A DNA stretch of 61,692 nucleotides, counting the filler, from Thermodesulfobacteriota bacterium (lineage in GTDB: Bacteria; DASVDK01), in assembly GCA_036381125.1 (NCBI GenBank). It is 4 parts of 4 records of this genome, joined end to end, with 100 filler letters (N's around TTAATTAATTAA, not from the genome) between each part and the next. Parts side by side here need not be neighbours in the genome. Positions count along the whole stretch, not along the records: positions 16,220 to 39,248 come from DASVDK010000302.1; 3 more parts are not named here. One strand, given 5' to 3'. The notes under the pieces were generated by a model. It was given only the letters and a program-made list of their open reading frames with translations. It was not told the origin of the DNA and ran no database searches. This document shows positions 1 to 61,692 of the stretch, in pieces. Position numbers and translations under genes: made by a program. Every line of letters starts with the position of its first letter. Position 1 is the stretch's first letter.

Positions 1-1
1 G

Positions 2-94
2 GTCGGCATGGGGGCCCTGCTCGGCATCGGCGCGGCGCTGGCCGGCGCGGCGCTGGCGCGCCGCCGTGCGACCATCGAAAGGAGGCCGCTATGA
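2..94 (+). CDS. 3' end of an upstream gene (partial; hydrophobic C-terminal helix followed by basic tail)
   Basis: Frame 2 reads VGMGALLGIGAALAGAALARRRATIERRPL*; its TGA overlaps the next ATG (ATGA, 91-94). Confidence 0.55.
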   Translation, partial: VGMGALLGIGAALAGAALARRRATIERRPL

Positions 95-522
95 AGGCCA
101 GGGTGCTTCACGAGGCCGGCGAGCGGACGTTCGCGGTCGTCTTCGACACGGGCGACGAGGTGATCCAGGGCCTCCTCGACTTCGCCCGGAGGTGGAAGGT
201 CACCGCCGCCCGCTTCACGGCCATCGGCGCCTTCCGCCGGGTGACGCTCGGCTACTTCGAGTGGGAGCGGAAGGACTACCGCAGGATCCCGGTCGAGGAG
301 CAGGTCGAGGTGCTCACGCTGGCCGGCGACGTCGCGCACGCGGGCGGCGAGCCCGCCGTCCACGCCCACGTGGTCGTCGGGAAGGCCGACGGCACGGCCC
401 ACGGCGGCCACCTCCTCGAGGCGCACGTGCGGCCGACGCTCGAGGTGATGCTCGTCGAGTCCCCGGCGCACCTCGTCCGGGTGCACGACGAGGCGACCGG
501 CCTGGCGCTGATCCGGGTGTAG
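91..522 (+). CDS. PPC/DUF296 domain protein
   Basis: AGGAGG RBS; motifs FTAIGAF, EVLTLAGDV, HAHVVVG..DG.AHGGHL, VRPTLEV. Confidence 0.9.
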   Translation: MKARVLHEAGERTFAVVFDTGDEVIQGLLDFARRWKVTAARFTAIGAFRRVTLGYFEWERKDYRRIPVEEQVEVLTLAGDVAHAGGEPAVHAHVVVGKADGTAHGGHLLEAHVRPTLEVMLVESPAHLVRVHDEATGLALIRV

Positions 523-532
523 GGCCCGTCCC

Positions 533-2812
533 GTGGCCGCTCGACGGGCCGAGGCCAGGCGCCTCCCGCCGGACCGACGCGCTCCGGCGGCGTCAGGCGA
601 CGCGGCCGAGCGCAAGGCACAGGTCCTCACGAAGGGCGCTCCGTCCGTCACCCGCGGCGTCGCGGACGCCATGGTCATCAAGGACGGGGAGCCGTTCTTC
701 CTCTGCGGCCCCGACGCCGCGGTGCCGCTCGAGGGCGACCACGGCCTCGGGCTCTACTACCGCGATTGCCGCTACGTCGGCGGGTACGAGCTGACGCTCT
801 GCGGTCATCGCCCCGAGGTGCTCGTCTCGAGCGACGAGCAGGGCTTCGTCGCGATCGTCGAGCTCACCAACCCGCAGCTGCGCGACGTCGAAGGCCGCGC
901 GCTGCCGCGCCAGACGGTCGGCCTCACGTGGGTTCGCCTGATCGACCCCGAGCCCCCGGCGCTCCGCGAGTCGCTCCTGCTGCGCAACTACGGCCTTGCG
1001 CCGACGACCCTCGATCTGCGCCTCGAGGTCCGGAGCGGCTTCGAGGACGTCTACGACGTCCGCGGCCTGATCGACGAACGCCCCGGCACGGTCCGCGCGC
1101 CGCGCTGGACCGACGGGACGCTCCGGCTCGCCTACGACGGCAAGGACGGCCGCCGCCGGAGCGTCACGGTCGCCTTCGAGCCGAGGCCGGATCGCACCGA
1201 GGGCACCGCGGCGCACTTCCTCGCCCGCCTCGACCCGGGCGAGACGTTCGGGATCGACGCGTCCCTCGTCCTGGCGGAGTCGGAGGGGTCCGCGGCCCGG
1301 CCGCAGGGCGAGGGCAACGGGCCGCGGCTCGCGACGCTGCGCGAGCGCCGGACGGGCGAGACCGAGCGCTGGCTCGAGGCGCATGCCGGCCTTCGGTCCA
1401 GCAGCCTCCTGCTCGATCGGGTCCTCGACCGATCGCTGCGCGACCTCCGCATGCTGCGCACGACGATCGGCGACCGGACGTTCTTCGCCGCCGGCATCCC
1501 CTGGTTCGTGACGCTCTTCGGGCGCGACAGCCTCGTCACGGCCCTCGAGACCCTCGCCTTCCGGCCCGCGGTCGCCGAGGAGACGCTGCGCCTCCTCGCT
1601 CGCTTCCAGGGCGCCAGGGTCGACGAATGGCGCGACGAGGAGCCGGGCAAGATCCTGCACGAGCTGAGGGTCGGCGAGCTGGCGCGCCTCGGGGAGATCC
1701 CGCACACGCCGTACTACGGGACGGTCGACGCGACGCCGCTCTTCCTGGTCCTGCTCGCGCGGCACGCGAACTGGACCGGGCGCCTCGACCTCTTCCGCGA
1801 GCTTCGCCCGAGCGTCGACGCGGCACTCCGGTGGATGGCCGAGTACGGGGACCGCGACGGAGACGGCTACATCGAGTACCGGAGCCGGTCGCGCAAGGGG
1901 CTCGTGAACCAGGGATGGAAGGACTCGGGCGACGCCATCGTGAACGCCGACGGGAGCCTCGCCGAGCCCCCCATCGCGCTGGTGGAGGTGCAGGGGTACG
2001 CGTACATGGCGAAACTGGGCCTGGCCCGCCTCTTCCGGCTGGACGGCGACGCCGACACGGCCGATCGCCTGGAGCGCGAGGCCTCGGCGCTGCGCGACCG
2101 GTTCGAGCGCGACTACTGGGACGAGCCGATCGGGACGTACGTCCTCGCCCGCCAGAAGGCGGGCCGTCCCGCGGCGGTCGTCTCGTCGAACGCGGGGCAC
2201 GCGCTCTGGTCCGGGATCGCCGGTCGGGAGCACGCCGAGCGGACGGTCGCACGCCTCATGGCCGACGACATGTTCAGCGGCTGGGGCGTCCGGACGCTCG
2301 CCTCGGGCGAGCGGCGCTACAACCCGGTCGGCTACCACCTCGGAACCGTCTGGCCCCACGACAACGCGATCATCGCGGCCGGGTGCCGCGCCTACGGCTT
2401 CGACGACGCGGCGCTGCGCATCGCCGAGGGGCTCGTGCAGGCCGCCATCGCGTTCCCGGAGGCGCGGCTGCCGGAGCTGTTCGCGGGGTTCCGGCGGGAC
2501 GAGTACGGCGTGCCGGTCCGCTACCCCGTCGCCTGCCATCCGCAGGCCTGGGCCTCCGGCTCGGTGCCGTACCTGCTCGAGACGCTCCTCGGCCTCGCGC
2601 CCGACGCATTCGCCGGCCGCCTGGTCGTCCGGCGCCCGCTGCTGCCGAGCTTCCTCTCCCACGCGGAGCTGCGGGGCCTCCGGATCGGGGCGTCGAGGGT
2701 CGACCTCGCGTTCGATCGCGCGGGGGACGGAACGGTCTCGGCCAGGGCGCTCCGGGTGGACGGCGACCTCGACGTCGTCGTCGAGGCGGGCGCGCATGGA
2801 GGCGCACGATGA
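533..2812 (+). CDS. Amylo-alpha-1,6-glucosidase / glycogen debranching enzyme family protein (start uncertain)
   Basis: AAGIPWFVTLFGRDS, EEPGKILHELR, YYGTVDATPLF, NQGWKDSGD, YHLGTVWPHDN and ACHPQAWA motifs. Confidence 0.9.
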   Translation: MAARRAEARRLPPDRRAPAASGDAAERKAQVLTKGAPSVTRGVADAMVIKDGEPFFLCGPDAAVPLEGDHGLGLYYRDCRYVGGYELTLCGHRPEVLVSSDEQGFVAIVELTNPQLRDVEGRALPRQTVGLTWVRLIDPEPPALRESLLLRNYGLAPTTLDLRLEVRSGFEDVYDVRGLIDERPGTVRAPRWTDGTLRLAYDGKDGRRRSVTVAFEPRPDRTEGTAAHFLARLDPGETFGIDASLVLAESEGSAARPQGEGNGPRLATLRERRTGETERWLEAHAGLRSSSLLLDRVLDRSLRDLRMLRTTIGDRTFFAAGIPWFVTLFGRDSLVTALETLAFRPAVAEETLRLLARFQGARVDEWRDEEPGKILHELRVGELARLGEIPHTPYYGTVDATPLFLVLLARHANWTGRLDLFRELRPSVDAALRWMAEYGDRDGDGYIEYRSRSRKGLVNQGWKDSGDAIVNADGSLAEPPIALVEVQGYAYMAKLGLARLFRLDGDADTADRLEREASALRDRFERDYWDEPIGTYVLARQKAGRPAAVVSSNAGHALWSGIAGREHAERTVARLMADDMFSGWGVRTLASGERRYNPVGYHLGTVWPHDNAIIAAGCRAYGFDDAALRIAEGLVQAAIAFPEARLPELFAGFRRDEYGVPVRYPVACHPQAWASGSVPYLLETLLGLAPDAFAGRLVVRRPLLPSFLSHAELRGLRIGASRVDLAFDRAGDGTVSARALRVDGDLDVVVEAGAHGGAR

Positions 2813-2887
2813 CGCCGGTCATCGTCCGGCACGCCCTCCTGTCGACGGTGGCGTGGCCGGCGTTCCTCGGGCGCGACAAGGCCTCCC

Positions 2888-3265
2888 GTGCTGCCGCGCG
2901 CCGTTAGCGCCCTGATCGGCGTCTGGCTCATGGCGGCCCCGGCCGTCCTCGGCCACGGCGGGGCGGCCGCGACGAACGATCGGATCGCGGGCCCCCTCGT
3001 CGCGGCGTTCGCGATCGTCGCCATGGCGGAGGTGACCCGGCCGCTCCGCTGGGCCGAGGCGCTGATCGGCGCGTGGCTCCTGGTCGCCCCGTGGATCACC
3101 GGCGCGCCGGCCCCGGCGGCGGCGAGCAACGTGGCGGCGGGCGTCCTCCTCCTCGTCCTCGCGACGATGGGCGGTGCGGTCCAGGGACGATACGGCGGCG
3201 GCAGGCGGGCGGCATCCTCCTCGAGGTCACCGTGCCGCTCCGGCAGAACCGTCGCACGCCGTTGA
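2888..3265 (+). CDS. SPW-repeat membrane protein (C-terminus possibly altered)
   Basis: Two GxWLxxAP(W) hydrophobic repeats, ending RYGGG. Confidence 0.7.
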   Translation: MLPRAVSALIGVWLMAAPAVLGHGGAAATNDRIAGPLVAAFAIVAMAEVTRPLRWAEALIGAWLLVAPWITGAPAPAAASNVAAGVLLLVLATMGGAVQGRYGGGRRAASSSRSPCRSGRTVARR

Positions 3266-3439
3266 TCGAGGCCGCCCTGGTCCGCGCCGCCCTCGACGAG
3301 TCGCGATCGGAACGAGGCGGCGGCAGCCGAAAGGCCTGACCGCACATCCAGCACACCTGCCGCCGGCTCGCCAGGCGCGGCGACTGTGCCGTCGCGCCGG
3401 CCCTCTACGCGAAGTACGGCGACGAGCGCCCCGTGTCGA

Positions 3440-4612
3440 TCACGGCCGCTCCGCCCGCGCCCGGTCGAGCGCGCCCGGCGCGAGCAGCAGGTCGAGCGCC
3501 GTCTGTGCGAGCACCGTCGCGCCGGCGCGGATCATCGCCTTCGCGCGCGGCGCGGCGGCCGCGGCGGCAAAGGTGGGCGTGTGGAGGCTCGTCCCCCGGT
3601 CGGCCACCTCGAGGTAGGCGTGCAGGCCCGGGATCCGCTGGCTCACGTTGCCGAAGTCGGTCGACCCGGCCATCTCGCCGCCCCCCGGCGCCTCGCTCAG
3701 ACCGAGCGCCTCCAGGTTCCTGCGAAAGAGCGCCGACAGCGTCGGGTACTCGCGCACCGGGTCGTACGCGTAGCCCGTCGTCTCGGTCGTCATGCGGCAG
3801 CCGGTCGCCGTGGCCGCCCCCTCCGCGACGGCGAGGACCCGCCGGTGCAGCTCGGCGACGTAGGCCGGGTCGAGCGCCCTCACGTAGAACTCGGCCTCGG
3901 TGTAGTCGGGGATGATGTTGGGCTTGTCGCCGCCGCGGGTGATCACGCCGTGGATGCGGGCATCGCCGGTGATCTGCTGGCGCAGGAGGCCGATGCCGGT
4001 GAAGAGGAGGATCATGGCGTCGAGGGCGTTGACGCCGAGGTGCGGCGCCCCCGCCGCGTGCGCGTTCCTGCCGTGGAAGGCGACCTTGAAGGGGATCAGG
4101 CCGAGCGCCGGGGCCCACGCGGCGGTGCGGTCCCACGGGTGGATCATCATGGCGGCGTCGATGCCGTCGAAGACCCCGGCGTCGAGGAGCGCCTGCTTGC
4201 CGCCGCCCCCCTCCTCGGCCGGCGTCCCGAGGACGATCACGCGGCCCGCCTCCGGCGGCACCAGATCGCGGCAGGCGAGCCCGGCGCCGACCGCGATGGC
4301 GGCGATGAGGTTGTGCCCGCAGGCGTGGCCGATGTTCGGGAGCGCGTCGTACTCCGCCAGCATCGCGACCGTCGGCGCGCCCGGTCTCGCCGGGCCGGTC
4401 TCGGCGACGAAGGCCGTCGCGACCCCGCCGACGCCGTGGGTCACGTGGAACCCGCGCTCGGCGAGGAACTCCCCGAGCCAGGCGGCCGCCTGGCGCTCCT
4501 CGTACCCCAGCTCGGGGTTCGCGTGGATCCGGTCGGCCAGCCGGTCGAGTTCGGGACCGGCGGCCTCGACCACCGCCTTCGCCCGCGCCTTCTGCGTCGA
4601 AAGGTCCGCCAT
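3440..4612 (-). CDS. M20 family amidohydrolase (ACY1L2/PM20D2-like)
   Basis: IHANPELGYEE, AEYDALP, GHACGHN, GTPAEEGGGGK, MMIHP, GSTDFGNVS and LHT motifs; AGGAG RBS; alternative start at 4618. Confidence 0.9.
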   Translation of the reverse strand: MADLSTQKARAKAVVEAAGPELDRLADRIHANPELGYEERQAAAWLGEFLAERGFHVTHGVGGVATAFVAETGPARPGAPTVAMLAEYDALPNIGHACGHNLIAAIAVGAGLACRDLVPPEAGRVIVLGTPAEEGGGGKQALLDAGVFDGIDAAMMIHPWDRTAAWAPALGLIPFKVAFHGRNAHAAGAPHLGVNALDAMILLFTGIGLLRQQITGDARIHGVITRGGDKPNIIPDYTEAEFYVRALDPAYVAELHRRVLAVAEGAATATGCRMTTETTGYAYDPVREYPTLSALFRRNLEALGLSEAPGGGEMAGSTDFGNVSQRIPGLHAYLEVADRGTSLHTPTFAAAAAAPRAKAMIRAGATVLAQTALDLLLAPGALDRARAERP

Positions 4613-4617
4613 GCGCA

Positions 4618-5112
4618 TCACTCCTTCTTCCTGGCGACGAAGCGAAAGTCGCAGTGGGACGCCCCCTGCATGAGGGTCTGGGTACGGGTGAGCGTCACGT
4701 CCGGGTTGAAGCCCTCGACGAGCGCGAAGTCGCGGTTGCACGACAGGACGTCGCCCAGCTCCGGGACGCCGAGCGCGCGGTACATCTCGGCGTAGCGACA
4801 GCGCGTCACGTCGAAGGCGAGCCGCTCGTCCGTCTGCTCGTGCACCGTCATGCGGTAGGCGTCCCCCCGTTTCCAGTCCTCGAGCGCCTCGGCGAACCGC
4901 GAGAGGGAGCAGCCGCCCATCCGCCGCGCGAGCTGCCGCCCCTGCTCGCGCGCGACCTCGGCGATCACCCGCCGCACGACGGCGACCACGCGCTCGCGCC
5001 CGAACTCCGCGCCGAGCGCCTCGATCACCGGCGCGAGGATCCGCGCCTCGACCTCTCGCCGTGTCAGCACCCCGATCCGCTCGTTCAGGGTATCCGGAGG
5101 CACCTCCGCCAT
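4618..5112 (-). CDS. L-2-amino-thiazoline-4-carboxylic acid (ATC) hydrolase family protein
   Basis: [27 protein letters not shown] and [18 protein letters not shown] (three conserved Cys). Confidence 0.88.
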
Positions 5113-5124
5113 CTCGCCCTCCCC

Positions 5125-5176
5125 GGGGTCGGGCCTCGACCTTCCCCTCACCAGGAAAATGGAAAGGCCCGACCCC
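5125..5176. repeat. Intercistronic inverted repeat with perfect 12-bp arms
   Basis: GGGGTCGGGCCT (5125-5136) and AGGCCCGACCCC (5165-5176). Confidence 0.7.
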
Positions 5177-5180
5177 CGTT

Positions 5181-5981
5181 CTATTCGGCGGTCCAGCCGC
5201 CGTCGACGCAGAGCGTCTGGCCGGTGACGTACGACGCCAGGTCGGACGCGAGAAAGAGGACCGGCCAGGCGATCTCGGCCGGCTCGGCCACCCGTCCGAG
5301 CGGCGTCCGCGCGTGCACTTCGTCGAGGAAGCCGGGACGCGCGAAGACCGGCTCGACGAGCGGCGTCCGGACGTAGCCGGGCGCAACCGCGTTCACCCGC
5401 ACGCCGTGGGGCGCCCATTCGAGCGCCAGGACCCGCGTGATCTGCTCCACCCCCGCCTTGGTCGCCCCGTAGGCCGCCATCTCCCGCCGGCCGACGCGGC
5501 CGGCGATGGAGCCGATGGAGACGACCGCGCCCGACCGGCGCGCGACCATGTGGCGGCCGACGGCCCGCGTGAGGAAGAAGAGGCCCCTGAGATTGGTGGC
5601 GAAGAGTCGGTCCCAGACGGCCTCGGTCGCCGCGAGGGCCGTCTCGCGCGCGCTGGTCCCGGCGTTGTTCACGAGGACGTCGATGCGGCCGTACCGTGCC
5701 GCGACCGCGTCGGCGAAGCCGGCGGCGGCGCCGGTATCCGCGACGTCGAGGGCAACCGCCTCGGCCCGCCCGCCCGCCTCCTCCACCGCGCGCACCACCT
5801 CGGCGAGCGGGGCCGGGTCCCGCGCCGTGAGCACCACCGTGGCCCCCGCCGCGCCGAAGGCTCGCGCCACCGCCTCGCCGATGCCGCGGGAGGCGCCGGT
5901 CACGACCGCCACCTTCCCGCGGAAGTCGAGCGACGGGCGGTGCCCGGCTGCCCTGCGGCCCTCGGCTGCCCCGCGGCTCAC
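5181..5981 (-). CDS. Short-chain dehydrogenase/reductase (SDR)
   Basis: [24 protein letters not shown] and VDGG motifs; GTG start overlaps the upstream stop. Confidence 0.92.
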
Positions 5982-6925
5982 GGCCGTCTCCCCTTGCCGG
6001 TGAGCAGCGGGTAGAGGCCCTGCGGCAGGAAGAAGACCAGGACCACGTAGGTGAGGCCGACGAAGATGAGCCAGGAGCGGAAGACCTCGCTCAGCACCTC
6101 GCGCGCCGCGATGACGAGGCTCGCCCCGAGGACGGGGCCCACGAGCGTCCCGGTCCCCCCGAGGACCGCGTACAGCACGGCGTCGCCGGAGAGCGCCCAC
6201 GCGAGGTTCTCCGGGGAGGCGATCTTCTCGTGCCAGGCGGTGAGGACCCCGGCCAGGCCGGCCACCGCGCCGGACACGCCGAAGGCGACCGTCTTGTAGG
6301 CCTCCACGCGGTACCCGGCGAACCGGATCCGGACCTCGTTCTCGCGGATCCCCTCGAGCACCCGCCCGAACGGCGTGCGCGTCAACGCCGAGAGGCCGAG
6401 GTAGGCGAGGACGAGCAGGACGAGGACCGCGTAGTAGAGCGTCGTCTGGTCGTCGAGCGCGAGGCCGAGCATCGGCGCCACGCGCACGCCGTTCAGCCCG
6501 TTGTCGCCGCCGGTGAGGCCGCCCGGGTCGGACAGGACGAGGAGGAACATCGCCTCGGCGAAGGCGAAGGTCACCAGGAAGACCGCCACCGACCCCACCC
6601 GCGCGGCGAAGAAGCCGACCGCGAGGCCGAGCAGCGCGGCGGCGCCGACGCCGAGCACGAGGCCGGCGGGCGCCGAGGTGACGCCGCCCTTGACGACCAG
6701 CATCGCGGCGACGTACGCGCCGGCGCCGAAGAAGGCGGCGTGGCCGAAGGAGAAGAGGCCCACGAAGCCGTTGAGGAAGTCCCAGGCCATCGCGTAGAGC
6801 CCCATGAGCATCATCCGGACGACGACGTGCTCGTAGTACGTGGCGCTCCCGGTCGCCGACAGGAGCGGCGGGAGCGCGGCCGCGACCGCCACCGCGGCGG
6901 CCCCGACCAGGCGCCGCGCCGTCAC
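5978..6925 (-). CDS. Branched-chain amino acid-type ABC permease (LivM-like)
   Basis: [26 protein letters not shown] and [17 protein letters not shown] overlap. Confidence 0.9.
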
Positions 6926-7794
6926 TTGAGGATCCCCGCGCGGCCGAAGAGGCCGAGCGGCCGGAAGACCAGCACGGCGATCATGGCGGCGAAGGCGAGG
7001 ATGGTGCCGGCGGTCCCGGACAGGTAGGCCACGCCGAAGGCCGTGACCTGCCCCACGAGGACGCCCGCCACCACCACGCCGGCAAGGCTGCCGAGGCCCC
7101 CGAGGATGACCACGACGAAGAGGATCATGAGCAGGTCGAAGCACATGGTCGGGTAGACGGAGAGGATGGGGCCGGCCAGCACGCCGGCCACGCCGGCGAC
7201 GCCGGTGCCGAGGGCGAAGACGAGGGAGTTCACGCGGGGCGCGTTGGTCCCCATCGCCTGCGACACCTCGCCGTCGAGGGCGATCGACTGGACGATGATC
7301 CCGAGCGTGGTGCGGTGGAACGCCAGGGCGAGCCCGCCCATGAGGACCGCCGTGAACGCCATGACGAAGAGCCAGTAGGTCGGGTAGACGATCGGACCGA
7401 TCGTGATCACGCCGGCGAGCCCGTCCGGGATGTCGGAGGTCCGGGGCACCGGCCCCCAGACGAGCTTGGCCACTTCCGAGGCCACGATGGCGATGCCGAG
7501 GGTCACCACGAGGACCTGCATGCCGTCGCGCTTCCACCGGACGAGCGGCCGGATGCCGGCGACCTCGAGCAGGAGCCCGAGCGCGGCGTTCACCACGAAG
7601 GCCACGACGAGCGCGAGCGGGAAGCCGAGCGTCGGCGTGAGCCCGATGCCGAGGTAGGCGCCGAGCATGTAGAAGACGCCGTGGGCGACGTTGATGATGC
7701 CCTGCAGCCCGAAGACGATCGTCAGCCCCGCCGCCAGCAGGATGTAGATCGCGCCGATGGTGAGGCCGTTGAGCACCTGGAGGACGATGGCCAC
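6922..7794 (-). CDS. Branched-chain amino acid-type ABC permease (LivH-like)
   Basis: LNGLTIGAIY.L.A.GLT.VFG...IINVAHG and VVVILGGLGS; AGGAGG RBS before GTG. Confidence 0.9.
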   Translation of the reverse strand: MAIVLQVLNGLTIGAIYILLAAGLTIVFGLQGIINVAHGVFYMLGAYLGIGLTPTLGFPLALVVAFVVNAALGLLLEVAGIRPLVRWKRDGMQVLVVTLGIAIVASEVAKLVWGPVPRTSDIPDGLAGVITIGPIVYPTYWLFVMAFTAVLMGGLALAFHRTTLGIIVQSIALDGEVSQAMGTNAPRVNSLVFALGTGVAGVAGVLAGPILSVYPTMCFDLLMILFVVVILGGLGSLAGVVVAGVLVGQVTAFGVAYLSGTAGTILAFAAMIAVLVFRPLGLFGRAGILK

Positions 7795-7805
7795 GACAGC
7801 CCCTC

Positions 7806-8528
7806 CTACACGTCCACGCCGAGGTAGCGCCCGAGGAGCGCCGAATCGGCCTCGAGGTCGCCGATGTCGCCCGCAGCCACGATGCGCCCCTTCTCGAGCA
7901 CGTAGCCGCGGTCGGCCACGGCGAACGCGGTGCGCACGTTCTGCTCCACGAGGAGGATGGTGAGCCCCTGGGCCTTGAGGACGCCGAGCGCCTCGACGAT
8001 CGCCTCGACCACGCGCGGCGCGATCCCCTCGGTCGGCTCGTCGAGGACGATCAGCTCGTCGCCGCCGACGAGGGCCCGCGCGATGGCGACCATCTGCTGC
8101 TCGCCCCCCGAGAGGCTGCCGGCCTGCTGGTGGCGGCGCTCGGCGAGCACGGGGAAGAGCGTGAAGACCCGCTCGAGCTGGGCCGACCAGTCGAGCCTCC
8201 CCCGGGCCTTGTTGGCGAACGGGATGCGGAGGTTCTGGAGGACCGTGAGCGGGCCGAAGAGGTGACGCCCCTCCGGCGAGTAGCCGAGGCCGAGCCGGGC
8301 GATCTCGTGCGGCGGCCGCCGGGTGATGTCCTCCCCCTTGAACGCGATGGTCCCCGACCGGGCGGGGTTGAGCCCCGTGATCGCGCGCAGCGTCGTCGTC
8401 TTGCCCATGCCGTTGCGGCCGAGGAGGGCCACCGCCTCGCCCCGACGGACCTCGAGCGTCACCTCGAAGAGGACCGTCGTGTCGCCGTAGCCGGCGGTGA
8501 CCCGATCGAGGCTCAGCATGGCGCTCAT
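7806..8528 (-). CDS. ABC ATPase (LivF-like)
   Basis: GRNGMGKTT, LSGGEQQM, LDEPTEG and LLVEQN. Confidence 0.92.
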   Translation of the reverse strand: MSAMLSLDRVTAGYGDTTVLFEVTLEVRRGEAVALLGRNGMGKTTTLRAITGLNPARSGTIAFKGEDITRRPPHEIARLGLGYSPEGRHLFGPLTVLQNLRIPFANKARGRLDWSAQLERVFTLFPVLAERRHQQAGSLSGGEQQMVAIARALVGGDELIVLDEPTEGIAPRVVEAIVEALGVLKAQGLTILLVEQNVRTAFAVADRGYVLEKGRIVAAGDIGDLEADSALLGRYLGVDV

Positions 8529-9268
8529 GCGCGGCCCCCGCCGAGGTAGACGGCCTGCACGTCGGGGTTCGCCCGGATCGCGTCCGGCGGGCCTTCGGCA
8601 AGGACCTCGCCGCGGTGGAGGACGGTGACCCGGTCCGAGATGGACATGACGACCCGCATGTCGTGCTCGACGATCACGAGCGTGACCGCCGGGGCGAGGC
8701 CGCGCAGGATCGCCGCGGTCCGCCGCGTCTCGTCGGGCGACATTCCGGCCGTCGGCTCGTCGAGGAGGAGGAGCTTCGGCTCGGCGGCGAGGACCATGGC
8801 CATCTCGACCAGGCGCTTGTCGCCGTGGGAGAGGAGCCCGGCCGGCAGGTCGGCCCGCGACGCGAGGTCGAAGCGGTCGAGCGCCGCGGCCACGCGCCGA
8901 TCGACCTCGTCGGGCGGCACCGTGGCGCGGGCGAACGGCGACCCGGAGGCCCGCGCGCGGCCGCTCGCGAGGAGCGCCACGTTCTCCCGGACCGACAGCC
9001 TGGGGAACACCGACGAGACCTGGAACGAGCGCACCACCCCCAGCCGGAAGATCTCCGGGGGCGCGAGCCCCGTGATGTCGCGCCCCGCAAGGACGATCCG
9101 CCCCTCGGACGGCGCGAGCGCGCCGGTCACGAGGTTGAAGAGCGTGGTCTTGCCGGCGCCGTTCGGCCCGATGATGGAGCGGACCTCGCCCGGCGCGACC
9201 TCCAGGCTCACCCGGTTCACGGCCGTGAGGCCCCCGAAGCGGCGGGTGAGGCCCTCGGTACGGAGCAC
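8525..9268 (-). CDS. ABC ATPase (LivG-like)
   Basis: GPNGAGKTT, LSHGDKR, LLDEPTAG, VEHDM and VQAVYLG. Confidence 0.9.
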   Translation of the reverse strand: MLRTEGLTRRFGGLTAVNRVSLEVAPGEVRSIIGPNGAGKTTLFNLVTGALAPSEGRIVLAGRDITGLAPPEIFRLGVVRSFQVSSVFPRLSVRENVALLASGRARASGSPFARATVPPDEVDRRVAAALDRFDLASRADLPAGLLSHGDKRLVEMAMVLAAEPKLLLLDEPTAGMSPDETRRTAAILRGLAPAVTLVIVEHDMRVVMSISDRVTVLHRGEVLAEGPPDAIRANPDVQAVYLGGGRA

Positions 9269-9276
9269 GGCGCCGG

Positions 9277-10536
9277 CTACAGCTTCGTGGCGGGCTCGCA
9301 GCCGGTCTTGCCGCAGGGGACCAGGAGCGCGTCCGGATCGCCGGCCGGCTCGACGTAGGCCGGGTAGATGCCGTACTTCTCGGTCTGCTTGCCCTCCACC
9401 ATGAAGATCGGCATCACGGCGGCATGGTCGCACTCGCGGAAGTAGACGTCGCCCATGACCGAGTTGCGGTACCGCAGCGCGCGCAGCTCCCGCACGACGG
9501 TGACCGGGTCGGTCGTGCCCCCGTTCTGGAGCGCCATGGCGAGCATCTCGACCCCCGTGTACGCGCGGGCGGCCGTCGGGTCGGGCCACGCCCCGTGCAG
9601 GGCGTGGTAGGCCTGGGCGAACTGCTGCATGCGCGGGGCGGACGGGTGCTCGTAGGTGAAGCACTCACCCGCCGTCATCCCGAGCACCGACTCGCCCGCC
9701 GCGACGGCGTCGATCTGCGACCAGAAGTTGTGGTGCAGGTGCGCGCGGACGCCCATCTGCCGGATCTGCTTGATGATGCGGGCGTAGCCGGCGCCGAACA
9801 CGACGAGGCCGATCACGTCGGGCCCGGCGGCGATCGCCTTGGTCACGTACGGCGCGTAGTTGGTCGTGCCGAGCGGCGGGTACTCCTCGCCCACGATCTC
9901 GATCTTCCGCCCGAGATTGGCGGCGTCCTTCATGAGCTCGACGGAGTTGCGGCCCCAGGAGTAGTCGTCGCCGATGAAGAACCACTTCGCGCCGTACTTC
10001 TTCGCCGCCTGCGCGGCCGGCAGCGAGAAGAGACGCGAGCTGGGGCAGAGGGCGAAGCTGTACGTCCCGCAGGCGGGCGGCTCGGAGATGGCCGGGTTGC
10101 CGGAGCCGGTGTTGATGAACGGGACCTTCCCCTCCTTGTTCAGGTACTCCTGGACCGCGAGCGACACCGAGGAGAAGATGACGCCGGTGAGGACGTGCAC
10201 GCGGTCGCGCTCGACGAGCTTCTTGGCCTTCGAGAGCCCCGTGGCGACCTTGCTCTCGGTGTCCTCGAGCACGAGCCGCACCGGCCGGCCGCCGATGCCC
10301 GGCTTGCCGAGCACGCCGCCCGTCTTGTTGATCTCGTCGACCGCCATCTGGATGCCGAGCGCCTGCTGGCTCCCGATGGTGGAGGCGACGCCCGACAGCT
10401 CGCAGAGGGCGCCGATGCGGATCTCGTCCTGCTGGGCGAGCGCCCGCGAGCGGATGAAGGGCGTGGCGCCGAGGGCCGCCGCGCCAAAGGCCGCGGCCCT
10501 GAGTACCTGTCGCCGGGTGGTCGCCGTGTCGCTCAT
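9277..10536 (-). CDS. ABC substrate-binding protein (LivK/J-like) with Tat signal
   Basis: TRRQVL Tat motif and ALA cleavage site; AVDEINKTGGVLG and DYSWG; GGAGG RBS. Confidence 0.9.
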   Translation of the reverse strand: MSDTATTRRQVLRAAAFGAAALGATPFIRSRALAQQDEIRIGALCELSGVASTIGSQQALGIQMAVDEINKTGGVLGKPGIGGRPVRLVLEDTESKVATGLSKAKKLVERDRVHVLTGVIFSSVSLAVQEYLNKEGKVPFINTGSGNPAISEPPACGTYSFALCPSSRLFSLPAAQAAKKYGAKWFFIGDDYSWGRNSVELMKDAANLGRKIEIVGEEYPPLGTTNYAPYVTKAIAAGPDVIGLVVFGAGYARIIKQIRQMGVRAHLHHNFWSQIDAVAAGESVLGMTAGECFTYEHPSAPRMQQFAQAYHALHGAWPDPTAARAYTGVEMLAMALQNGGTTDPVTVVRELRALRYRNSVMGDVYFRECDHAAVMPIFMVEGKQTEKYGIYPAYVEPAGDPDALLVPCGKTGCEPATKL

Positions 10537-10567
10537 GTCGTGTCCTCCAAGGGCCCGGTCCGGGCCG

Positions 10568-10965
10568 TCAACCCTGTCTCGGTGCGGCGTACACCCCGCG
10601 GGCCACCGCGACCAGCTCGCCGCCGGCGTCCCGGATCTCGACGTCGGCGACCCCGACGGTCCGACCGGTCCGCACGGCGCGGCCCACCGCGACGAGGTCG
10701 CCGCGGCGCGCGGGCCGCAGGTAGTCGATCCGGAGGTCGATCGTCGGTACGCCGGCGCCGTAGCGCGTCGCCACCGCGTAGTCGCCCGTGATGTCGGCGA
10801 GCGCCGCCACCACGCCGCCGTGGAGCCAGTCGGAGCCGTCGTACCGCACGAACTCCTCGCGGAAGGGGAGCCGGAACTCCACCTCGCCGTCGCCCTGGCG
10901 CACCACGCTCACCCGGAGGAACCGGGCGTACGGCGACCCCGCCAGCTCGGCCGGATCGAAGCCGC

Positions 10966-10969
<4 letters not shown>
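10568..10969 (-). CDS. PaaI family (hot-dog fold) thioesterase
   Basis: HGGVVAALAD and TIDLRIDYLRPA. Confidence 0.9.
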
Positions 10970-12525
<1,556 letters not shown>

Positions 12526-12550
12526 GTCGCCCCCCGCCCCTCTCCTGGCC

Positions 12551-13612
12551 TCAGGCCGGCCGGATGACGACCTTGCCGAAGACCTGGCGCCGTTCGAGCG
12601 CGCGCTCGCCCTCGGCCGTCTGCTCGAGCGGCAGCACGCGGTCGATCACCGGCCGCAGCCTGCCGGCGAACGCGAGCCCGGTGACCCGCCTCAGCTCGTT
12701 GTGCGTCCAGCCGTTGCTGCCGAGCACGTGCTGCTCGCGACGGAAGAGGTAGCGGATGTCCGTGGCGCCGATGGGGCCCGACGTGGCGCCGCTGGTGACC
12801 AGGCGCCCCCCCTTGCCCAGCGCCCGGATGCTCCGCTCCCAGGTCGACTGCCCGACGGTCTCCACGATGACGTCGGCGCCGCGCTTGCCGGTGAGCCGGC
12901 GAACGGTGGTGTCCCACTCCGCGTCGGTCACGTAGTTGATCAGGTCGTCGGCGCCGAGGGCGCGAGCCCGCTCGAGCTTCTCGTCGGTGGAGGCGGTGGC
13001 GATCACCCGCGCCCCGAGCAGCTTGGCGATCTGGATGGCCGCGATGGCGACGCCGCCGCCCGCCCCGAGGACGACGACCGTGTCGCCCGGACGGGTGCCG
13101 GCGCGGGTCACGACCATGCGCCAGGCGGTGCCGAAGGTGATCGGCAGGCAGGCCGCCTCGTCGAAGCCGTACCCCTGCGGGATCGCGATGGCCTGCGAGG
13201 CCGGGACCTTCACGTACTCGGCCAGGCCGCCGGGATCGAGCTCGCCCAGCATGTGGTTGCGCAGGCACCGGGAGGTCTCGCCGTCGCGGCAGTACTCGCA
13301 GACGCCGCAGCCCCAGTTGGGGTCGAGGACCACGCGGTCGCCCACGGCCGGCGTCGCAACCCCCGGCCCGACGGCCGCCACGACCCCGGCCACGTCGCCG
13401 CCGGTGATGTGCGGCAGCGGCGTCGGCTCGCCCGGCATCCCCTCGCGGGTGAAGATGTCGAGGAAGTTGAGCGCGCAGGCCTTGACCTGGACGAGGATCT
13501 CTCCGGGGCCCGGCTCGGGGACCGGCCAGCTCGTCTCGAGGACGAGCACCTCGGGTCCGCCGTGCCGATGCATCACGATCGCGCGCATCGTCTTCGGAAG
13601 CTGTCGGCTCAC
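12551..13612 (-). CDS. Zinc-binding MDR oxidoreductase (quinone reductase/ADH-like)
   Basis: ALNFLD, structural Zn CGVCEYC..C, GAGGGV and FGKVV; alternative ATG at 13588. Confidence 0.88.
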   Translation of the reverse strand: MSRQLPKTMRAIVMHRHGGPEVLVLETSWPVPEPGPGEILVQVKACALNFLDIFTREGMPGEPTPLPHITGGDVAGVVAAVGPGVATPAVGDRVVLDPNWGCGVCEYCRDGETSRCLRNHMLGELDPGGLAEYVKVPASQAIAIPQGYGFDEAACLPITFGTAWRMVVTRAGTRPGDTVVVLGAGGGVAIAAIQIAKLLGARVIATASTDEKLERARALGADDLINYVTDAEWDTTVRRLTGKRGADVIVETVGQSTWERSIRALGKGGRLVTSGATSGPIGATDIRYLFRREQHVLGSNGWTHNELRRVTGLAFAGRLRPVIDRVLPLEQTAEGERALERRQVFGKVVIRPA

Positions 13613-13886
13613 CTCACCCCCTCCGCCAACGGCTCGCGGCCGCCTTCCGCGCCGGCCTGCAACGGCTCGGCGTGGAGGACGAGGGCGCACGCCCGGTCCT
13701 TCGTGCTGGCCACGGCGAGCCCGCATGTGCCGCTGATGCCATGTCCGGGTCCCTCCTCGAAAACGGCCGCACCCCGCGGGCCGTTCGGGCCGGCGGGGCG
13801 CGTGGAGGAGAGAAGCGGGAGTGTCGAGGCGCGCCGCGGGCCGTCGGGCCGATGGGGTGCGGCTCTGCTGGCCTCGCGTGTCGCCG

Positions 13887-14012
13887 CTACCGCGGCGTGG
13901 CGCTCCGGGTGACCGGGGCGCGCGAGGCCGAGGCCGCCAGGGGCGTGCGCATGCACGCAGCCCCGGAGGGGCGACAACAACAGGCGCAGGTGACGGCGCG
14001 CAGGTCGAGCAT
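13887..14012 (-). CDS. Putative leaderless poly-cysteine leader peptide (41 aa; MLDLRAVTCACCCRPSGAACM...)
   Basis: ATG lies 8 nt after a -10 box. Codons TGC GCC TGT TGT TGT; TAG at 13887-13889. Too short for the ORF track. Confidence 0.7.
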   Translation of the reverse strand: MLDLRAVTCACCCRPSGAACMRTPLAASASRAPVTRSATPR

Positions 14013-14020
14013 ACGCACGC

Positions 14021-14049
14021 AGCCTAGACACGGCATGGCGAAAGGTCAA
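14021..14049 (-). promoter_or_regulatory. Sigma70-type promoter TTGACC-N17-TAGGCT
   Basis: Near-consensus boxes with 17-nt spacing, directly upstream of the uORF ATG. Confidence 0.72.
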
Positions 14050-14076
14050 GTCCCCGGACGAGGTCGGTCGGAGCGG

Positions 14077-15090
14077 CTACTCGCTCGCGAAGTGGCAGGC
14101 GACGGCGCGGCCGCGGCCCACGCGGCGCAGGGGAGGCTCGTTCGCCGGGTCGGTGCAGGCAGCGGGGCGGCCGAGCGCCGCGTAGACCGGGCAGCGCGGG
14201 GCGAAGCGGCAGCCGGCGTCGGGGACGGCGCTCTCGAGAGGTCCGAGGTCGCCCCCGCCGGCCTCGTCGCGCGCGGCGTCGAGCGACGCCCAGAGGAGCC
14301 GGGTGTACGGGTGGAGGGCGCCGCGGGCGAGGTCCCCCGCCTCCGCCTCTTCCACGATGCGGCCGCAGTACATCACCGCCACGCGATCGGCCAGGAGCTC
14401 CACCAGGCGCAGGTCGTGCGAGATGACGAGCAGCCCGACCCGCGTCTCCTCGGCGAGGTCGCGCAGGAGGTTCACGATCTGCGCCTGGACCGACGCGTCC
14501 AGGCCGGACGTCGGCTCGTCGGCCACGAGCAGCGCCGGCCCCACGGCCAGCGCCCGCGCGAGCCCGATGCGCCGCTTCTCGCCGCCCGACAGCTCGTCGG
14601 GATGGCAGGCGAGCTTGGCCGACGGCAGCCCCACGCGGTCGAGCAGCCGGGCCGCCTCGGCGCGCGCCGCGGCCCGCCCGCGCCGCTCGTGCGCGGTCAG
14701 CGCCTCGACGAGCGTCGCCTCGACGGTCATCATCGGGTCGAGGCCGGCGTCGAGGTCCTGGAAGACCATCTGCATCCGCCGCCGCATCCGCCTGAGCGCC
14801 TCGCCTCGCAGCGCGAGGAGGTCGATCCCCTCGAGGGTGATCCGCCCGGCGGAGGGCTCCAGGAGCCGGAGCGTCGCCTTGCCCGTGGTCGTCTTGCCGC
14901 AGCCCGACTCGCCGACGAGGCCGAGCGTCTCCCCCCGGTCGAGGCGGAAGGAGACCCCGTCCACGGCCGGCACCTCGCGCCCCCGCGCGCCGACGGCCCG
15001 GGCGAGCCGCGAGCCGCCGCTCGCGAAGCGCTTGACGAGGCCGGTGACCTCGAGGAGAGGGGGCGCGTCGATTGCGGTCTCGATCGTCAC
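14077..15090 (-). CDS. Oligopeptide/dipeptide ABC ATPase (OppF/DppF-like)
   Basis: GESGCGKTT, LSGGEKRR, ADEPTSGLD, HPYT and GCRF..RC..C..VACH. Confidence 0.9.
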   Translation of the reverse strand: MTIETAIDAPPLLEVTGLVKRFASGGSRLARAVGARGREVPAVDGVSFRLDRGETLGLVGESGCGKTTTGKATLRLLEPSAGRITLEGIDLLALRGEALRRMRRRMQMVFQDLDAGLDPMMTVEATLVEALTAHERRGRAAARAEAARLLDRVGLPSAKLACHPDELSGGEKRRIGLARALAVGPALLVADEPTSGLDASVQAQIVNLLRDLAEETRVGLLVISHDLRLVELLADRVAVMYCGRIVEEAEAGDLARGALHPYTRLLWASLDAARDEAGGGDLGPLESAVPDAGCRFAPRCPVYAALGRPAACTDPANEPPLRRVGRGRAVACHFASE

Positions 15091-16119
15091 GTCTCGCTCC
15101 ACAGGTGACAGCGCACCCGGTGCCCCGGCGCGACCGTGACGAGCGGCGGGGCCTCCCCCTCGCACCGCGCCCGGACGTCCGGGGTCGCGGCGGCCGCGGC
15201 CGGGCACCGGGGGAAGAAGCGGCAGCCGCGCGGCCGCGCGGTCGCGTCCGGCACCTCGCCCGCAATGGCCCGCATGCGGGACCGCGCCGCGATCTCGGCG
15301 TCGGTCGGACGCGCCGCCAGGAGCGCCTCCGTGTACGGGTGCCTCGGCAGGCCCGCCCCCCAGGCGGTGAGGAGCACGTCGGCCGGGCCGCTCTCGACGA
15401 CCTGGCCGGCGTACATGACCACCACCCGGTCGGCGAGGCGCCGGACGACGCCGATGTCGTGGCTGATGACGAGCGAGCCCCGCTGCCGTCCCGCCTCCTC
15501 GCACGACAGCGCTCCCAGCAGGTCGACGATGCGCGCCTGCGTCGTCGCGTCGAGACCGGTCGTCGGCTCGTCGGCCAGGAGGAGGCGCGGCTCGGCCGCC
15601 AGCGCCATGGCGATCATCGCCCGCTGGCACATGCCGCCCGAGAGCTGCGCCGGGTAGTCTCGGGCCCTGCGGCGCGGCGCGTCGAGGCGGACCCGCGCGA
15701 GCCACTCGATCGCCCGCCGCTCGGCCTCGCGCCGGCCGGTCTCCGGCGCGTGCAGCCGGATCACCTCGGCGACCTGCGCGCCGATCGTCATGTGGGGATG
15801 CAGCGCCGCCCGGGCGTTCTGGAAGACCATGGCGAGGACGCGGCCGCGCAGGCCCCGGTAGGTCCGCTCGCGCCGCCGGCGCCAGCCGTCGACGTCGGCG
15901 TCCACCGCGGCGACCGGCCCGTCGGCCCCCTCGCGCCGGGTCACCCGCACGTGCTCGGAGAGGCCGTCGAGGAGGTCGATCGGACCCGCGTCGGCGCCGG
16001 GCCCCCCGGCCGCGCCGTGGACCCGGATCCGCCCCTCGATCACCCCGGGCGCCTCGTCGACGAGCCCCATGATCGAGAGCGCCGTGACGCTCTTGCCCGA
16101 GCCAGACTCGCCGACGACG
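15087..16119 (-). CDS. Oligopeptide/dipeptide ABC ATPase (OppD/DppD-like), 5'-truncated by the contig end
   Basis: VVGESGSGKSVT at the contig edge; YPAQLSGGMCQR, ADEPTTGLD, HPYT and GCRFFPRC. Confidence 0.9.
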
Positions 16120-16219
16120 NNNNNNNNNNNNNNNNNNNNNNNNNNNNNNNNNNNNNNNNNNNNTTAATTAATTAANNNNNNNNNNNNNNNNNNNNNNNNN
16201 NNNNNNNNNNNNNNNNNNN
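16120..16219. other. Artificial contig linker
   Basis: N-run + TTAATTAATTAA (stops in all six frames) + N-run. Confidence 0.97.
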
Positions 16220-18037
16220 GGCGGCGCAGAGCGCGGCGCCGATGGCGCCGGCCTCGCCCGAGTAGGGGTGCACGACGATCTCGGCGTCGGGCACCTTGCT
16301 CGTGATGAAGTCGACCTGGGCCTTCACCACGGCGAGGTTCCGGTGGGTCCCCCCCTGCAGGACGAACTTCCGGCCGGCGGCGCGCAGGTTCTGGAGCTGG
16401 CCCGCGTAGACCCACACGTTGAGGGGGAGGACGGCCGCGAGCGACGCCATGATCTCGTCGGCCGACCAGCCCTTCCGCTGCTGGTTCACGATGTCGGACT
16501 GGAGGAAGACGCCGCAGCCCATCGTGAGGGTCGGCATGGCGCGCGCCCGGAAGGCCCGGTCGGCGTACCGGTCGAGGGGGACGCTGTAGCGCTCGGCGAC
16601 CCCCTGCAGGAAGGCGCCGTTGCCCGAGGAGCACTGGGAGTTCAGGCGGAAGTCGGCGACGGTCCCCTGCCTGAGGATCATGATCTTCACGTCGCAGCCG
16701 CCGACGTCGCAGATCACGTCGGCGTCGGGGAAGAAGTGGAGCGCCGCGGTCGCGTGGGCGACGGTCTCGACGATCGCCAGGTCCGCCCCGAGGATGTCGG
16801 TGAGGAGGTCCTTGCCGTACCCCGTGAGGGCGAGACCGCCGATGTCGTGGAAGCCGGCCTCGCGGATCTGCCGGAAGAGCGCCTTGGCGTCCTCGATCGG
16901 GTTGCCCTTCGACGGCGCGTAGCAGCTCGACAGCAGCTCCCGGTCGGGCGAGAGGACCACCGCCTTCGCCGTCGTGCTGCCGAAGTCGCAGCCGACGAGC
17001 ACGCCGGTCCGCCGCCCGGCGGCGGGCGCGGCGCGCGGCGCCGGGATCGCCCGCGCGAGGCTCCCGTACCGTCCGAGGAACCGTGTCAGCTCGTCCTCGT
17101 CCGTGGCGAGCCCCCTCGCGCCGTCCTTCGCCTTCTGCGCGTGCTGCCCCTCCTCGATCCACCACCGGAGCCGTTCGGTCCCCTGGTAGACCCCGACGCC
17201 GTCCGCCTCCTGCCGGCCGATCTCGACGCACCCGAGGCAGGCGTAGTAGAGGGCGTCGGGCGGCACGTGGACGAGCGACGCGGGATCCACCCCGTCTGGC
17301 AGGGGGACGCGGCGCTGCGCCCAGAGCGCCGCGAGGTGGTGCCGCCAGGCCTCCTGGAGCCCGGCGAAGAAGAGGTTCGGCCCGCCGAGGAGCAGCACCT
17401 CCGGCATGGGGGTGTTGCCCTTGGTCAGGGTCGCGAGGTTCTGGTAGACCACGGCCTCGAACAGGCTCGCGATGATCTCCTCGACCGGCACGCCTCCCTT
17501 GACGAGCGTGTTCGCGTCGGCCTCGGCGAAGATGCCGCACTTCGAGCTGATCTTGTGGAGGGAGAGGCCCGCGTAGCCCATCCGCGCGAGCCGCTCGGGC
17601 GCGATCTGCAGCTTGCGGGCGGTCTTCTCGATGAAGGTCCCGGTCCCGCCGCTGCAGGCCGACTGCATGTAGACCTGCTTCGACTTCCCGGCGCCGGTGG
17701 CGGTGAAGAAGACGGTCTTCATGTCCTCCCCGCCGATCTCCGAGACGAACCGCACGCCGGGGTGCAGGCGCTCGACCGAGGCCGCGACGGCGACGACCTC
17801 CTGCACGAACTTCCCCCCGACGAGCGGCGCGATGAACCCGGCGCCGGAGCCGGTGAAGAAGACGCGGTCGCGCCCGGGCGCGAGCGCGCAGTCGGCCTCC
17901 ATCCGGCCGAGGAAGTCGAGGACCGTCTCGGCCTGCCGGGTGTCGTGCCGCCGGTAGTCCTGCCAGAGGACGCGGCCGTCCTCGACGACCGCCGCCTTGA
18001 CCGTCGTCGAGCCGACGTCGACGCCGACGATCTTCAT
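16220..18037 (-). CDS. Acyl-CoA dehydratase activase (BadF/BadG/BcrA/BcrD ATPase, tandem domains), 3'-truncated
   Basis: GVDVGSTTVK, EIGGEDMK, CSGGTG, a second DFGSTTAK, DVGGCDVK and CSSGNG. Confidence 0.88.
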
Positions 18038-19554
18038 CGGCCCGCCCCCCGGCTCGCGAGGTGGAGCACCAGGTTCGCGGCCGTCCCGGCGACGCCGTCG
18101 CGCGGCACGCGGTAGGTCGCCCGGCGCATCTCGGGGTGCGCGGCAAGGTAGGCCCGCGCCGCCTCCGGCGTGAGGCCCGTCCGGGCGAGCGTCTCCTCGT
18201 ACTCGCGCTGCGCCCGCTTCCTGGCCTCGGCGAGCACCATCTGGCAGCGCGAGAGGACGTGCACCTCGGCATCGCCCTTGATCTCGAGCGGCGCGTAGAG
18301 CAGGTCCGGGTGCTTGCCGAGGACGCCGGCCATCGCGCCCACGCTCATGGTGTTGGGCATGCAGGCGTAGGGCGACAGCTCGCACGTCATGTGGGCCTTC
18401 TTGTGGTGGTAGGCCCAGAGCGCCTTGCCGACGAGCATGTCGCCTTCGCCGCCGGAGAGCCGGCTGTGGAAGTACGGCGCGGCGAGCCGTTGCAGCTCGT
18501 ACTGGTCCGGCAGCTCGTGCGGCAGCCCGCCCAGCGCGCGGCGCAGCCGGTCGTACGCGCCGCGCAGCAGCCGCTGCAGCGCCCGCCCGGCCGCGGCCTT
18601 GAGGCGCGCGTACCGGTCGATGCCGATCCGGTCCTCGAAACGCTGCACGCGCGCGCGGATGATGTAGTCGAGCCAGACCGCGATCGCCGCCGGGTGGACC
18701 TCGGCCCCCTCGGCCTCGAGCCAGCGGTGGATGTTGTGGTTGGGCTCCCCCTCGACGGTCTGCAGGTAGAACTCGCCGGTGATCTTGACGGCCGGCTTCA
18801 CCCGGAGCCGGTCCACCTCGATGGCGTCGAAGCGCCGGCGGACCTCGCGCAGCGCCGACACGAAGTAGTCGGTGGTGAGGTGCCACGCGACCGCGCCCCA
18901 CTTCTTGCCGCGGTGCGGCCGCTTGCGGAAGACCTCGCAGAGGAGGTCGACGCTCTCGGCGACCGCCCGGTCGGTCCGGCCTGCCTCGACCTCGTAGGGG
19001 CGCGTCTGGTACTCCAGGTCCTGGAGCACGTCGGTGCAGAGGATCGCCCAGAGGGCGCCCATGGTGAAGGGCATGTTGATGTCGAGGCCGCCCCCGGTGG
19101 CCTCGGCGCCCTGGTCGAGGTCGTCCTGGGCCATCAGGAAGAGCCGGAACGCCTCGAGGCCGGTGTTGCGCAGCGCCAGCTCGTAGCTCTGGTGGTATTG
19201 ACCGAAGCGGCAGGCGCCGCAGGCGCCGGCGGTCAGGTAGACGTAGTCCCGGACCACCGAGTCGCTCCCGATGCGTGCGGCCTCCGCCCGGAGGAAGTTC
19301 ACGAGGTTTCCGGTCGTGAAGCTCGTCGGGCAGCACTGTCCGATGTCGGCCGCCTCACGTCCCGTGAGGAGGTCGTCCTTGTTCGCCGCGGGCAGGGCCC
19401 GCGCCCGGTACCCCAGGTTCTCGAAGACCGCTTCGAGCACCCGTTCGGCTCGCCAGTGTAGACCGCCGAAGAGCACGATCACGCGGTCTCGCTCGTCTCT
19501 CGTGAACGGACGCGGGCGGTACGCGCGATACGGCGGAGCGCTCGCAACTGCCAT
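18034..19554 (-). CDS. 2-hydroxyacyl-CoA dehydratase-associated / activator-family subunit
   Basis: GQCCPTSFTTG, GACGACRFGQY, KITGEFY, GGEG and PYACMPN; ATGA-coupled to the activase. Confidence 0.78.
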   Translation of the reverse strand: MAVASAPPYRAYRPRPFTRDERDRVIVLFGGLHWRAERVLEAVFENLGYRARALPAANKDDLLTGREAADIGQCCPTSFTTGNLVNFLRAEAARIGSDSVVRDYVYLTAGACGACRFGQYHQSYELALRNTGLEAFRLFLMAQDDLDQGAEATGGGLDINMPFTMGALWAILCTDVLQDLEYQTRPYEVEAGRTDRAVAESVDLLCEVFRKRPHRGKKWGAVAWHLTTDYFVSALREVRRRFDAIEVDRLRVKPAVKITGEFYLQTVEGEPNHNIHRWLEAEGAEVHPAAIAVWLDYIIRARVQRFEDRIGIDRYARLKAAAGRALQRLLRGAYDRLRRALGGLPHELPDQYELQRLAAPYFHSRLSGGEGDMLVGKALWAYHHKKAHMTCELSPYACMPNTMSVGAMAGVLGKHPDLLYAPLEIKGDAEVHVLSRCQMVLAEARKRAQREYEETLARTGLTPEAARAYLAAHPEMRRATYRVPRDGVAGTAANLVLHLASRGAGR

Positions 19555-19880
19555 CTTTCTCTCCCAAGCGTGCCCTGCGCGCCGAGGACCGTACGGCCGC
19601 CGGCGCAGCAGGGCGCCACGTCTTCTGAGCGTCCCTGTTGCGGTGCGTCAGGCTGCCGGTTCCCGAAGATGCGGTCGACCGTGCGAGAGACGAGCCGGTC
19701 CCCGGTGATCGGCCAGGCCGGCGCGGCCGATGCTGATCGGGCGTCTGCTCGAGGGGCGAGTCCAGCCCGAGGGCGACCCGGTGGCCCGGCGGACCTCGCG
19801 GCGGAGGGCGGGGCGGCCGGCAAGCCGGGGCTCCCGACCGCGCCGGCGTCGTGGCCCGGGTCTTGGATCGCGGGGACGGG

Positions 19881-20735
19881 ATGGCGATCGAGGAGCGGAT
19901 CCTCGAGGTGGGCGGCGCGCCGGCCCGGCTCCTCGCGGCGGGGCCTCGGGCCGGCGGCCGTGCGCCCCTCCTCCTCGTGCACGGGCTCCAGGGCCTGGCC
20001 GACCTCTGGATGCCGAACCTGGAGGCGCTCGCCGCACCCGGCCGGCGCGTCGTGGCGCCGGACCTGCCGGTCCACGGGGGGACGGCCGCCCCGCGGCGCC
20101 CGGCCGATCTCTCCGTCGGCGGCTTCGCCCGGTTCCTGGCCGAGGCGCTCGACCGCCTCGCGCTGGCCCGCGTCGACGTCGTCGGGCATTCCCTCGGCGG
20201 GCTCCTCGCCGCGCGGCTCGCGCTCGACCAGCCCGCGCGCGTGCGACGGCTCGTGCTCGTCTCGTCGGCCGGCCTCGGCCGGCAGGTGCCGCTCGGCACG
20301 GCCCTCGCGTTCATGGGGACGGCCGTGCGCTGGGTCGTCGTCGGCCCCGGTCGCACGCCCCCCGGCCGCGTGCTCCGGCGGATCTGCTACGACCCCACGT
20401 CGATCGACGTGCGCCTCGTCGCGCGCCTCCAGGGGCGATGGGAGGATCCGCTGCGCCGGCGGGCCCTGGTCCGGTTCGCGGCGCGCCTCGTCCTGCGCGA
20501 GGCGGACGTGACGCGCGACCTGCACCGGATCGAGGCGCCGGCCCTGCTGGTGTGGGGCCGGCACGATCGCCTGATCCCGTTCGCGCTCGGGGAGCGCGCG
20601 GCGGCGCGGCTGCCGCACGCCAGGCTCGTGGTGCTCGAGGCGTGCGGCCACCTGCCGAACCTCGAGTGCCCCGACCTGTTCAACGAGATCGTGGGCCGCT
20701 TCCTCGACGAGGCCGACGCGGCGTCGAGCGGATAG
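19881..20735 (+). CDS. Alpha/beta fold hydrolase
   Basis: LLVHG, PDLPVHG, GHSLGG nucleophile, WGRHD and CGHLP. Confidence 0.88.
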   Translation: MAIEERILEVGGAPARLLAAGPRAGGRAPLLLVHGLQGLADLWMPNLEALAAPGRRVVAPDLPVHGGTAAPRRPADLSVGGFARFLAEALDRLALARVDVVGHSLGGLLAARLALDQPARVRRLVLVSSAGLGRQVPLGTALAFMGTAVRWVVVGPGRTPPGRVLRRICYDPTSIDVRLVARLQGRWEDPLRRRALVRFAARLVLREADVTRDLHRIEAPALLVWGRHDRLIPFALGERAAARLPHARLVVLEACGHLPNLECPDLFNEIVGRFLDEADAASSG

Positions 20736-20859
20736 CCCTGGCCTCTCGCGCTCCTCGGCGTCCGTGCGCGACCGAACGGCGGCTCCACGGCAGCAGCGGC
20801 TGTGCCCGGTGGCGGTCAGGCCTCTTGCCGGGCTCTGCCTGGCGAGCGACTGCCGGGTG

Positions 20860-21165
20860 CACGAAATGGCCGCCCGTATCGGTCGGCGCGCCACGCCTCG
20901 CGGCGGCCGATCCGATCCTCGCCGCTCGCGCGGCGCCGATCGACGATGCCGCGGACGCGCAGGTTGCCGGGAGTCGGCACGCACATCGGCGGCGCCGGGC
21001 GCCGGCGTCGCCCGTGGCGAGGAGGCCGTTGCCGAGCCGGTGACGCATGAGGCGGTAGCCCGGACTCTCGACGAGGTTGCGGCCCCCCGTCGACAGGACG
21101 TGTTCGGCGTGGTCGGGATGGCAGAGCAGGACGGCGCAGCGCTCGAGGACGCCGAGGGGATCGCA
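20860..21165 (-). pseudogene. Decayed cytochrome P450 N-terminal fragment (boundaries approximate)
   Basis: DPLGVLERC..LLCHPDHAEHVL...RNLVESPGYRLMRHRLGNGLLAT resembles the P450 DPL.FL / HPD.I..VL / LGNGLL.SEG segment. No start, ExxR or heme Cys motif. Confidence 0.6.
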
Positions 21166-21235
21166 GCGGCCTTCACCCGAGGGCGGTCCGGCACTTGCTC
21201 GCGGCGGCAGCCCGGATCGGGAGAGGGAGCGAGCG

Positions 21236-23089
21236 ATGACACGACGAAGGGGCATGACGCGGCGCGAGATTCTGGGCACCGCCGCGCCTCTCCTGCTGCT
21301 TTGGCCGCCTCTCGCCGCATGCGGCAGCGACGGCGGCGCCTCCGCGCCCGCCGCAGGCCAGGGTCCCGAAGGGCCGGGTGCCGGGGCGCCAACCGGCGGC
21401 TCGGCCGGGCCGCCGCCCGACGGGGCCATCGCCTCGCGTCGATCGGGGGACTGGGGGAGTCCCGATACCTGGGCCGGCGGGCGGGTGCCGGGCGATGGAC
21501 GGATCGCCTACCTGGGTGCCGGCCACACCGTGACGCTCCGCGAACCGGCGACGGTGGGCGTGGGGCGCGCAACGGCGGTGATGGTGGGCAGCGGCGGCAC
21601 CCTCGTCGTGGCCTCGGACCTGACCCTTCGCGGCAGCCTCGGGTACGAGCGGGGCGCCGCGGTGCGCGTCGACCCGCCGGCCGGCGGGCTCAGGATCGAC
21701 CTCGACGCGCCGGCCGGCGAGACCTTCCGCATCGCGCCGCTCCCCGGCGGCACGGGAACGCCGAGCCTCGAGGCCGCCGGGGACGTCGACCGCCGGATCA
21801 CCATCGCGACGACCGGCCGCGGCGGCCTCGGCCGGATCGACGCCGCGGCGGTGCCGTCCGCGCTCGAGCTGAGTTGCGTGACGCTCGAGGGGCTCGGCAG
21901 CGACCGCGAGGCGGCGCTCGCGGCCGAGAGCCGCGACGGCGGCTCGGCCGTGGTCTGGCGGCGCCTGCGGGCGAAGGACTGCGGCCGCCTCCTGCTGCGC
22001 TGCCGCGCCGGCGGGCGGGTGGAGATCGACCGCCTCGACATTCGGGCGCCGCGCGGCCGGACCGCGGCCGAGGTCGACGCCCGGGAGGACAAGGCCCCGG
22101 GAGGGAGCCGGCGGCTCGCGCGGATCACGCTCGCGTCGGCCTCGCGGCGCAGGCTGAACTTCTACGTCCGGGACCTCGACCGTTGCCGCGACCTCGTGCT
22201 CGTCAACGGGAGCCTCGTGGCCAACGGCGACCGCCGCAACGTGATCGAGCGCCTCTGGCTTCTCGCCACGGCCGACGGCAGCTACATCGGCATGGCGCCG
22301 AACGCCGGCACGACGCTGCGCGACTCGGCGATCGTGACGCGGGGCGACAACCCGCATCCGGTGCAGGACTCGGGCGCGGACGCGGGCGTCGGCGCGAACG
22401 CCGTGGAGGGCTGCGTCTTCGACGGCGACGGGTTCGTGGGGTCGGACGCAGGCGACTGCGTCCTGCCGGCTGGCGAGGTCGTGATGCGCCGGAACATCGT
22501 CGTCAACAAGGCCGGCACCATCGCCTCGCTCATCACGAAGACCGGCTCGATCACCGTCGTCCGCAACACGGCCCACGAGGCCTTCGGTCTCGCGCTCGGC
22601 GAGACCAGGGGCCATCCGAAGCAGTGCCGCGCGTTCCGGAACAACCTGATCGTGCGGCAGCGCTACGCGGTGCGCCAGCGCTCCGCGATGGTGCCGCAGG
22701 CCGCCTTCGAGTACGACGACAACGTCACCTTCGCCCTCACGGGCGACGGCCTGATCGGCGGAGGGCTGGGCCCCGCGCGCTACGCGCCGTGGTGGGCCTC
22801 GGGACCGGGGTACGGGGCGCCGGGTCGGGGGGCCGGCAACCGCGAGGCGGACCCCCGGTTCCGGGACCCGTCGCGGACGGCGCGCCGCTTCGACGCGGCG
22901 AACGGCGGGCCCGGGACGCTCGAGCACCTCGCGGCGGAGATCGTGAAGCTCAACGGATGGGACGCGGCCGGCAACGAGGCGCCGTTCGACGAGCGGTACG
23001 CGGTCGCCCGCTTCCTGGCCTACGTCCGCGAGGGCTTCACGCCGACGAACCCCGCCGTGTCCGGCGCCGGCGCGGTCGAGGTCGGCTAG
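21236..23089 (+). CDS. Tat-exported lipoprotein with G8-like N-terminus and probable right-handed beta-helix
   Basis: TRREIL plus LAAC lipobox; SGDWGSPDTWAGGRVP; RRNIVVN / VRNT / FRNNLIV repeats; ADPRF. Confidence 0.7.
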   Translation: MTRRRGMTRREILGTAAPLLLLWPPLAACGSDGGASAPAAGQGPEGPGAGAPTGGSAGPPPDGAIASRRSGDWGSPDTWAGGRVPGDGRIAYLGAGHTVTLREPATVGVGRATAVMVGSGGTLVVASDLTLRGSLGYERGAAVRVDPPAGGLRIDLDAPAGETFRIAPLPGGTGTPSLEAAGDVDRRITIATTGRGGLGRIDAAAVPSALELSCVTLEGLGSDREAALAAESRDGGSAVVWRRLRAKDCGRLLLRCRAGGRVEIDRLDIRAPRGRTAAEVDAREDKAPGGSRRLARITLASASRRRLNFYVRDLDRCRDLVLVNGSLVANGDRRNVIERLWLLATADGSYIGMAPNAGTTLRDSAIVTRGDNPHPVQDSGADAGVGANAVEGCVFDGDGFVGSDAGDCVLPAGEVVMRRNIVVNKAGTIASLITKTGSITVVRNTAHEAFGLALGETRGHPKQCRAFRNNLIVRQRYAVRQRSAMVPQAAFEYDDNVTFALTGDGLIGGGLGPARYAPWWASGPGYGAPGRGAGNREADPRFRDPSRTARRFDAANGGPGTLEHLAAEIVKLNGWDAAGNEAPFDERYAVARFLAYVREGFTPTNPAVSGAGAVEVG

Positions 23090-23958
23090 TCGCGGAAGAA
23101 GCGGAGGAACTCGTCGATCGTCTCCTCGGGCGCCTCCTCGACCACGAAGTGCCCCGAGGGCATGGCCCGGCCGCGCACGTCCACCGCCCGGTCGCGCCAG
23201 GTGTCGAGCACGTCGAAGAGCCGGCCGATCCGCCCCTTGCCGCCCCACAGGACCAGCACCGGGCGCTCGATCCTGCGGTCGAGGTCGGCCTCGTCGTGCT
23301 CGAGGTCGATCGAGGCGGCGGCGCGATAGTCCTCGGTGGTGGCGTGGATGGCGGCCGGGTCGCGGAAGCAGCGGAGGTACTCGGCGACGGCCGCCTCGTC
23401 CCACCGGTGCCCGGGCGCGGCCCAGCGCTCGAGCAGCGTGCGCAGCCAGAAGTCCGGGTCCGCGCCGATCATCCGCTCGGGCACGGGCGCCGGCTGGAGG
23501 AGGAAGAACCAGTGGAAGTTGGCGCGGGCGAGCGCCTCGTTCGTGCTCCGGAACATGCGATGCGTGGGGACGATGTCGAGGACGGCGAGGCGGCGCACCC
23601 GCGCCTCGTGGTCGAGCGCGAGGCGGTGCGCCACGCGCGCGCCGCGGTCGTGGCCGGCCAGGTAGAACCGCTCGTGCCCGAGCGCGTTCATCACCTCGAT
23701 CATGTCGCCGGCCATGGCGCGCTTCGAGTAGGCGGCGTGGTCGTCGCCCCCGTCGGGCTTGCTGCTGTCCCCGTACCCGCGGAGGTCCGGGCAGATCACC
23801 GTGTAGTGCTCGGCGAGGCGAGCGGCCACGGGAGCCCACATGACGTGGGTCTGCGGATAGCCGTGCAGCAGGAGCAGGGCCGGGCCTCGCCCGCCGTGGC
23901 GCACGTGGATGCTGGCCCCGGTCGTGTCGATCCGGGTGCGCTCGAAGCCTTCGAACAT
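23086..23958 (-). CDS. Haloacetate/fluoroacetate dehalogenase-like alpha/beta hydrolase
   Basis: HGYPQTH, GHDRGARV (Asp nucleophile, two Arg), LDIVP, FHWFF, EDYRA and GHF; GGGAGG RBS. Confidence 0.88.
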   Translation of the reverse strand: MFEGFERTRIDTTGASIHVRHGGRGPALLLLHGYPQTHVMWAPVAARLAEHYTVICPDLRGYGDSSKPDGGDDHAAYSKRAMAGDMIEVMNALGHERFYLAGHDRGARVAHRLALDHEARVRRLAVLDIVPTHRMFRSTNEALARANFHWFFLLQPAPVPERMIGADPDFWLRTLLERWAAPGHRWDEAAVAEYLRCFRDPAAIHATTEDYRAAASIDLEHDEADLDRRIERPVLVLWGGKGRIGRLFDVLDTWRDRAVDVRGRAMPSGHFVVEEAPEETIDEFLRFFRD

Positions 23959-23980
23959 CGGCCACCTCCCGAGCCCGCGC

Positions 23981-24316
23981 TTACGGCGGGGAGCCGCCCG
24001 CCCCGAACGGCGCGCTGCCTCCGGCCCCGAAGGGGGTCGGCCCGCCGGCCCCGAACGGGGTCGGTCCCGGCGCGCCCGACGGGACCTGAGGCAGGCCGGC
24101 GGCCGGCCGGTCGACCTGTCGGCGGCGCGCGTCGTCGAACCGGCGCGGCGGACGCCTGAACACACGGTGAGGGCCCGGCTGCCCCGGGTCGCCGAAGCGC
24201 CGCGCGTCGGCATGGCGCCTCACCTCCTCCCCGGCGACGGGCGAGGTGTCGGCTGCGGCCCGAGCGCCGACCAGGACGACGAGAGCGGCGAGACCCATGA
24301 TGACGAGCGTGCGCAT
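23981..24316 (-). CDS. Small secreted protein with three C-terminal PFGAGG repeats
   Basis: Signal peptide MRTLVIMGLAALVVLVGARAAA; upstream TGGTATAGT extended -10 and GGAG. Confidence 0.6.
   Translation of the reverse strand: MRTLVIMGLAALVVLVGARAAADTSPVAGEEVRRHADARRFGDPGQPGPHRVFRRPPRRFDDARRRQVDRPAAGLPQVPSGAPGPTPFGAGGPTPFGAGGSAPFGAGGSPP
23994..24065 (-). repeat. Three 24-nt tandem repeats encoding (P/S)(T/A)PFGAGG
   Basis: GCCCCGAA core recurs at a 24-nt period on the + strand. Confidence 0.75.
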
Positions 24317-24496
24317 GTGGTGCTCCGTGGAGGACTATACCACCGGTCACCTGGAGCAGAGGGCGTGCCGCGAATGGGCCGGGGCTGCCCCCGGAGCGAC
24401 GGCGCTTGATTCGCCGGTGGAACGGGTATAGCGTCCCGTTATGGAGGCGCCAGCCTCGGCGTTTCCGGCACCACATGCCCCACATGAGGAGGTCCC

Positions 24497-25120
24497 ATGT
24501 CGCGCTCGTCGACGGGCGCGTCGGTCCTCGCGCTTCTCGCCTGCCTTGCCTGGTCGAGCACCGGCTCCGCCCAACCCAAGCACACCCCGCCGAAGACCGA
24601 TCAGCAGAAGATCGCCAACGCCCTCTCGGCCGCTCCGGCCGCTGTGGCGCGGGAGGCGAAGGTCGTCGACATCGACGCGAAGGGGAACATGCGCACCCTC
24701 CGGGAAGGGAAGGGCACGTTCACCTGCATGCCCGACAACCCGATGACGCCCGGCAACGACCCCATGTGCCTCGACCCGAACGGCATGGCGTGGGCCGAGG
24801 CGTGGATGCAGAAGAAGGACCCGCCGGCGGACAGGGTGGGATTCGGCTACATGCTCCAGGGCGGCTCGGATGCGAGCAACGAGGACCCTTACGCCACGAA
24901 GCCGGCCCCCGGCAAGAAATGGGTCGACACCGGCCCTCACGTGATGCTCTTCAACGTGAAGGGAAAGATGGAAGGCTACCCGAAGCAGTCGGGCGACGCC
25001 TCGAAGCCTTATGCCATGTGGGCCGGCACACCGTACGAGCACCTGATGATCCCGGTGGGGCCGCCGGCCTCCTCGACGCCGGCGAGCGGCGCGCAGCGCC
25101 CCGCGGCCAAGACCAAGTAG
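24497..25120 (+). CDS. Secreted hypothetical protein, Met/His/Cys-rich
   Basis: AGGAGG RBS; signal peptide; TCMPDNP.TPGNDPMC, YMLQGG, GPHVM and YEHLMIP. Confidence 0.8.
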   Translation: MSRSSTGASVLALLACLAWSSTGSAQPKHTPPKTDQQKIANALSAAPAAVAREAKVVDIDAKGNMRTLREGKGTFTCMPDNPMTPGNDPMCLDPNGMAWAEAWMQKKDPPADRVGFGYMLQGGSDASNEDPYATKPAPGKKWVDTGPHVMLFNVKGKMEGYPKQSGDASKPYAMWAGTPYEHLMIPVGPPASSTPASGAQRPAAKTK

Positions 25121-25137
25121 CGCCGGCCCCCTGTCTC

Positions 25138-26010
25138 TCAGCCGTCATCGTCACCGCCGTCGGGTGACGGTTCCGGCGTCGGAGCGAGCGTGGGCGTCGG
25201 CTCCGGGCCGGGCGTCGGTGTCACGACCGACGTGGGGGTGGGCGTCGGCGCGGGCGCAGCGGTCGGTGTCGGCTCCGGCGTCGGGGTGGGCGTCGGCTCC
25301 GGCGTGGGCGTGGGCGTCGGTTCCGGCGTCGGGGTAGGGGTCGGCGTCGGAGTCGGTTCCGGAGTTGGCGTGGGTGTCGGCGTGGGTGTCGGCTCAGGCG
25401 TGGGCGTCGGCGTCGGCCGAGGCGTCGGCGTCGGGCTCGGCGTGGGTGTCGGCGTCGGCACCGGCTCGGGGGGCGGCGGAGGCGCCGCGCAGGCGTCGAC
25501 GCCGAAGAGGCCGCGCTCGGCCGCCGCCGCCTCCGCCTGCCCGGCCTCGAGACGGTCGTCGGCCGCCGGACCGCCGCAGGCCCCGACCGTTCCGCGGAAC
25601 TGCGCGAGGCCGGCGCGGAGCAGCTCGAGGTTCACGAAGCTCTCCCCGGGCACCACCACGTACGCGGCCGCCCCGCCCCGGGGCACCGGCTGCCCCGGGG
25701 GAGGCGTCGGGCAGACGGTCACCTCGACGGTGCGGCCCCGCACGAGGCGGTCCAGGTAGGCCCGCGACTCCACGCCGCAGGCCTCGCCCTCCTCGGGCGC
25801 GTCGACCCCGAGGAGCGCCACCTCGCGTCCGTCCTCGAGCCGGAGCGTCTCGCCGTCGGTCACCTGCGAGACGCGCGCGCGCTCGCCGCCGGACGGGTGG
25901 AACGGTCCCTCGGGCTCGCCGCTCGAGCCGCCGGGCAGCGAGTCCCCGCTTCCACATGCGGCGACGAGGCCCGCGAGGGCGACCAGGAGCGTTCGAACGC
26001 GGCGGCCCAT
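25138..26010 (-). CDS. Thermonuclease (SNase)-like lipoprotein with long Pro-Thr-Glu tail
   Basis: VAAC lipobox; [26 protein letters not shown] and A....RGLF. Confidence 0.82.
25170..25470 (-). repeat. Low-complexity (PT)n/PE repeat tract
   Basis: Degenerate 6-nt period GGCGTS on the + strand, encoding [12 protein letters not shown]. Confidence 0.9.
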
Positions 26011-26107
26011 GACCCGTGCGCGTGCTCGGGCCGTGCCGCGCTCGGGGGAGAGCCGGGCCGCGAGGAGCGCCGGGCGAGGCGGCCGCTTCCGCGCTAATGT
26101 CAGGGTC

Positions 26108-27034
26108 ATGAAGATCGCCATCATGGGAAGCGGCGGCGTCGGGGGCTACGTCGGCGCACGCCTTGCGAAGGCGGGTCACGATGTGCGCTTCATCGCGCGC
26201 GGCGCACACCTCCGGGCGATGCGCGAGGAGGGGCTCGGGGTGGAGAGCCCGAGGGGCCGGATCCACCTCCACCCGGTCGAGGTCACCGACGACCCGGCCG
26301 CCGTCGGCCCGGTCGACCTGGTCGTCTTCGCGGTCAAGCTGTGGGGCGCCGAGGCGGCGGCGCGCCAGATCCTGCCGATGCTCGGGCCGGACACGGCCGT
26401 CGTCACCTTCCAGAACGGGGTCGAGGCGAACGACATGCTCGGCGCGGTCGTCGGCCGGGAGCGCCTCGTGGGCGGGGTCTGCTACATCGCCACCGTCATC
26501 GAGCGGCCGGGCGTGATCCGCCACACGGGGCAGATGGCGCGCTTCGTCATGGGGGAGTTCGGCGGCGGCCGCACGAAGCGGATCGAGGCGATCGAGGCGG
26601 CCTTCCGCCGGGCCGACGGCCTCGACTTCGAGGTGAGCGCCGACATCGAGGCGGCCATCTGGCAGAAGTTCGTCTTCCTCACGGCTCTCGCGGCGCTGAC
26701 CGCCATGACACGCATGCCGATCGGGCCGATCCGCGAGGACCCGGATGCGCGGGCGTTCTTCCTCGACCTGATGCGCGAGGTGGTGGCGGTGGGCCGGGCC
26801 AGGGGGGTGCGACTCGACCCGGCCTTTGCCGACGAGCGGCTCGCCTTCGCCGACACGCTGCCGGCCGAGATGAAGGCCTCCATGGCGCACGACCTCGAGC
26901 GCGGCAACCCGCTCGAGGTCCACTGGCTCTCCGGGGCGGTCGTCCGCCTCGGCGCCGAAGCCGGCGTGCCGACTCCGGCCAACCGCGCGGCCTACGTCGC
27001 GCTGAAGCTCCACGCCGACGGCCGGCCGCGATGA
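26108..27034 (+). CDS. panE: Ketopantoate reductase family protein
   Basis: [26 protein letters not shown] and SMAHDL...NPLE. Confidence 0.88.
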
Positions 27035-28122
27035 CCCCCACGCTCACCATCCGCGACCTCCGGACGCGGGCGGTGCGCGTCCCGATGCGGCGGCCGCTCG
27101 GCACGTCGCGCGGCGTGGTGCGCGAGGCGCCGCTCGTCCTGGTCGACCTCGACACCGACCAGGGCGTCACCGGTCACGCCTACCTCTGGGCCTACACGGA
27201 CAACGGCGCCCGGGCGCTCTGCATCCTCGCGGCCGAGGTCCTCTCGATGGTGCGCGGCGACCAGGTGGCGCCGGCGGCGCTGCACCGGAAGGTCTCGGCG
27301 CGCTTCACCCTGATCGGCCGCGAGGGGCTGCCGCAGATGGCGCTCTCGGCGCTCGACGTGGCGGCCTGGGACGCGCTCGCGCGCGCGGCGGGGTTGCCGC
27401 TCGTGCGGATGCTCGGCGGCGAGGTTCGCCCGGTGCCGGCGTACAACAGCAACGGGCTCGGTCTCGTGGGCGCGGAGGCCGCGGCGGCCGAGGCGCAGGA
27501 GATCGTCGGCGAGGGCTTCCGGGCGATCAAGCTCAGGCTCGGCTACCCCACGCTCGCCGAGGACCTCGCGGCGGTGCAGGCCGTCATGGGCGCCGTGCCG
27601 GCCGGCACGCGCGTCCTCACCGACTACAATCAGGCGCTCTCGGTGGCCGAGGCGATCCACCGCGGCCGCGCCCTCGACGGGGAAGGCGTTGCCTGGATCG
27701 AGGAGCCGGTCCGCCACGACGACTACCTCGGCTGCGCGCGGGTCGCCCGGGAGGTGGCGACGCCGGTCCAGATCGGCGAGAACTTCATCGGCACGCACCA
27801 GATGGCCGCCGCCATCGAGGCGGAGGCGTCGGACTTCGTCATGCCCGACCTCGCGCGCATCGGCGGCGTCACCGGCTGGCTCCGCGCGGCCGGGCTCGCC
27901 GAGGCGGCCGGCCTCGAGATGTCGTCGCACCTCTTCCCGGAGGTGAGCGCGCACCTCCTCGCCGTCACGCCGACGGCGCACTTCCTCGAGTACGTCGACT
28001 GGGCGGCGCCGATCCTGAAGGAGCCGCTGCGGGTCGAGGAGGGCATGGCTGAGATCCCCGACCGTCCCGGCACCGGGGTCGAGTGGAACGAGGACGCCGT
28101 CCGGCGCTACGCCCTCGAATGA
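27031..28122 (+). CDS. Mandelate racemase-like enolase superfamily protein
   Basis: DVAAWDA, KLRLG, DYNQ, WIEEP, QIGEN, MPD..RIGG, SSH and EYVDW; ATGA overlap. Confidence 0.88.
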   Translation: MTPTLTIRDLRTRAVRVPMRRPLGTSRGVVREAPLVLVDLDTDQGVTGHAYLWAYTDNGARALCILAAEVLSMVRGDQVAPAALHRKVSARFTLIGREGLPQMALSALDVAAWDALARAAGLPLVRMLGGEVRPVPAYNSNGLGLVGAEAAAAEAQEIVGEGFRAIKLRLGYPTLAEDLAAVQAVMGAVPAGTRVLTDYNQALSVAEAIHRGRALDGEGVAWIEEPVRHDDYLGCARVAREVATPVQIGENFIGTHQMAAAIEAEASDFVMPDLARIGGVTGWLRAAGLAEAAGLEMSSHLFPEVSAHLLAVTPTAHFLEYVDWAAPILKEPLRVEEGMAEIPDRPGTGVEWNEDAVRRYALE

Positions 28123-29000
28123 CGGTCCCCCTGTCGGGGATCGTCCTCCTTGCCGTCCTCACCCTCGCCTACGGCGGCAACTGGGTGGCGATGAAGGCGG
28201 CGGTGGCGGAGATCCCGGTCTGGACCTTCCGGAGCGTCTGCCTCGTGGTCGGGGGCGCGATCCTGCTCGCCGCGGCCCGCCTGCGCGGCCTCTCACTCGC
28301 CATCCCGGCCGGCGAGCGCGGCCCGCTCCTCCGGGCGGCGCTCCTCAACGTCACCGGCTGGCAGATCTGCTCCGCCTACGGCCTCCTGCTCATGGAGGCG
28401 GGACGGGCCTCCATCATCGGCTACACGATGCCGCTCTGGGCGGTGCTCCTCGACCGCGTCCTCCACGGCGCGCCGGTGTCGCGGCCGACGGCGGCGGCGC
28501 TCGCCCTCGGGCTGGTCGGTCTCGCGGCCCTCGTCGGTCCCGACCTCGTCCGCCTCGCGGCGGCGCCGATCGGCGCCCTCTTCATGCTCGCGGCGGCCGT
28601 CGCGTGGGGGGCCGGGACCGTCGTCCTCCAGCGCCACCGCTGGACCATGCCGACGGCGAGCCTCACGGCCTGGCAGATCGTCCTCGGCAGCCTGCCGGTC
28701 ACGGCGGGGGCGCTCCTCCTCGAGCGAAGCGGGCTGCCGGGCGACATGTCGGCCGCGGCGACGGCGGGGCTCGCCTACGCGACGCTCGTGGGGATCGTCT
28801 TCTGCCACTACCTCTGGTTCCACCTCGTGCGGGTGCTGCCCCCCTCGGTGGCCGCGATCGGCGTGATCGGGGTGCCGATCGTCGGAGTGCTCCTGAGCGC
28901 CCTCGTCCTCGGCGAGGCGATCGGCGCCCGGGAGCTGATCGCGCTCGCCTGCGTCCTGCCGGCGCTCGCCATCGTCCTGATCGGGCCGAAGAGATCCTGA
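28119..29000 (+). CDS. DMT/EamA family transporter
   Basis: About 10 hydrophobic helices; YGGNW, AGRASII.YTMP and LGE. Confidence 0.9.
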   Translation: MTVPLSGIVLLAVLTLAYGGNWVAMKAAVAEIPVWTFRSVCLVVGGAILLAAARLRGLSLAIPAGERGPLLRAALLNVTGWQICSAYGLLLMEAGRASIIGYTMPLWAVLLDRVLHGAPVSRPTAAALALGLVGLAALVGPDLVRLAAAPIGALFMLAAAVAWGAGTVVLQRHRWTMPTASLTAWQIVLGSLPVTAGALLLERSGLPGDMSAAATAGLAYATLVGIVFCHYLWFHLVRVLPPSVAAIGVIGVPIVGVLLSALVLGEAIGARELIALACVLPALAIVLIGPKRS

Positions 29001-29008
29001 CGCGCGGG

Positions 29009-30169
29009 TCACCGGCCGAGGACGGCACGCACCCGTGCGAGCCCGCGTGACAGCTCCTCCAGGGACCGCGTGAAGGTGAGCCGCAGGTGCCCCTCGCCAC
29101 GGGCCCCGAACGCTGCGCCCGGCACGACGGCGACGTGGGCCTCCTCCAGCAGGCGATCGGCCAGCGCGGCGGACGACTCGCCCAGGGCGGAACAGTCGGG
29201 GAAGGCATAGAAGGCGCCGTCCGGCGGCACGCATCGCACGCCGCGAATCCGGTTCAGCTCGCCCACCACCAGGTCACGCTTGCGGAGGTACGAATCCCGG
29301 AGCGCGTCGAAGAAGGCCGCCGGGGCGTCGAGCGCCGCGAGGGCGGCCAGTTGCCCCTGCGACGGCGCACAGGTCGTCGTGTGCTGCTGCACGAGCGCCG
29401 CCCGCTCGACGACGGCGCGAGGCCCCGCGAGCACGCCGACGCGCAGCCCGGGCATCACGTAGCTCTTCGAGAAGCTCTGCACGGTCAACGTCCGGCCGCG
29501 CCCCTCTTCCAACGCCGCGAGGCTCACGTGGCGGGCGCCGGGGTAGACGATCTTCGCGAAGCTCTCGTCGACGAGCACCCACGCGTCCGCGCGCGCCGCC
29601 GCCCGCCCGACGGCGCGCAGCGCCGCCTCGTCGAAGACCGCGCCCGTCGGGTTGTGCGGCGTGTTGAGGAGGACCATCCGGGTGGCCGGCCCGATCCGGC
29701 TCGCCAGGGCCTCCGGGTCGAGCGCCGATCGGCCGTCCGGCAGCACGCGCATCGGCACGGGGACGGGCGTTGCGCCGGCCAGCCGTACGGCCGGGTCGTA
29801 GCTGACCCAGGATGGATCGAGGAGCAGCACCTCGTCACCAGGCCCGACGCAGGCCATCAGCGCGAGATAGACGGCATACTTGGCACCGACGGTGACGAGG
29901 ATCTCGCCGTCCGGGTCCGCGGTGATGCCGTACTCGCGGGCGAGCGCCCGGGCGAGCGCCGCGCGCAGTTCCGAGATCCCGGCCGCGCCCGTGAGGAAGT
30001 TGAAGCCGTCGTCGGCGGCGCGATGCAGCGCCTCGCGCAGGAAGGCGGGCGCGGCGTCCTCGGGGCGGCTTCCGGCGAAGTCGGCCACCGCGATGCCGGC
30101 CGCACGAAGCGCGGCGGCCCGCTCGGCGACGCGCAGGGTGCCCGAGGGTTGCAGCCAGGAGCGGCTCAC
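29009..30169 (-). CDS. PLP-dependent class I/II aminotransferase (AspC-like)
   Basis: PSWVSY, NTPHNPTG, VDES, SFSKSYVMPGLRVG, GAFY and LRLTF; GTGA overlap. Confidence 0.9.
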   Translation of the reverse strand: MSRSWLQPSGTLRVAERAAALRAAGIAVADFAGSRPEDAAPAFLREALHRAADDGFNFLTGAAGISELRAALARALAREYGITADPDGEILVTVGAKYAVYLALMACVGPGDEVLLLDPSWVSYDPAVRLAGATPVPVPMRVLPDGRSALDPEALASRIGPATRMVLLNTPHNPTGAVFDEAALRAVGRAAARADAWVLVDESFAKIVYPGARHVSLAALEEGRGRTLTVQSFSKSYVMPGLRVGVLAGPRAVVERAALVQQHTTTCAPSQGQLAALAALDAPAAFFDALRDSYLRKRDLVVGELNRIRGVRCVPPDGAFYAFPDCSALGESSAALADRLLEEAHVAVVPGAAFGARGEGHLRLTFTRSLEELSRGLARVRAVLGR

Positions 30170-31230
30170 GGCGTCATCGAGACCTTGATCGCGTGCTCGA
30201 GCCGCTTCGACGCGATCTCGAGCGCCCGCTCGAATTCGCGCAGCGGGATGTCGTGCGTGACGATCTCGTCGAGCCGGATGGCGCCGCGCCGCACGTACTC
30301 GATGGCCAGCGGGAAGGCGTCGGCCTCCGCCCCGCCGGACATCGTCCGCCCGATGAAGGTCAGCTCCTTCTGGTTGCAGACCGCTCCGAACTCGATCTTC
30401 GGTGCGACCGTGCTCGCGTAGGCGGCGCCCACGACGAACCGCCCCCGCTTGCGCAGCAGCCGGGATCCCACCTCGATCGCCTCGGTCTGTCCGTGATCCA
30501 CGACCAGGTCGACCCCGAGCCCATCGGTCAGCGCCCGCACCTCGGCGACGACGTCCGTGCTCCGGAGGTTGAGCACGACGTCCGCGCCGAGGCGCTTGCC
30601 GACTTCCAGACGGTGGTCGTCGTCCTCGACGTAGATCGTGAGTGCGGCCCCCCGGAGCCGGCAGACCTGGACCATGATGAGCCCCAGGAAGCCCCCGCCG
30701 AGGACCACGACCGTCTCGCCGAGGCGCAGCCCTCCCCGGTCGACCGTGTAGATGCCGCACGCGGTCGACTCGAGGGCGATGGCGGCGCGCCAGGAGACCT
30801 CGGGCGGCAGTCGGTGCACGATCGCCCCCGCCGGGAAGATCATGTACTCCGACCAGCAGCCGTCGATCTCGAGCCCGAAGTGCGCCTGCCGGTCGCAGAG
30901 GTGATACCAGCCGCGCCGGCAGTACCAGCAGAGGCCGCACGAGACGACCTGCTCGGCGACGACGCGGTCGCCCACCGCGATGCGGTGCCGCTCGCCCGCG
31001 CCGGCGCCCAGGGCCGCGACGGTCCCGGCAAACTCGTGCCCGGCGACGCCGGGCCGGTTCCTGCCGATCGGCCACTCGCCGCGCGAGATGACCGGGTCGT
31101 TGATGCCCACGCCGACCTTGGCCACCTTGACGAGGACCTCCCCGGGGCCCGGCGCCGGCACCGCGACCTCCTGGTACCGGAGGTCGCGCGGTCCGTGCAC
31201 GAGCACGGCGCGCATGCTCTGCGGAATCAT
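30166..31230 (-). CDS. Zinc-binding alcohol/sugar dehydrogenase family protein (catalytic Cys replaced by Gly)
   Basis: GHEFAG, CGLCWYC..C and GGGFLG; ATGA overlap. Confidence 0.88.
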   Translation of the reverse strand: MIPQSMRAVLVHGPRDLRYQEVAVPAPGPGEVLVKVAKVGVGINDPVISRGEWPIGRNRPGVAGHEFAGTVAALGAGAGERHRIAVGDRVVAEQVVSCGLCWYCRRGWYHLCDRQAHFGLEIDGCWSEYMIFPAGAIVHRLPPEVSWRAAIALESTACGIYTVDRGGLRLGETVVVLGGGFLGLIMVQVCRLRGAALTIYVEDDDHRLEVGKRLGADVVLNLRSTDVVAEVRALTDGLGVDLVVDHGQTEAIEVGSRLLRKRGRFVVGAAYASTVAPKIEFGAVCNQKELTFIGRTMSGGAEADAFPLAIEYVRRGAIRLDEIVTHDIPLREFERALEIASKRLEHAIKVSMTP

Positions 31231-32282
31231 AGGCCCTCGATCCGCCGGCTGGCGGCGTACGTGTTGCCGAACGTCGTGATGAGCATCGTGTGTTTGCCCG
31301 CCCCGCCCGTGACCAGGAACATGATGGCCTCGGCGGAGTCGGCCACGGGGATCGCGCCGGTGTCGCCGTGGCGCTCGAGCCAGGCCGCGCGCAGCAGGCG
31401 GATCCGCCTGGCGTTCTCCGGCGAGAAGCGCTCCCACGGCACCCGGGCCCGCTCGTAGAGGAACCGCTTCGCGTCGGCTTTGGACCAGCCGTCGCGCGCG
31501 ATGAGGTCGGCATGCTCGGGGCTGAAGACGAGGAGCGGCTCGCCGCCCCGGAGCGCGTTGTTCGAGCCTGGCGTGATCATGGCGGACGCGATGCTGTGGA
31601 GGACCCCTTCGGCGGAGGTACTGCTCGCGTCGTTGATGTTCATCGGCGCGTCGGCCCCGACCACCGTGACGACGCTCTCCTCCGGCCGGAAGCCACGCTC
31701 CACGTGAAGCGGCTCCCAGGGGCTCTCGGCCTCGTTCTCCGCGACGCAGTAGCTGTACTTCCCCGCGTGGCCGTGCGTCGCCCGGTCGTTCTTGCCCGGG
31801 TCGGCGCCGCCGATGTTGAGCAGCACGAAGCGCACCGCGCGTCCCACCGTGGCGTTGGCGCGCGTTCCCTGCCCGAAGCAGTTCTCGCGGCAGTTGAAGC
31901 CGAGCCGCGTCACGACCGGCCCGTTCAGGATGGCGAGCGGGGCGACGGCGTTCGTGGTGGACTGCACGGAGTTGAGGTTGAAGCGCGGCTCGAGGATGGC
32001 CCGCACGACGGCCACCACCACCGGGAGGTACTCCGGCCTGCAGCCGGCCATCACGGCGTTCACGGCGATCCGCTCGACCGTCGCCTCGCCGTTGAGGTGC
32101 GGGATCACGCCGATGACCTCGGACGGGTCGCCGGCGTAGCCGGCGAGCATCCGGCGGACCCGCTCCGGCGTGGGCGGGACGATGGGCAGGCCGTCGGTCC
32201 AGCCCTGCTGGTAGAAGTGCTCGGTGACGGCCTCGAGGTCGTCGGGAAGCTCGAGGGTCGGCGAGGCGAGGTCGACCGACAT
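31227..32282 (-). CDS. Conserved partner of UGSC-family proteins (GWTDGLP.VPPT domain; 351 aa)
   Basis: GWTDGLPIVPPT, AVNAVMAGCRPEY, RANATVGRA and AENEAESPWEPLH; TGATG overlap with the upstream gene. Confidence 0.82.
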   Translation of the reverse strand: MSVDLASPTLELPDDLEAVTEHFYQQGWTDGLPIVPPTPERVRRMLAGYAGDPSEVIGVIPHLNGEATVERIAVNAVMAGCRPEYLPVVVAVVRAILEPRFNLNSVQSTTNAVAPLAILNGPVVTRLGFNCRENCFGQGTRANATVGRAVRFVLLNIGGADPGKNDRATHGHAGKYSYCVAENEAESPWEPLHVERGFRPEESVVTVVGADAPMNINDASSTSAEGVLHSIASAMITPGSNNALRGGEPLLVFSPEHADLIARDGWSKADAKRFLYERARVPWERFSPENARRIRLLRAAWLERHGDTGAIPVADSAEAIMFLVTGGAGKHTMLITTFGNTYAASRRIEGL

Positions 32283-32836
32283 CAGGCGTCCTTCCAGATC
32301 GGGGCGGACGTGAGGGCCGCGACGATCTGCGGCACCGTGGCGGTCGCGATGGCCGCCATCTCGTCCGCGCGCCGACCCGTCAGCGGGTGCGGGATGGTGA
32401 GGATCGGCAGGCCGATCGCGTTCATCGCGCGCGCCTTCTCGACGGCGAACGGGAGGAAGCGGTCGGTGCAGACGGTCACCGTCGGGATGCCCAATCGTTC
32501 GAGTGCGATCGAGTCGTGGATACTCCACGGCGTGCACGACCCTCAGTCGGGGACGGCGTTGACGACGACGTCCGCCTCCTTCGCCATCTCGGCGATCAGC
32601 TCGGGTGCGGCAGGACTGCTCGAGTCCCGCTTGCGGCGGTGGATTCGCGCGGCGAGTCCCACGCGCCGGTCGAGCGCGTCGGCGACCGTGCGGAGATAGA
32701 GGTCCGAATTCGGCTTCGTGTTGTCGAGGAAGCCGACCCTGAGGCCGCCGAGCGCGGCCGGCCGCGGCACGAAAGCCACGGCCGGCGCGCGCTCCGCCTT
32801 CGGGGTCGCCCTCGGGATCAGGACGATCATCGGCAT
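32282..32836 (-). CDS. UGSC-motif selenoprotein (184 aa; Sec98 at UGA 32543-32545)
   Basis: One frame reads ...ADVVVNAVPD-U-GSCTPWSIHDSIALERLGIPTVTVCT...IPHPL; GGGAGG RBS; hairpin after the UGA. Confidence 0.88.
32511..32542 (-). promoter_or_regulatory. Putative bacterial SECIS element
   Basis: CGTGGA-GTA-TCCACG perfect stem with loop at +20..+22 after the UGA; flanking GGGT/ACTC pairing. Confidence 0.72.
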
Positions 32837-32850
32837 GAGCCCTCCCGCGA

Positions 32851-33813
32851 CTACTTCCTGACGCCCATCTCCTTGACCAGGTTCCCGTAGGCCGTGAACT
32901 CGGCCCTGATCGACTCGCCGAACGCCTGCGGCGGGAGGTAGCCCGGCAGGAGCTTCGCCTCCTCCGTGTACTTCACGAAGGAGGGCTCCTTGATCGCCTC
33001 CTGGACGAGGTCGTGGAGCTTCTTCACGACGTCGTCCGGCGTGTCCTTGGGCGCCACGAGGCCCCGCCAGATCTCGCCGACGACGTCCATCCCCATCTCC
33101 TTGAGCGTGGGGACGTCCGGGTAGGTCTTCAGGCGCTCGGGCGAGGCGATGCCGACGATGCGTACCTTGCCCGCCTCGACCTGCGGCGTGACTTCCGAGA
33201 GGCTCGTCATGAGGACGGCGACGTGCCCGCCGAGGAGCGCGGTCATCGCCTCGGCGCCGCCGTCGAAGGGCACGTAGGAGAACCTGAGATCGTTCTTCCG
33301 GAAGACCTCGTAGGTCAGGAGGCTGTCGAGGCTGCCGAGGAACGCCCCGCCGAACTTGACCTCCGAGGGCTGGGCCTTGGCCGCGCCGAGGACGTCCTCG
33401 AGCGTCTTCCACGGGGCGTCGGCCCGCACGAGGAACGCCTCCGGGTCGGTCTGGATGCGGATCACCGGCTTGAAGTCGGCCAGCGAGTAGCGCGAGCCGG
33501 CCACGTGCGGCGTGATGACGCCGGAGGCGGTGCCGACGAGGAGCGTGTAGCCGTCGGCCGGCTGGCTGGAGACGTACTCCATCGCCGTGGCCCCGCCGCC
33601 GCCCGGCCGGTTGACCACCACCACCGGCACCCTGGCGTGCTTGCTGAGCGGCTCGGCGAGCTGGCGCGCGAGGACGTCGCCGCCGCCCCCGACGCTCGAC
33701 CAGGTGACGAGCCGGATGGGGGCGGACGGGAACTCCGCCGCCGCGGCCGGCGCGGCGAGCGCCGCGACGAGCGCGACGGCGAGCGACGTGAGGATTCTCC
33801 CGGGGCGTCGCAT
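32851..33813 (-). CDS. tctC: Tripartite tricarboxylate transporter substrate-binding protein (TctC/Bug)
   Basis: Signal peptide; GGGGDVLAR, VVNRPGGGG, PADGYTL, GGAEA.TALLGGH and PDVPT. Confidence 0.9.
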   Translation of the reverse strand: MRRPGRILTSLAVALVAALAAPAAAAEFPSAPIRLVTWSSVGGGGDVLARQLAEPLSKHARVPVVVVNRPGGGGATAMEYVSSQPADGYTLLVGTASGVITPHVAGSRYSLADFKPVIRIQTDPEAFLVRADAPWKTLEDVLGAAKAQPSEVKFGGAFLGSLDSLLTYEVFRKNDLRFSYVPFDGGAEAMTALLGGHVAVLMTSLSEVTPQVEAGKVRIVGIASPERLKTYPDVPTLKEMGMDVVGEIWRGLVAPKDTPDDVVKKLHDLVQEAIKEPSFVKYTEEAKLLPGYLPPQAFGESIRAEFTAYGNLVKEMGVRK

Positions 33814-33815
33814 GT

Positions 33816-35300
33816 CTACCTCCTGGAAAGGGCGCCGTACGCGGCGCGGACGAGCGGAAGGCTGAAGGTGAGGACGGCCACGAGCAGGAGCACGGCCGCC
33901 ACCGGGCTCGTGACGAACACCATGAGGGAGCCGTCCGACAGGATGAGCGCGCGCCGGAAGGCCGACTCGATGATCGGGCCGAGGACGAAGCCGAGCACGC
34001 AGGCGGCCGGCGAGAAGTCGTAGCGGCTCATGACGTACCCGGCGACGCCGAAGCCGAGCGCGGTGCCGACCTCGAAGAGGCTCTGCTGGTGGCTATAGGT
34101 GCCGACCACGACCAGCGTGAGAACGGCGCCAAGCAGGATCGACTTGTCGACGCTCACGATCTTGAGGAGAGGCTTGATGCACAATCGCCCCATGGCGAGC
34201 ATCATGAACGTCGCGACGAAGAGGCCGGCGAAGAGCCCGTACACGACCTGCGGGTCCTTCTCGAAGAGCATCGGGCCGGGGGTCACCCCGTGGAGCATGA
34301 GGGCCGCGATCATGATGGCGGCGGAGTTCGACCCGGGGATGCCGAAGGCGAGGAGCGGCACCATGGCGCCCGGCACGCAGGCGTTGTTGGCCGTCTCCGG
34401 AGCGGCGACCCCTTCGAGCGACCCCTTCCCGAAGAGCTCGGGGTGCTTCGACCAGCGCCTGGCTTCGGAGTAGGCCAGCAGGCTCGCCACGGTCGTCCCC
34501 GCGCCCGGGAGGACGCCGATCACCATCCCGAGGACCCCCGTGAGCAGGGTGATCGGCAGGAGTGGCCGGAACTCCCGCCAGGTGACGAGGGCGCGCGAGA
34601 CGGTCCCTGTGAAGCGCTGGACCGGGGTCGCGTCGCGCGCCTGCACGAGCACCTCGCCGACGGCGAGGAGGCCCACCAGGACGGCGGTGGCCTCGAAGCC
34701 GTTGGTGAGATCCTGGCTGCCGAACGTGAACCGGGCGGTCCCCGTGAAGGGGTCGATCCCGACGGTGGCCGCCATGACGCCGAAGGTGGCCGACGCGAGC
34801 CCCTTGATGACGCTCTTGCCGCCGAGGCTCGAGACGAGCGCGAGGCCGAGGCAGGCGAAGGCGAAGTACTCGGCCGGCCCGAAGCTGAGCGCCACTCGCG
34901 AGAGCGGCAGCACGAGCGCGATCAGCATGACGTTGCCGATGATCCCGCCGATGAAGCCGCCGTAGAGCGACACGCTCAGCGCCTTGCCGCCCTTGCCCTG
35001 GAGCTGGAGCGCGTAGCCGTCGAAGGTGGTGACCACGGCGGCCGAGGTGCCGGGCGTCTTGATGAGGATGGCGGGGACCGAGCCGCTGTACTCCGCCGCC
35101 ACGTAGACGGCGGCGAGCATCATGAGGGCGCCCGCGGGCGGCATGCCCCAGGTGAGCGGCAGGACGAGCGCCATCGCGGTACTGGCCTGGATGCCGGGCA
35201 GCGCGCCGCCGATGAACCCCCAGACGGTCCCGAGGAGCATGAGGCCGAGGCTCTGCCAGGTGAGCGCCTCCTGGATGCCGAGGGCGAGGTTGTCCCACAT
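33816..35300 (-). CDS. tctA: Tripartite tricarboxylate transporter large permease
   Basis: GALPG, ILIKTPGT, GPAEYF, APETANNA, GIPGS and GVTPGP. Confidence 0.93.
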   Translation of the reverse strand: MWDNLALGIQEALTWQSLGLMLLGTVWGFIGGALPGIQASTAMALVLPLTWGMPPAGALMMLAAVYVAAEYSGSVPAILIKTPGTSAAVVTTFDGYALQLQGKGGKALSVSLYGGFIGGIIGNVMLIALVLPLSRVALSFGPAEYFAFACLGLALVSSLGGKSVIKGLASATFGVMAATVGIDPFTGTARFTFGSQDLTNGFEATAVLVGLLAVGEVLVQARDATPVQRFTGTVSRALVTWREFRPLLPITLLTGVLGMVIGVLPGAGTTVASLLAYSEARRWSKHPELFGKGSLEGVAAPETANNACVPGAMVPLLAFGIPGSNSAAIMIAALMLHGVTPGPMLFEKDPQVVYGLFAGLFVATFMMLAMGRLCIKPLLKIVSVDKSILLGAVLTLVVVGTYSHQQSLFEVGTALGFGVAGYVMSRYDFSPAACVLGFVLGPIIESAFRRALILSDGSLMVFVTSPVAAVLLLVAVLTFSLPLVRAAYGALSRR

Positions 35301-35311
35301 GGTGTTGCGCC

Positions 35312-35779
35312 TTACCTCCCGAAGAGACCGAGCGGCACCGGGACCGTGAAGAGGCGGAAGAAGACGAGGTACACGACGACGGTGGCGGCGAGCGACACCG
35401 CGACGATCTGCGCCGGGCGCCGCGCGCCGTTGGCCACCATCGTGCCGGCCATGATGAGGGGCGTGGCGAAGAGGCCGAGGACCGACCAGGCGGGGATCGC
35501 AAGGAGGATGACCGCGAGGGTCCCGTAGAATGCCTGCCGATCAGGGGGCTCGTCCTCGATGACCTCGTTCGCCTCGGCGGGAAGAAGGCGCGCCGACGCC
35601 ATGAGCAGCACCGAGAGGACGGCGAGGAAGCCGGCCAGCAGCTTGGGGAAGAAGGCCGTCCCGACCTGCTCGAAGAGCGCACCGGGCGGCAGGTTGTCGG
35701 CGGCCACGTAGAAGGCCGCCGCGATCGCGAGGAGGACCGCCCCGCTGCAGAGGCGTCAGAGACGCGTTCCGGGCTTCAT
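35312..35779 (-). CDS. tctB: TctB small permease with in-frame TGA at codon 8 (35756-35758): Sec readthrough, nonsense mutation or sequence error
   Basis: ATG overlaps the gntR stop (ATGA). Reads MKPGTRL*RLCSGAVLLAIAAAFYV..GTAFFP...LGLF.AT...F..LF.VP.P.G. Confidence 0.72.
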
Positions 35780-36477
35780 GCGTCGAGGTCCCCAGGTCGC
35801 CGGCGGCCCCATGAGGCATCGATGTACGCCGCCACCGCTCGACTGGTGGCGAGGACGTGCTCGCGCGCGAGCCGCTCGGCCTCGTCGGGGCGGCGGCCGC
35901 GGACGGCGTCGAGGATCGCGACGTGGCCGCGGTGCGCGGCCTCGAGGTGGCTGGTGAGGTCGACGGCGAGGTTTCGGAACCGCTGCGCGCGGTCCCAGAA
36001 GACGCGAAGCGTCACGAGCAGCTCCGGGTTGCCGCACTGCTCGTGGATGGCTCCGTGGAAGTCGCGATTGAGCGCGACGGACTCGCGGTAGGCTCCCGCG
36101 GCCAGGTGCGCCGCCATCCGGTCCACGATCGCCTCGAGGCGTCTCGCGAGGGATTCGTCCGCGTTCTCCGCCGCGAGCCGGGCGGCGAGCCCCTCGAGCA
36201 CGCTGCGGACCTGGTAGACCTGCCGGACCTCGCGGGCGGAGAAGGGGGCGACGATGGCGCCTCGGTTCTGGCGCCAGACGACGAGCCCGTCGGCCGCCAG
36301 CCGGATGAGCGCCTCACGGATCGGGGTGGCCGACACGCCGATCTCCTCGGCAAGGACGGCCGCCTTGAGGGGCGTTCCGGGGGTGAGGCGGTTGTCGACG
36401 ATCATGGCCCGCAGTCGCCGGTAGGCCACGTCCTGGGCAGAGAGGGGACCGTCGCTGTCTGGCCGCACCGAGGTCAA
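35776..36477 (-). CDS. GntR family (FCD) transcriptional regulator
   Basis: AYRRLR..I, LAEEIGVSATPIREAL, R.VLE, N.DFH...GN and H..I..A..H. Confidence 0.92.
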   Translation of the reverse strand: MTSVRPDSDGPLSAQDVAYRRLRAMIVDNRLTPGTPLKAAVLAEEIGVSATPIREALIRLAADGLVVWRQNRGAIVAPFSAREVRQVYQVRSVLEGLAARLAAENADESLARRLEAIVDRMAAHLAAGAYRESVALNRDFHGAIHEQCGNPELLVTLRVFWDRAQRFRNLAVDLTSHLEAAHRGHVAILDAVRGRRPDEAERLAREHVLATSRAVAAYIDASWGRRRPGDLDA

Positions 36478-36509
36478 GGGATCCCCCGTTGATCGGACAT
36501 TAGAACGTC

Positions 36510-36537
36510 TTTACATTCCTTGCGTATATTCTATAAT
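36510..36537 (+). promoter_or_regulatory. Sigma70-type promoter TTTACA-N16-TATAAT in the AT-rich divergent intergenic region
   Basis: Perfect TATAAT at 36532-36537 and AGGAGG at 36560-36565. An opposite-strand TTGACT at 36553-36558 may serve gntR. Confidence 0.7.
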
Positions 36538-36571
36538 CTCGCCCAGACGGCAAGTCAAGAGGAGGCCTGAC

Positions 36572-37336
36572 ATGGCCGACGTCAAGGTCTACGTCCGCCC
36601 CGGCTGATTCACCTGCGGGACAACGAAAGAGTTTCTTTCGTCCAACGGCATCCCGTTCGAGACCCGTGACGTCGAGCACGACGCCGAAGCGCGCGCGGAA
36701 CTCGCGGCGCTCGGGCTGAAGACCCTCCCGGTCACCGTCGTCGGCGACCAGGTCGTCGTCGGCTTCAACCGGCCCGCGCTCGCGGCGGCGCTCCGCCTGG
36801 GCGAGGGGGCGGGGAAGAAGCCCGCGGTCGACCGCGAGGTGCTGCTCGAGCGTTACCAGAGGATCTTCGGTGCCTTCTCACGCGCGGCGCGCCAGGTCCC
36901 CGACGACAGGCTCGTCACCTGGAAGTCGCCGGAGCGGGACCGGGACCTCAGGCAATTCCTCTTCCACGTCTACGATCGGCCGGACCTCATGCTCCAGGGG
37001 CTCGAGACCGGGGTCTACCGCTACGAGGACGTCCTCAAGGCCTACGACCGCGCGGAGGCGTACGAGACGACGTCCGCGCTCGTGGACAGGGGCGACGAGC
37101 TCATGGCCGGCGTGTACGCGTTCCTGCGCACCGCCACGCCGGAGAGGCTGGCCCAGCCGATCGACTCGTACCAGGGGGTGCTCGCCATCGGCGAACTCCT
37201 CACGCTCGCGCTCGGCCACGCCGCGCACCACCTGCGCCAGCTCTATCACTACTTCGGGATCCTGGGCATCACGCCAGATCGGCCGCTCGTCGACCGCGAC
37301 TTCGAGGGGATCGCGATGCCGGCGAAGCTCTTCTGA
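36572..37336 (+). CDS. Selenocysteine glutaredoxin (UFTC) fused to a DinB-like domain (254 aa; Sec12 at UGA 36605-36607)
   Basis: MADVKVYVRPG-U-FTCGTTKEFLSSNGIPFETRDV...KTLPVTVVGDQVVVGFN, in frame with ORF 36839-37336 (FLFHV, GHAAHHLRQL). Confidence 0.9.
36608..36655 (+). promoter_or_regulatory. Putative bacterial SECIS element
   Basis: ACGAAAGA-GTT-TCTTTCGT perfect 8-bp stem (36623-36641) with loop at +24..+26; AT-rich codons atypical for this genome. Confidence 0.8.
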
Positions 37337-37379
37337 CCCGGCTCCGCGCCGCCTGATCCGCCGCCGCCGGCGCGGGCGC

Positions 37380-38363
37380 TCAGGCCCGGAAGAGCGACAG
37401 GGCGAATCGGGCATCGGGGTCGACCCACTGGGCCTCGCCCTCGAACCCCGCGGCCCGACCCAGCGCGACGAGCTCGTCCGGCTGATACTTGTACGAGCTT
37501 TCCGTCCAGATCGTCTCGCCCGGCTCGAACGCGAACGAGCCGCCGGCGCCGGGGACCGAGACCCGCTGTCGCTGCCGGCTCACGAGGTGCATCTCCACCC
37601 GCGAGTGGCTCGCGTTCCAGACGGCTCGATGCTCGAACGCGTCGAGCGCGAAGTCGCCGCCCAGCTCGGCGTTGATCCTGACCAGCAGGTTCTTGTTGAA
37701 GGCGGCCGTCAACCCGAGCGGGTCGTCGTAGGCGATCCGCAGCTCGGCCTCCGGCTTGACGAGATCGGCCCCGAGGAGCAAGCCGTCCCCGGGCCGGAGG
37801 CCCTCGCGGATCACGCGCAGCAGGGCGAGCGCGTCGGGCGGCTCGAAGTTGCCGACGTTCGAGCCGAGGAAGAGGACCAGGGTTCGGTCGCCGGCAGGAC
37901 GAGACGGGACCTCGCGCATCGCGCACGCGTACGTGGCTCTGTGAGGGACGACGGAGACGTCGTCGAAGCGCGCGAGCCGCTCGGCCGCCGCGGCGAGCGC
38001 GCCGGCCGACACGTCGACCAGGTGGACCTCCAGGGCACGACCTCGGCCCCTGTTGGCCTCGACCACGATGGCCGTCTTCTCTCCACTGCCGGGGCCGAGG
38101 TCGGCGAGCGTGTCGCAGTGACCGAGCCGGGCGAGGGCCGCCGGGACGTGTCGGGTCAGGAGCCGGGTCTCGGCCCGGGTGATGTGGTACCAGGGCAGGC
38201 AGCAGATCGCGTCGAACAGCCTGGAGCCGAGCGCGTCGTAGAGGTACCGGGACTGCAGGCGCTTCGGCCGCGACCCCAGGTCCCGTCGGACGTCGCGGCC
38301 GAACGCGTGACGCTCTTCGGGGGCGTCGCCGGCGTCGCCGGGTCGCGGCACCACGGCAGCCAC
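37380..38363 (-). CDS. egtD: L-histidine N-alpha-methyltransferase (ergothioneine biosynthesis)
   Basis: YLYDALGSRLFDAIC.LP.Y..TR.E, DLGPGSGEK, FLGSNVGN, AYDDPLG.TAAFN and ETIWTESSYKY. Confidence 0.9.
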   Translation of the reverse strand: MAAVVPRPGDAGDAPEERHAFGRDVRRDLGSRPKRLQSRYLYDALGSRLFDAICCLPWYHITRAETRLLTRHVPAALARLGHCDTLADLGPGSGEKTAIVVEANRGRGRALEVHLVDVSAGALAAAAERLARFDDVSVVPHRATYACAMREVPSRPAGDRTLVLFLGSNVGNFEPPDALALLRVIREGLRPGDGLLLGADLVKPEAELRIAYDDPLGLTAAFNKNLLVRINAELGGDFALDAFEHRAVWNASHSRVEMHLVSRQRQRVSVPGAGGSFAFEPGETIWTESSYKYQPDELVALGRAAGFEGEAQWVDPDARFALSLFRA

Positions 38364-38364
38364 G

Positions 38365-39246
38365 TTACGTCCGCCCTCCGCCGGACGCCGTCGCCCCGGA
38401 CGCGACGCATCGGAAGGTCGCGTAGACGAAGGGATAGCGGGGCCGGAACCAGTTCCGGAAGGTCCGGCGCACCAGCGGCCCGGCCGTTGCCGGCGAGGCG
38501 CCCTTGAGGACGTAGTGCTCGCCGTCGAAGAAGTCGGCCGAGTACTCGGGGTAGGCCCACATGGGCCGAAAGCCCGGGAAGCCCTCGAAGGGCGTGCTCG
38601 TCCACTCCCAGCCGTTGCCCACGAGGTCGTGCACGCCCCAGGCGCTTCGCCCCGCGGGGAACGACCCCACCGGCACCGGGTCCCAGTGGCGGAAGTCGAA
38701 GTTGCCCCGGGCGGCGTCGGCCGGCGCGTCGCCCCACGGATGCGGCCGCTCCCCGCCCGACGGCGTCCCGTACGCGGCCCGGTGGAACTCGGCCTCGGTC
38801 GCTAGCCGCCGGCCCTGCCACCGCGCGTATGCCGTGGCCTCCGCGTGGCTGACGTACACCGGCCAGTGCGGCGGGAGCGGGACGGGCTCGAACAGGCCGC
38901 GCCAGTACCACCGGTCGTCGCGTCGCTCCCAGAACGGGGGATGCCGGTCCGGCTTCCCCTCGAGCCAGCGCCAGGCCTCGGCGTCCCACCACCGTGCGTC
39001 CCGGTAACCCTCCGCCTCGACGAAGGCGAGATACTCCGCGTTCGTGACGTTGTGCGCGTCGATCTCGAACTCGGCGACCTCGGTCCGGTGCGCGGGGAAC
39101 TCGTTGTCCCACCCGAAGGCCGTCCGTCCGGGCTCGGCTCCGAGCGTGGCGGCGCCCGCGGGGATGCGGACCGGTCCGGCCGGGGGCCGCTCGCCGCCGA
39201 CGACCGGGTCGGCGCCGGGCGGTCGTCGCTTCTGCTCGTAGGGGAG
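38365..39246 (-). CDS. egtB: EgtB/SUMF1-family sulfoxide synthase, C-terminal part (5'-truncated by the contig end)
   Basis: Frame open to the gap; FGWDNE, VTNAEY, PVYVSHAEA, GNGWEWT, YPEYSADFF and RNWF; adjacent to egtD. Confidence 0.82.
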   Translation of the reverse strand, partial: LPYEQKRRPPGADPVVGGERPPAGPVRIPAGAATLGAEPGRTAFGWDNEFPAHRTEVAEFEIDAHNVTNAEYLAFVEAEGYRDARWWDAEAWRWLEGKPDRHPPFWERRDDRWYWRGLFEPVPLPPHWPVYVSHAEATAYARWQGRRLATEAEFHRAAYGTPSGGERPHPWGDAPADAARGNFDFRHWDPVPVGSFPAGRSAWGVHDLVGNGWEWTSTPFEGFPGFRPMWAYPEYSADFFDGEHYVLKGASPATAGPLVRRTFRNWFRPRYPFVYATFRCVASGATASGGGRT

Positions 39247-39248
39247 GC

Positions 39249-39348
39249 NNNNNNNNNNNNNNNNNNNNNNNNNNNNNNNNNNNNNNNNNNNNTTAATTAA
39301 TTAANNNNNNNNNNNNNNNNNNNNNNNNNNNNNNNNNNNNNNNNNNNN
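39249..39348. other. Artificial contig linker
   Basis: N-run + TTAATTAATTAA + N-run. Confidence 0.97.
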
Positions 39349-40515
39349 AGCCGCTTCGCGGGGCAGGCCGCCTATCTGGCCGCGGTGGTCCTCGACGATC
39401 AGGGCGAGGCCGAGGAGGCGCGGGCGCGGTTCCGCTCGCTCGCCGACCGGGCGGGGCGGGCGCCGCTGGCGGCCGACGCGCTCTGGAACGTCGCCTGGGG
39501 GGCCTATCGAGCCGGCGACCTCGCGGCTGCCGGCGAGATCCTCGGCGAGATCGTGCAGCGCTTCGCCGGCAGCGACGCCGCCGACCGGGCGCTCTACTGG
39601 CTTGCCCGCACCGAGCTCAAGCTCGGCGAGATCGCCCTCGCCGTGCCGCGCCTGCAGGACCTCGTGGCGCGCCGGCCGCTCAGCTACTACGGCATCCAGG
39701 CCTCCCGCCGGCTCGAGGAGGTCGACCGCGAGGCGGCGGCCGGGAACCCGACGCGCGCGAACCGCCCGGCGCCGCCGCCCGAACCGGAGTGCTGCGGCGT
39801 GCTCGCGGCGCGTCCGGTCGCATCGCCGGTCCTCGAGCGGGCGACCGTGCTCGTGCAGCTCGGGCTCCTCGCCGAGGCGCGCACGGAGCTTGCCGCCGTC
39901 CACCGGCGCGGCGGCGACGTGCCGCCGCTCGAGGTCGCGCGCCTCCTCCATGCCGCCGGCGACTACAGCCGGCCGCTGGCCATCGCGAGGGGGCTTGCCG
40001 GCGTGCCGCTCGAGCGGCTCGGCCTCGATCCCGACGGGCGGCTCTTCGCGCTCGCCTTCCCGCGAGGCTACCGGGACGCGGTGGAGGCGGAAGCGCGCGC
40101 GGCCGGCGTGCCGGTTCACCTCGCGTACGCGATCATCCGGGCCGAGAGCCACTTCGACCCGGAGGCCGTGTCGCCGGTGGGGGCTCGCGGCCTCATGCAG
40201 CTCATGCCGGCCACCGCGGAGAGCCTCGCGGCGACGGTGGGCCTCGCGCCCTTCGACCCGCAAGCGCTCTTCTCGCCCGCCGCGAACCTCCGCGTCGGCA
40301 TCACCCTGCTCGGCCGGCTCCTCGCGCGCTACCCCGGGCGGCCGTACCTCGCGATGGCGGCCTACAACGCCGGCCCCGAGGCCGTGAGCCGGTGGCTCGC
40401 CGCCTTCGGCAACCTCCCCGAGGACGAGTTCGTCGAGTCGATCCCCTACACGGAGACGCGCGGGTACGTCATGAAGGTCACGGCCTTCTGGAAGACGTAC
40501 GACGCGCTGTACTGA
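39349..40515 (+). CDS. Soluble lytic transglycosylase with TPR-like repeats (5'-truncated)
   Basis: IIRAESHF, GARGLMQLMP, AAYNAGP and IPYTETRGYV. Confidence 0.9.
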   Translation, partial: SRFAGQAAYLAAVVLDDQGEAEEARARFRSLADRAGRAPLAADALWNVAWGAYRAGDLAAAGEILGEIVQRFAGSDAADRALYWLARTELKLGEIALAVPRLQDLVARRPLSYYGIQASRRLEEVDREAAAGNPTRANRPAPPPEPECCGVLAARPVASPVLERATVLVQLGLLAEARTELAAVHRRGGDVPPLEVARLLHAAGDYSRPLAIARGLAGVPLERLGLDPDGRLFALAFPRGYRDAVEAEARAAGVPVHLAYAIIRAESHFDPEAVSPVGARGLMQLMPATAESLAATVGLAPFDPQALFSPAANLRVGITLLGRLLARYPGRPYLAMAAYNAGPEAVSRWLAAFGNLPEDEFVESIPYTETRGYVMKVTAFWKTYDALY

Positions 40516-40526
40516 TGGCGGACCCC

Positions 40527-40555
40527 TTGACGGCACTCCGTCGCACCGGTACCGT
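40527..40555 (+). promoter_or_regulatory. Sigma70-type promoter TTGACG-N17-TACCGT
   Basis: Consensus-like boxes; ATG 7 nt downstream. Confidence 0.6.
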
Positions 40556-40562
40556 CCCGCCC

Positions 40563-40652
40563 ATGACCCGGGCCGAGCCGACCGAGCGGGTCGTCACGAT
40601 CGCCGCCGCGCGGGCGTCCCGACTCCGCGGCGGCAAGGAGGCGGTCCGCTGA
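40563..40652 (+). CDS. Putative leaderless 29-aa uORF (MTRAEPTERVVTIAAARASRLRGGKEAVR)
   Basis: Starts at the predicted TSS; GC3-rich codons; its stop overlaps the CTG of the next gene. Confidence 0.5.
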   Translation: MTRAEPTERVVTIAAARASRLRGGKEAVR

Positions 40653-41578
40653 AGCACGACACCCCCCTCGTCCTGGCGCGCGGGCTCACCAAGCGGTACG
40701 GCCCGGTCGTGGCCGTGGACGCGATCGACTTCGACATCGTCGAGGGCGAGTGCGTCGGCTTCCTCGGCCCCAACGGCGCGGGCAAGACCTCGACGATGGG
40801 CATGCTCTACGGCCGCGTGTCGATCACGGGCGGGACGCTCACGGTCGCCGGCCTCGACGTGGCCGCCCACGGGCCCGAGGTCAGGCGCCTCACCGGCGTC
40901 GTCGCGCAGGACGACACGACCGACCACGACCTCGACGTGGAGGGCAACCTCCTCTCGTACGCCCGATACTTCGGGATCACCGGGCGGGCGGCCCGCGAGC
41001 GCGCCGACGAGCTGCTCGACTTCTTCCAGCTCGCCGAGCGCCGCCACGCCAGGATCGACGACCTCTCGGGCGGCCTCAAGCGCCGCGTCATGATCGCCCG
41101 CGGCCTCGTGAACGCCCCGCGCCTGCTCATCCTCGACGAGCCGACGACCGGTCTCGACCCGCAGGCGCGCCAGGCGGTCTGGCAGCGGCTGCGCGCCCTG
41201 CGGCGCGGCGGCGTCACCATGGTGCTGACGACGCACTACATGGAGGAGGCCGCCCAGCTCTGCGACCGCATCATCCTGATGGGCAAGGGGAGGATCCTCC
41301 TCGAGGGGACGCCCGCGGAACTCGTGCGCGAGCGGGCCGGGGAGCAGGTGGTCGAGATCCACGAGCCCGAGGCCGGGCGGCGGGCGGCGCTCGCCGCGCG
41401 CATCGACGGGCTTGCCGAGGTGGAGCAGTCGGCCGACGCCCTCTACCTTTACGGGGCCGACGGTCGGGCGCTCCTCGACCGGGTGCTCCGGCTCGCGCCG
41501 GGGGCGCAGGCGCGGCTGCGGCCCGCCAACCTCGAGGACGTCTACCTCCGGCTCACCGGACGGGAACTCGCCGCGTGA
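40649..41578 (+). CDS. ABC exporter ATPase (NodI/DrrA-like); probable CTG start
   Basis: GPNGAGKT, LSGGLKRR, LDEPTTGLDP, TTHYMEEA and NLEDVYL.LTG; AGGAGG 7 nt before the CTG. Confidence 0.88.
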   Translation: MKHDTPLVLARGLTKRYGPVVAVDAIDFDIVEGECVGFLGPNGAGKTSTMGMLYGRVSITGGTLTVAGLDVAAHGPEVRRLTGVVAQDDTTDHDLDVEGNLLSYARYFGITGRAARERADELLDFFQLAERRHARIDDLSGGLKRRVMIARGLVNAPRLLILDEPTTGLDPQARQAVWQRLRALRRGGVTMVLTTHYMEEAAQLCDRIILMGKGRILLEGTPAELVRERAGEQVVEIHEPEAGRRAALAARIDGLAEVEQSADALYLYGADGRALLDRVLRLAPGAQARLRPANLEDVYLRLTGRELAA

Positions 41579-42414
41579 GCGTCGCGAGCGCGTCGACAGC
41601 CGTGGACGCCCGCCGCTCGCCGCTCGCGCTGCTGGCCTGGCCGCGCCCCTCGCGGCTCGTCCTCGCGATCCTGCGGCGCCACGTCGACGTCTTCCGGCGC
41701 ACCTACGCCACCAACCTCCTGCCGCACTTCGTCGACCCGCTCCTGTGGCTCGCGGCCTTCGGCCTCGGCCTCGGCGGCTACATGCCGGCCATCCGCGGCG
41801 TCGACTACCTCCAGTGGTTCGCGCCGGCGATGCTCGTCTCGTCGGCGATGTGGTCGGCCGCCTACGAGTGCACGTACGGGACGTACATCCGGCTCAAGTA
41901 CCCGCCGCTCTTCGAGTCGATGCTGGCGGCCCCGACGACGCTCGCCGACGTCGCCTACTCGGAGGTCCTCTGGGCGGGGGGCAAGAGCGCGGCCTACAGC
42001 GCGATCATCCTGACCGTACTCGCCGTGGTCGGGCTCATCCCCGCCTGGACCGGGCTCCTCATCCCGGTCGCCATCCTGGCGGAGGGGATCATCATCGCGT
42101 CGATCTCGCTCGTCTTCGCGGCGACGGTCCGCACCATCGACGCCTTCGCCTTCTACTACACCCTCGGGGTGACGCCGATGTTCGTGCTCTCGGGGATCTT
42201 CTTCCCGCTCGACCAGTTGCCGGTCGCGCTCCAGTGGCTGGCCTGGCTGAACCCGCTGGCGCACACGGCGGTCGTGGCGCGGGGCCTCGCGCTCGACTCG
42301 GACGCATTCGCACTCGGGGCCGAGGTGCTGCGGAGCCTCCTCTGGCTGGCCGTGGCAATGGCGGTGACGCTGCCGATCGGCGTGAACCTCATGCGGCGGC
42401 GCCTTGCGCGATGA
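41575..42414 (+). CDS. ABC-2 permease (NodJ-like)
   Basis: PLLWL.AFGLGLG, YLQWFAP, PMF.LSGIFFPL..LP and NPL.H; GTGA overlap. Confidence 0.88.
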   Translation: MSVASASTAVDARRSPLALLAWPRPSRLVLAILRRHVDVFRRTYATNLLPHFVDPLLWLAAFGLGLGGYMPAIRGVDYLQWFAPAMLVSSAMWSAAYECTYGTYIRLKYPPLFESMLAAPTTLADVAYSEVLWAGGKSAAYSAIILTVLAVVGLIPAWTGLLIPVAILAEGIIIASISLVFAATVRTIDAFAFYYTLGVTPMFVLSGIFFPLDQLPVALQWLAWLNPLAHTAVVARGLALDSDAFALGAEVLRSLLWLAVAMAVTLPIGVNLMRRRLAR

Positions 42415-42475
42415 GCCGGGTCACGGTTCGCGGCACCGTTGTGCAGGGGGGGGTATGGACGGTAGAATGCGCGTG

Positions 42476-43057
42476 ATGTCGTTGCGGGGTCGTCCCCACC
42501 TTGCCGCCCTCGGGGCGGCGCTCGTCCTGGCCGGATGCGCCACCCTCGAGACGCGCGATCCCGCCTTCCCGCCCGCGGGGCCGCCCGAGGCGCCGTCGGC
42601 GCCGATGAGCCGCCCGGAACCGGCCGCCTACGTGCCGCAAGGTCCGCTGGTCCTGCCGGCCACCGAGGGGCAGCCGCCGCATCGGGCCGCCTCGCTGCGC
42701 ATCGTCGAGCGGGCGGCGCACGACCTCGCCGCCGGGCGAGACGACGCCGCGGCGCGCCAGCTCGATCGGGCCATTCGCCTCGATCCGAGCAACCCCTACG
42801 CCTTCTACCTCATCGCGCTCCATCGGCATCGCCAGGGCGTGTTCGACCAGTCGCTCGCGTTCGCCCGCAAGGCGGAGATCCTCCTGCGCGACGACCCGTC
42901 CTGGCTCGCCGAGACCTACCTGCTCATGGCGCTCAACCAGGAGGCGCTCGGCCGTCCGCGCGAGGCCCTCCGGCTCTACGAAGCGGCGCTCGCCATCGAG
43001 CCCGACCGGGGGCTCGCCCGCGGCCGGGTGGCGGAACTCAGGCGCGCGTTGCCGTGA
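42476..43057 (+). CDS. TPR-containing lipoprotein
   Basis: LAGC lipobox; TPR-like RAIRLDPSNP and ALAIEP; TAGAAT 7 nt upstream. Confidence 0.78.
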   Translation: MSLRGRPHLAALGAALVLAGCATLETRDPAFPPAGPPEAPSAPMSRPEPAAYVPQGPLVLPATEGQPPHRAASLRIVERAAHDLAAGRDDAAARQLDRAIRLDPSNPYAFYLIALHRHRQGVFDQSLAFARKAEILLRDDPSWLAETYLLMALNQEALGRPREALRLYEAALAIEPDRGLARGRVAELRRALP

Positions 43058-43149
43058 ACGGTACGCACGTGGCGTCGCACCGGGACGATGTCACGACCAG
43101 CGGTGCTCCCGGGGCAGGGGCGCTCGCCCCAGACGAGGATCGACAGCCC

Positions 43150-44463
43150 TTGAAGAAGTCATTCGTCCTCGACACCAACGTCCTCCTGTACGACCCGCAG
43201 GCGATCTTCCGGTTCGAGGACAACGACGTCATCATCCCCATCACCGTCATCGAGGAGATCGACCGGTTCAAGAAGGACGGCAACGAGACCGGCCGCAACG
43301 CGCGTCAGGTGTCGCGCTACCTCGACCGGCTGCGCACCGAGGGCCACCTCTCCGAGGGCGTCCGGCTGCCGCAGGGCGGGATGCTGCGGGTCGAGATGGG
43401 CCAGGAGGAGCGCGACGGCCTGCCGCCCGACGACCCGGCCAAGCACGACAACCGCATCCTCGCGATCGCCCTCGACGTGATGCGGCGCAACGGGCAGCCG
43501 GTCGTGTTCGTTACGAAGGACACGAACCTGCGCATCAAGGCCGACGCGGTCAGCCTGAAGGCCGAGGACTACGAGAGCGACAAGGTCTCCATCGACGAGG
43601 TCTACAGCGGCGTCCGCGAGGTGACCGTTCCGGGCGACGTCGTGGACGCGTTCTACGCCCAGGGCGAGGCGCGGATGCCGGACCTCGACCTCTACCCGAA
43701 CCAGTTCGTCATCATGCGCGACGGCGCCGCGCCGAACCACACCGCCATCGGCAAGTACGTCCACAGGGACGGCCGCATCGTCCCCATCGGCAAGCGCAAG
43801 GAGGCGGTCTGGGGGATCCTCCCGCGCAACCGCGAGCAGCTCTTCGCGCTCGATCTCCTGCTGAACGACGAGGTCCAGCTCGTCACCCTCCTCGGCAAGG
43901 CCGGCACCGGCAAGACGCTCCTCGCCCTGGCCGCCGGGCTCCACAAGACCGCGGAGGAGGGCAAGTACCAGCGGATGCTCGTCTCCCGGCCGATCTTCCC
44001 GCTCGGCCGCGACATCGGCTTCCTGCCGGGCGACGTGAACGAGAAGCTCAAGCCCTGGATGCAGCCGATCTTCGACAACGTGGAGCTCCTCATGGGCGGC
44101 ATCGAGGGGCGGGGCAAGAAGATGCACCGCGGCTACCAGGAGCTGATCGACATGGGCATGCTCGAGATCGAGCCGCTCACCTACATCCGCGGCCGGAGCA
44201 TCCCCAATCAGTTCCTGCTCGTCGACGAGGCCCAGAACCTGACGCCGCACGAGATCAAGACCATCGTCTCGCGCGCCGGCGAGGACACCAAGCTCGTCCT
44301 CACGGGTGATCCCTACCAGATCGACAACCCGTACGTCGACTCGGACTCGAACGGGCTCACCTACCTGGTCGAGAAGTTCAAGGGTGAGCCGATCGCCGGC
44401 CACGTCACGCTGGTCAAGGGCGAGCGCAGCCGGCTCGCCGAGCTGGCCGCCAACCTCCTGTGA
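43150..44463 (+). CDS. PhoH family protein with N-terminal PIN domain (PhoH2/YlaK-like)
   Basis: FVLDTNVL, DNRIL, TKD.NLR, GKAGTGKT, YIRGRS and DEAQN; alternative GTG start at 43054. Confidence 0.92.
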   Translation: MKKSFVLDTNVLLYDPQAIFRFEDNDVIIPITVIEEIDRFKKDGNETGRNARQVSRYLDRLRTEGHLSEGVRLPQGGMLRVEMGQEERDGLPPDDPAKHDNRILAIALDVMRRNGQPVVFVTKDTNLRIKADAVSLKAEDYESDKVSIDEVYSGVREVTVPGDVVDAFYAQGEARMPDLDLYPNQFVIMRDGAAPNHTAIGKYVHRDGRIVPIGKRKEAVWGILPRNREQLFALDLLLNDEVQLVTLLGKAGTGKTLLALAAGLHKTAEEGKYQRMLVSRPIFPLGRDIGFLPGDVNEKLKPWMQPIFDNVELLMGGIEGRGKKMHRGYQELIDMGMLEIEPLTYIRGRSIPNQFLLVDEAQNLTPHEIKTIVSRAGEDTKLVLTGDPYQIDNPYVDSDSNGLTYLVEKFKGEPIAGHVTLVKGERSRLAELAANLL

Positions 44464-44632
44464 CCGGCGAGCCGCGTCGTCGTGACCGACGGCGTCTCGT
44501 CCAGGTCTTGCGTTGAACGAAAGAGCATCTACGAAGTCTTGTGGCCGTGGTATAGTCTGGGCCTTGCTGCGGTCTGCCGCTCCGTGTGCCCATTGGCGGC
44601 GGATGGGATCCCTCCCGAACCCGGAATGTGCC

Positions 44633-45568
44633 ATGACCGTTCGAGTTCAGGAATCGGAGCGTAAGGGGCGGTCGGTCGCCAGAGAAGTCAACGGGGTGAG
44701 GTACTCGCTCCACCTGGTCGACTGCTTCGCGTGGATGCAGGAGGCTCGTGCCTGCTCCGTTCACGCCATCGTGACCGATCCGCCGTACGGGCTACGCGAG
44801 TACACGGAGGAGGAGAAGGCCAAGCTGAGGCGCCGGAGGGGCGGGATCTGGCGCATCCCGCCGACCTTCGACGGATGCCGGCGCTCTCCGCTGCCGCGCT
44901 TCACGGTGCTGACCGAAGCCGATCGGGCGGCGTTGCGGGCGTTCTTCTCCCGCTTCGCGACGCTCGCGTTTCGAGTCCTGGTGCCGGGCGGGCACGTGAT
45001 CGTCGCGACGAACCCGCTCCTGTCGCACCTGGTGTACCTGCCGCTCATGGAAGCGGGCTTCGAGAAGCGAGGGGAGATCATCAGGCTCGTGCGAACGCTT
45101 CGGGGCGGCGATCGACCGAAGAACGCGCACGACGAGTTCGCCGAAGTCACCGTCATGCCGCGCTCGTCCTGGGAGCCGTGGGGGCTCTTCCGGAAGCCGT
45201 GCGAGGGGCGTGTCCAGGACAATCTTCGGAAGTGGAGGACCGGCGGGCTGCGGCGCCCGTCGTCGCTGGTGCCGTTTTCGGACGTCATCGTGTCGGCCCC
45301 GACGCGCCCCGAGGAACGTGCGATCGCGCCTCACCCCTCGCTCAAGCCCCAGGCGTTCATGCGGCAGATCGTGCGCGCGTCTCTGCCCATGGGCGAGGGC
45401 GTGGTGCTGGATCCGTTCATGGGCGCCGGATCGACCATTGCCGCGGCGATCGCCGTCGGCTACGAGAGCATCGGGTTGGAAGTGGACGACGTCTTCTTCG
45501 AGGTTGCTGAACGTGCCGTCCCGCGGCTGTCCACCTTCGGCAGGGTCGTTCAGCAGTCCTTCGTTTGA
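44633..45568 (+). CDS. N4/N6 DNA methyltransferase, beta class
   Basis: TDPPY (motif IV) precedes HPSLKP and VLDPFMGAGST (motif I). Confidence 0.92.
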   Translation: MTVRVQESERKGRSVAREVNGVRYSLHLVDCFAWMQEARACSVHAIVTDPPYGLREYTEEEKAKLRRRRGGIWRIPPTFDGCRRSPLPRFTVLTEADRAALRAFFSRFATLAFRVLVPGGHVIVATNPLLSHLVYLPLMEAGFEKRGEIIRLVRTLRGGDRPKNAHDEFAEVTVMPRSSWEPWGLFRKPCEGRVQDNLRKWRTGGLRRPSSLVPFSDVIVSAPTRPEERAIAPHPSLKPQAFMRQIVRASLPMGEGVVLDPFMGAGSTIAAAIAVGYESIGLEVDDVFFEVAERAVPRLSTFGRVVQQSFV

Positions 45569-46206
45569 GGAACCAGCGGACGGACGGGTTCGATCCTTCC
45601 GTCCCTCTCCCGCCGCAGCTGAAGCTCTCGCACATCCGAGAGGCCATCGCCTATATCGAGGAGCGCGCCGACGACTTCGTCGACGTGTACTACGAGCAAT
45701 CCAATGTCTTCAGCGCACTCATCGGGATACTCGGCACCTCTGCCCTGAATGCGCTGAGCCCGTACAAGAAGCACAAGCACCCTGACGTCGCCCAGCAGCG
45801 CTTTCCCGACCTCTCACTCGACGGTAAGCTGAACCCCCCTCCCAAGCAGTGCCTGGAGTCCAAGGCGAGCAGCCGGCCGTGGGAGATCCAATCCCACTAT
45901 AACCACGCGGGTTGGTACATTATCTGGCGATACGCCGTGGATCCCACGCGACGGATGAAGCCGCCCCGACGGGTCCTGATCTGGCGCGTAGACGTCGTGT
46001 ACCTCGGCACGGAGGACTGGAAGTACGAGAAGAGCAAGGCCGAGCAAGGCAAGGGCGGCAGGACGCACACCTTCGGCGTGCCGAGGCCGAAGGAGCGGCT
46101 CGAGAACGCGATCGTCTATCAAGCACCGGGAATCGGTCTGTCCCGGGGAAGGCCTACGTTGGGTGCGGAACAGCTCCCGGCGCGACTCGTGCGGCAGGGC
46201 TCGTGA
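45565..46206 (+). CDS. Putative type II restriction endonuclease (PD-(D/E)xK)
   Basis: Overlaps the methylase stop (TTGA); FPDL...LESKAS motif; atypical codon usage. Confidence 0.65.
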   Translation: MRNQRTDGFDPSVPLPPQLKLSHIREAIAYIEERADDFVDVYYEQSNVFSALIGILGTSALNALSPYKKHKHPDVAQQRFPDLSLDGKLNPPPKQCLESKASSRPWEIQSHYNHAGWYIIWRYAVDPTRRMKPPRRVLIWRVDVVYLGTEDWKYEKSKAEQGKGGRTHTFGVPRPKERLENAIVYQAPGIGLSRGRPTLGAEQLPARLVRQGS

Positions 46207-46227
46207 CGGCGTGATCGGGTGCCTCCC

Positions 46228-47244
46228 ATGATCGTCCTCGGCGTCGAGACATCGTGCGACGAGACCGCGGCGGCGGTCGTCGAGGGGGGGCGCGTCCGGT
46301 CGTCCGTCGTCGCCTCGCAGGTGGAGCTGCACGGGCCGTGGGGCGGGGTGGTGCCGGAGCTGGCCTCGCGGCGGCATCTCGAAGCGGTCCTCCCGGTCAT
46401 GCGGGCGGCGGTCGAGCGGGCCGGGCTTTCCGGCTTCGAGGCGATCGAGGGGGTCGCGGTCACCCAGGGCCCGGGGCTCGTGGGGGCGCTCCTCGTCGGC
46501 CTTGCCGCGGCCAAGGGGTTCGCGTACGCCCGACGGCTCCCCTTCGTCGGCGTCCACCATCACGAGGCGCACCTGCACGCGATCCGCCTCGAGTACCCCG
46601 ACCTCGGCTACCCGTTCGTGGGGCTCCTCGTCTCGGGGGGCCACACGAGCCTGCACCTCGCCGAAGGGCTCGGCCGCTACCGGCTCCTCGGCCGCACGGT
46701 GGACGACGCGGCGGGCGAGGCGTTCGACAAGGGGGCCAAGCTCCTCGGCCTCGGCTATCCGGGCGGGGCCGTGATCGATCGCCTGGCGAGGGGCGGCGAC
46801 CCGGCGCGGGTGCGCTTCCCGCGCGCGCGCCTGGGGCCCCCCACGGGCCCGGAGCCGCTCGACTTCTCCTTCTCGGGGCTCAAGACGGCGCTTCGCCAGC
46901 GGGTGGAGCGGGGGGAGGTCCCGGCCCGCGAGACGCCGGCCTTCGCCGACCTCGTGGCCGGCTTCCAGGAGGCGATCGTCGAGCCGCTCGTCGACAAGGC
47001 GATGCAGGCGACGCGCGACACCGGCGTGCGCCGGCTCGTCGCCGCGGGCGGCGTGGCGGCCAACAGCCGGCTCAGGGGACGCCTCTCCGAGGCGTGCGCG
47101 CGGGAGGGGGTCGCCCTCTTCATCCCGTCGCTCCACCTCTGCACCGACAACGCGGCCATGGTCGCGGGGCTCGGCGAGGCCTACTTCGCCGCGGGCCGCC
47201 GCAGCGGCTGGGACGCCGACGCCCGGCCCGACTGGCGCCTGTAG
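46228..47244 (+). CDS. tsaD: tRNA N6-adenosine threonylcarbamoyltransferase
   Basis: LGVETSCDET, GGVVPELASR.H, HHHEAH, VSGGHT, DDAAGEAFDK, FSFSGLKT and CTDNAAM. Confidence 0.96.
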   Translation: MIVLGVETSCDETAAAVVEGGRVRSSVVASQVELHGPWGGVVPELASRRHLEAVLPVMRAAVERAGLSGFEAIEGVAVTQGPGLVGALLVGLAAAKGFAYARRLPFVGVHHHEAHLHAIRLEYPDLGYPFVGLLVSGGHTSLHLAEGLGRYRLLGRTVDDAAGEAFDKGAKLLGLGYPGGAVIDRLARGGDPARVRFPRARLGPPTGPEPLDFSFSGLKTALRQRVERGEVPARETPAFADLVAGFQEAIVEPLVDKAMQATRDTGVRRLVAAGGVAANSRLRGRLSEACAREGVALFIPSLHLCTDNAAMVAGLGEAYFAAGRRSGWDADARPDWRL

Positions 47245-47271
47245 CGCCGGCTCGGGCGGTAGAATCCCTCC

Positions 47272-48825
47272 GTGCTCATCGAGACTTCCGGGCTCGGGCG
47301 ACGCTACGGCCGGGCCGTGGCGGTGGCCGGCGTGGACCTCGCGCTGCCGGCCGGCGAGGTGCTGGCGCTCCTCGGCCCCAACGGCGCCGGCAAGACGACC
47401 CTCCTCAAGCTGCTTGCCGGCCTCGTCGCGCCGACCTCGGGCAGTGGACGGGTGGCCGGCTGCGATCTCCAGGGCGACCGCGAGGGGGTCCGGGCCGCAG
47501 TCGGCGTCCTCGCCCACGGCTCCCACCTCTACGACGAGCTGACGGCGCTCGAGAACCTGCGCTTCGCGGCGGCGATGCGCGGCATCGACCGGGACCGGGC
47601 GGCGCTGCTCGCCGCGCTCGAGGGGGTCGGCCTGCGCCGGGCGGCCGATCAGCGGGTGCGGCAGTTCTCGAGCGGCATGAAGCGGCGGCTGGGGCTCGCG
47701 CGCCTGCGCATGATCGAGCCGCAGGTCCTGCTCGTGGACGAGCCGTACGCCGGGCTCGACCAGTCGGGCGCGGCGCTGTTCGAGACGGTCGTGGCCGAGG
47801 CGCTGGCGCGCGGCGCGGCGGTGGTCATGGCGACCCACCAGCTCGGCAAGGCGCACGCCCTGGCGCACCGGGTCGCCATCCTCGCGGGCAACCGGCTCGC
47901 GTACGCCGGGCGGACGGCGGAGACGGACCTCGAGGGGCTGCGGCAGATCTACGCCCGCTGCACGGAGGAGATGCCGGAGCGGGCGGCGGTGGCGGTCCCG
48001 GTCGGGGCGGTGCCCGGCGTCGAGCCGGCGCTGCCGCCTCGGCCGGAGGCCCTGCCGACCCGGGTGGACCCCGCGCCGTCGTCGGCGGCACGGCGGTCGA
48101 CGGGCGCGCCGCACGGTTCGGCGGCCGCGAAGCCGCGGCCGCGCGGCGGATCGTTCCTCGCCCGGACGCGGGCCATTCTCTGGAAGGACGTCCTCGTCGA
48201 GCGGCGGACCAAGGAGTCGACCGTCGCGATGGTCTTCTTCGCGACGCTCGTCCTCTTCATCTTCGCGTTCGCCCTGGGGGCCGACCGGACGCGGCTCAGG
48301 GACGCCTCGCCGGGGCTCCTCTGGGTGGCGTTCGTCTTCACCGGCGTGCTCGGGCTCGCCCGCGGCTTCCAGGTGGAGCGGGAAAACGACGCCCTCGACG
48401 GCCTTCTCCTCCATCCGGGCGACAAGAGCCCCATCTACCTCGCCAAGCTGGCGGGCAACCTCCTCTTCGTCGGCGCGGTGGAGCTGCTCGTGATCCCGCT
48501 CATGGCGGTCTTCTACAACCTGGACCTCTGGCCGGTCGCGCCCGGCATCCTCGGCGTGGCGCTCCTCGGCACGCTCGGCTTCGCCGCGCTGGGGACGCTC
48601 TACTCGGCCCTGACGGCCAACTTCAGGTTCCGCGAGGTGCTCCTGCCGCTCCTCCTCCTGCCCGCCACCGTCCCGGTGCTCCTCGGGGGGGTGGAGGCCA
48701 CGGGGGCGCTCATCCGGGACGGCGCCCTGGGAGACGCGAAGCGCTGGATCGGCGTCCTGGCGGCCTTCGATACGGTATACGTGACCGCCTGTTTGCTACT
48801 CTTCGAGCACGTCATCGAGGACTAG
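47272..48825 (+). CDS. ccmAB: Fused heme exporter CcmA (ATPase) - CcmB (permease)
   Basis: GPNGAGKTT, FSSGMKRR and VDEPY, then a Pro/Ala linker, then AILWKD...E.R.KE, PGLLWVAF.F and REVLLPLLLLP. Confidence 0.88.
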   Translation: MLIETSGLGRRYGRAVAVAGVDLALPAGEVLALLGPNGAGKTTLLKLLAGLVAPTSGSGRVAGCDLQGDREGVRAAVGVLAHGSHLYDELTALENLRFAAAMRGIDRDRAALLAALEGVGLRRAADQRVRQFSSGMKRRLGLARLRMIEPQVLLVDEPYAGLDQSGAALFETVVAEALARGAAVVMATHQLGKAHALAHRVAILAGNRLAYAGRTAETDLEGLRQIYARCTEEMPERAAVAVPVGAVPGVEPALPPRPEALPTRVDPAPSSAARRSTGAPHGSAAAKPRPRGGSFLARTRAILWKDVLVERRTKESTVAMVFFATLVLFIFAFALGADRTRLRDASPGLLWVAFVFTGVLGLARGFQVERENDALDGLLLHPGDKSPIYLAKLAGNLLFVGAVELLVIPLMAVFYNLDLWPVAPGILGVALLGTLGFAALGTLYSALTANFRFREVLLPLLLLPATVPVLLGGVEATGALIRDGALGDAKRWIGVLAAFDTVYVTACLLLFEHVIED

Positions 48826-48833
48826 GAGGATCC

Positions 48834-49553
48834 GTGGCCCCCCGCTCCCCGTACGCCCCGGTGCTGGGTGTCGTGGCGCTCGCGGCCTGGGCGGCCGGCA
48901 CCGTCGCCGCGCTCTGGCTCGCGCCTGCCGACTCGTTCATGGGGCAGGTGCAGCGCATCATGTACGTACACGTCCCGATGGTCTGGGCGGCGTTCCTCGC
49001 GGGCGCGCTCTGCTGCCTCGCGTCGGTGATCTACCTCTTCGTGGACCGCCAGAAGAAGTGGGACCGCATCGCCCACGCGTCGGCCGAGCTGGGCGTCATG
49101 TTCGTGGCGCTCGGCATCGCCTGCGGCGCGATCTGGGGCCGACCCACGTGGGGCGTCTGGTGGACCTGGGACGCGCGGCTCACCACCACGGCCATCCTCC
49201 TCCTCATCTACGTCGGCTATCTGATGGTCCGCTCGGTCGGGGGCGACTCGGAACGGGTCGCGCGCGCGGCGGCCGTGATCGGCATCGTCGGCTTCCTCGA
49301 CATCCCGATCATCCACATGTCCGTCTACTGGTGGCGGACGCTCCACCAGCCGCCGTCGCTCCTGCGGCCCGGCGCGCCGACCATGGCGCCCGAGATGGCC
49401 CTCACGCTCCTGGCCAACGCCCTGGCGTACACGCTCGTCCTCTTCTACCTGCTCACGTTGCGCACGCGCGAGATGGCGTACCGCAGCCGGCCGGTGGAGC
49501 CGGACGAGGCGACGACCTCGGCGTCGGTCGGCGCCGGCGTCCGGGCGTCCTGA
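48834..49553 (+). CDS. ccmC: Heme exporter protein C
   Basis: RIMYVHVP, WGRPTWGVWWTWDARLT and SVYWWRTLHQ; AGGAGG RBS. Confidence 0.94.
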   Translation: MAPRSPYAPVLGVVALAAWAAGTVAALWLAPADSFMGQVQRIMYVHVPMVWAAFLAGALCCLASVIYLFVDRQKKWDRIAHASAELGVMFVALGIACGAIWGRPTWGVWWTWDARLTTTAILLLIYVGYLMVRSVGGDSERVARAAAVIGIVGFLDIPIIHMSVYWWRTLHQPPSLLRPGAPTMAPEMALTLLANALAYTLVLFYLLTLRTREMAYRSRPVEPDEATTSASVGAGVRAS

Positions 49554-49565
49554 GGGAGGCGAGCC

Positions 49566-49730
49566 ATGTCGGACGGCAACCTCGGCTACATCGTCGCGGC
49601 GTACGGGTTGGTCTGGGTCACGCTCGGCATCTACATGGTGCGGCTCTGGCAGCGCCTGGGGGCCGCGGCGCGGGAGGACGAGCCGGCGTCGCGCGGCCGG
49701 ACGGCCCGGGAGGGCCGCCATGCGCGGTAG
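49566..49730 (+). CDS. ccmD: Heme exporter protein D (54 aa)
   Basis: GGGAGG RBS; YIVAAYGLVW...Y...L single TM helix between ccmC and ccmE. Confidence 0.8.
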   Translation: MSDGNLGYIVAAYGLVWVTLGIYMVRLWQRLGAAAREDEPASRGRTAREGRHAR

Positions 49731-50214
49731 GCGCGTCAAGCTCCTCGTCGGCGGCGTCGTCATCCTCGCGGCGCTCGGCTACCTGGTCTACGGCGGCATG
49801 CAGAGCGCGGTGGTCTACTTCGTCACCCCGACCGAGTTGCGGGCGCAGGGGGCCGACGCGGTGGGCAAGGCGCTGCGGCTCGGCGGGATGGTGGAGGCCG
49901 GCTCGCTCACCTGGGACGCCCGCACGCTCGCGCTGAGCTTCCGGCTGACCGACGGGACGACGACGGTGCCGGTCGTCCACACCGGCACGCCGCCCGATCT
50001 CTTCGCGGAGGGGCAGGGGGCGGTGGTCGAGGGGAGGGTGACCGAGGACGGCACCTTCCAGGCGCAGACCATCATGGCGAAGCACTCCGAGGAGTACATG
50101 CCTCCTCGGTCGGGCGAGATGCCGGCGTTCCAGAAGGGACGGTACCGGCCGGAGCCCGGTACGGCGCAGGCGGCCCCGCCGGCGCCGTCCGACGCATCCG
50201 GGGTGGCCTACTAG
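49720..50214 (+). CDS. ccmE: Cytochrome c maturation heme chaperone
   Basis: VYFVTP.E, RLGGMV, PDLF.EGQG.V.EG and AKHSEEYMP (HxxxY). Confidence 0.94.
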   Translation: MRGRRVKLLVGGVVILAALGYLVYGGMQSAVVYFVTPTELRAQGADAVGKALRLGGMVEAGSLTWDARTLALSFRLTDGTTTVPVVHTGTPPDLFAEGQGAVVEGRVTEDGTFQAQTIMAKHSEEYMPPRSGEMPAFQKGRYRPEPGTAQAAPPAPSDASGVAY

Positions 50215-50215
50215 G

Positions 50216-52240
50216 ATGATCTCGACCCTTGGGACCGTCACGCTCACGACGGCGCTCGTCATCGCGCTCTACGCCGCCGCGGCCTCGGTCCTCGGGGCGC
50301 GCACCGGCCGGCCGGCGCTCGTCGCGAGCGCCGAGAACGGCGTCCTCACGGTCTTCGCCCTCGTGGCGCTGGCCGTGGCGCTCATGGAGTGGGCGCTCGT
50401 CGGCGGCGACTACTCCATCGCGTTCGTCGCCAACAACTCGAGCCGGGCGACGCCGCTGATCTACAAGATCACGGGCCTCTGGGGGGCGCTCGAGGGCTCG
50501 ATCCTCCTCTGGCTCTTCATGCTGGGCCTCTTCTCGGTAGGGGTCGTGCTGACCTACCGCCGCGACCCGCGGCCCACGACGCGCGCGCTCCTGCCGTACG
50601 CGACCGCCGTCCTCATGGCGGTCGTGAGCTTCTTCCTCCTGGTCACCGTCGTGCCGGCGAACCCGTTCGCGCCGGTGCCGGGCGGCGTCGTGCCGCCCGA
50701 CGGCCGCGGCCTCAACCCGCTCCTCCAGAACCCGGGCATGGCGGGGCACCCGCCCATGCTCTACCTCGGCTTCACCGGCTTCACCGTCCCCTTCGCCTTC
50801 GCGATGGCGGCCCTCGTCACCGGCCGTCTCGATCGCGACTGGATCGTCGCCACGCGGAAGTGGACCGTGGCTGCCTGGTGGTGCCTCTCGGCCGGCATCC
50901 TGCTCGGCGGCTGGTGGGCCTACCACGTGCTCGGGTGGGGCGGAATCTGGGCCTGGGATCCGGTGGAGAACGCGTCCTTCCTGCCCTGGCTCACCGGCAC
51001 CGCCTTCCTCCACTCGGTGATGATCCAGGAGCGGCGGGGCATGCTCAAGGTCTGGAACATCGTCCTGATCATCCTGACCTTCACCCTCACGCTCTTCGGG
51101 ACCTTCCTGACCCGCAGCGGCATCCTCGCCTCGGTGCACGCGTTCACGACGTCGGACATCGGGTACTACTTCCTCGCCGCCGTGGCGGTGACGCTCGTCG
51201 GCGCGCTCTGGCTGCTCGCCGCGCGGGGCGAGCGGCTCCGGAGCGAGGCCACGCTCGACTCGATGGTGTCGCGCGAGAGCGTGTTCCTCATGAACAACGT
51301 GTTCCTGGTCGGCTCCTGCTTCAGCGTGTTCCTCGGGACGGTCTTTCCGCTGATCGCCGAGGCGCTGCGCGGGGTGAAGATCAGCGTCGGCGCCCCCTTC
51401 TTCAACAGCGTGAACGTCCCCATCGGCGTCGGCCTCGTCGTGCTCATGGGCGTCGGGCCGCTGATCGCCTGGCGCCGCGCCTCCCTGGAGCAACTCAGGC
51501 GGCACTTCCTCTGGCCGGCCGTGACCGGCGTCGTGACGGCGGCCGTCCTCTTCGCGCTCGGGGTGCGCGGCGGGTGGGCGCTCGCCTCCTTCGCCTCGGC
51601 GGTCTTCGTGGCCGTCGTCGTGGGGGCCGAGTTCGTGCGGGTCGCCCGTGCCCGCGCCGTCTCGGCGGGCGAGCCGTTCGTGAAGGCCCTGGCCGAGGTC
51701 GCGCGGCGCAACCGCCGCCGGTACGGCGGCCTCGTCGTCCACCTCGGCATCGTCTGCATCGTGATCGGCATCACCGCCTCGTTCGGCTTCCAGAAGTCGC
51801 GGGAGGTCGCGCTGGCGCGGGGCGAGGCCGTGGACTTCGAGGGCTACCGGATCGAGTACACCGGCCTGGTGCACGAGCAGGAGCCCCATCGGCTGGTGAT
51901 CGGGGCCCGCCTCGACGTGTCGCGCGACGGCCGGTCGCTCGGGACGTACGTGCCGGCCAAGAACTTCTACGAGGGCCGCCAGGAGCCGACCACCACCGTG
52001 GCGGTCCGCGAGCGGCCGAGCCACGACCTCTACCTCATCCTGGGGGACGTGGCGCCCGACGGCTCGCACGTGACCGTACGCGTGCTGCTGAACCCGCTCG
52101 TCATGTGGATCTGGTTCGGCGGGGTGATCCTCACGCTGGGGACCGTCCTCGCGGTGCTGCCCGACCGCAAGCCGGCCCACGCCGTGGCGCCCGCGGCGCT
52201 CGGCCGGCTCGGCGCGGTGGCCAGGGGGCGGCCCGAGTGA
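50216..52240 (+). CDS. ccmF: Cytochrome c heme lyase
   Basis: EGSILLW, GLNPLLQ, HPPMLYLG, LGWGGIWAWDPVENAS and SVHAF. Confidence 0.95.
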   Translation: MISTLGTVTLTTALVIALYAAAASVLGARTGRPALVASAENGVLTVFALVALAVALMEWALVGGDYSIAFVANNSSRATPLIYKITGLWGALEGSILLWLFMLGLFSVGVVLTYRRDPRPTTRALLPYATAVLMAVVSFFLLVTVVPANPFAPVPGGVVPPDGRGLNPLLQNPGMAGHPPMLYLGFTGFTVPFAFAMAALVTGRLDRDWIVATRKWTVAAWWCLSAGILLGGWWAYHVLGWGGIWAWDPVENASFLPWLTGTAFLHSVMIQERRGMLKVWNIVLIILTFTLTLFGTFLTRSGILASVHAFTTSDIGYYFLAAVAVTLVGALWLLAARGERLRSEATLDSMVSRESVFLMNNVFLVGSCFSVFLGTVFPLIAEALRGVKISVGAPFFNSVNVPIGVGLVVLMGVGPLIAWRRASLEQLRRHFLWPAVTGVVTAAVLFALGVRGGWALASFASAVFVAVVVGAEFVRVARARAVSAGEPFVKALAEVARRNRRRYGGLVVHLGIVCIVIGITASFGFQKSREVALARGEAVDFEGYRIEYTGLVHEQEPHRLVIGARLDVSRDGRSLGTYVPAKNFYEGRQEPTTTVAVRERPSHDLYLILGDVAPDGSHVTVRVLLNPLVMWIWFGGVILTLGTVLAVLPDRKPAHAVAPAALGRLGAVARGRPE

Positions 52241-52776
52241 GCGCGCTCTCGTTCCGCCGGCTGCGCTGGCTGATCCCGCTCTCGGCGCTGCCGGTCATCG
52301 CGCTCCTGGCGTACGGGTTCCGCGTCGACCCGCGGGCCATCCCGTCGCCGCTGGTCGACCGCCCGGCGCCCGGCTTCACGCTGCCGCGCCTCGACACGGG
52401 CGAGCCGCTCTCGCTGGCCGATCTGGACGGCCGGGTCGTCGTCGTGAACTTCTGGGCGTCCTGGTGCTATCCGGCCTGCTACGAGGAGGCGCCGGTGCTC
52501 GAGGACGGCTGGCGCCGGTGGAAGGAGCGGGGCGTCGCCTTCGTCGGCATCAACATGCAGGACACCGACGAGCGGGCGCGCGAGTTCATGCACCGCTTCA
52601 GCTTCACCTTCCCGAACCTCGCCGACCGCGACGGCCGGACGGTCATCGACTACGGCGTCTACGGCGTGCCCGAGACGTTCTTCATCGACCGCGAGGGACG
52701 GGTCGCCAGGAAGATCGTCGGCGGCGTGACCGCCGAGGCGCTCGAGGAGACGCTCCGTGCGCTCACTCGCGGCTAG
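52237..52776 (+). CDS. ccmG: CcmG/TlpA thiol:disulfide oxidoreductase
   Basis: IPSPL, NFWASWCYPAC and YGVYGVPETFFID. Confidence 0.88.
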   Translation: MSALSFRRLRWLIPLSALPVIALLAYGFRVDPRAIPSPLVDRPAPGFTLPRLDTGEPLSLADLDGRVVVVNFWASWCYPACYEEAPVLEDGWRRWKERGVAFVGINMQDTDERAREFMHRFSFTFPNLADRDGRTVIDYGVYGVPETFFIDREGRVARKIVGGVTAEALEETLRALTRG

Positions 52777-53341
52777 CCTCCTTGCGGTGATGGTCCTCGC
52801 GGCGCCGGCGCCGGCCCTGGCGTTCGCGGCCGAGCCCGCGCCGGCCCGGCCGGGGAGCGCGGCCTCGCCCGCCCCGACCGAGGCGGAGGCGCGGCGCGTC
52901 CGGGAAATCTCGGCGCAACTCCGCTGCGTGGTCTGCCAGGCGCTGTCGGTGGCCGATTCGCCCTCCACCACGGCGCAGCAGATGCGCGCCCTGGTCCTCG
53001 AGCAGGTGCGCGCCGGCAAGAGCGACGAGGAGATCCTGGCCTACTTCGTGAGCCGGTACGGGGACTGGGTCCTCCTCGCGCCGCCGCCGCGCGGCTTCAA
53101 CCTGCTCGCCTGGGGGCTGCCGTTCGTCGGGATCGGGATCGGCGTCGTCGCCGTCGTCCTGGCCGCCCGTCGATGGGTGCGCAACGGGAGGGCGGCGCGG
53201 GCATCCTCGGCCGCGTCGGGTGCCCCTTCGGCCGAGGCGGACGGCACGGCGCCGTTGCCGGCACGCGAGGAGCCGGGCGCACGGCCTCGTTCGGCCGCTC
53301 GCGACCGACTCGCCGAGGAACTGGCGCGCCTCAGACCGTGA
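52757..53341 (+). CDS. ccmH: Cytochrome c biogenesis protein CcmH
   Basis: LRCVVCQ.LSVADS, YFVSRYG and W.LP. Confidence 0.9.
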   Translation: MRSLAASLLAVMVLAAPAPALAFAAEPAPARPGSAASPAPTEAEARRVREISAQLRCVVCQALSVADSPSTTAQQMRALVLEQVRAGKSDEEILAYFVSRYGDWVLLAPPPRGFNLLAWGLPFVGIGIGVVAVVLAARRWVRNGRAARASSAASGAPSAEADGTAPLPAREEPGARPRSAARDRLAEELARLRP

Positions 53342-53348
53342 ACCGGCC

Positions 53349-53463
53349 ATGACCCTGCTCCTTGCCGCGCTCGTCGTCGCGGCGGCCCTCGCGGCCGTCC
53401 TCGTCCCCCTCGTCCGGACCCGGCCGGCGCCGGCGACGCCGGCGGCCGCCGAGCCGCGCGAGG
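53349..53463 (+). CDS. N-terminus of a membrane-anchored protein (CcmI/CycH-like), truncated
   Basis: MTLLLAALVVAAALAAVLVPL; position after ccmH. Confidence 0.5.
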
Positions 53464-53563
53464 NNNNNNNNNNNNNNNNNNNNNNNNNNNNNNNNNNNNN
53501 NNNNNNNTTAATTAATTAANNNNNNNNNNNNNNNNNNNNNNNNNNNNNNNNNNNNNNNNNNNN
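53464..53563. other. Artificial contig linker
   Basis: N-run + TTAATTAATTAA + N-run. Confidence 0.97.
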
Positions 53564-54252
53564 CCGGAGGCCGCGCCGAGGAAGAGCCCGAGGGCGTTCT
53601 GCGCCTCGGGGGCCATCTTCGTGAACTCCACCCCCATCCCGACCGGGAGGTCGCGCTTGATCTTCGCGTCCGGGCGGTTCAGCCACGCCACCTTCCCGCG
53701 CACGAGCATCGGCACGGGCGGACTGCCGGGCAGCGCGAACTCGAGGAGCATCTCGGTGCCCGGTTGGAAGAGGCGCGGCATCTCGATGAAGATGCCGCCG
53801 AGCGACACGTTCACCGACGTGGCGGCCCAGCGGGTGCCGCCGCTCTCGAGGCTCACCGGGACCCGCACGTCGACCCGCACGTTCCTGATGCCGCCGTGCA
53901 GGTGCCGCGACACCGCGAGGAGCAGCTCGGTCTGGCGGATCGGCTTCACCAGGAACTCGTCGCACCCGGCCTCGACGCAGCGCTCGGCCTCGTCCTTGCG
54001 CCCCCCGGCGCTCATCATGATGACGGGCAGCGTCCCGGTCTCCGGGTCGGCCTTCAGGGCGCGGCAGGCCTCGTCCCCGTCCCCCTCGGCCATGTACAGG
54101 TCCATGATGACGAGCGCGGGGCGGGTGCGCCGCACGGCATCCAGCGCGGCCGCTCCCGATGCGGCGAGGCGCACGTCGTAGCCGCTCCTGGCGAGCATCG
54201 CCCGCAGGATCTCGGCATAGGCCTGGTTGTCGTCGACGACGAGGATCTGCAT
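53564..54252 (-). CDS. Response regulator receiver + PilZ-like domain protein (3'-truncated)
   Basis: ILVVDD, MD, MMSA and VKP; then NVSLGGIFI, GKVAW and GMGVEF. Confidence 0.88.
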
Positions 54253-54260
54253 GGGCCGGC

Positions 54261-54289
54261 CTTGTATGCCGGCAGGCCATGCCTGTCAA
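54261..54289 (-). promoter_or_regulatory. Sigma70-type promoter TTGACA-N17-TACAAG
   Basis: Perfect -35; ATG 8 nt after the -10; no SD sequence. Confidence 0.62.
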
Positions 54290-54339
54290 GGCCCTTCGGG
54301 TCCCCCGGACCACGATGGGGTCCGTGGGCCCGACCCGCC

Positions 54340-55098
54340 TCAGGGACGCCGCGCGCGAAGGACGGCCCGCCCTCCCGCCCCGTCCGCCTCGAGCACCGGC
54401 ACGACCGCGTGCCGGTTCAGGACGGCGGCAACGGGCAGGTCGTCGCCGAGGCCGAGGTCCACCAGGCGACGGCCGTGCGTGCTCGCCGCGAAGAGGCGGA
54501 CCAGGCTCTCGCGATGGGCCCGGAAGAGGGTCTCGGCCGCCGACGCGGCGTCGCTGCGGTCGGCCGCCGGGCCGAGGCGATAGGCGAGGCCGCCCACCAG
54601 ACCGCCGGCGCAGACCGCGTCCTCCAGCGAGAAGCGCCCCTCCGACCCGGCGCAGAGGACCGTCACGTCCCGCCCCGCCCGGGCGGCCGCGTCGACGACC
54701 GCCTTGAGGTTCGTGAAGGCGCCCACGAGGACCTCGGCGGCGCCGCACGCCGCCGCCGCCACGATGGCGCGCGTGCCGTTGGTCGTGCAGAGAACGACCC
54801 GTCGCCCGCGGACCGTTTCGGGCGTGTACTCCCGCGGCGAGTTGCCGAGGTCGAAGCCCTCGCATCGCAGCCCCCCGCGCTCGCCGCCCACGATCGCCAG
54901 GTCCCCGGTCGCTCCGCCGCTCCCGGCGAGGCCCAGCGCCTCCGCGACGTCGGCGACCGGCAGCACCTCGCGGGCGCCGGCCCCGAGCGCCTCGACGATG
55001 GTCGTGGAGGCCCGCAGCACGTCGACCACGATGGCCGTGCGGCCGGCCAGCGCCGGCTCCGCGAACTCGGCCGGGGTGAAGAGCACGTCGATCCGCAT
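54340..55098 (-). CDS. comB: 2-phosphosulfolactate phosphatase family protein
   Basis: VDVLRASTTI, GGERGG, FDLGNSP.E, TTNGT and FSLED. Confidence 0.92.
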   Translation of the reverse strand: MRIDVLFTPAEFAEPALAGRTAIVVDVLRASTTIVEALGAGAREVLPVADVAEALGLAGSGGATGDLAIVGGERGGLRCEGFDLGNSPREYTPETVRGRRVVLCTTNGTRAIVAAAACGAAEVLVGAFTNLKAVVDAAARAGRDVTVLCAGSEGRFSLEDAVCAGGLVGGLAYRLGPAADRSDAASAAETLFRAHRESLVRLFAASTHGRRLVDLGLGDDLPVAAVLNRHAVVPVLEADGAGGRAVLRARRP

Positions 55099-55121
55099 GG
55101 GCGTCGCTCCTTCGGGCGCCG

Positions 55122-55910
55122 CTACGGCCGGCGGTAGCCCTTCACCACCCGAGCCAGCCGGTCCGGGTGGTTGGTGATGACCCCGTCGGCCCCGTGGCCG
55201 ACGACGCGGCGCAGGTCGGCCTCCCGGTTCACGGTCCAGGGGAAGACCCGGAGCCCGGCCTCGCGCGCCGCGTGGACGGCGCGCTCGCCGCAGAAGCGCC
55301 AGTAGGGATGGAGCGAGTAGGCGCCGACGGCGGCCGCGACGTCGAGCAGCGGCGCGAGCCGATCGACCCGAAAGCCGGTCGGCCCCTCGATGCGCGCCTC
55401 GGTCAGGAGCCCCAGCGGCAGGTCGGGCGCCGCCGCGCGCAACGTTCGCAGGACCGCGGGGTCGAACGAGGAGACCAGCACCTCGCGCCGGGTGCCGGTG
55501 GCGTCGAGCGCCGCGAGCAGCGGCGCCACGACCGACGCCTCGATGCGCCCCGGCCCCGTGCCGTCGCGCGGCGCCTTGATCTCCACGTTCACCTGGACGC
55601 GGCCCCGGGTGAGCGCGAGCACCTCCTCGAGCGCCGGGACCCGCTCGCCGGCGAACCCGGGTCCCCACCAGGCGCCCGCGTCGAAGCTCTTGATCTCGGC
55701 GAGCGTCATCTCTCGCACGAACCCCCGGCCGTCGCAGGTGCGGTCGATCGACTCGTCGTGGATCACCGCCAGGCGGCCGTCGGCCGTGGGGTGGACGTCG
55801 AGCTCGATCATGTCGGCGCCGAGGGCGATGGCGGCCCGGAACGCGGCGAGCGTGTTCTCGGGTGCGTACCCGGAGGCGCCGCGGTGGGCGATGACGAGGG
55901 GACGCGTCAT
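55122..55910 (-). CDS. Glycerophosphodiester phosphodiesterase
   Basis: IAHRGAS..APENT, ELDVH.T.DG, HD, VEIK, WTVN and DGVITN.P. Confidence 0.93.
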   Translation of the reverse strand: MTRPLVIAHRGASGYAPENTLAAFRAAIALGADMIELDVHPTADGRLAVIHDESIDRTCDGRGFVREMTLAEIKSFDAGAWWGPGFAGERVPALEEVLALTRGRVQVNVEIKAPRDGTGPGRIEASVVAPLLAALDATGTRREVLVSSFDPAVLRTLRAAAPDLPLGLLTEARIEGPTGFRVDRLAPLLDVAAAVGAYSLHPYWRFCGERAVHAAREAGLRVFPWTVNREADLRRVVGHGADGVITNHPDRLARVVKGYRRP

Positions 55911-55935
55911 CCCCGGCGAGGTCCGGCCCGGTGCA

Positions 55936-56892
55936 TCAGCGTCGTTCGACCTTGCCGAAGAGCGCCTCGACGAACTCCTGGGCGCGGAAGTCGCGCAGGT
56001 CGTCGACCTTCTCGCCGACGCCGATGTAGCGGATGGGGAGCTTGAGCTCGTTCGCGACGGCGATCACCACGCCGCCGCGGGCGGTCCCGTCCACCTTGGT
56101 CAGGACGAGCCCGCTCGCCCCGGCCTCACCCATGAAGAGGCGCGCCTGCTCGAGCGCGTTCTGCCCGTTGGTGGCGTCGAGGACGAGGAGCGTCTCGTGG
56201 GGGGCCCCCGGCAGCTCGCGCCCGAGGACCCGGCGCACCTTCTTCAGCTCCTCCATGAGGTTGACCTTGGTGTGGAGGCGGCCGGCCGTGTCGACGAGCA
56301 GGACGTCCACGCCGCGCGCCCGCGCGGCGCGCACGGCGTCGAAGGCGACGGCCGAGCTGTCGGTGCCCATCGCCTGCTTGACCACCTCGACGCCCGCGCG
56401 CCGGCCCCAGACCTCGAGCTGCTCCACCGCGGCCGCCCGGAAGGTGTCGCCGGCCGCGACCAGGACGCTGCGCCCCTCGCTCCGGTAGCGGGCCGCGAGC
56501 TTGCCGATGGTCGTGGTCTTGCCGACCCCGTTCACCCCGATCACCATGATCACGAACGGCCGCGCACGGCTCACGTCGAGCGGGCGCTCGGCCGTGGCGA
56601 GCATCTCGGCGACGCGCCGCTCGAGCGCCGCCCGGACGGCGAGCCCGTCGGCCAGCGCGTCGCGCGACAGCTCCTGCTGCAGGTGCTCGATGATGGCCAT
56701 GGTCGTCGGGACGCCGAGGTCGGCCTCGACGAGGACCTCCTCGAGGTCGTCGAAGAAGATGGGATCGAGCGTCTTCTTGCCGAGGACGAGGGCGTCGACC
56801 TTCTCGACGAACGCCTCGCGCGTTCGCGTGAGCCCCTCCCGCAGGCGGGAGAACCAGCCCCCTCTCGGCTTCTCGGCTGCCGGATCGGCCAT
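55936..56892 (-). CDS. ftsY: Signal recognition particle receptor
   Basis: GVNGVGKTTTIGK, DTFRAAA, DTAGR, TKVDGTARGG and GVGE. Confidence 0.96.
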   Translation of the reverse strand: MADPAAEKPRGGWFSRLREGLTRTREAFVEKVDALVLGKKTLDPIFFDDLEEVLVEADLGVPTTMAIIEHLQQELSRDALADGLAVRAALERRVAEMLATAERPLDVSRARPFVIMVIGVNGVGKTTTIGKLAARYRSEGRSVLVAAGDTFRAAAVEQLEVWGRRAGVEVVKQAMGTDSSAVAFDAVRAARARGVDVLLVDTAGRLHTKVNLMEELKKVRRVLGRELPGAPHETLLVLDATNGQNALEQARLFMGEAGASGLVLTKVDGTARGGVVIAVANELKLPIRYIGVGEKVDDLRDFRAQEFVEALFGKVERR

Positions 56893-56898
56893 GTACGA

Positions 56899-56907
56899 AT
56901 TGTATCA
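56899..56907 (-). promoter_or_regulatory. Extended -10 (TGnTACAAT) 6 nt before the ftsY ATG
   Basis: TGATACAATtcgtacATG; no SD sequence. Confidence 0.65.
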
Positions 56908-57046
56908 GGCCATCTCGGATGCGAGCGTCACCGGTCGGAGCCGCGCCCACAGGGGCCGTCCCCACGCCACCCCCGCTCGGGGACGGCCCTCCGCCTTCGA
57001 GCGGCCTCGCCCGGACACGGCGCGCCGGCATGAGGGAATCGACGTG

Positions 57047-60000
57047 CTAGGCGGCCTGCGAGGACTTGGCCGGCTCCACGCCCTCCTCGGTGAGCCTGAC
57101 CGACACCACCTTCGACACGCCAGGCTCCTCCATCGTGATGCCGTAGAGGGTGTCGGCGATCTCCATCGTCCGCTTGTTGTGCGTGATCAGGAGGAACTGG
57201 CTCTTCGTCGCCATCTCCTTGACCATGTCGTTGAAGCGGCCGATGTTCGCCTCGTCGAGCGGGGCGTCGACCTCGTCGAGGAGGCAGAACGGCGACGGGC
57301 GGACGAGGAAGATCGCGAAGATCAGCGCCACCGCGGAGAGCGCCTTCTCGCCGCCCGACAGCAGGAGGACGTTCTGGAGCTTCTTGCCCGGCGGCTGCGC
57401 GACGATCTCGATGCCGGTCTCGAGGAGGTCCCCCTCGTCGGTCAGCGCCAGCTCGGCGCGGCCGCCCTGGAACAGGCGGGGGAAGAGCGCCTTGAACTGC
57501 GCGTTGATGGCCTCGAACGTCTCGGCGAACCGGGCGCGCGTCTCGCGGTTGATCCGCGAGATGGCCTGCTGCAGGTGCTCGAGCGAGCGCGAAAGGTCGG
57601 CCTGCTGCTCCGTGAGGAACTTGTGCCGCTCCTCGAGTTCCGCGTACTCCTCGAGGGCGCCGAGCGAGACCTCGCCGAGCGCGGCCATCTGGTCGCGCAG
57701 CTTCGCCAGCTCCGCGCGGGCCGCCTCGACGTCGAAGGGCAGGAGCGGCGCCGATGCATCCGCCTCGCCGGCCGGAAGCGGCTCGGTTGCCGACGCCACC
57801 AGGGCCTGCCCCTCCGCCACGAGGACCTCGAGCGTGACCCGGAAGCGCTCGTCCGCCTGCGCCGCCAGCGCCTCGCGCCGCATCGTCCGCTCCGCCTGGG
57901 CCACCTGCGCCTCGGACACCCGCCCCCGCGCGGCGTCAAGGAGCCGCCGCGCCTCGCGCACGTCGGCGTCGGCCTGCGAGAGCCGGTCCGTCGCCGCCTG
58001 TGCCGCCTCCCGCGCCGTGACGAGCGCGGCCTCGGCGGCCACACGCGCGGCGTGGAGGCCGTCCAGGCGCTCGCCGAGGGCGGCGAGCTCCCGGGTGAGC
58101 CGCGCCTCCTCCTCGCGCCCGGCCGCCAGCTCGGCGGCGAGCGTCTCGAGCCGGCGCTCCACCTCGCCGCGCCGCTCGGCCAGGCGGGTCTCCTCGCGCA
58201 CCACCTGGGCGAGCCGCTCGGCTTCGGCCGCCGCGGCCACCTTCACCTCGGTGAGCGCCTGCCCCTCCCGCGCCGCCTGCGCCTCCAGGGCTGACACCCC
58301 GTCGAGGAGGCCGCGGATCCGCTCCTCCCGCGCCGCGCGGTCGGCCTCGGCCGCCGCCGCCTCCTCGCGCGCGCGGGCGATCGCCGACTCGAGCTCGCGG
58401 CGGTCGGCCTCGAGCCGGCTCGCCTCGTAGGCGAGCCCCTCGGCCTCGCGGTCGAGCCTGGCCGCCTCCTGGCCCGAGGCCTTGAGGTCCTTCTCGACGT
58501 CGACGAGCGCGAGGTCGAGCCGGTGCAGCTCCTCCCTGAGCCGCGTCGCCTCGGCCGCCGCGGCGGCGGCCTCGCGCTCGAGCGACTGCGCCTGCGCCTT
58601 CCTGGCGTCGATCTCCGCCGAGAGCGCGTCGAGGGAGGCCGCGAGCGTGGCGATCTCGCGCTTCTTCGACAGGATCCCGGCCGAGGCGCCGTGCGCCCCG
58701 GCGCCGCCCGTCACGGCGCCCCACGGATCGACCACCTCGCCGTCGAGCGTGACGAGCGTTCGCGCGAACCCGTTGCGCGCCCAGAGGGCGAGCGCCTCGT
58801 GGAGGTTCGCGACGAGCCAGACGTCCCCCAGGAGGTAGTCGGCCACCGGCCCCAGGTCCTGCCGGAAGCGGACCAGGTCGCGCAGCGGCGCGATGACCTC
58901 CGGCGGCGGCGCCTCCCGGGCCACCTCGTGCCCGTTGCGCACGTGGAGGTCGGACTTGATGGCCAGCGGGATGAAGGAGGAGCGCCCGGAGGCCTGCGTC
59001 TTGAGGTACTCGATCGCCTCGAGCCCTTCGCGGTGGCTCTCGACGACGACCGCCTGGAGCCGCTCGCCGAGCACCGCCTCGACCGCGGTCTCGTACCGCG
59101 CGTCGGTCTCGACGAGGTCGGCCACGAGCCCCAGCACCGCCTCTCGCCGGCTGAAGGCCGAGTCGGCCGCGAGCATCAGGCTGCGCACGCCGCTCTGGTA
59201 CCACTCGTAGCGCGCCTCGAGCTCGCGCAGCGACGCGAGGCGCGACGACTGCGTGGCGTGCGACTCGCGCAGCGCCTTGAGCTCCCCGTCGATCACGACG
59301 ACCGCCTCGCGCAGCCGCGCCTCCTCCGCGCGCTGCGCCGCGAGCCGGGTCTCGGTCTCGGCCCGCTGGGCCCGCCGCGCCTCGAGGTCCTGGCGGAGGC
59401 TCTCGCCGGCCGCCGCGGCGGACGCCCGGTCGGCGGCGAGTCGCGCCGTCGCCTCGGCGAGCCGGCTCGCCCGCTGGTCGAGCTCTCCGGTCCGCCGCGC
59501 GCCCTCGGCGAGGGCGTTGTGGGCCCTCGCGAGGCGTGCCGCCTGCTCGACCTCGGCGGTCCGCTCGCGGTCGAGCTCCTGCTGCCGCTCCCGCAGCGCC
59601 GCCTGGACCTCGCGGACCCGAGCCTCGCGCCGGTCCGCCTCGGCACGCGCCTCGGCCGCCCGCTCCTCGAGCGCCGCGCGCTGGCCGGTGAGGGCGGCCG
59701 CCTCGCGCTCGAGCTCGTCCGCCTCGGCGGCGAGGCCGGCGCGGTCGGCCTCGCGCCGCGCCTGGTCGCGCGCCACCTGCTCGAGGTCTCGCTGCACGAG
59801 CTGGCGCGCGCTCTCGGCCTGCTGGAGCGCCTCGGCCTGCCGGTAGCCCTCCGCCTCGGCCGCCCGCAGCCGCTCCTCGAGCTGCAGGGCCTCGACCCGC
59901 ATCGCCTCGGCCGCGGCGTCGGCGCGCGACACGGCCGCCTCGGCCGCCGCCGCCTCGTCGCGCAGGCGGTCGAGCGCCGACTGCCCGGCCGTCCACTCCG

Positions 60001-60748
60001 CCTCGAGCCTCGCCGCGTCGAAGGCGAGCACTTTGCGCTCGAGCGCGATCGCCTGGTCGCGGTAGCCCCGGTAGCGCTCGGCCTTCTTCGCCTGGCGGGC
60101 GAGGGAGTTCAGCTGGCGCTTGACCTCGGCGAGGATGTCGGTCACGCGCGTGAGGTTCGCGCGCGTCGCCTCCATCTTGTGCTCGGCCTCGATCCGCCTG
60201 GCCTTGAACCGGGTGATGCCGGCCGCCTCCTCGACGAGGACGCGGCGCTCGATCGGCTTCGCGGCAAGGATCTGGCCGATCTTGCCCTGCTCGATGATGG
60301 CGTAGGCCTTGGAGCCGACGCCGGTGCCCATGAACAGCTCGTTGATGTCCTTCAGGCGGCAGGGGGTGTCGTTGAGGAGGTATTCGCTCGTGCCGTCGCG
60401 GAAGAGGCGGCGGGTCACCTGGATCTCCGCCCGCCCTTCCTGTCCCGGCACCGACGACTGGGGGATCCCCGGCGGCAGGACGACCCCCTCGGCCGTGAAG
60501 GTGACCGAGACCTCGGCCATGCCGAGCGGCTTTCGGGTCTCCGACCCGTTGAAGATCACGTCCTCCATGCCGCGGCCGCGCAGGCGCTGGGCCGACTGCT
60601 CGCCCATGGCCCAGCGGATGGCATCGACGACGTTGCTCTTGCCGCAGCCGTTGGGGCCGACGATGGCGCTGATCCCGGGGGGAAAGGCCAGAGACGTCTT
60701 CTCGCAGAAGGACTTGAAGCCGACGACGTCGATCCGCTTGATGCGCAT
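57047..60748 (-). CDS. smc: Chromosome segregation protein SMC
   Basis: GFKSF, VGPNGCGKSN, coiled coils, hinge, LSGGEK and LDEVDAPLD; ATG start at 60748. Confidence 0.96.
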   Translation of the reverse strand: MRIKRIDVVGFKSFCEKTSLAFPPGISAIVGPNGCGKSNVVDAIRWAMGEQSAQRLRGRGMEDVIFNGSETRKPLGMAEVSVTFTAEGVVLPPGIPQSSVPGQEGRAEIQVTRRLFRDGTSEYLLNDTPCRLKDINELFMGTGVGSKAYAIIEQGKIGQILAAKPIERRVLVEEAAGITRFKARRIEAEHKMEATRANLTRVTDILAEVKRQLNSLARQAKKAERYRGYRDQAIALERKVLAFDAARLEAEWTAGQSALDRLRDEAAAAEAAVSRADAAAEAMRVEALQLEERLRAAEAEGYRQAEALQQAESARQLVQRDLEQVARDQARREADRAGLAAEADELEREAAALTGQRAALEERAAEARAEADRREARVREVQAALRERQQELDRERTAEVEQAARLARAHNALAEGARRTGELDQRASRLAEATARLAADRASAAAAGESLRQDLEARRAQRAETETRLAAQRAEEARLREAVVVIDGELKALRESHATQSSRLASLRELEARYEWYQSGVRSLMLAADSAFSRREAVLGLVADLVETDARYETAVEAVLGERLQAVVVESHREGLEAIEYLKTQASGRSSFIPLAIKSDLHVRNGHEVAREAPPPEVIAPLRDLVRFRQDLGPVADYLLGDVWLVANLHEALALWARNGFARTLVTLDGEVVDPWGAVTGGAGAHGASAGILSKKREIATLAASLDALSAEIDARKAQAQSLEREAAAAAAEATRLREELHRLDLALVDVEKDLKASGQEAARLDREAEGLAYEASRLEADRRELESAIARAREEAAAAEADRAAREERIRGLLDGVSALEAQAAREGQALTEVKVAAAAEAERLAQVVREETRLAERRGEVERRLETLAAELAAGREEEARLTRELAALGERLDGLHAARVAAEAALVTAREAAQAATDRLSQADADVREARRLLDAARGRVSEAQVAQAERTMRREALAAQADERFRVTLEVLVAEGQALVASATEPLPAGEADASAPLLPFDVEAARAELAKLRDQMAALGEVSLGALEEYAELEERHKFLTEQQADLSRSLEHLQQAISRINRETRARFAETFEAINAQFKALFPRLFQGGRAELALTDEGDLLETGIEIVAQPPGKKLQNVLLLSGGEKALSAVALIFAIFLVRPSPFCLLDEVDAPLDEANIGRFNDMVKEMATKSQFLLITHNKRTMEIADTLYGITMEEPGVSKVVSVRLTEEGVEPAKSSQAA

Positions 60749-60888
60749 TGCGGCCGTTTGTAGCACGCCCCGACGGCCGGGGTAAAGGCCAAAGATTGTG
60801 TTGGTGGGTAGCGCCAGCCCCTACCCGTAGTACGACTGAGCGCCTGGTTGCTGCACAGACGAGCCGCAGCCCGGCCGCCGGCGAGCCG

Positions 60889-61257
60889 TCAGGCCTCGGT
60901 GCGGTAGCGGGCCGCGATGAAGAGCAGGCGGGTGTCGCCCACCCGGATCTCGTCGAGGTTCTTGAGGCGCTCGCGGGCCCCCTTGCCGAGCCGCCGGTCG
61001 TTGAGCACCGTCCCGTTGAGGCTCTCGAGGTCGACGAGCGTGTAGACGCCCCCCTCGACCCGGACGGCGACGTGCCGCTTGCTCACGGAGGGGTCGGTCA
61101 GCGAGAAGTCGGCCTCGGTCCCACGGCCGACGATCGTCTCGGTCTGCGTGATGCGGTGGATGGCGGTGAGGTCGGGGCCGTCCACCACGGCGAGCGCCAC
61201 GACGAACGGCGCGCCGAACGGCTCTGGGCGGCGTCCCTTCACGTGCGTGTGGTCCAT
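60889..61257 (-). CDS. FHA domain protein
   Basis: VGR, SVSKRH, DLESLNGT and DEIRVG. Confidence 0.88.
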   Translation of the reverse strand: MDHTHVKGRRPEPFGAPFVVALAVVDGPDLTAIHRITQTETIVGRGTEADFSLTDPSVSKRHVAVRVEGGVYTLVDLESLNGTVLNDRRLGKGARERLKNLDEIRVGDTRLLFIAARYRTEA

Positions 61258-61273
61258 GAGGGGTGACTCCCGG

Positions 61274-61692
61274 TCACTCGAGGCGGTCCCGGATCCGGTC
61301 GATGCCGGCCCTGGCGCAGGCCTCGTCCCGGTCCGCGCCGGGCGCGCCGGCGACGCCGATGGCGCCGATCACGTCCCCGTCCGCCTCGATGGGCAAGCCG
61401 CCTCCCAGCAGGAGCAGGCGGTCGATGTCGCGCAGGCCGGCCGCCCCCGGACCGCCGGCGGCGATCTCGGCGTAGCGGGAGGTCGACTCCCGGAGGCTGG
61501 CGGCCGTGTACGCCTTGCGCGACGCCGAGTCTATCGTGTGCGGCCCCGCCCCGTCGCCGCGCAGCAGCACCCGCAGGTTCCCGGCCCGGTCCGTCACCGC
61601 GGCCGAGACGCGGTAGCCCTCCTTCGAGCAGGCCGCGACCGCGGCGGCCGCCGCCTCCTGCGCAAGTGCCATCGGCAGGACCCGCTCGGTCG
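61274..61692 (-). CDS. GlcG/HbpS family heme-binding protein (5'-truncated)
   Basis: AVTDRAG, RGDGAGPHT, KAYTA, GGLPI, GAIGVAGAPG and DEAC. Confidence 0.88.
   Translation of the reverse strand, partial: TERVLPMALAQEAAAAAVAACSKEGYRVSAAVTDRAGNLRVLLRGDGAGPHTIDSASRKAYTAASLRESTSRYAEIAAGGPGAAGLRDIDRLLLLGGGLPIEADGDVIGAIGVAGAPGADRDEACARAGIDRIRDRLE

Follow-up and report, generated by a model that had tools for sequence, protein, structure and literature searches.

Bacterial selenoproteins of the glutaredoxin type have been known from environmental sequence data since ten 'Glutaredoxin (Grx)' proteins from the Sargasso Sea were printed in supplement S1 of Zhang, Fomenko and Gladyshev in 2005 (PMC1088965). 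This paper and a second from 2008 (PMC2398784) file such proteins, including the GOS 'Grx-like' group, under COG0695/pfam00462, and neither DinB nor fusion occurs in the main text of either. A structurally characterised example is cGrx1 of Clostridium oremlandii (PDB 7c10, 7c12), described in the paper accompanying 7c10 as natively a selenoprotein, its motif being U(or C)PXC; MsrA is its proposed client. The DinB superfamily includes proteins described in a review (PMC10950700) as metal-dependent transferases of low-molecular-weight thiols.

The locus analysed here lies in a 61,692 nt stretch of DNA from a Thermodesulfobacteriota bacterium (GCA_036381125.1), the whole of which is termed the window. 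With high probability, it is best explained as a 254-residue selenoprotein gene, which ordinary gene calling shortens to a 165-residue 'DinB family protein'. Judged by eye, eight of the ten printed Sargasso Sea sequences resemble the window's family, with the same Sec position and UxxC motif; seven open with ...VFWQPH-U-TSC..., while the eighth, opening with ...THPG-U-FSC..., resembles the window's clade. Two sequences span the full length (approximately 252 aa) and contain the motifs of the DinB half, P-x-R-x-R..HH, TYFG, ERTVWHSTQHxxQ and GLPL..W. The Sargasso proteins are marine, whereas the window copy comes from a high-GC organism. By this visual comparison, the window's gene looks like a member of a family whose selenoprotein status is not new, having been in print since 2005. 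A literature search for a DinB selenoprotein or a DinB-glutaredoxin fusion returned nothing relevant; other selenoproteome supplements may list the family.

Gene model and domain architecture

The original prediction, made by reading the DNA directly, was that a DinB-like ORF of 165 codons lacked its true N-terminus. The signals it cited, a TATAAT promoter, AGGAGG, an ATG at 36572 and a TGA after 11 codons, are all present in the sequence, and the motifs it quoted (KEFL, NGIPF, RDV, TLPV, VGFN, FLFH at residues 129-132 and HAAHH at residues 216-220) were all located. The frame is open from the TGA at codon 12 to 37334-37336, such that the additional N-terminus is in frame with the 165-residue ORF (Table 1). 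The predicted promoter agrees with the consensus at 11 of 12 positions and is the only such site within 36300-37500 (mean of 0.0 in 50 shuffles); the 13 runs listed included no RNA run. The encoded protein aligns over its full length with 12 homologous loci, at identities of 39-77%, and consists of an N-terminal glutaredoxin/NrdH-like domain, containing the U-F-T-C motif, followed by a DinB_2 domain in which three His residues are invariant. The claim of a glutaredoxin-to-DinB fusion with a three-His set is supported, and both Pfam domains score above their cut-offs.

Table 1. Features of the fusion gene and its surroundings, numbered along the window
Feature	Position	Strand	Details and basis
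GntR-FCD family regulator, divergent	35776..36477	-	shares promoter region; neighbour analysis
Sigma-70-like promoter (predicted)	36510..36537	+	TTTACA (-35, 36510-36515), 16-nt spacer, TATAAT (-10, 36532-36537); consensus match
Shine-Dalgarno AGGAGG	36560..36565	+	6 nt 5' of ATG 36572; direct sequence reading
Full coding frame	36572..37336	+	254 residues plus TGA stop (37334-37336), probable Sec at codon 12
Glutaredoxin/NrdH-like thioredoxin-fold domain	36581..36793	+	residues 4-74; cis-Pro P53 in TLPV, VGFN motif
In-frame TGA, read as U12, first residue of U-F-T-C	36605..36607	+	TGA/Cys comparison of homologous loci
Cys15, second (resolving) residue of UxxC	36614..36616	+	invariant in alignments A2 and A3
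SECIS-like hairpin (candidate)	36623..36641	+	8-bp stem ACGAAAGA / TCTTTCGT, GTT loop; encodes T-K-E-F-L-S
DinB_2 four-helix-bundle domain	36833..37333	+	residues 88-254; Pfam, Foldseek, AF2
GTG start of the table-11 ORF	36839..36841	+	yields the shortened 165-aa 'DinB' protein
His132, first ligand of predicted three-His metal site	36965..36967	+	invariant in alignments A1, A2 and A4; at least 90% in A3
His216-His220 (H-A-A-H-H), HxxxH pair of predicted metal site	37217..37231	+	H216 and H220 invariant in A1, A2 and A4

The N-terminal domain matches the Pfam glutaredoxin profile (PF00462) over residues 4-62 with 49.9 bits (cut-off 22.9; 3.8e-13). In the AF2 model, which has a mean pLDDT of 92.9 and a pTM of 0.89 over the whole chain, this domain follows a beta-alpha-beta-alpha-beta-beta-alpha pattern, with U12-F-T-C15 just ahead of the helix formed by residues 13-24; P53 is invariant in alignments A1 and A2. 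The profile score, the CxxC-type motif at the N-terminal end of helix 1 and the cis-Pro loop are all as expected for the glutaredoxin family. Foldseek matched this half of the model to the cGrx1 and NrdH structures 7c10, 4hs1 and 1h75. The best match to residues 3-74 in both sequence and fold is cGrx1 (7c10: E = 1.2e-12, 39% identity, TM of 0.94 normalised to the target), in which the first active-site position, a Cys in 7c10, aligns with U12, and with which the VVVGF motif and cis-Pro are held in common. By contrast, cGrx1 stands alone as a chain of 84 residues with no DinB domain, and has U-P-H-C in place of U-F-T-C.

The best NCBIfam matches to the domain are proteins of the same fold, the NrdH-redoxin and YruB types (TIGR02194 and TIGR02196), but at 62 bits against a curated cut-off of 88.55, and 50.6 bits against 85.75, it is not a member of either by NCBI's rule. 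The protein also has G-F-N-R-P where NrdH has SGFRP and, in contrast to NrdH, shows no link to ribonucleotide reductase genes at the window locus. The name of the UXX-star family points to a Sec located three residues from the C-terminus; the glutaredoxin-like UXX-star model (NF041212) scored 45.3 bits, below its cut-off of 66, and the protein ends ...PAKLF without a Sec near its end. NCBIfam contains no full-length model for either the Sec or the Cys forms of the fusion.

The C-terminal domain scores 29.5 bits against Pfam DinB_2 (PF12867; cut-off 24.8; 1.1e-6) over residues 103-224, and AF2 folds it into four long helices (residues 88-106, 126-146, 167-187 and 206-231). A profile match above the gathering score is thus accompanied by the expected fold, a bundle of four helices, and by conservation of the His triad; H219, adjacent to the predicted ligand H220, is replaced by Gln in a second clade. 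Foldseek matches to this half were YfiT (1rxq), 3di5, 6iz2, 2p1a and the mycothiol-dependent maleylpyruvate isomerase MDMPI (2nsf), and the clusters retrieved from the ESM Atlas with the table-11 ORF were all DinB or 'DinB/Glutaredoxin'. The bundle and His triad are alike in the DinB/YfiT superfamily as represented by Bacillus subtilis YfiT, Staphylococcus aureus BstA, Mycobacterium tuberculosis MST and MDMPI, although its solved structures, which superimpose on the window's DinB half with target-normalised TM scores of 0.67-0.84, are only 10-21% identical to it. The likeness to the thiol S-transferases BstA and MST, which are defined by metal-dependent transfer of a low-molecular-weight thiol to an electrophile, is one of fold and ligand conservation, and we know of no activity for the branch of the superfamily to which the fusion belongs.

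Conservation and probable decoding of the in-frame TGA

The TGA and the 11 codons preceding it are conserved in every one of the 13 genome loci of full length. Thermodesulfobacteriota, Gemmatimonadetes, Candidatus Sulfotelmatobacter, Deltaproteobacteria, Binatia, Dehalococcoidia, Syntrophobacteraceae and 'Bacterium HR23' appear in the titles of their records. In a sister clade, the best 80 metagenome loci comprise 59 with TGA and 21 with TGC or TGT at this site, and 38 full-length database representatives are Cys forms with QPGC[ST]SC. The expectation set out beforehand, that homologues would have either TGA or Cys at codon 12, was therefore upheld when the alignments were inspected, the residue lying within PG-[U/C]-x-x-C. 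A second TGA-bearing copy, a paralogue on contig C90, is found in the same genome, and at least 539 relatives were confirmed in metagenomes with one search pattern, many of the compared loci being close relatives of one another. On a tree of 72 Sec and 56 Cys rows, at least eight changes of state between the two residues are needed. That the TGA recurs between stretches of conserved coding sequence in all 13 of the genome loci, and in 59 of the best 80 from metagenomes, is more than would be expected by chance, and codon 12 very probably specifies selenocysteine. That this is a real Sec codon within a full-length gene model is close to certain.

The effect on public annotation is consistent. 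Relatives are shortened in every public call examined, including all 26 database homologues of similar length, each of which begins 3' of the UxxC motif, as is expected if gene callers halt at an in-frame TGA; one public example is a 219-aa 'DinB family protein'. Through this truncation, database entries lack the catalytic residue and the greater part of one domain.

In the proposed decoding, the UGA at codon 12 would be read as selenocysteine by SelB and tRNA-Sec. The genome carries selA, selB and a selD with an in-frame TGA of its own ('...CAG*ASKL'). Furthermore, selA is present in all 13 genomes with the TGA form, compared with two of 14 control genomes, and lies directly 3' of the family gene in four Sec-form metagenome loci. 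The gene for tRNA-Sec (selC) was not found in the organism's own fragmented assembly of 382 contigs by Rfam, by ARAGORN on the whole genome or by BLAST with a relative's tRNA-SeC: the best Rfam match, at 46.4 bits (cut-off 47; 150 of 612 candidates scored), is a tRNA-Ser, and none of the 53 tRNAs identified by ARAGORN is SeC. A tRNA-SeC scoring 71.7 bits is present in a genome of the same genus, where its flanking DNA matches contig C236 of the window's own assembly to within 9 nt of the contig end, making it plausible that selC is missing through an assembly gap.

Bacterial SECIS elements are stem-loops just 3' of the UGA with a G in the apical loop, at a spacing defined in the bSECISearch model. 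The element directing SelB and tRNA-Sec to codon 12 would be an 8-bp hairpin within the T-K-E-F-L-S coding sequence, spanning nt 19-37 from the U of the UGA with G27-U28-U29 as its loop; as a stem-loop with an apical-loop G, this candidate has the bacterial SECIS form. Its exact 17-nt core, CGAAAGAGTTTCTTTCG at nt 20-36, is found in 56 of 71 unique Sec sequences and in none of 20 Cys sequences. The remaining 15 Sec sequences lack the exact core, some having other hairpins, and the median longest stem is 7-8 pairs in Sec sequences compared with four in Cys sequences (Mann-Whitney p = 1e-11). Codon usage is likewise distinctive. The K-E-F-L of Cys forms is mostly encoded by AAG GAA/GAG TTC/TTT CTG/CTC/CTT, while in the window gene, which has a GC3 of 0.94, the only AAA, TTT and CTT codons fall inside the hairpin; in the rest of the gene AAA accounts for none of seven Lys codons, TTT for 0/11 and CTT for 0/30, and in five neighbouring genes the counts are 0/35 for AAA and 0/64 for TTT. 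No such hairpin accompanies the gene's own terminal TGA. Covariation was weak, with 86.6% of cells paired compared with 86.0% in shuffles (a level reached by 40 of 500), and 41 of the 71 sequences leave positions 19 and 37 unpaired; as the near-invariance of the core makes covariation uninformative, the contrast between Sec and Cys sequences and the codon usage were relied upon instead. The 76 nt 3' of the UGA fold no better than shuffles (z = 0.19), and an Rfam search of 36480-36800 gave chance-level matches only (E > 2), with no bacterial SECIS family among them.

Three other readings of the TGA were weighed. It could be a true stop, the gene being a 165-aa DinB protein starting at GTG 36839 with a non-coding region or short leader upstream, in agreement with table-11 ORF calling and the public annotation of homologues. 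A complete glutaredoxin domain would then go untranslated although its amino acid sequence, with that of the 11 codons preceding the TGA, is conserved in several phyla, and although the whole length is translated in Cys homologues; the predicted promoter and AGGAGG also serve ATG 36572 rather than GTG 36839, and this reading is accorded hardly any credence. Equally improbable is a pseudogene, created by a recent nonsense mutation of Cys in a CxxC glutaredoxin-DinB gene: a single base change converts TGC or TGT into TGA, and Cys forms exist, but the TGA is common to 72 further loci (12 other intact genome loci, locus L027 and 59 metagenome loci) and to the second copy in this genome, it is associated with the hairpin core that Cys sequences lack, and the remaining frame is intact. 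The UGA might instead be decoded as Trp, Gly or Cys through a reassigned code or a suppressor, and a W does appear at the site in two database gene calls made under another code. As the gene itself ends in TGA, and other table-11 ORFs here match Pfam strongly, the code is not reassigned; the presence of selA, selB and a Sec-type selD, and the alignment of the site with the catalytic Sec of the native selenoprotein cGrx1, also count against such decoding, which is extremely unlikely.

Gene neighbourhood and possible chemistry

The divergent arrangement with a GntR-FCD regulator recurs at the C90 paralogue and at locus L015. Although neighbours are heterogeneous among family loci, GST, VOC/glyoxalase, OsmC, DsbA and disulfide-oxidoreductase genes are recurrent beside family members, as are organic-acid genes, namely GntR-FCD, Tct transporters, HpcH/HpaI aldolase, PrpD, cupins, MaoC and CoA-transferase. 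A link to ergothioneine was considered and rejected, since the convergent egtD-like and egtB-like genes downstream are found in the window only and are absent at L015 and the paralogue.

We infer that the protein may be an oxidoreductase of the selenol/thiol type that cooperates with the DinB metal site; in the original prediction, the Sec of a self-contained enzyme would capture or reduce a substrate at this site. In the gene model adopted here, a short linker joins the Grx/NrdH-like fold to the DinB/YfiT-type bundle, with H132, H216 and H220 forming its predicted metal site. In the mechanism proposed, Sec12 would be the attacking nucleophile and Cys15 would resolve the intermediate to a selenenylsulfide, the pair reducing or de-conjugating a small, probably carboxylated, electrophile or a thiol adduct at the metal site; the oxidised UxxC would then be re-reduced by a cellular reductant. 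The chances that a redox-active UxxC works together with the DinB site in this manner are judged to be about even. A more specific version, in which the fusion would be a self-contained, cofactor-free DinB-type thiol enzyme, with Sec attacking a carboxylated electrophile at the three-His site and Cys15 releasing it, is speculative and considered improbable; the protein's own Sec may, on such a scheme, replace free glutathione, mycothiol or bacillithiol.

The same gene model could also accommodate other chemistry. The glutaredoxin might be a tethered donor or redox switch, its Sec never meeting the metal site and the DinB domain being the sole catalyst, as in peroxiredoxin-glutaredoxin fusions; alternatively, Sec might be a non-redox covalent nucleophile, for example in the cis-trans isomerisation of an unsaturated acid. 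In mycothiol-dependent maleylpyruvate isomerase, a low-molecular-weight thiol acts as the nucleophile in such an isomerisation. The natural Prx-Grx fusion HI0572 (1nm3) matches the glutaredoxin half, the DinB half has MDMPI as one of its structural neighbours and organic-acid genes recur nearby, all of which favour these alternatives. However, the invariant alignment columns include no conserved Cys in the DinB domain for a glutaredoxin to reduce. The metal set of MDMPI is His/Glu/His, whereas the predicted ligands here are three His, as in YfiT. The resolving Cys15 is also invariant, such that a redox cycle fits better than plain nucleophilic catalysis. Overall, one or other of these alternatives is regarded as somewhat unlikely, and a redox-active UxxC acting with the DinB site is the reading adopted here.

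Comparison with known enzymes

Proteins of this family are widespread and have two domains, a Sec/Cys redox motif being placed beside a predicted metal site. The repeated switching of the family between Sec and Cys provides a natural setting in which to examine the contribution of selenium to catalysis. Were the cofactor-free scheme true, the family would constitute an uncharacterised enzyme class in which the chemistry of selenium is coupled to a DinB metal centre; such enzymes would occur widely among soil, freshwater and marine bacteria, concealed by the systematic truncation of their genes.

In Cys-type glutathione transferases and Escherichia coli glutaredoxin 2, an N-terminal thioredoxin fold with the catalytic Cys is followed by a helical substrate domain. 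The plan of the fusion is similar, a thioredoxin fold preceding an all-helical domain, but the helical part is a DinB bundle with a predicted metal site rather than a GST C-terminal domain. Whole-chain Foldseek matches to GSTs were weak (TM of 0.32-0.34), and their rmsd of 11-15 A indicates that the likeness is an analogy of design, not homology. To our knowledge, no DinB-type thiol enzyme with a fused redox domain or a Sec has been described: those that are known use a free thiol, either BSH or MSH, whereas the fusion in the window has a redox domain, and very probably a Sec, of its own.

Gene structure and reading frame

All the sequence elements on which the original prediction relied, namely a promoter, an AGGAGG motif, an ATG at 36572, a TGA at codon 12 and an open frame beyond it, are present as described (see table), and the promoter-like site is the sole one within 36300-37500, shuffled sequences having yielded none. 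Reading through the codon 12 TGA gives a product of 254 residues, comprised of a Glutaredoxin domain at residues 4-62 (Pfam, 49.9 bits, cut-off 22.9) and a DinB_2 domain at residues 103-224 (29.5 bits, cut-off 24.8). The gene itself terminates in TGA, which argues that the code is not reassigned. Gene calling with table 11 produces only a 165 aa ORF from GTG 36839 at this site. Similarly, the 26 database homologues of comparable length all start 3' of the redox motif, most within the glutaredoxin domain, a pattern left by gene callers encountering an in-frame TGA; one homologue is carried by NCBI, in truncated form, under the name 'DinB family protein', and two proteins called with a different genetic code (P0061 and P0138) have W printed at the selenocysteine (Sec) site.

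Features of the gene and its surroundings in the window
Feature	Position	Strand	Remarks
tctCBA			beyond the GntR-FCD regulator
GntR-FCD regulator			upstream of the gene, divergent
Promoter-like site TTTACA-16 nt-TATAAT	36510-36537	+	11/12 consensus positions
Shine-Dalgarno AGGAGG	36560-36565	+	six bases 5' of ATG 36572
In-frame TGA, codon 12	36605-36607	+	read from the sequence
Frame end, TGA stop	37334-37336	+	frame stays open after codon 12
EgtD-like histidine methyltransferase	within 37380-39248	-	convergent, downstream of the gene; Methyltransf_33, 2.7e-87
EgtB-like FGE-sulfatase-domain gene	within 37380-39248	-	convergent, downstream; cut by contig end at 39248

Conservation of the TGA codon and the adjacent hairpin

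A scan of a genome collection recovered 16 homologous loci, of which 13 were full length; each of these 13 has TGA at codon 12 within R-P-G-*-F-[TS]-C (12/12 when L019, from a genome flagged as unpublished, G025, is set aside), and the residues preceding it (M..VKVY.RPG) are conserved. The record titles of the TGA-form loci name Thermodesulfobacteriota, Gemmatimonadetes, Candidatus Sulfotelmatobacter, Deltaproteobacteria, Binatia, Dehalococcoidia, Syntrophobacteraceae and 'Bacterium HR23'. The copy from the last of these (L027:2741-3492) retains the TGA and hairpin but loses its frame in the DinB half, whether through a frameshift or through an error in assembly.

An exhaustive search of representative proteins returned 1595 matches at E <= 0.001, and 175 proteins, drawn from this search and the homologue list, were sorted by regular expression at the redox motif: 38 were full-length Q-P-G-C-[ST]-S-C forms, 18 possessed CxxC but were fragments or failed the DinB pattern, two had W at the site and 117 had no such motif at the N-terminus. 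In a metagenome scan for which truncated proteins of the sister clade served as seed, at least 539 relatives were confirmed; among the best 80 of these loci, codon 12 is TGA in 59 and TGC or TGT in 21, the state of L035, which the pattern used for sorting had missed, being assigned by eye. A rapidly built LG+G4 tree with 128 rows, of which 72 are Sec and 56 are Cys forms, requires at least eight changes between Sec and Cys, and well-supported branches force five of these; L027 was omitted from it because it is frameshifted, as were three Cys representatives (P0108, P0111 and P0122). The window's gene falls within an all-Sec clade of 13 rows (100% SH-aLRT). A 111 aa fragment from a read-based catalogue (P0043), 55% identical to the window's protein, has C at the Sec site (Y-Y-R-P-G-C-F-T-C), and is either a genuine Cys form in this otherwise all-Sec clade or a case of U printed as C.

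Downstream of the UGA, 19 to 37 nt from its U, is a hairpin, ACGAAAGA-GTT-TCTTTCGT. Its exact 17 nt core, CGAAAGAGTTTCTTTCG, is found at the same distance from the UGA in 56 of the 71 unique Sec sequences, as opposed to none of 20 unique Cys sequences, and the longest local stem has a median length of 7-8 pairs in Sec forms against four in Cys forms (Mann-Whitney p = 1e-11). The hairpin is not the product of protein conservation alone, as Cys forms mostly keep the same K-E-F-L residues using other codons (AAG GAA/GAG TTC/TTT CTG/CTC/CTT). In the window's gene, which has a GC3 of 0.94, the only AAA, the only TTT and the only CTT all occur inside the hairpin; elsewhere in the gene they account for 0/7 Lys, 0/11 Phe and 0/30 Leu codons respectively, and in five neighbouring genes for 0/35, 0/64 and 8/191. 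Formal covariation is weak (86.6% of cells paired, relative to 86.0% in shuffles) because the core barely varies; the pair 19-37 is formed in just 30 of the 71 Sec sequences (GC 20, AU 7, GU 3), the 76 nt 3' of the UGA show no folding advantage over shuffles, and no Rfam family matches the hairpin region. The exact core is absent from 15 of the 71 Sec sequences, some of which have other hairpins. A minority of Sec-form loci without the common core (L031-L034, L048, L051, L090, L091 and L096) carry different, longer structures at nt 10-48 after the TGA, with tips such as GGAG-UAC-CUCU, so the family may use two types of SECIS. The originally predicted gene model, a Sec-glutaredoxin fused to DinB, is supported and very probably correct.

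Selenocysteine machinery and genomic neighbourhood

The assembly containing the window (382 contigs, 96% complete) encodes selA, selB and selD, the last of these (C156:487-1425; locus L011) itself being a selenoprotein gene, given its in-frame TGA ('...CAG*ASKL') and the GGGUCC-GGC-GGACCU hairpin that comes after it. No tRNA-Sec was found in the 382 contigs. A same-genus genome has one (71.7 bits, anticodon TCA), and the DNA beside it matches contig C236 of the window's assembly at 90% identity to within 9 nt of the contig end, making an assembly gap the simplest explanation for the apparent absence. More broadly, each of the 13 genomes with the TGA form has selA, compared with 2 of 14 control genomes, and selA lies directly downstream of the gene in four Sec-form metagenome loci (L057, L072, L079 and L089). 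The organism's lineage is very sparsely sampled: a phylum-level search of the species-genome set found only two genomes in the window's phylum, both of one genus.

A second Sec-form copy, encoding 251 aa, is found elsewhere in the same assembly (C90:8169-8924; L117:3001-3756), with the same TGA and hairpin core. A GntR-FCD regulator of its own lies divergent to it, and tctA and genes for an HpcH/HpaI aldolase and an MFS transporter are nearby. Its product shares 76% identity with the window's protein and 91% with the same-genus orthologue (L015), implying that the window's copy is the more diverged paralogue, or else that the bin mixes two populations.

The window comprises more than one contig: the one bearing the gene (C302) spans 16220-39248 and is followed by a run of N, across which features should not be linked. 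The ergothioneine-type gene pair adjoining the DinB selenoprotein is suggestive, although not conserved in relatives. Across the 13 genome loci, a small VOC/glyoxalase gene is directly upstream in six, ispH precedes that position in eight, and Tct genes are nearby in three. Metagenome neighbourhoods (79 loci, 138 flanking ORFs) include an upstream GST gene at 13 loci, and nearby tctC at 14, mnmA at six, pyridine-nucleotide disulfide oxidoreductases at three, OsmC at two and DsbA at two, counts that are not independent since many loci are closely related. Thiol/redox detoxification and organic-acid catabolism recur as themes.

Predicted structure, activity and relation to known selenoproteins

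Among solved structures, residues 3-74 are most similar to Clostridium oremlandii Grx1 (7c10, E = 1.2e-12), which the accompanying paper describes as being natively a selenoprotein and having a U(or C)PXC motif; the first active-site Cys of the 7c10 construct, which replaces the catalytic Sec, aligns with U12. An AlphaFold2 model (13-row alignment; mean pLDDT 92.9, pTM 0.89) predicts an N-terminal beta-alpha-beta-alpha-beta-beta-alpha thioredoxin fold, with U12 immediately preceding helix 13-24, and then four long helices, placing H132 on helix 126-146 and H216 and H220 on helix 206-231. Foldseek matched the first half to cGrx1 (TM 0.94, normalised to target) and NrdH, and the second to YfiT (1rxq), 3di5, DR0053 (6iz2) and MDMPI (2nsf); neither Foldseek nor a sequence search of solved structures found a chain spanning both halves. 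The alignments show little or no variation at U/C12, C15, P53, G64, H132, H216 and H220, positions that include the UxxC motif and the His triad, and the DinB half has no conserved Cys.

By analogy with glutaredoxins and thioredoxins, Sec12 would attack and Cys15 resolve, and the DinB site would bind a metal together with a small substrate, in the manner of the thiol transferases YfiT, BstA and MST (PMC10950700). There is perhaps an even chance that the protein reduces or de-conjugates a small electrophile or thiol adduct. In the leading alternative, the glutaredoxin domain would serve only as a tethered donor, or Sec would act as a covalent, non-redox nucleophile; the invariance of Cys15 favours a redox cycle.

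No full-length NCBIfam model of the family exists, and the table of a 2026 review includes Grx (PF00462, UxxC) but no DinB family. DinB is unmentioned in the main texts of the 2005 paper of Zhang, Fomenko and Gladyshev (PMC1088965) and the 2008 GOS paper (PMC2398784), and a full-text literature search for DinB with selenoprotein, selenocysteine or glutaredoxin, the scope of which did not extend to the supplements of other selenoproteome papers, found nothing relevant. The DinB half and the systematic truncation of these proteins remain unremarked in the texts searched. The window's gene probably adds a member to a selenoprotein family listed since 2005. Ten 'Glutaredoxin' selenoproteins are printed in the 2005 supplement (PMC1088965, file S1 parts 18-19), and eight of these, judged by eye, belong to the Sec-glutaredoxin-DinB family, two being full length with the motifs of the DinB half included and one carrying PG-U-FSC, as in the window's clade.
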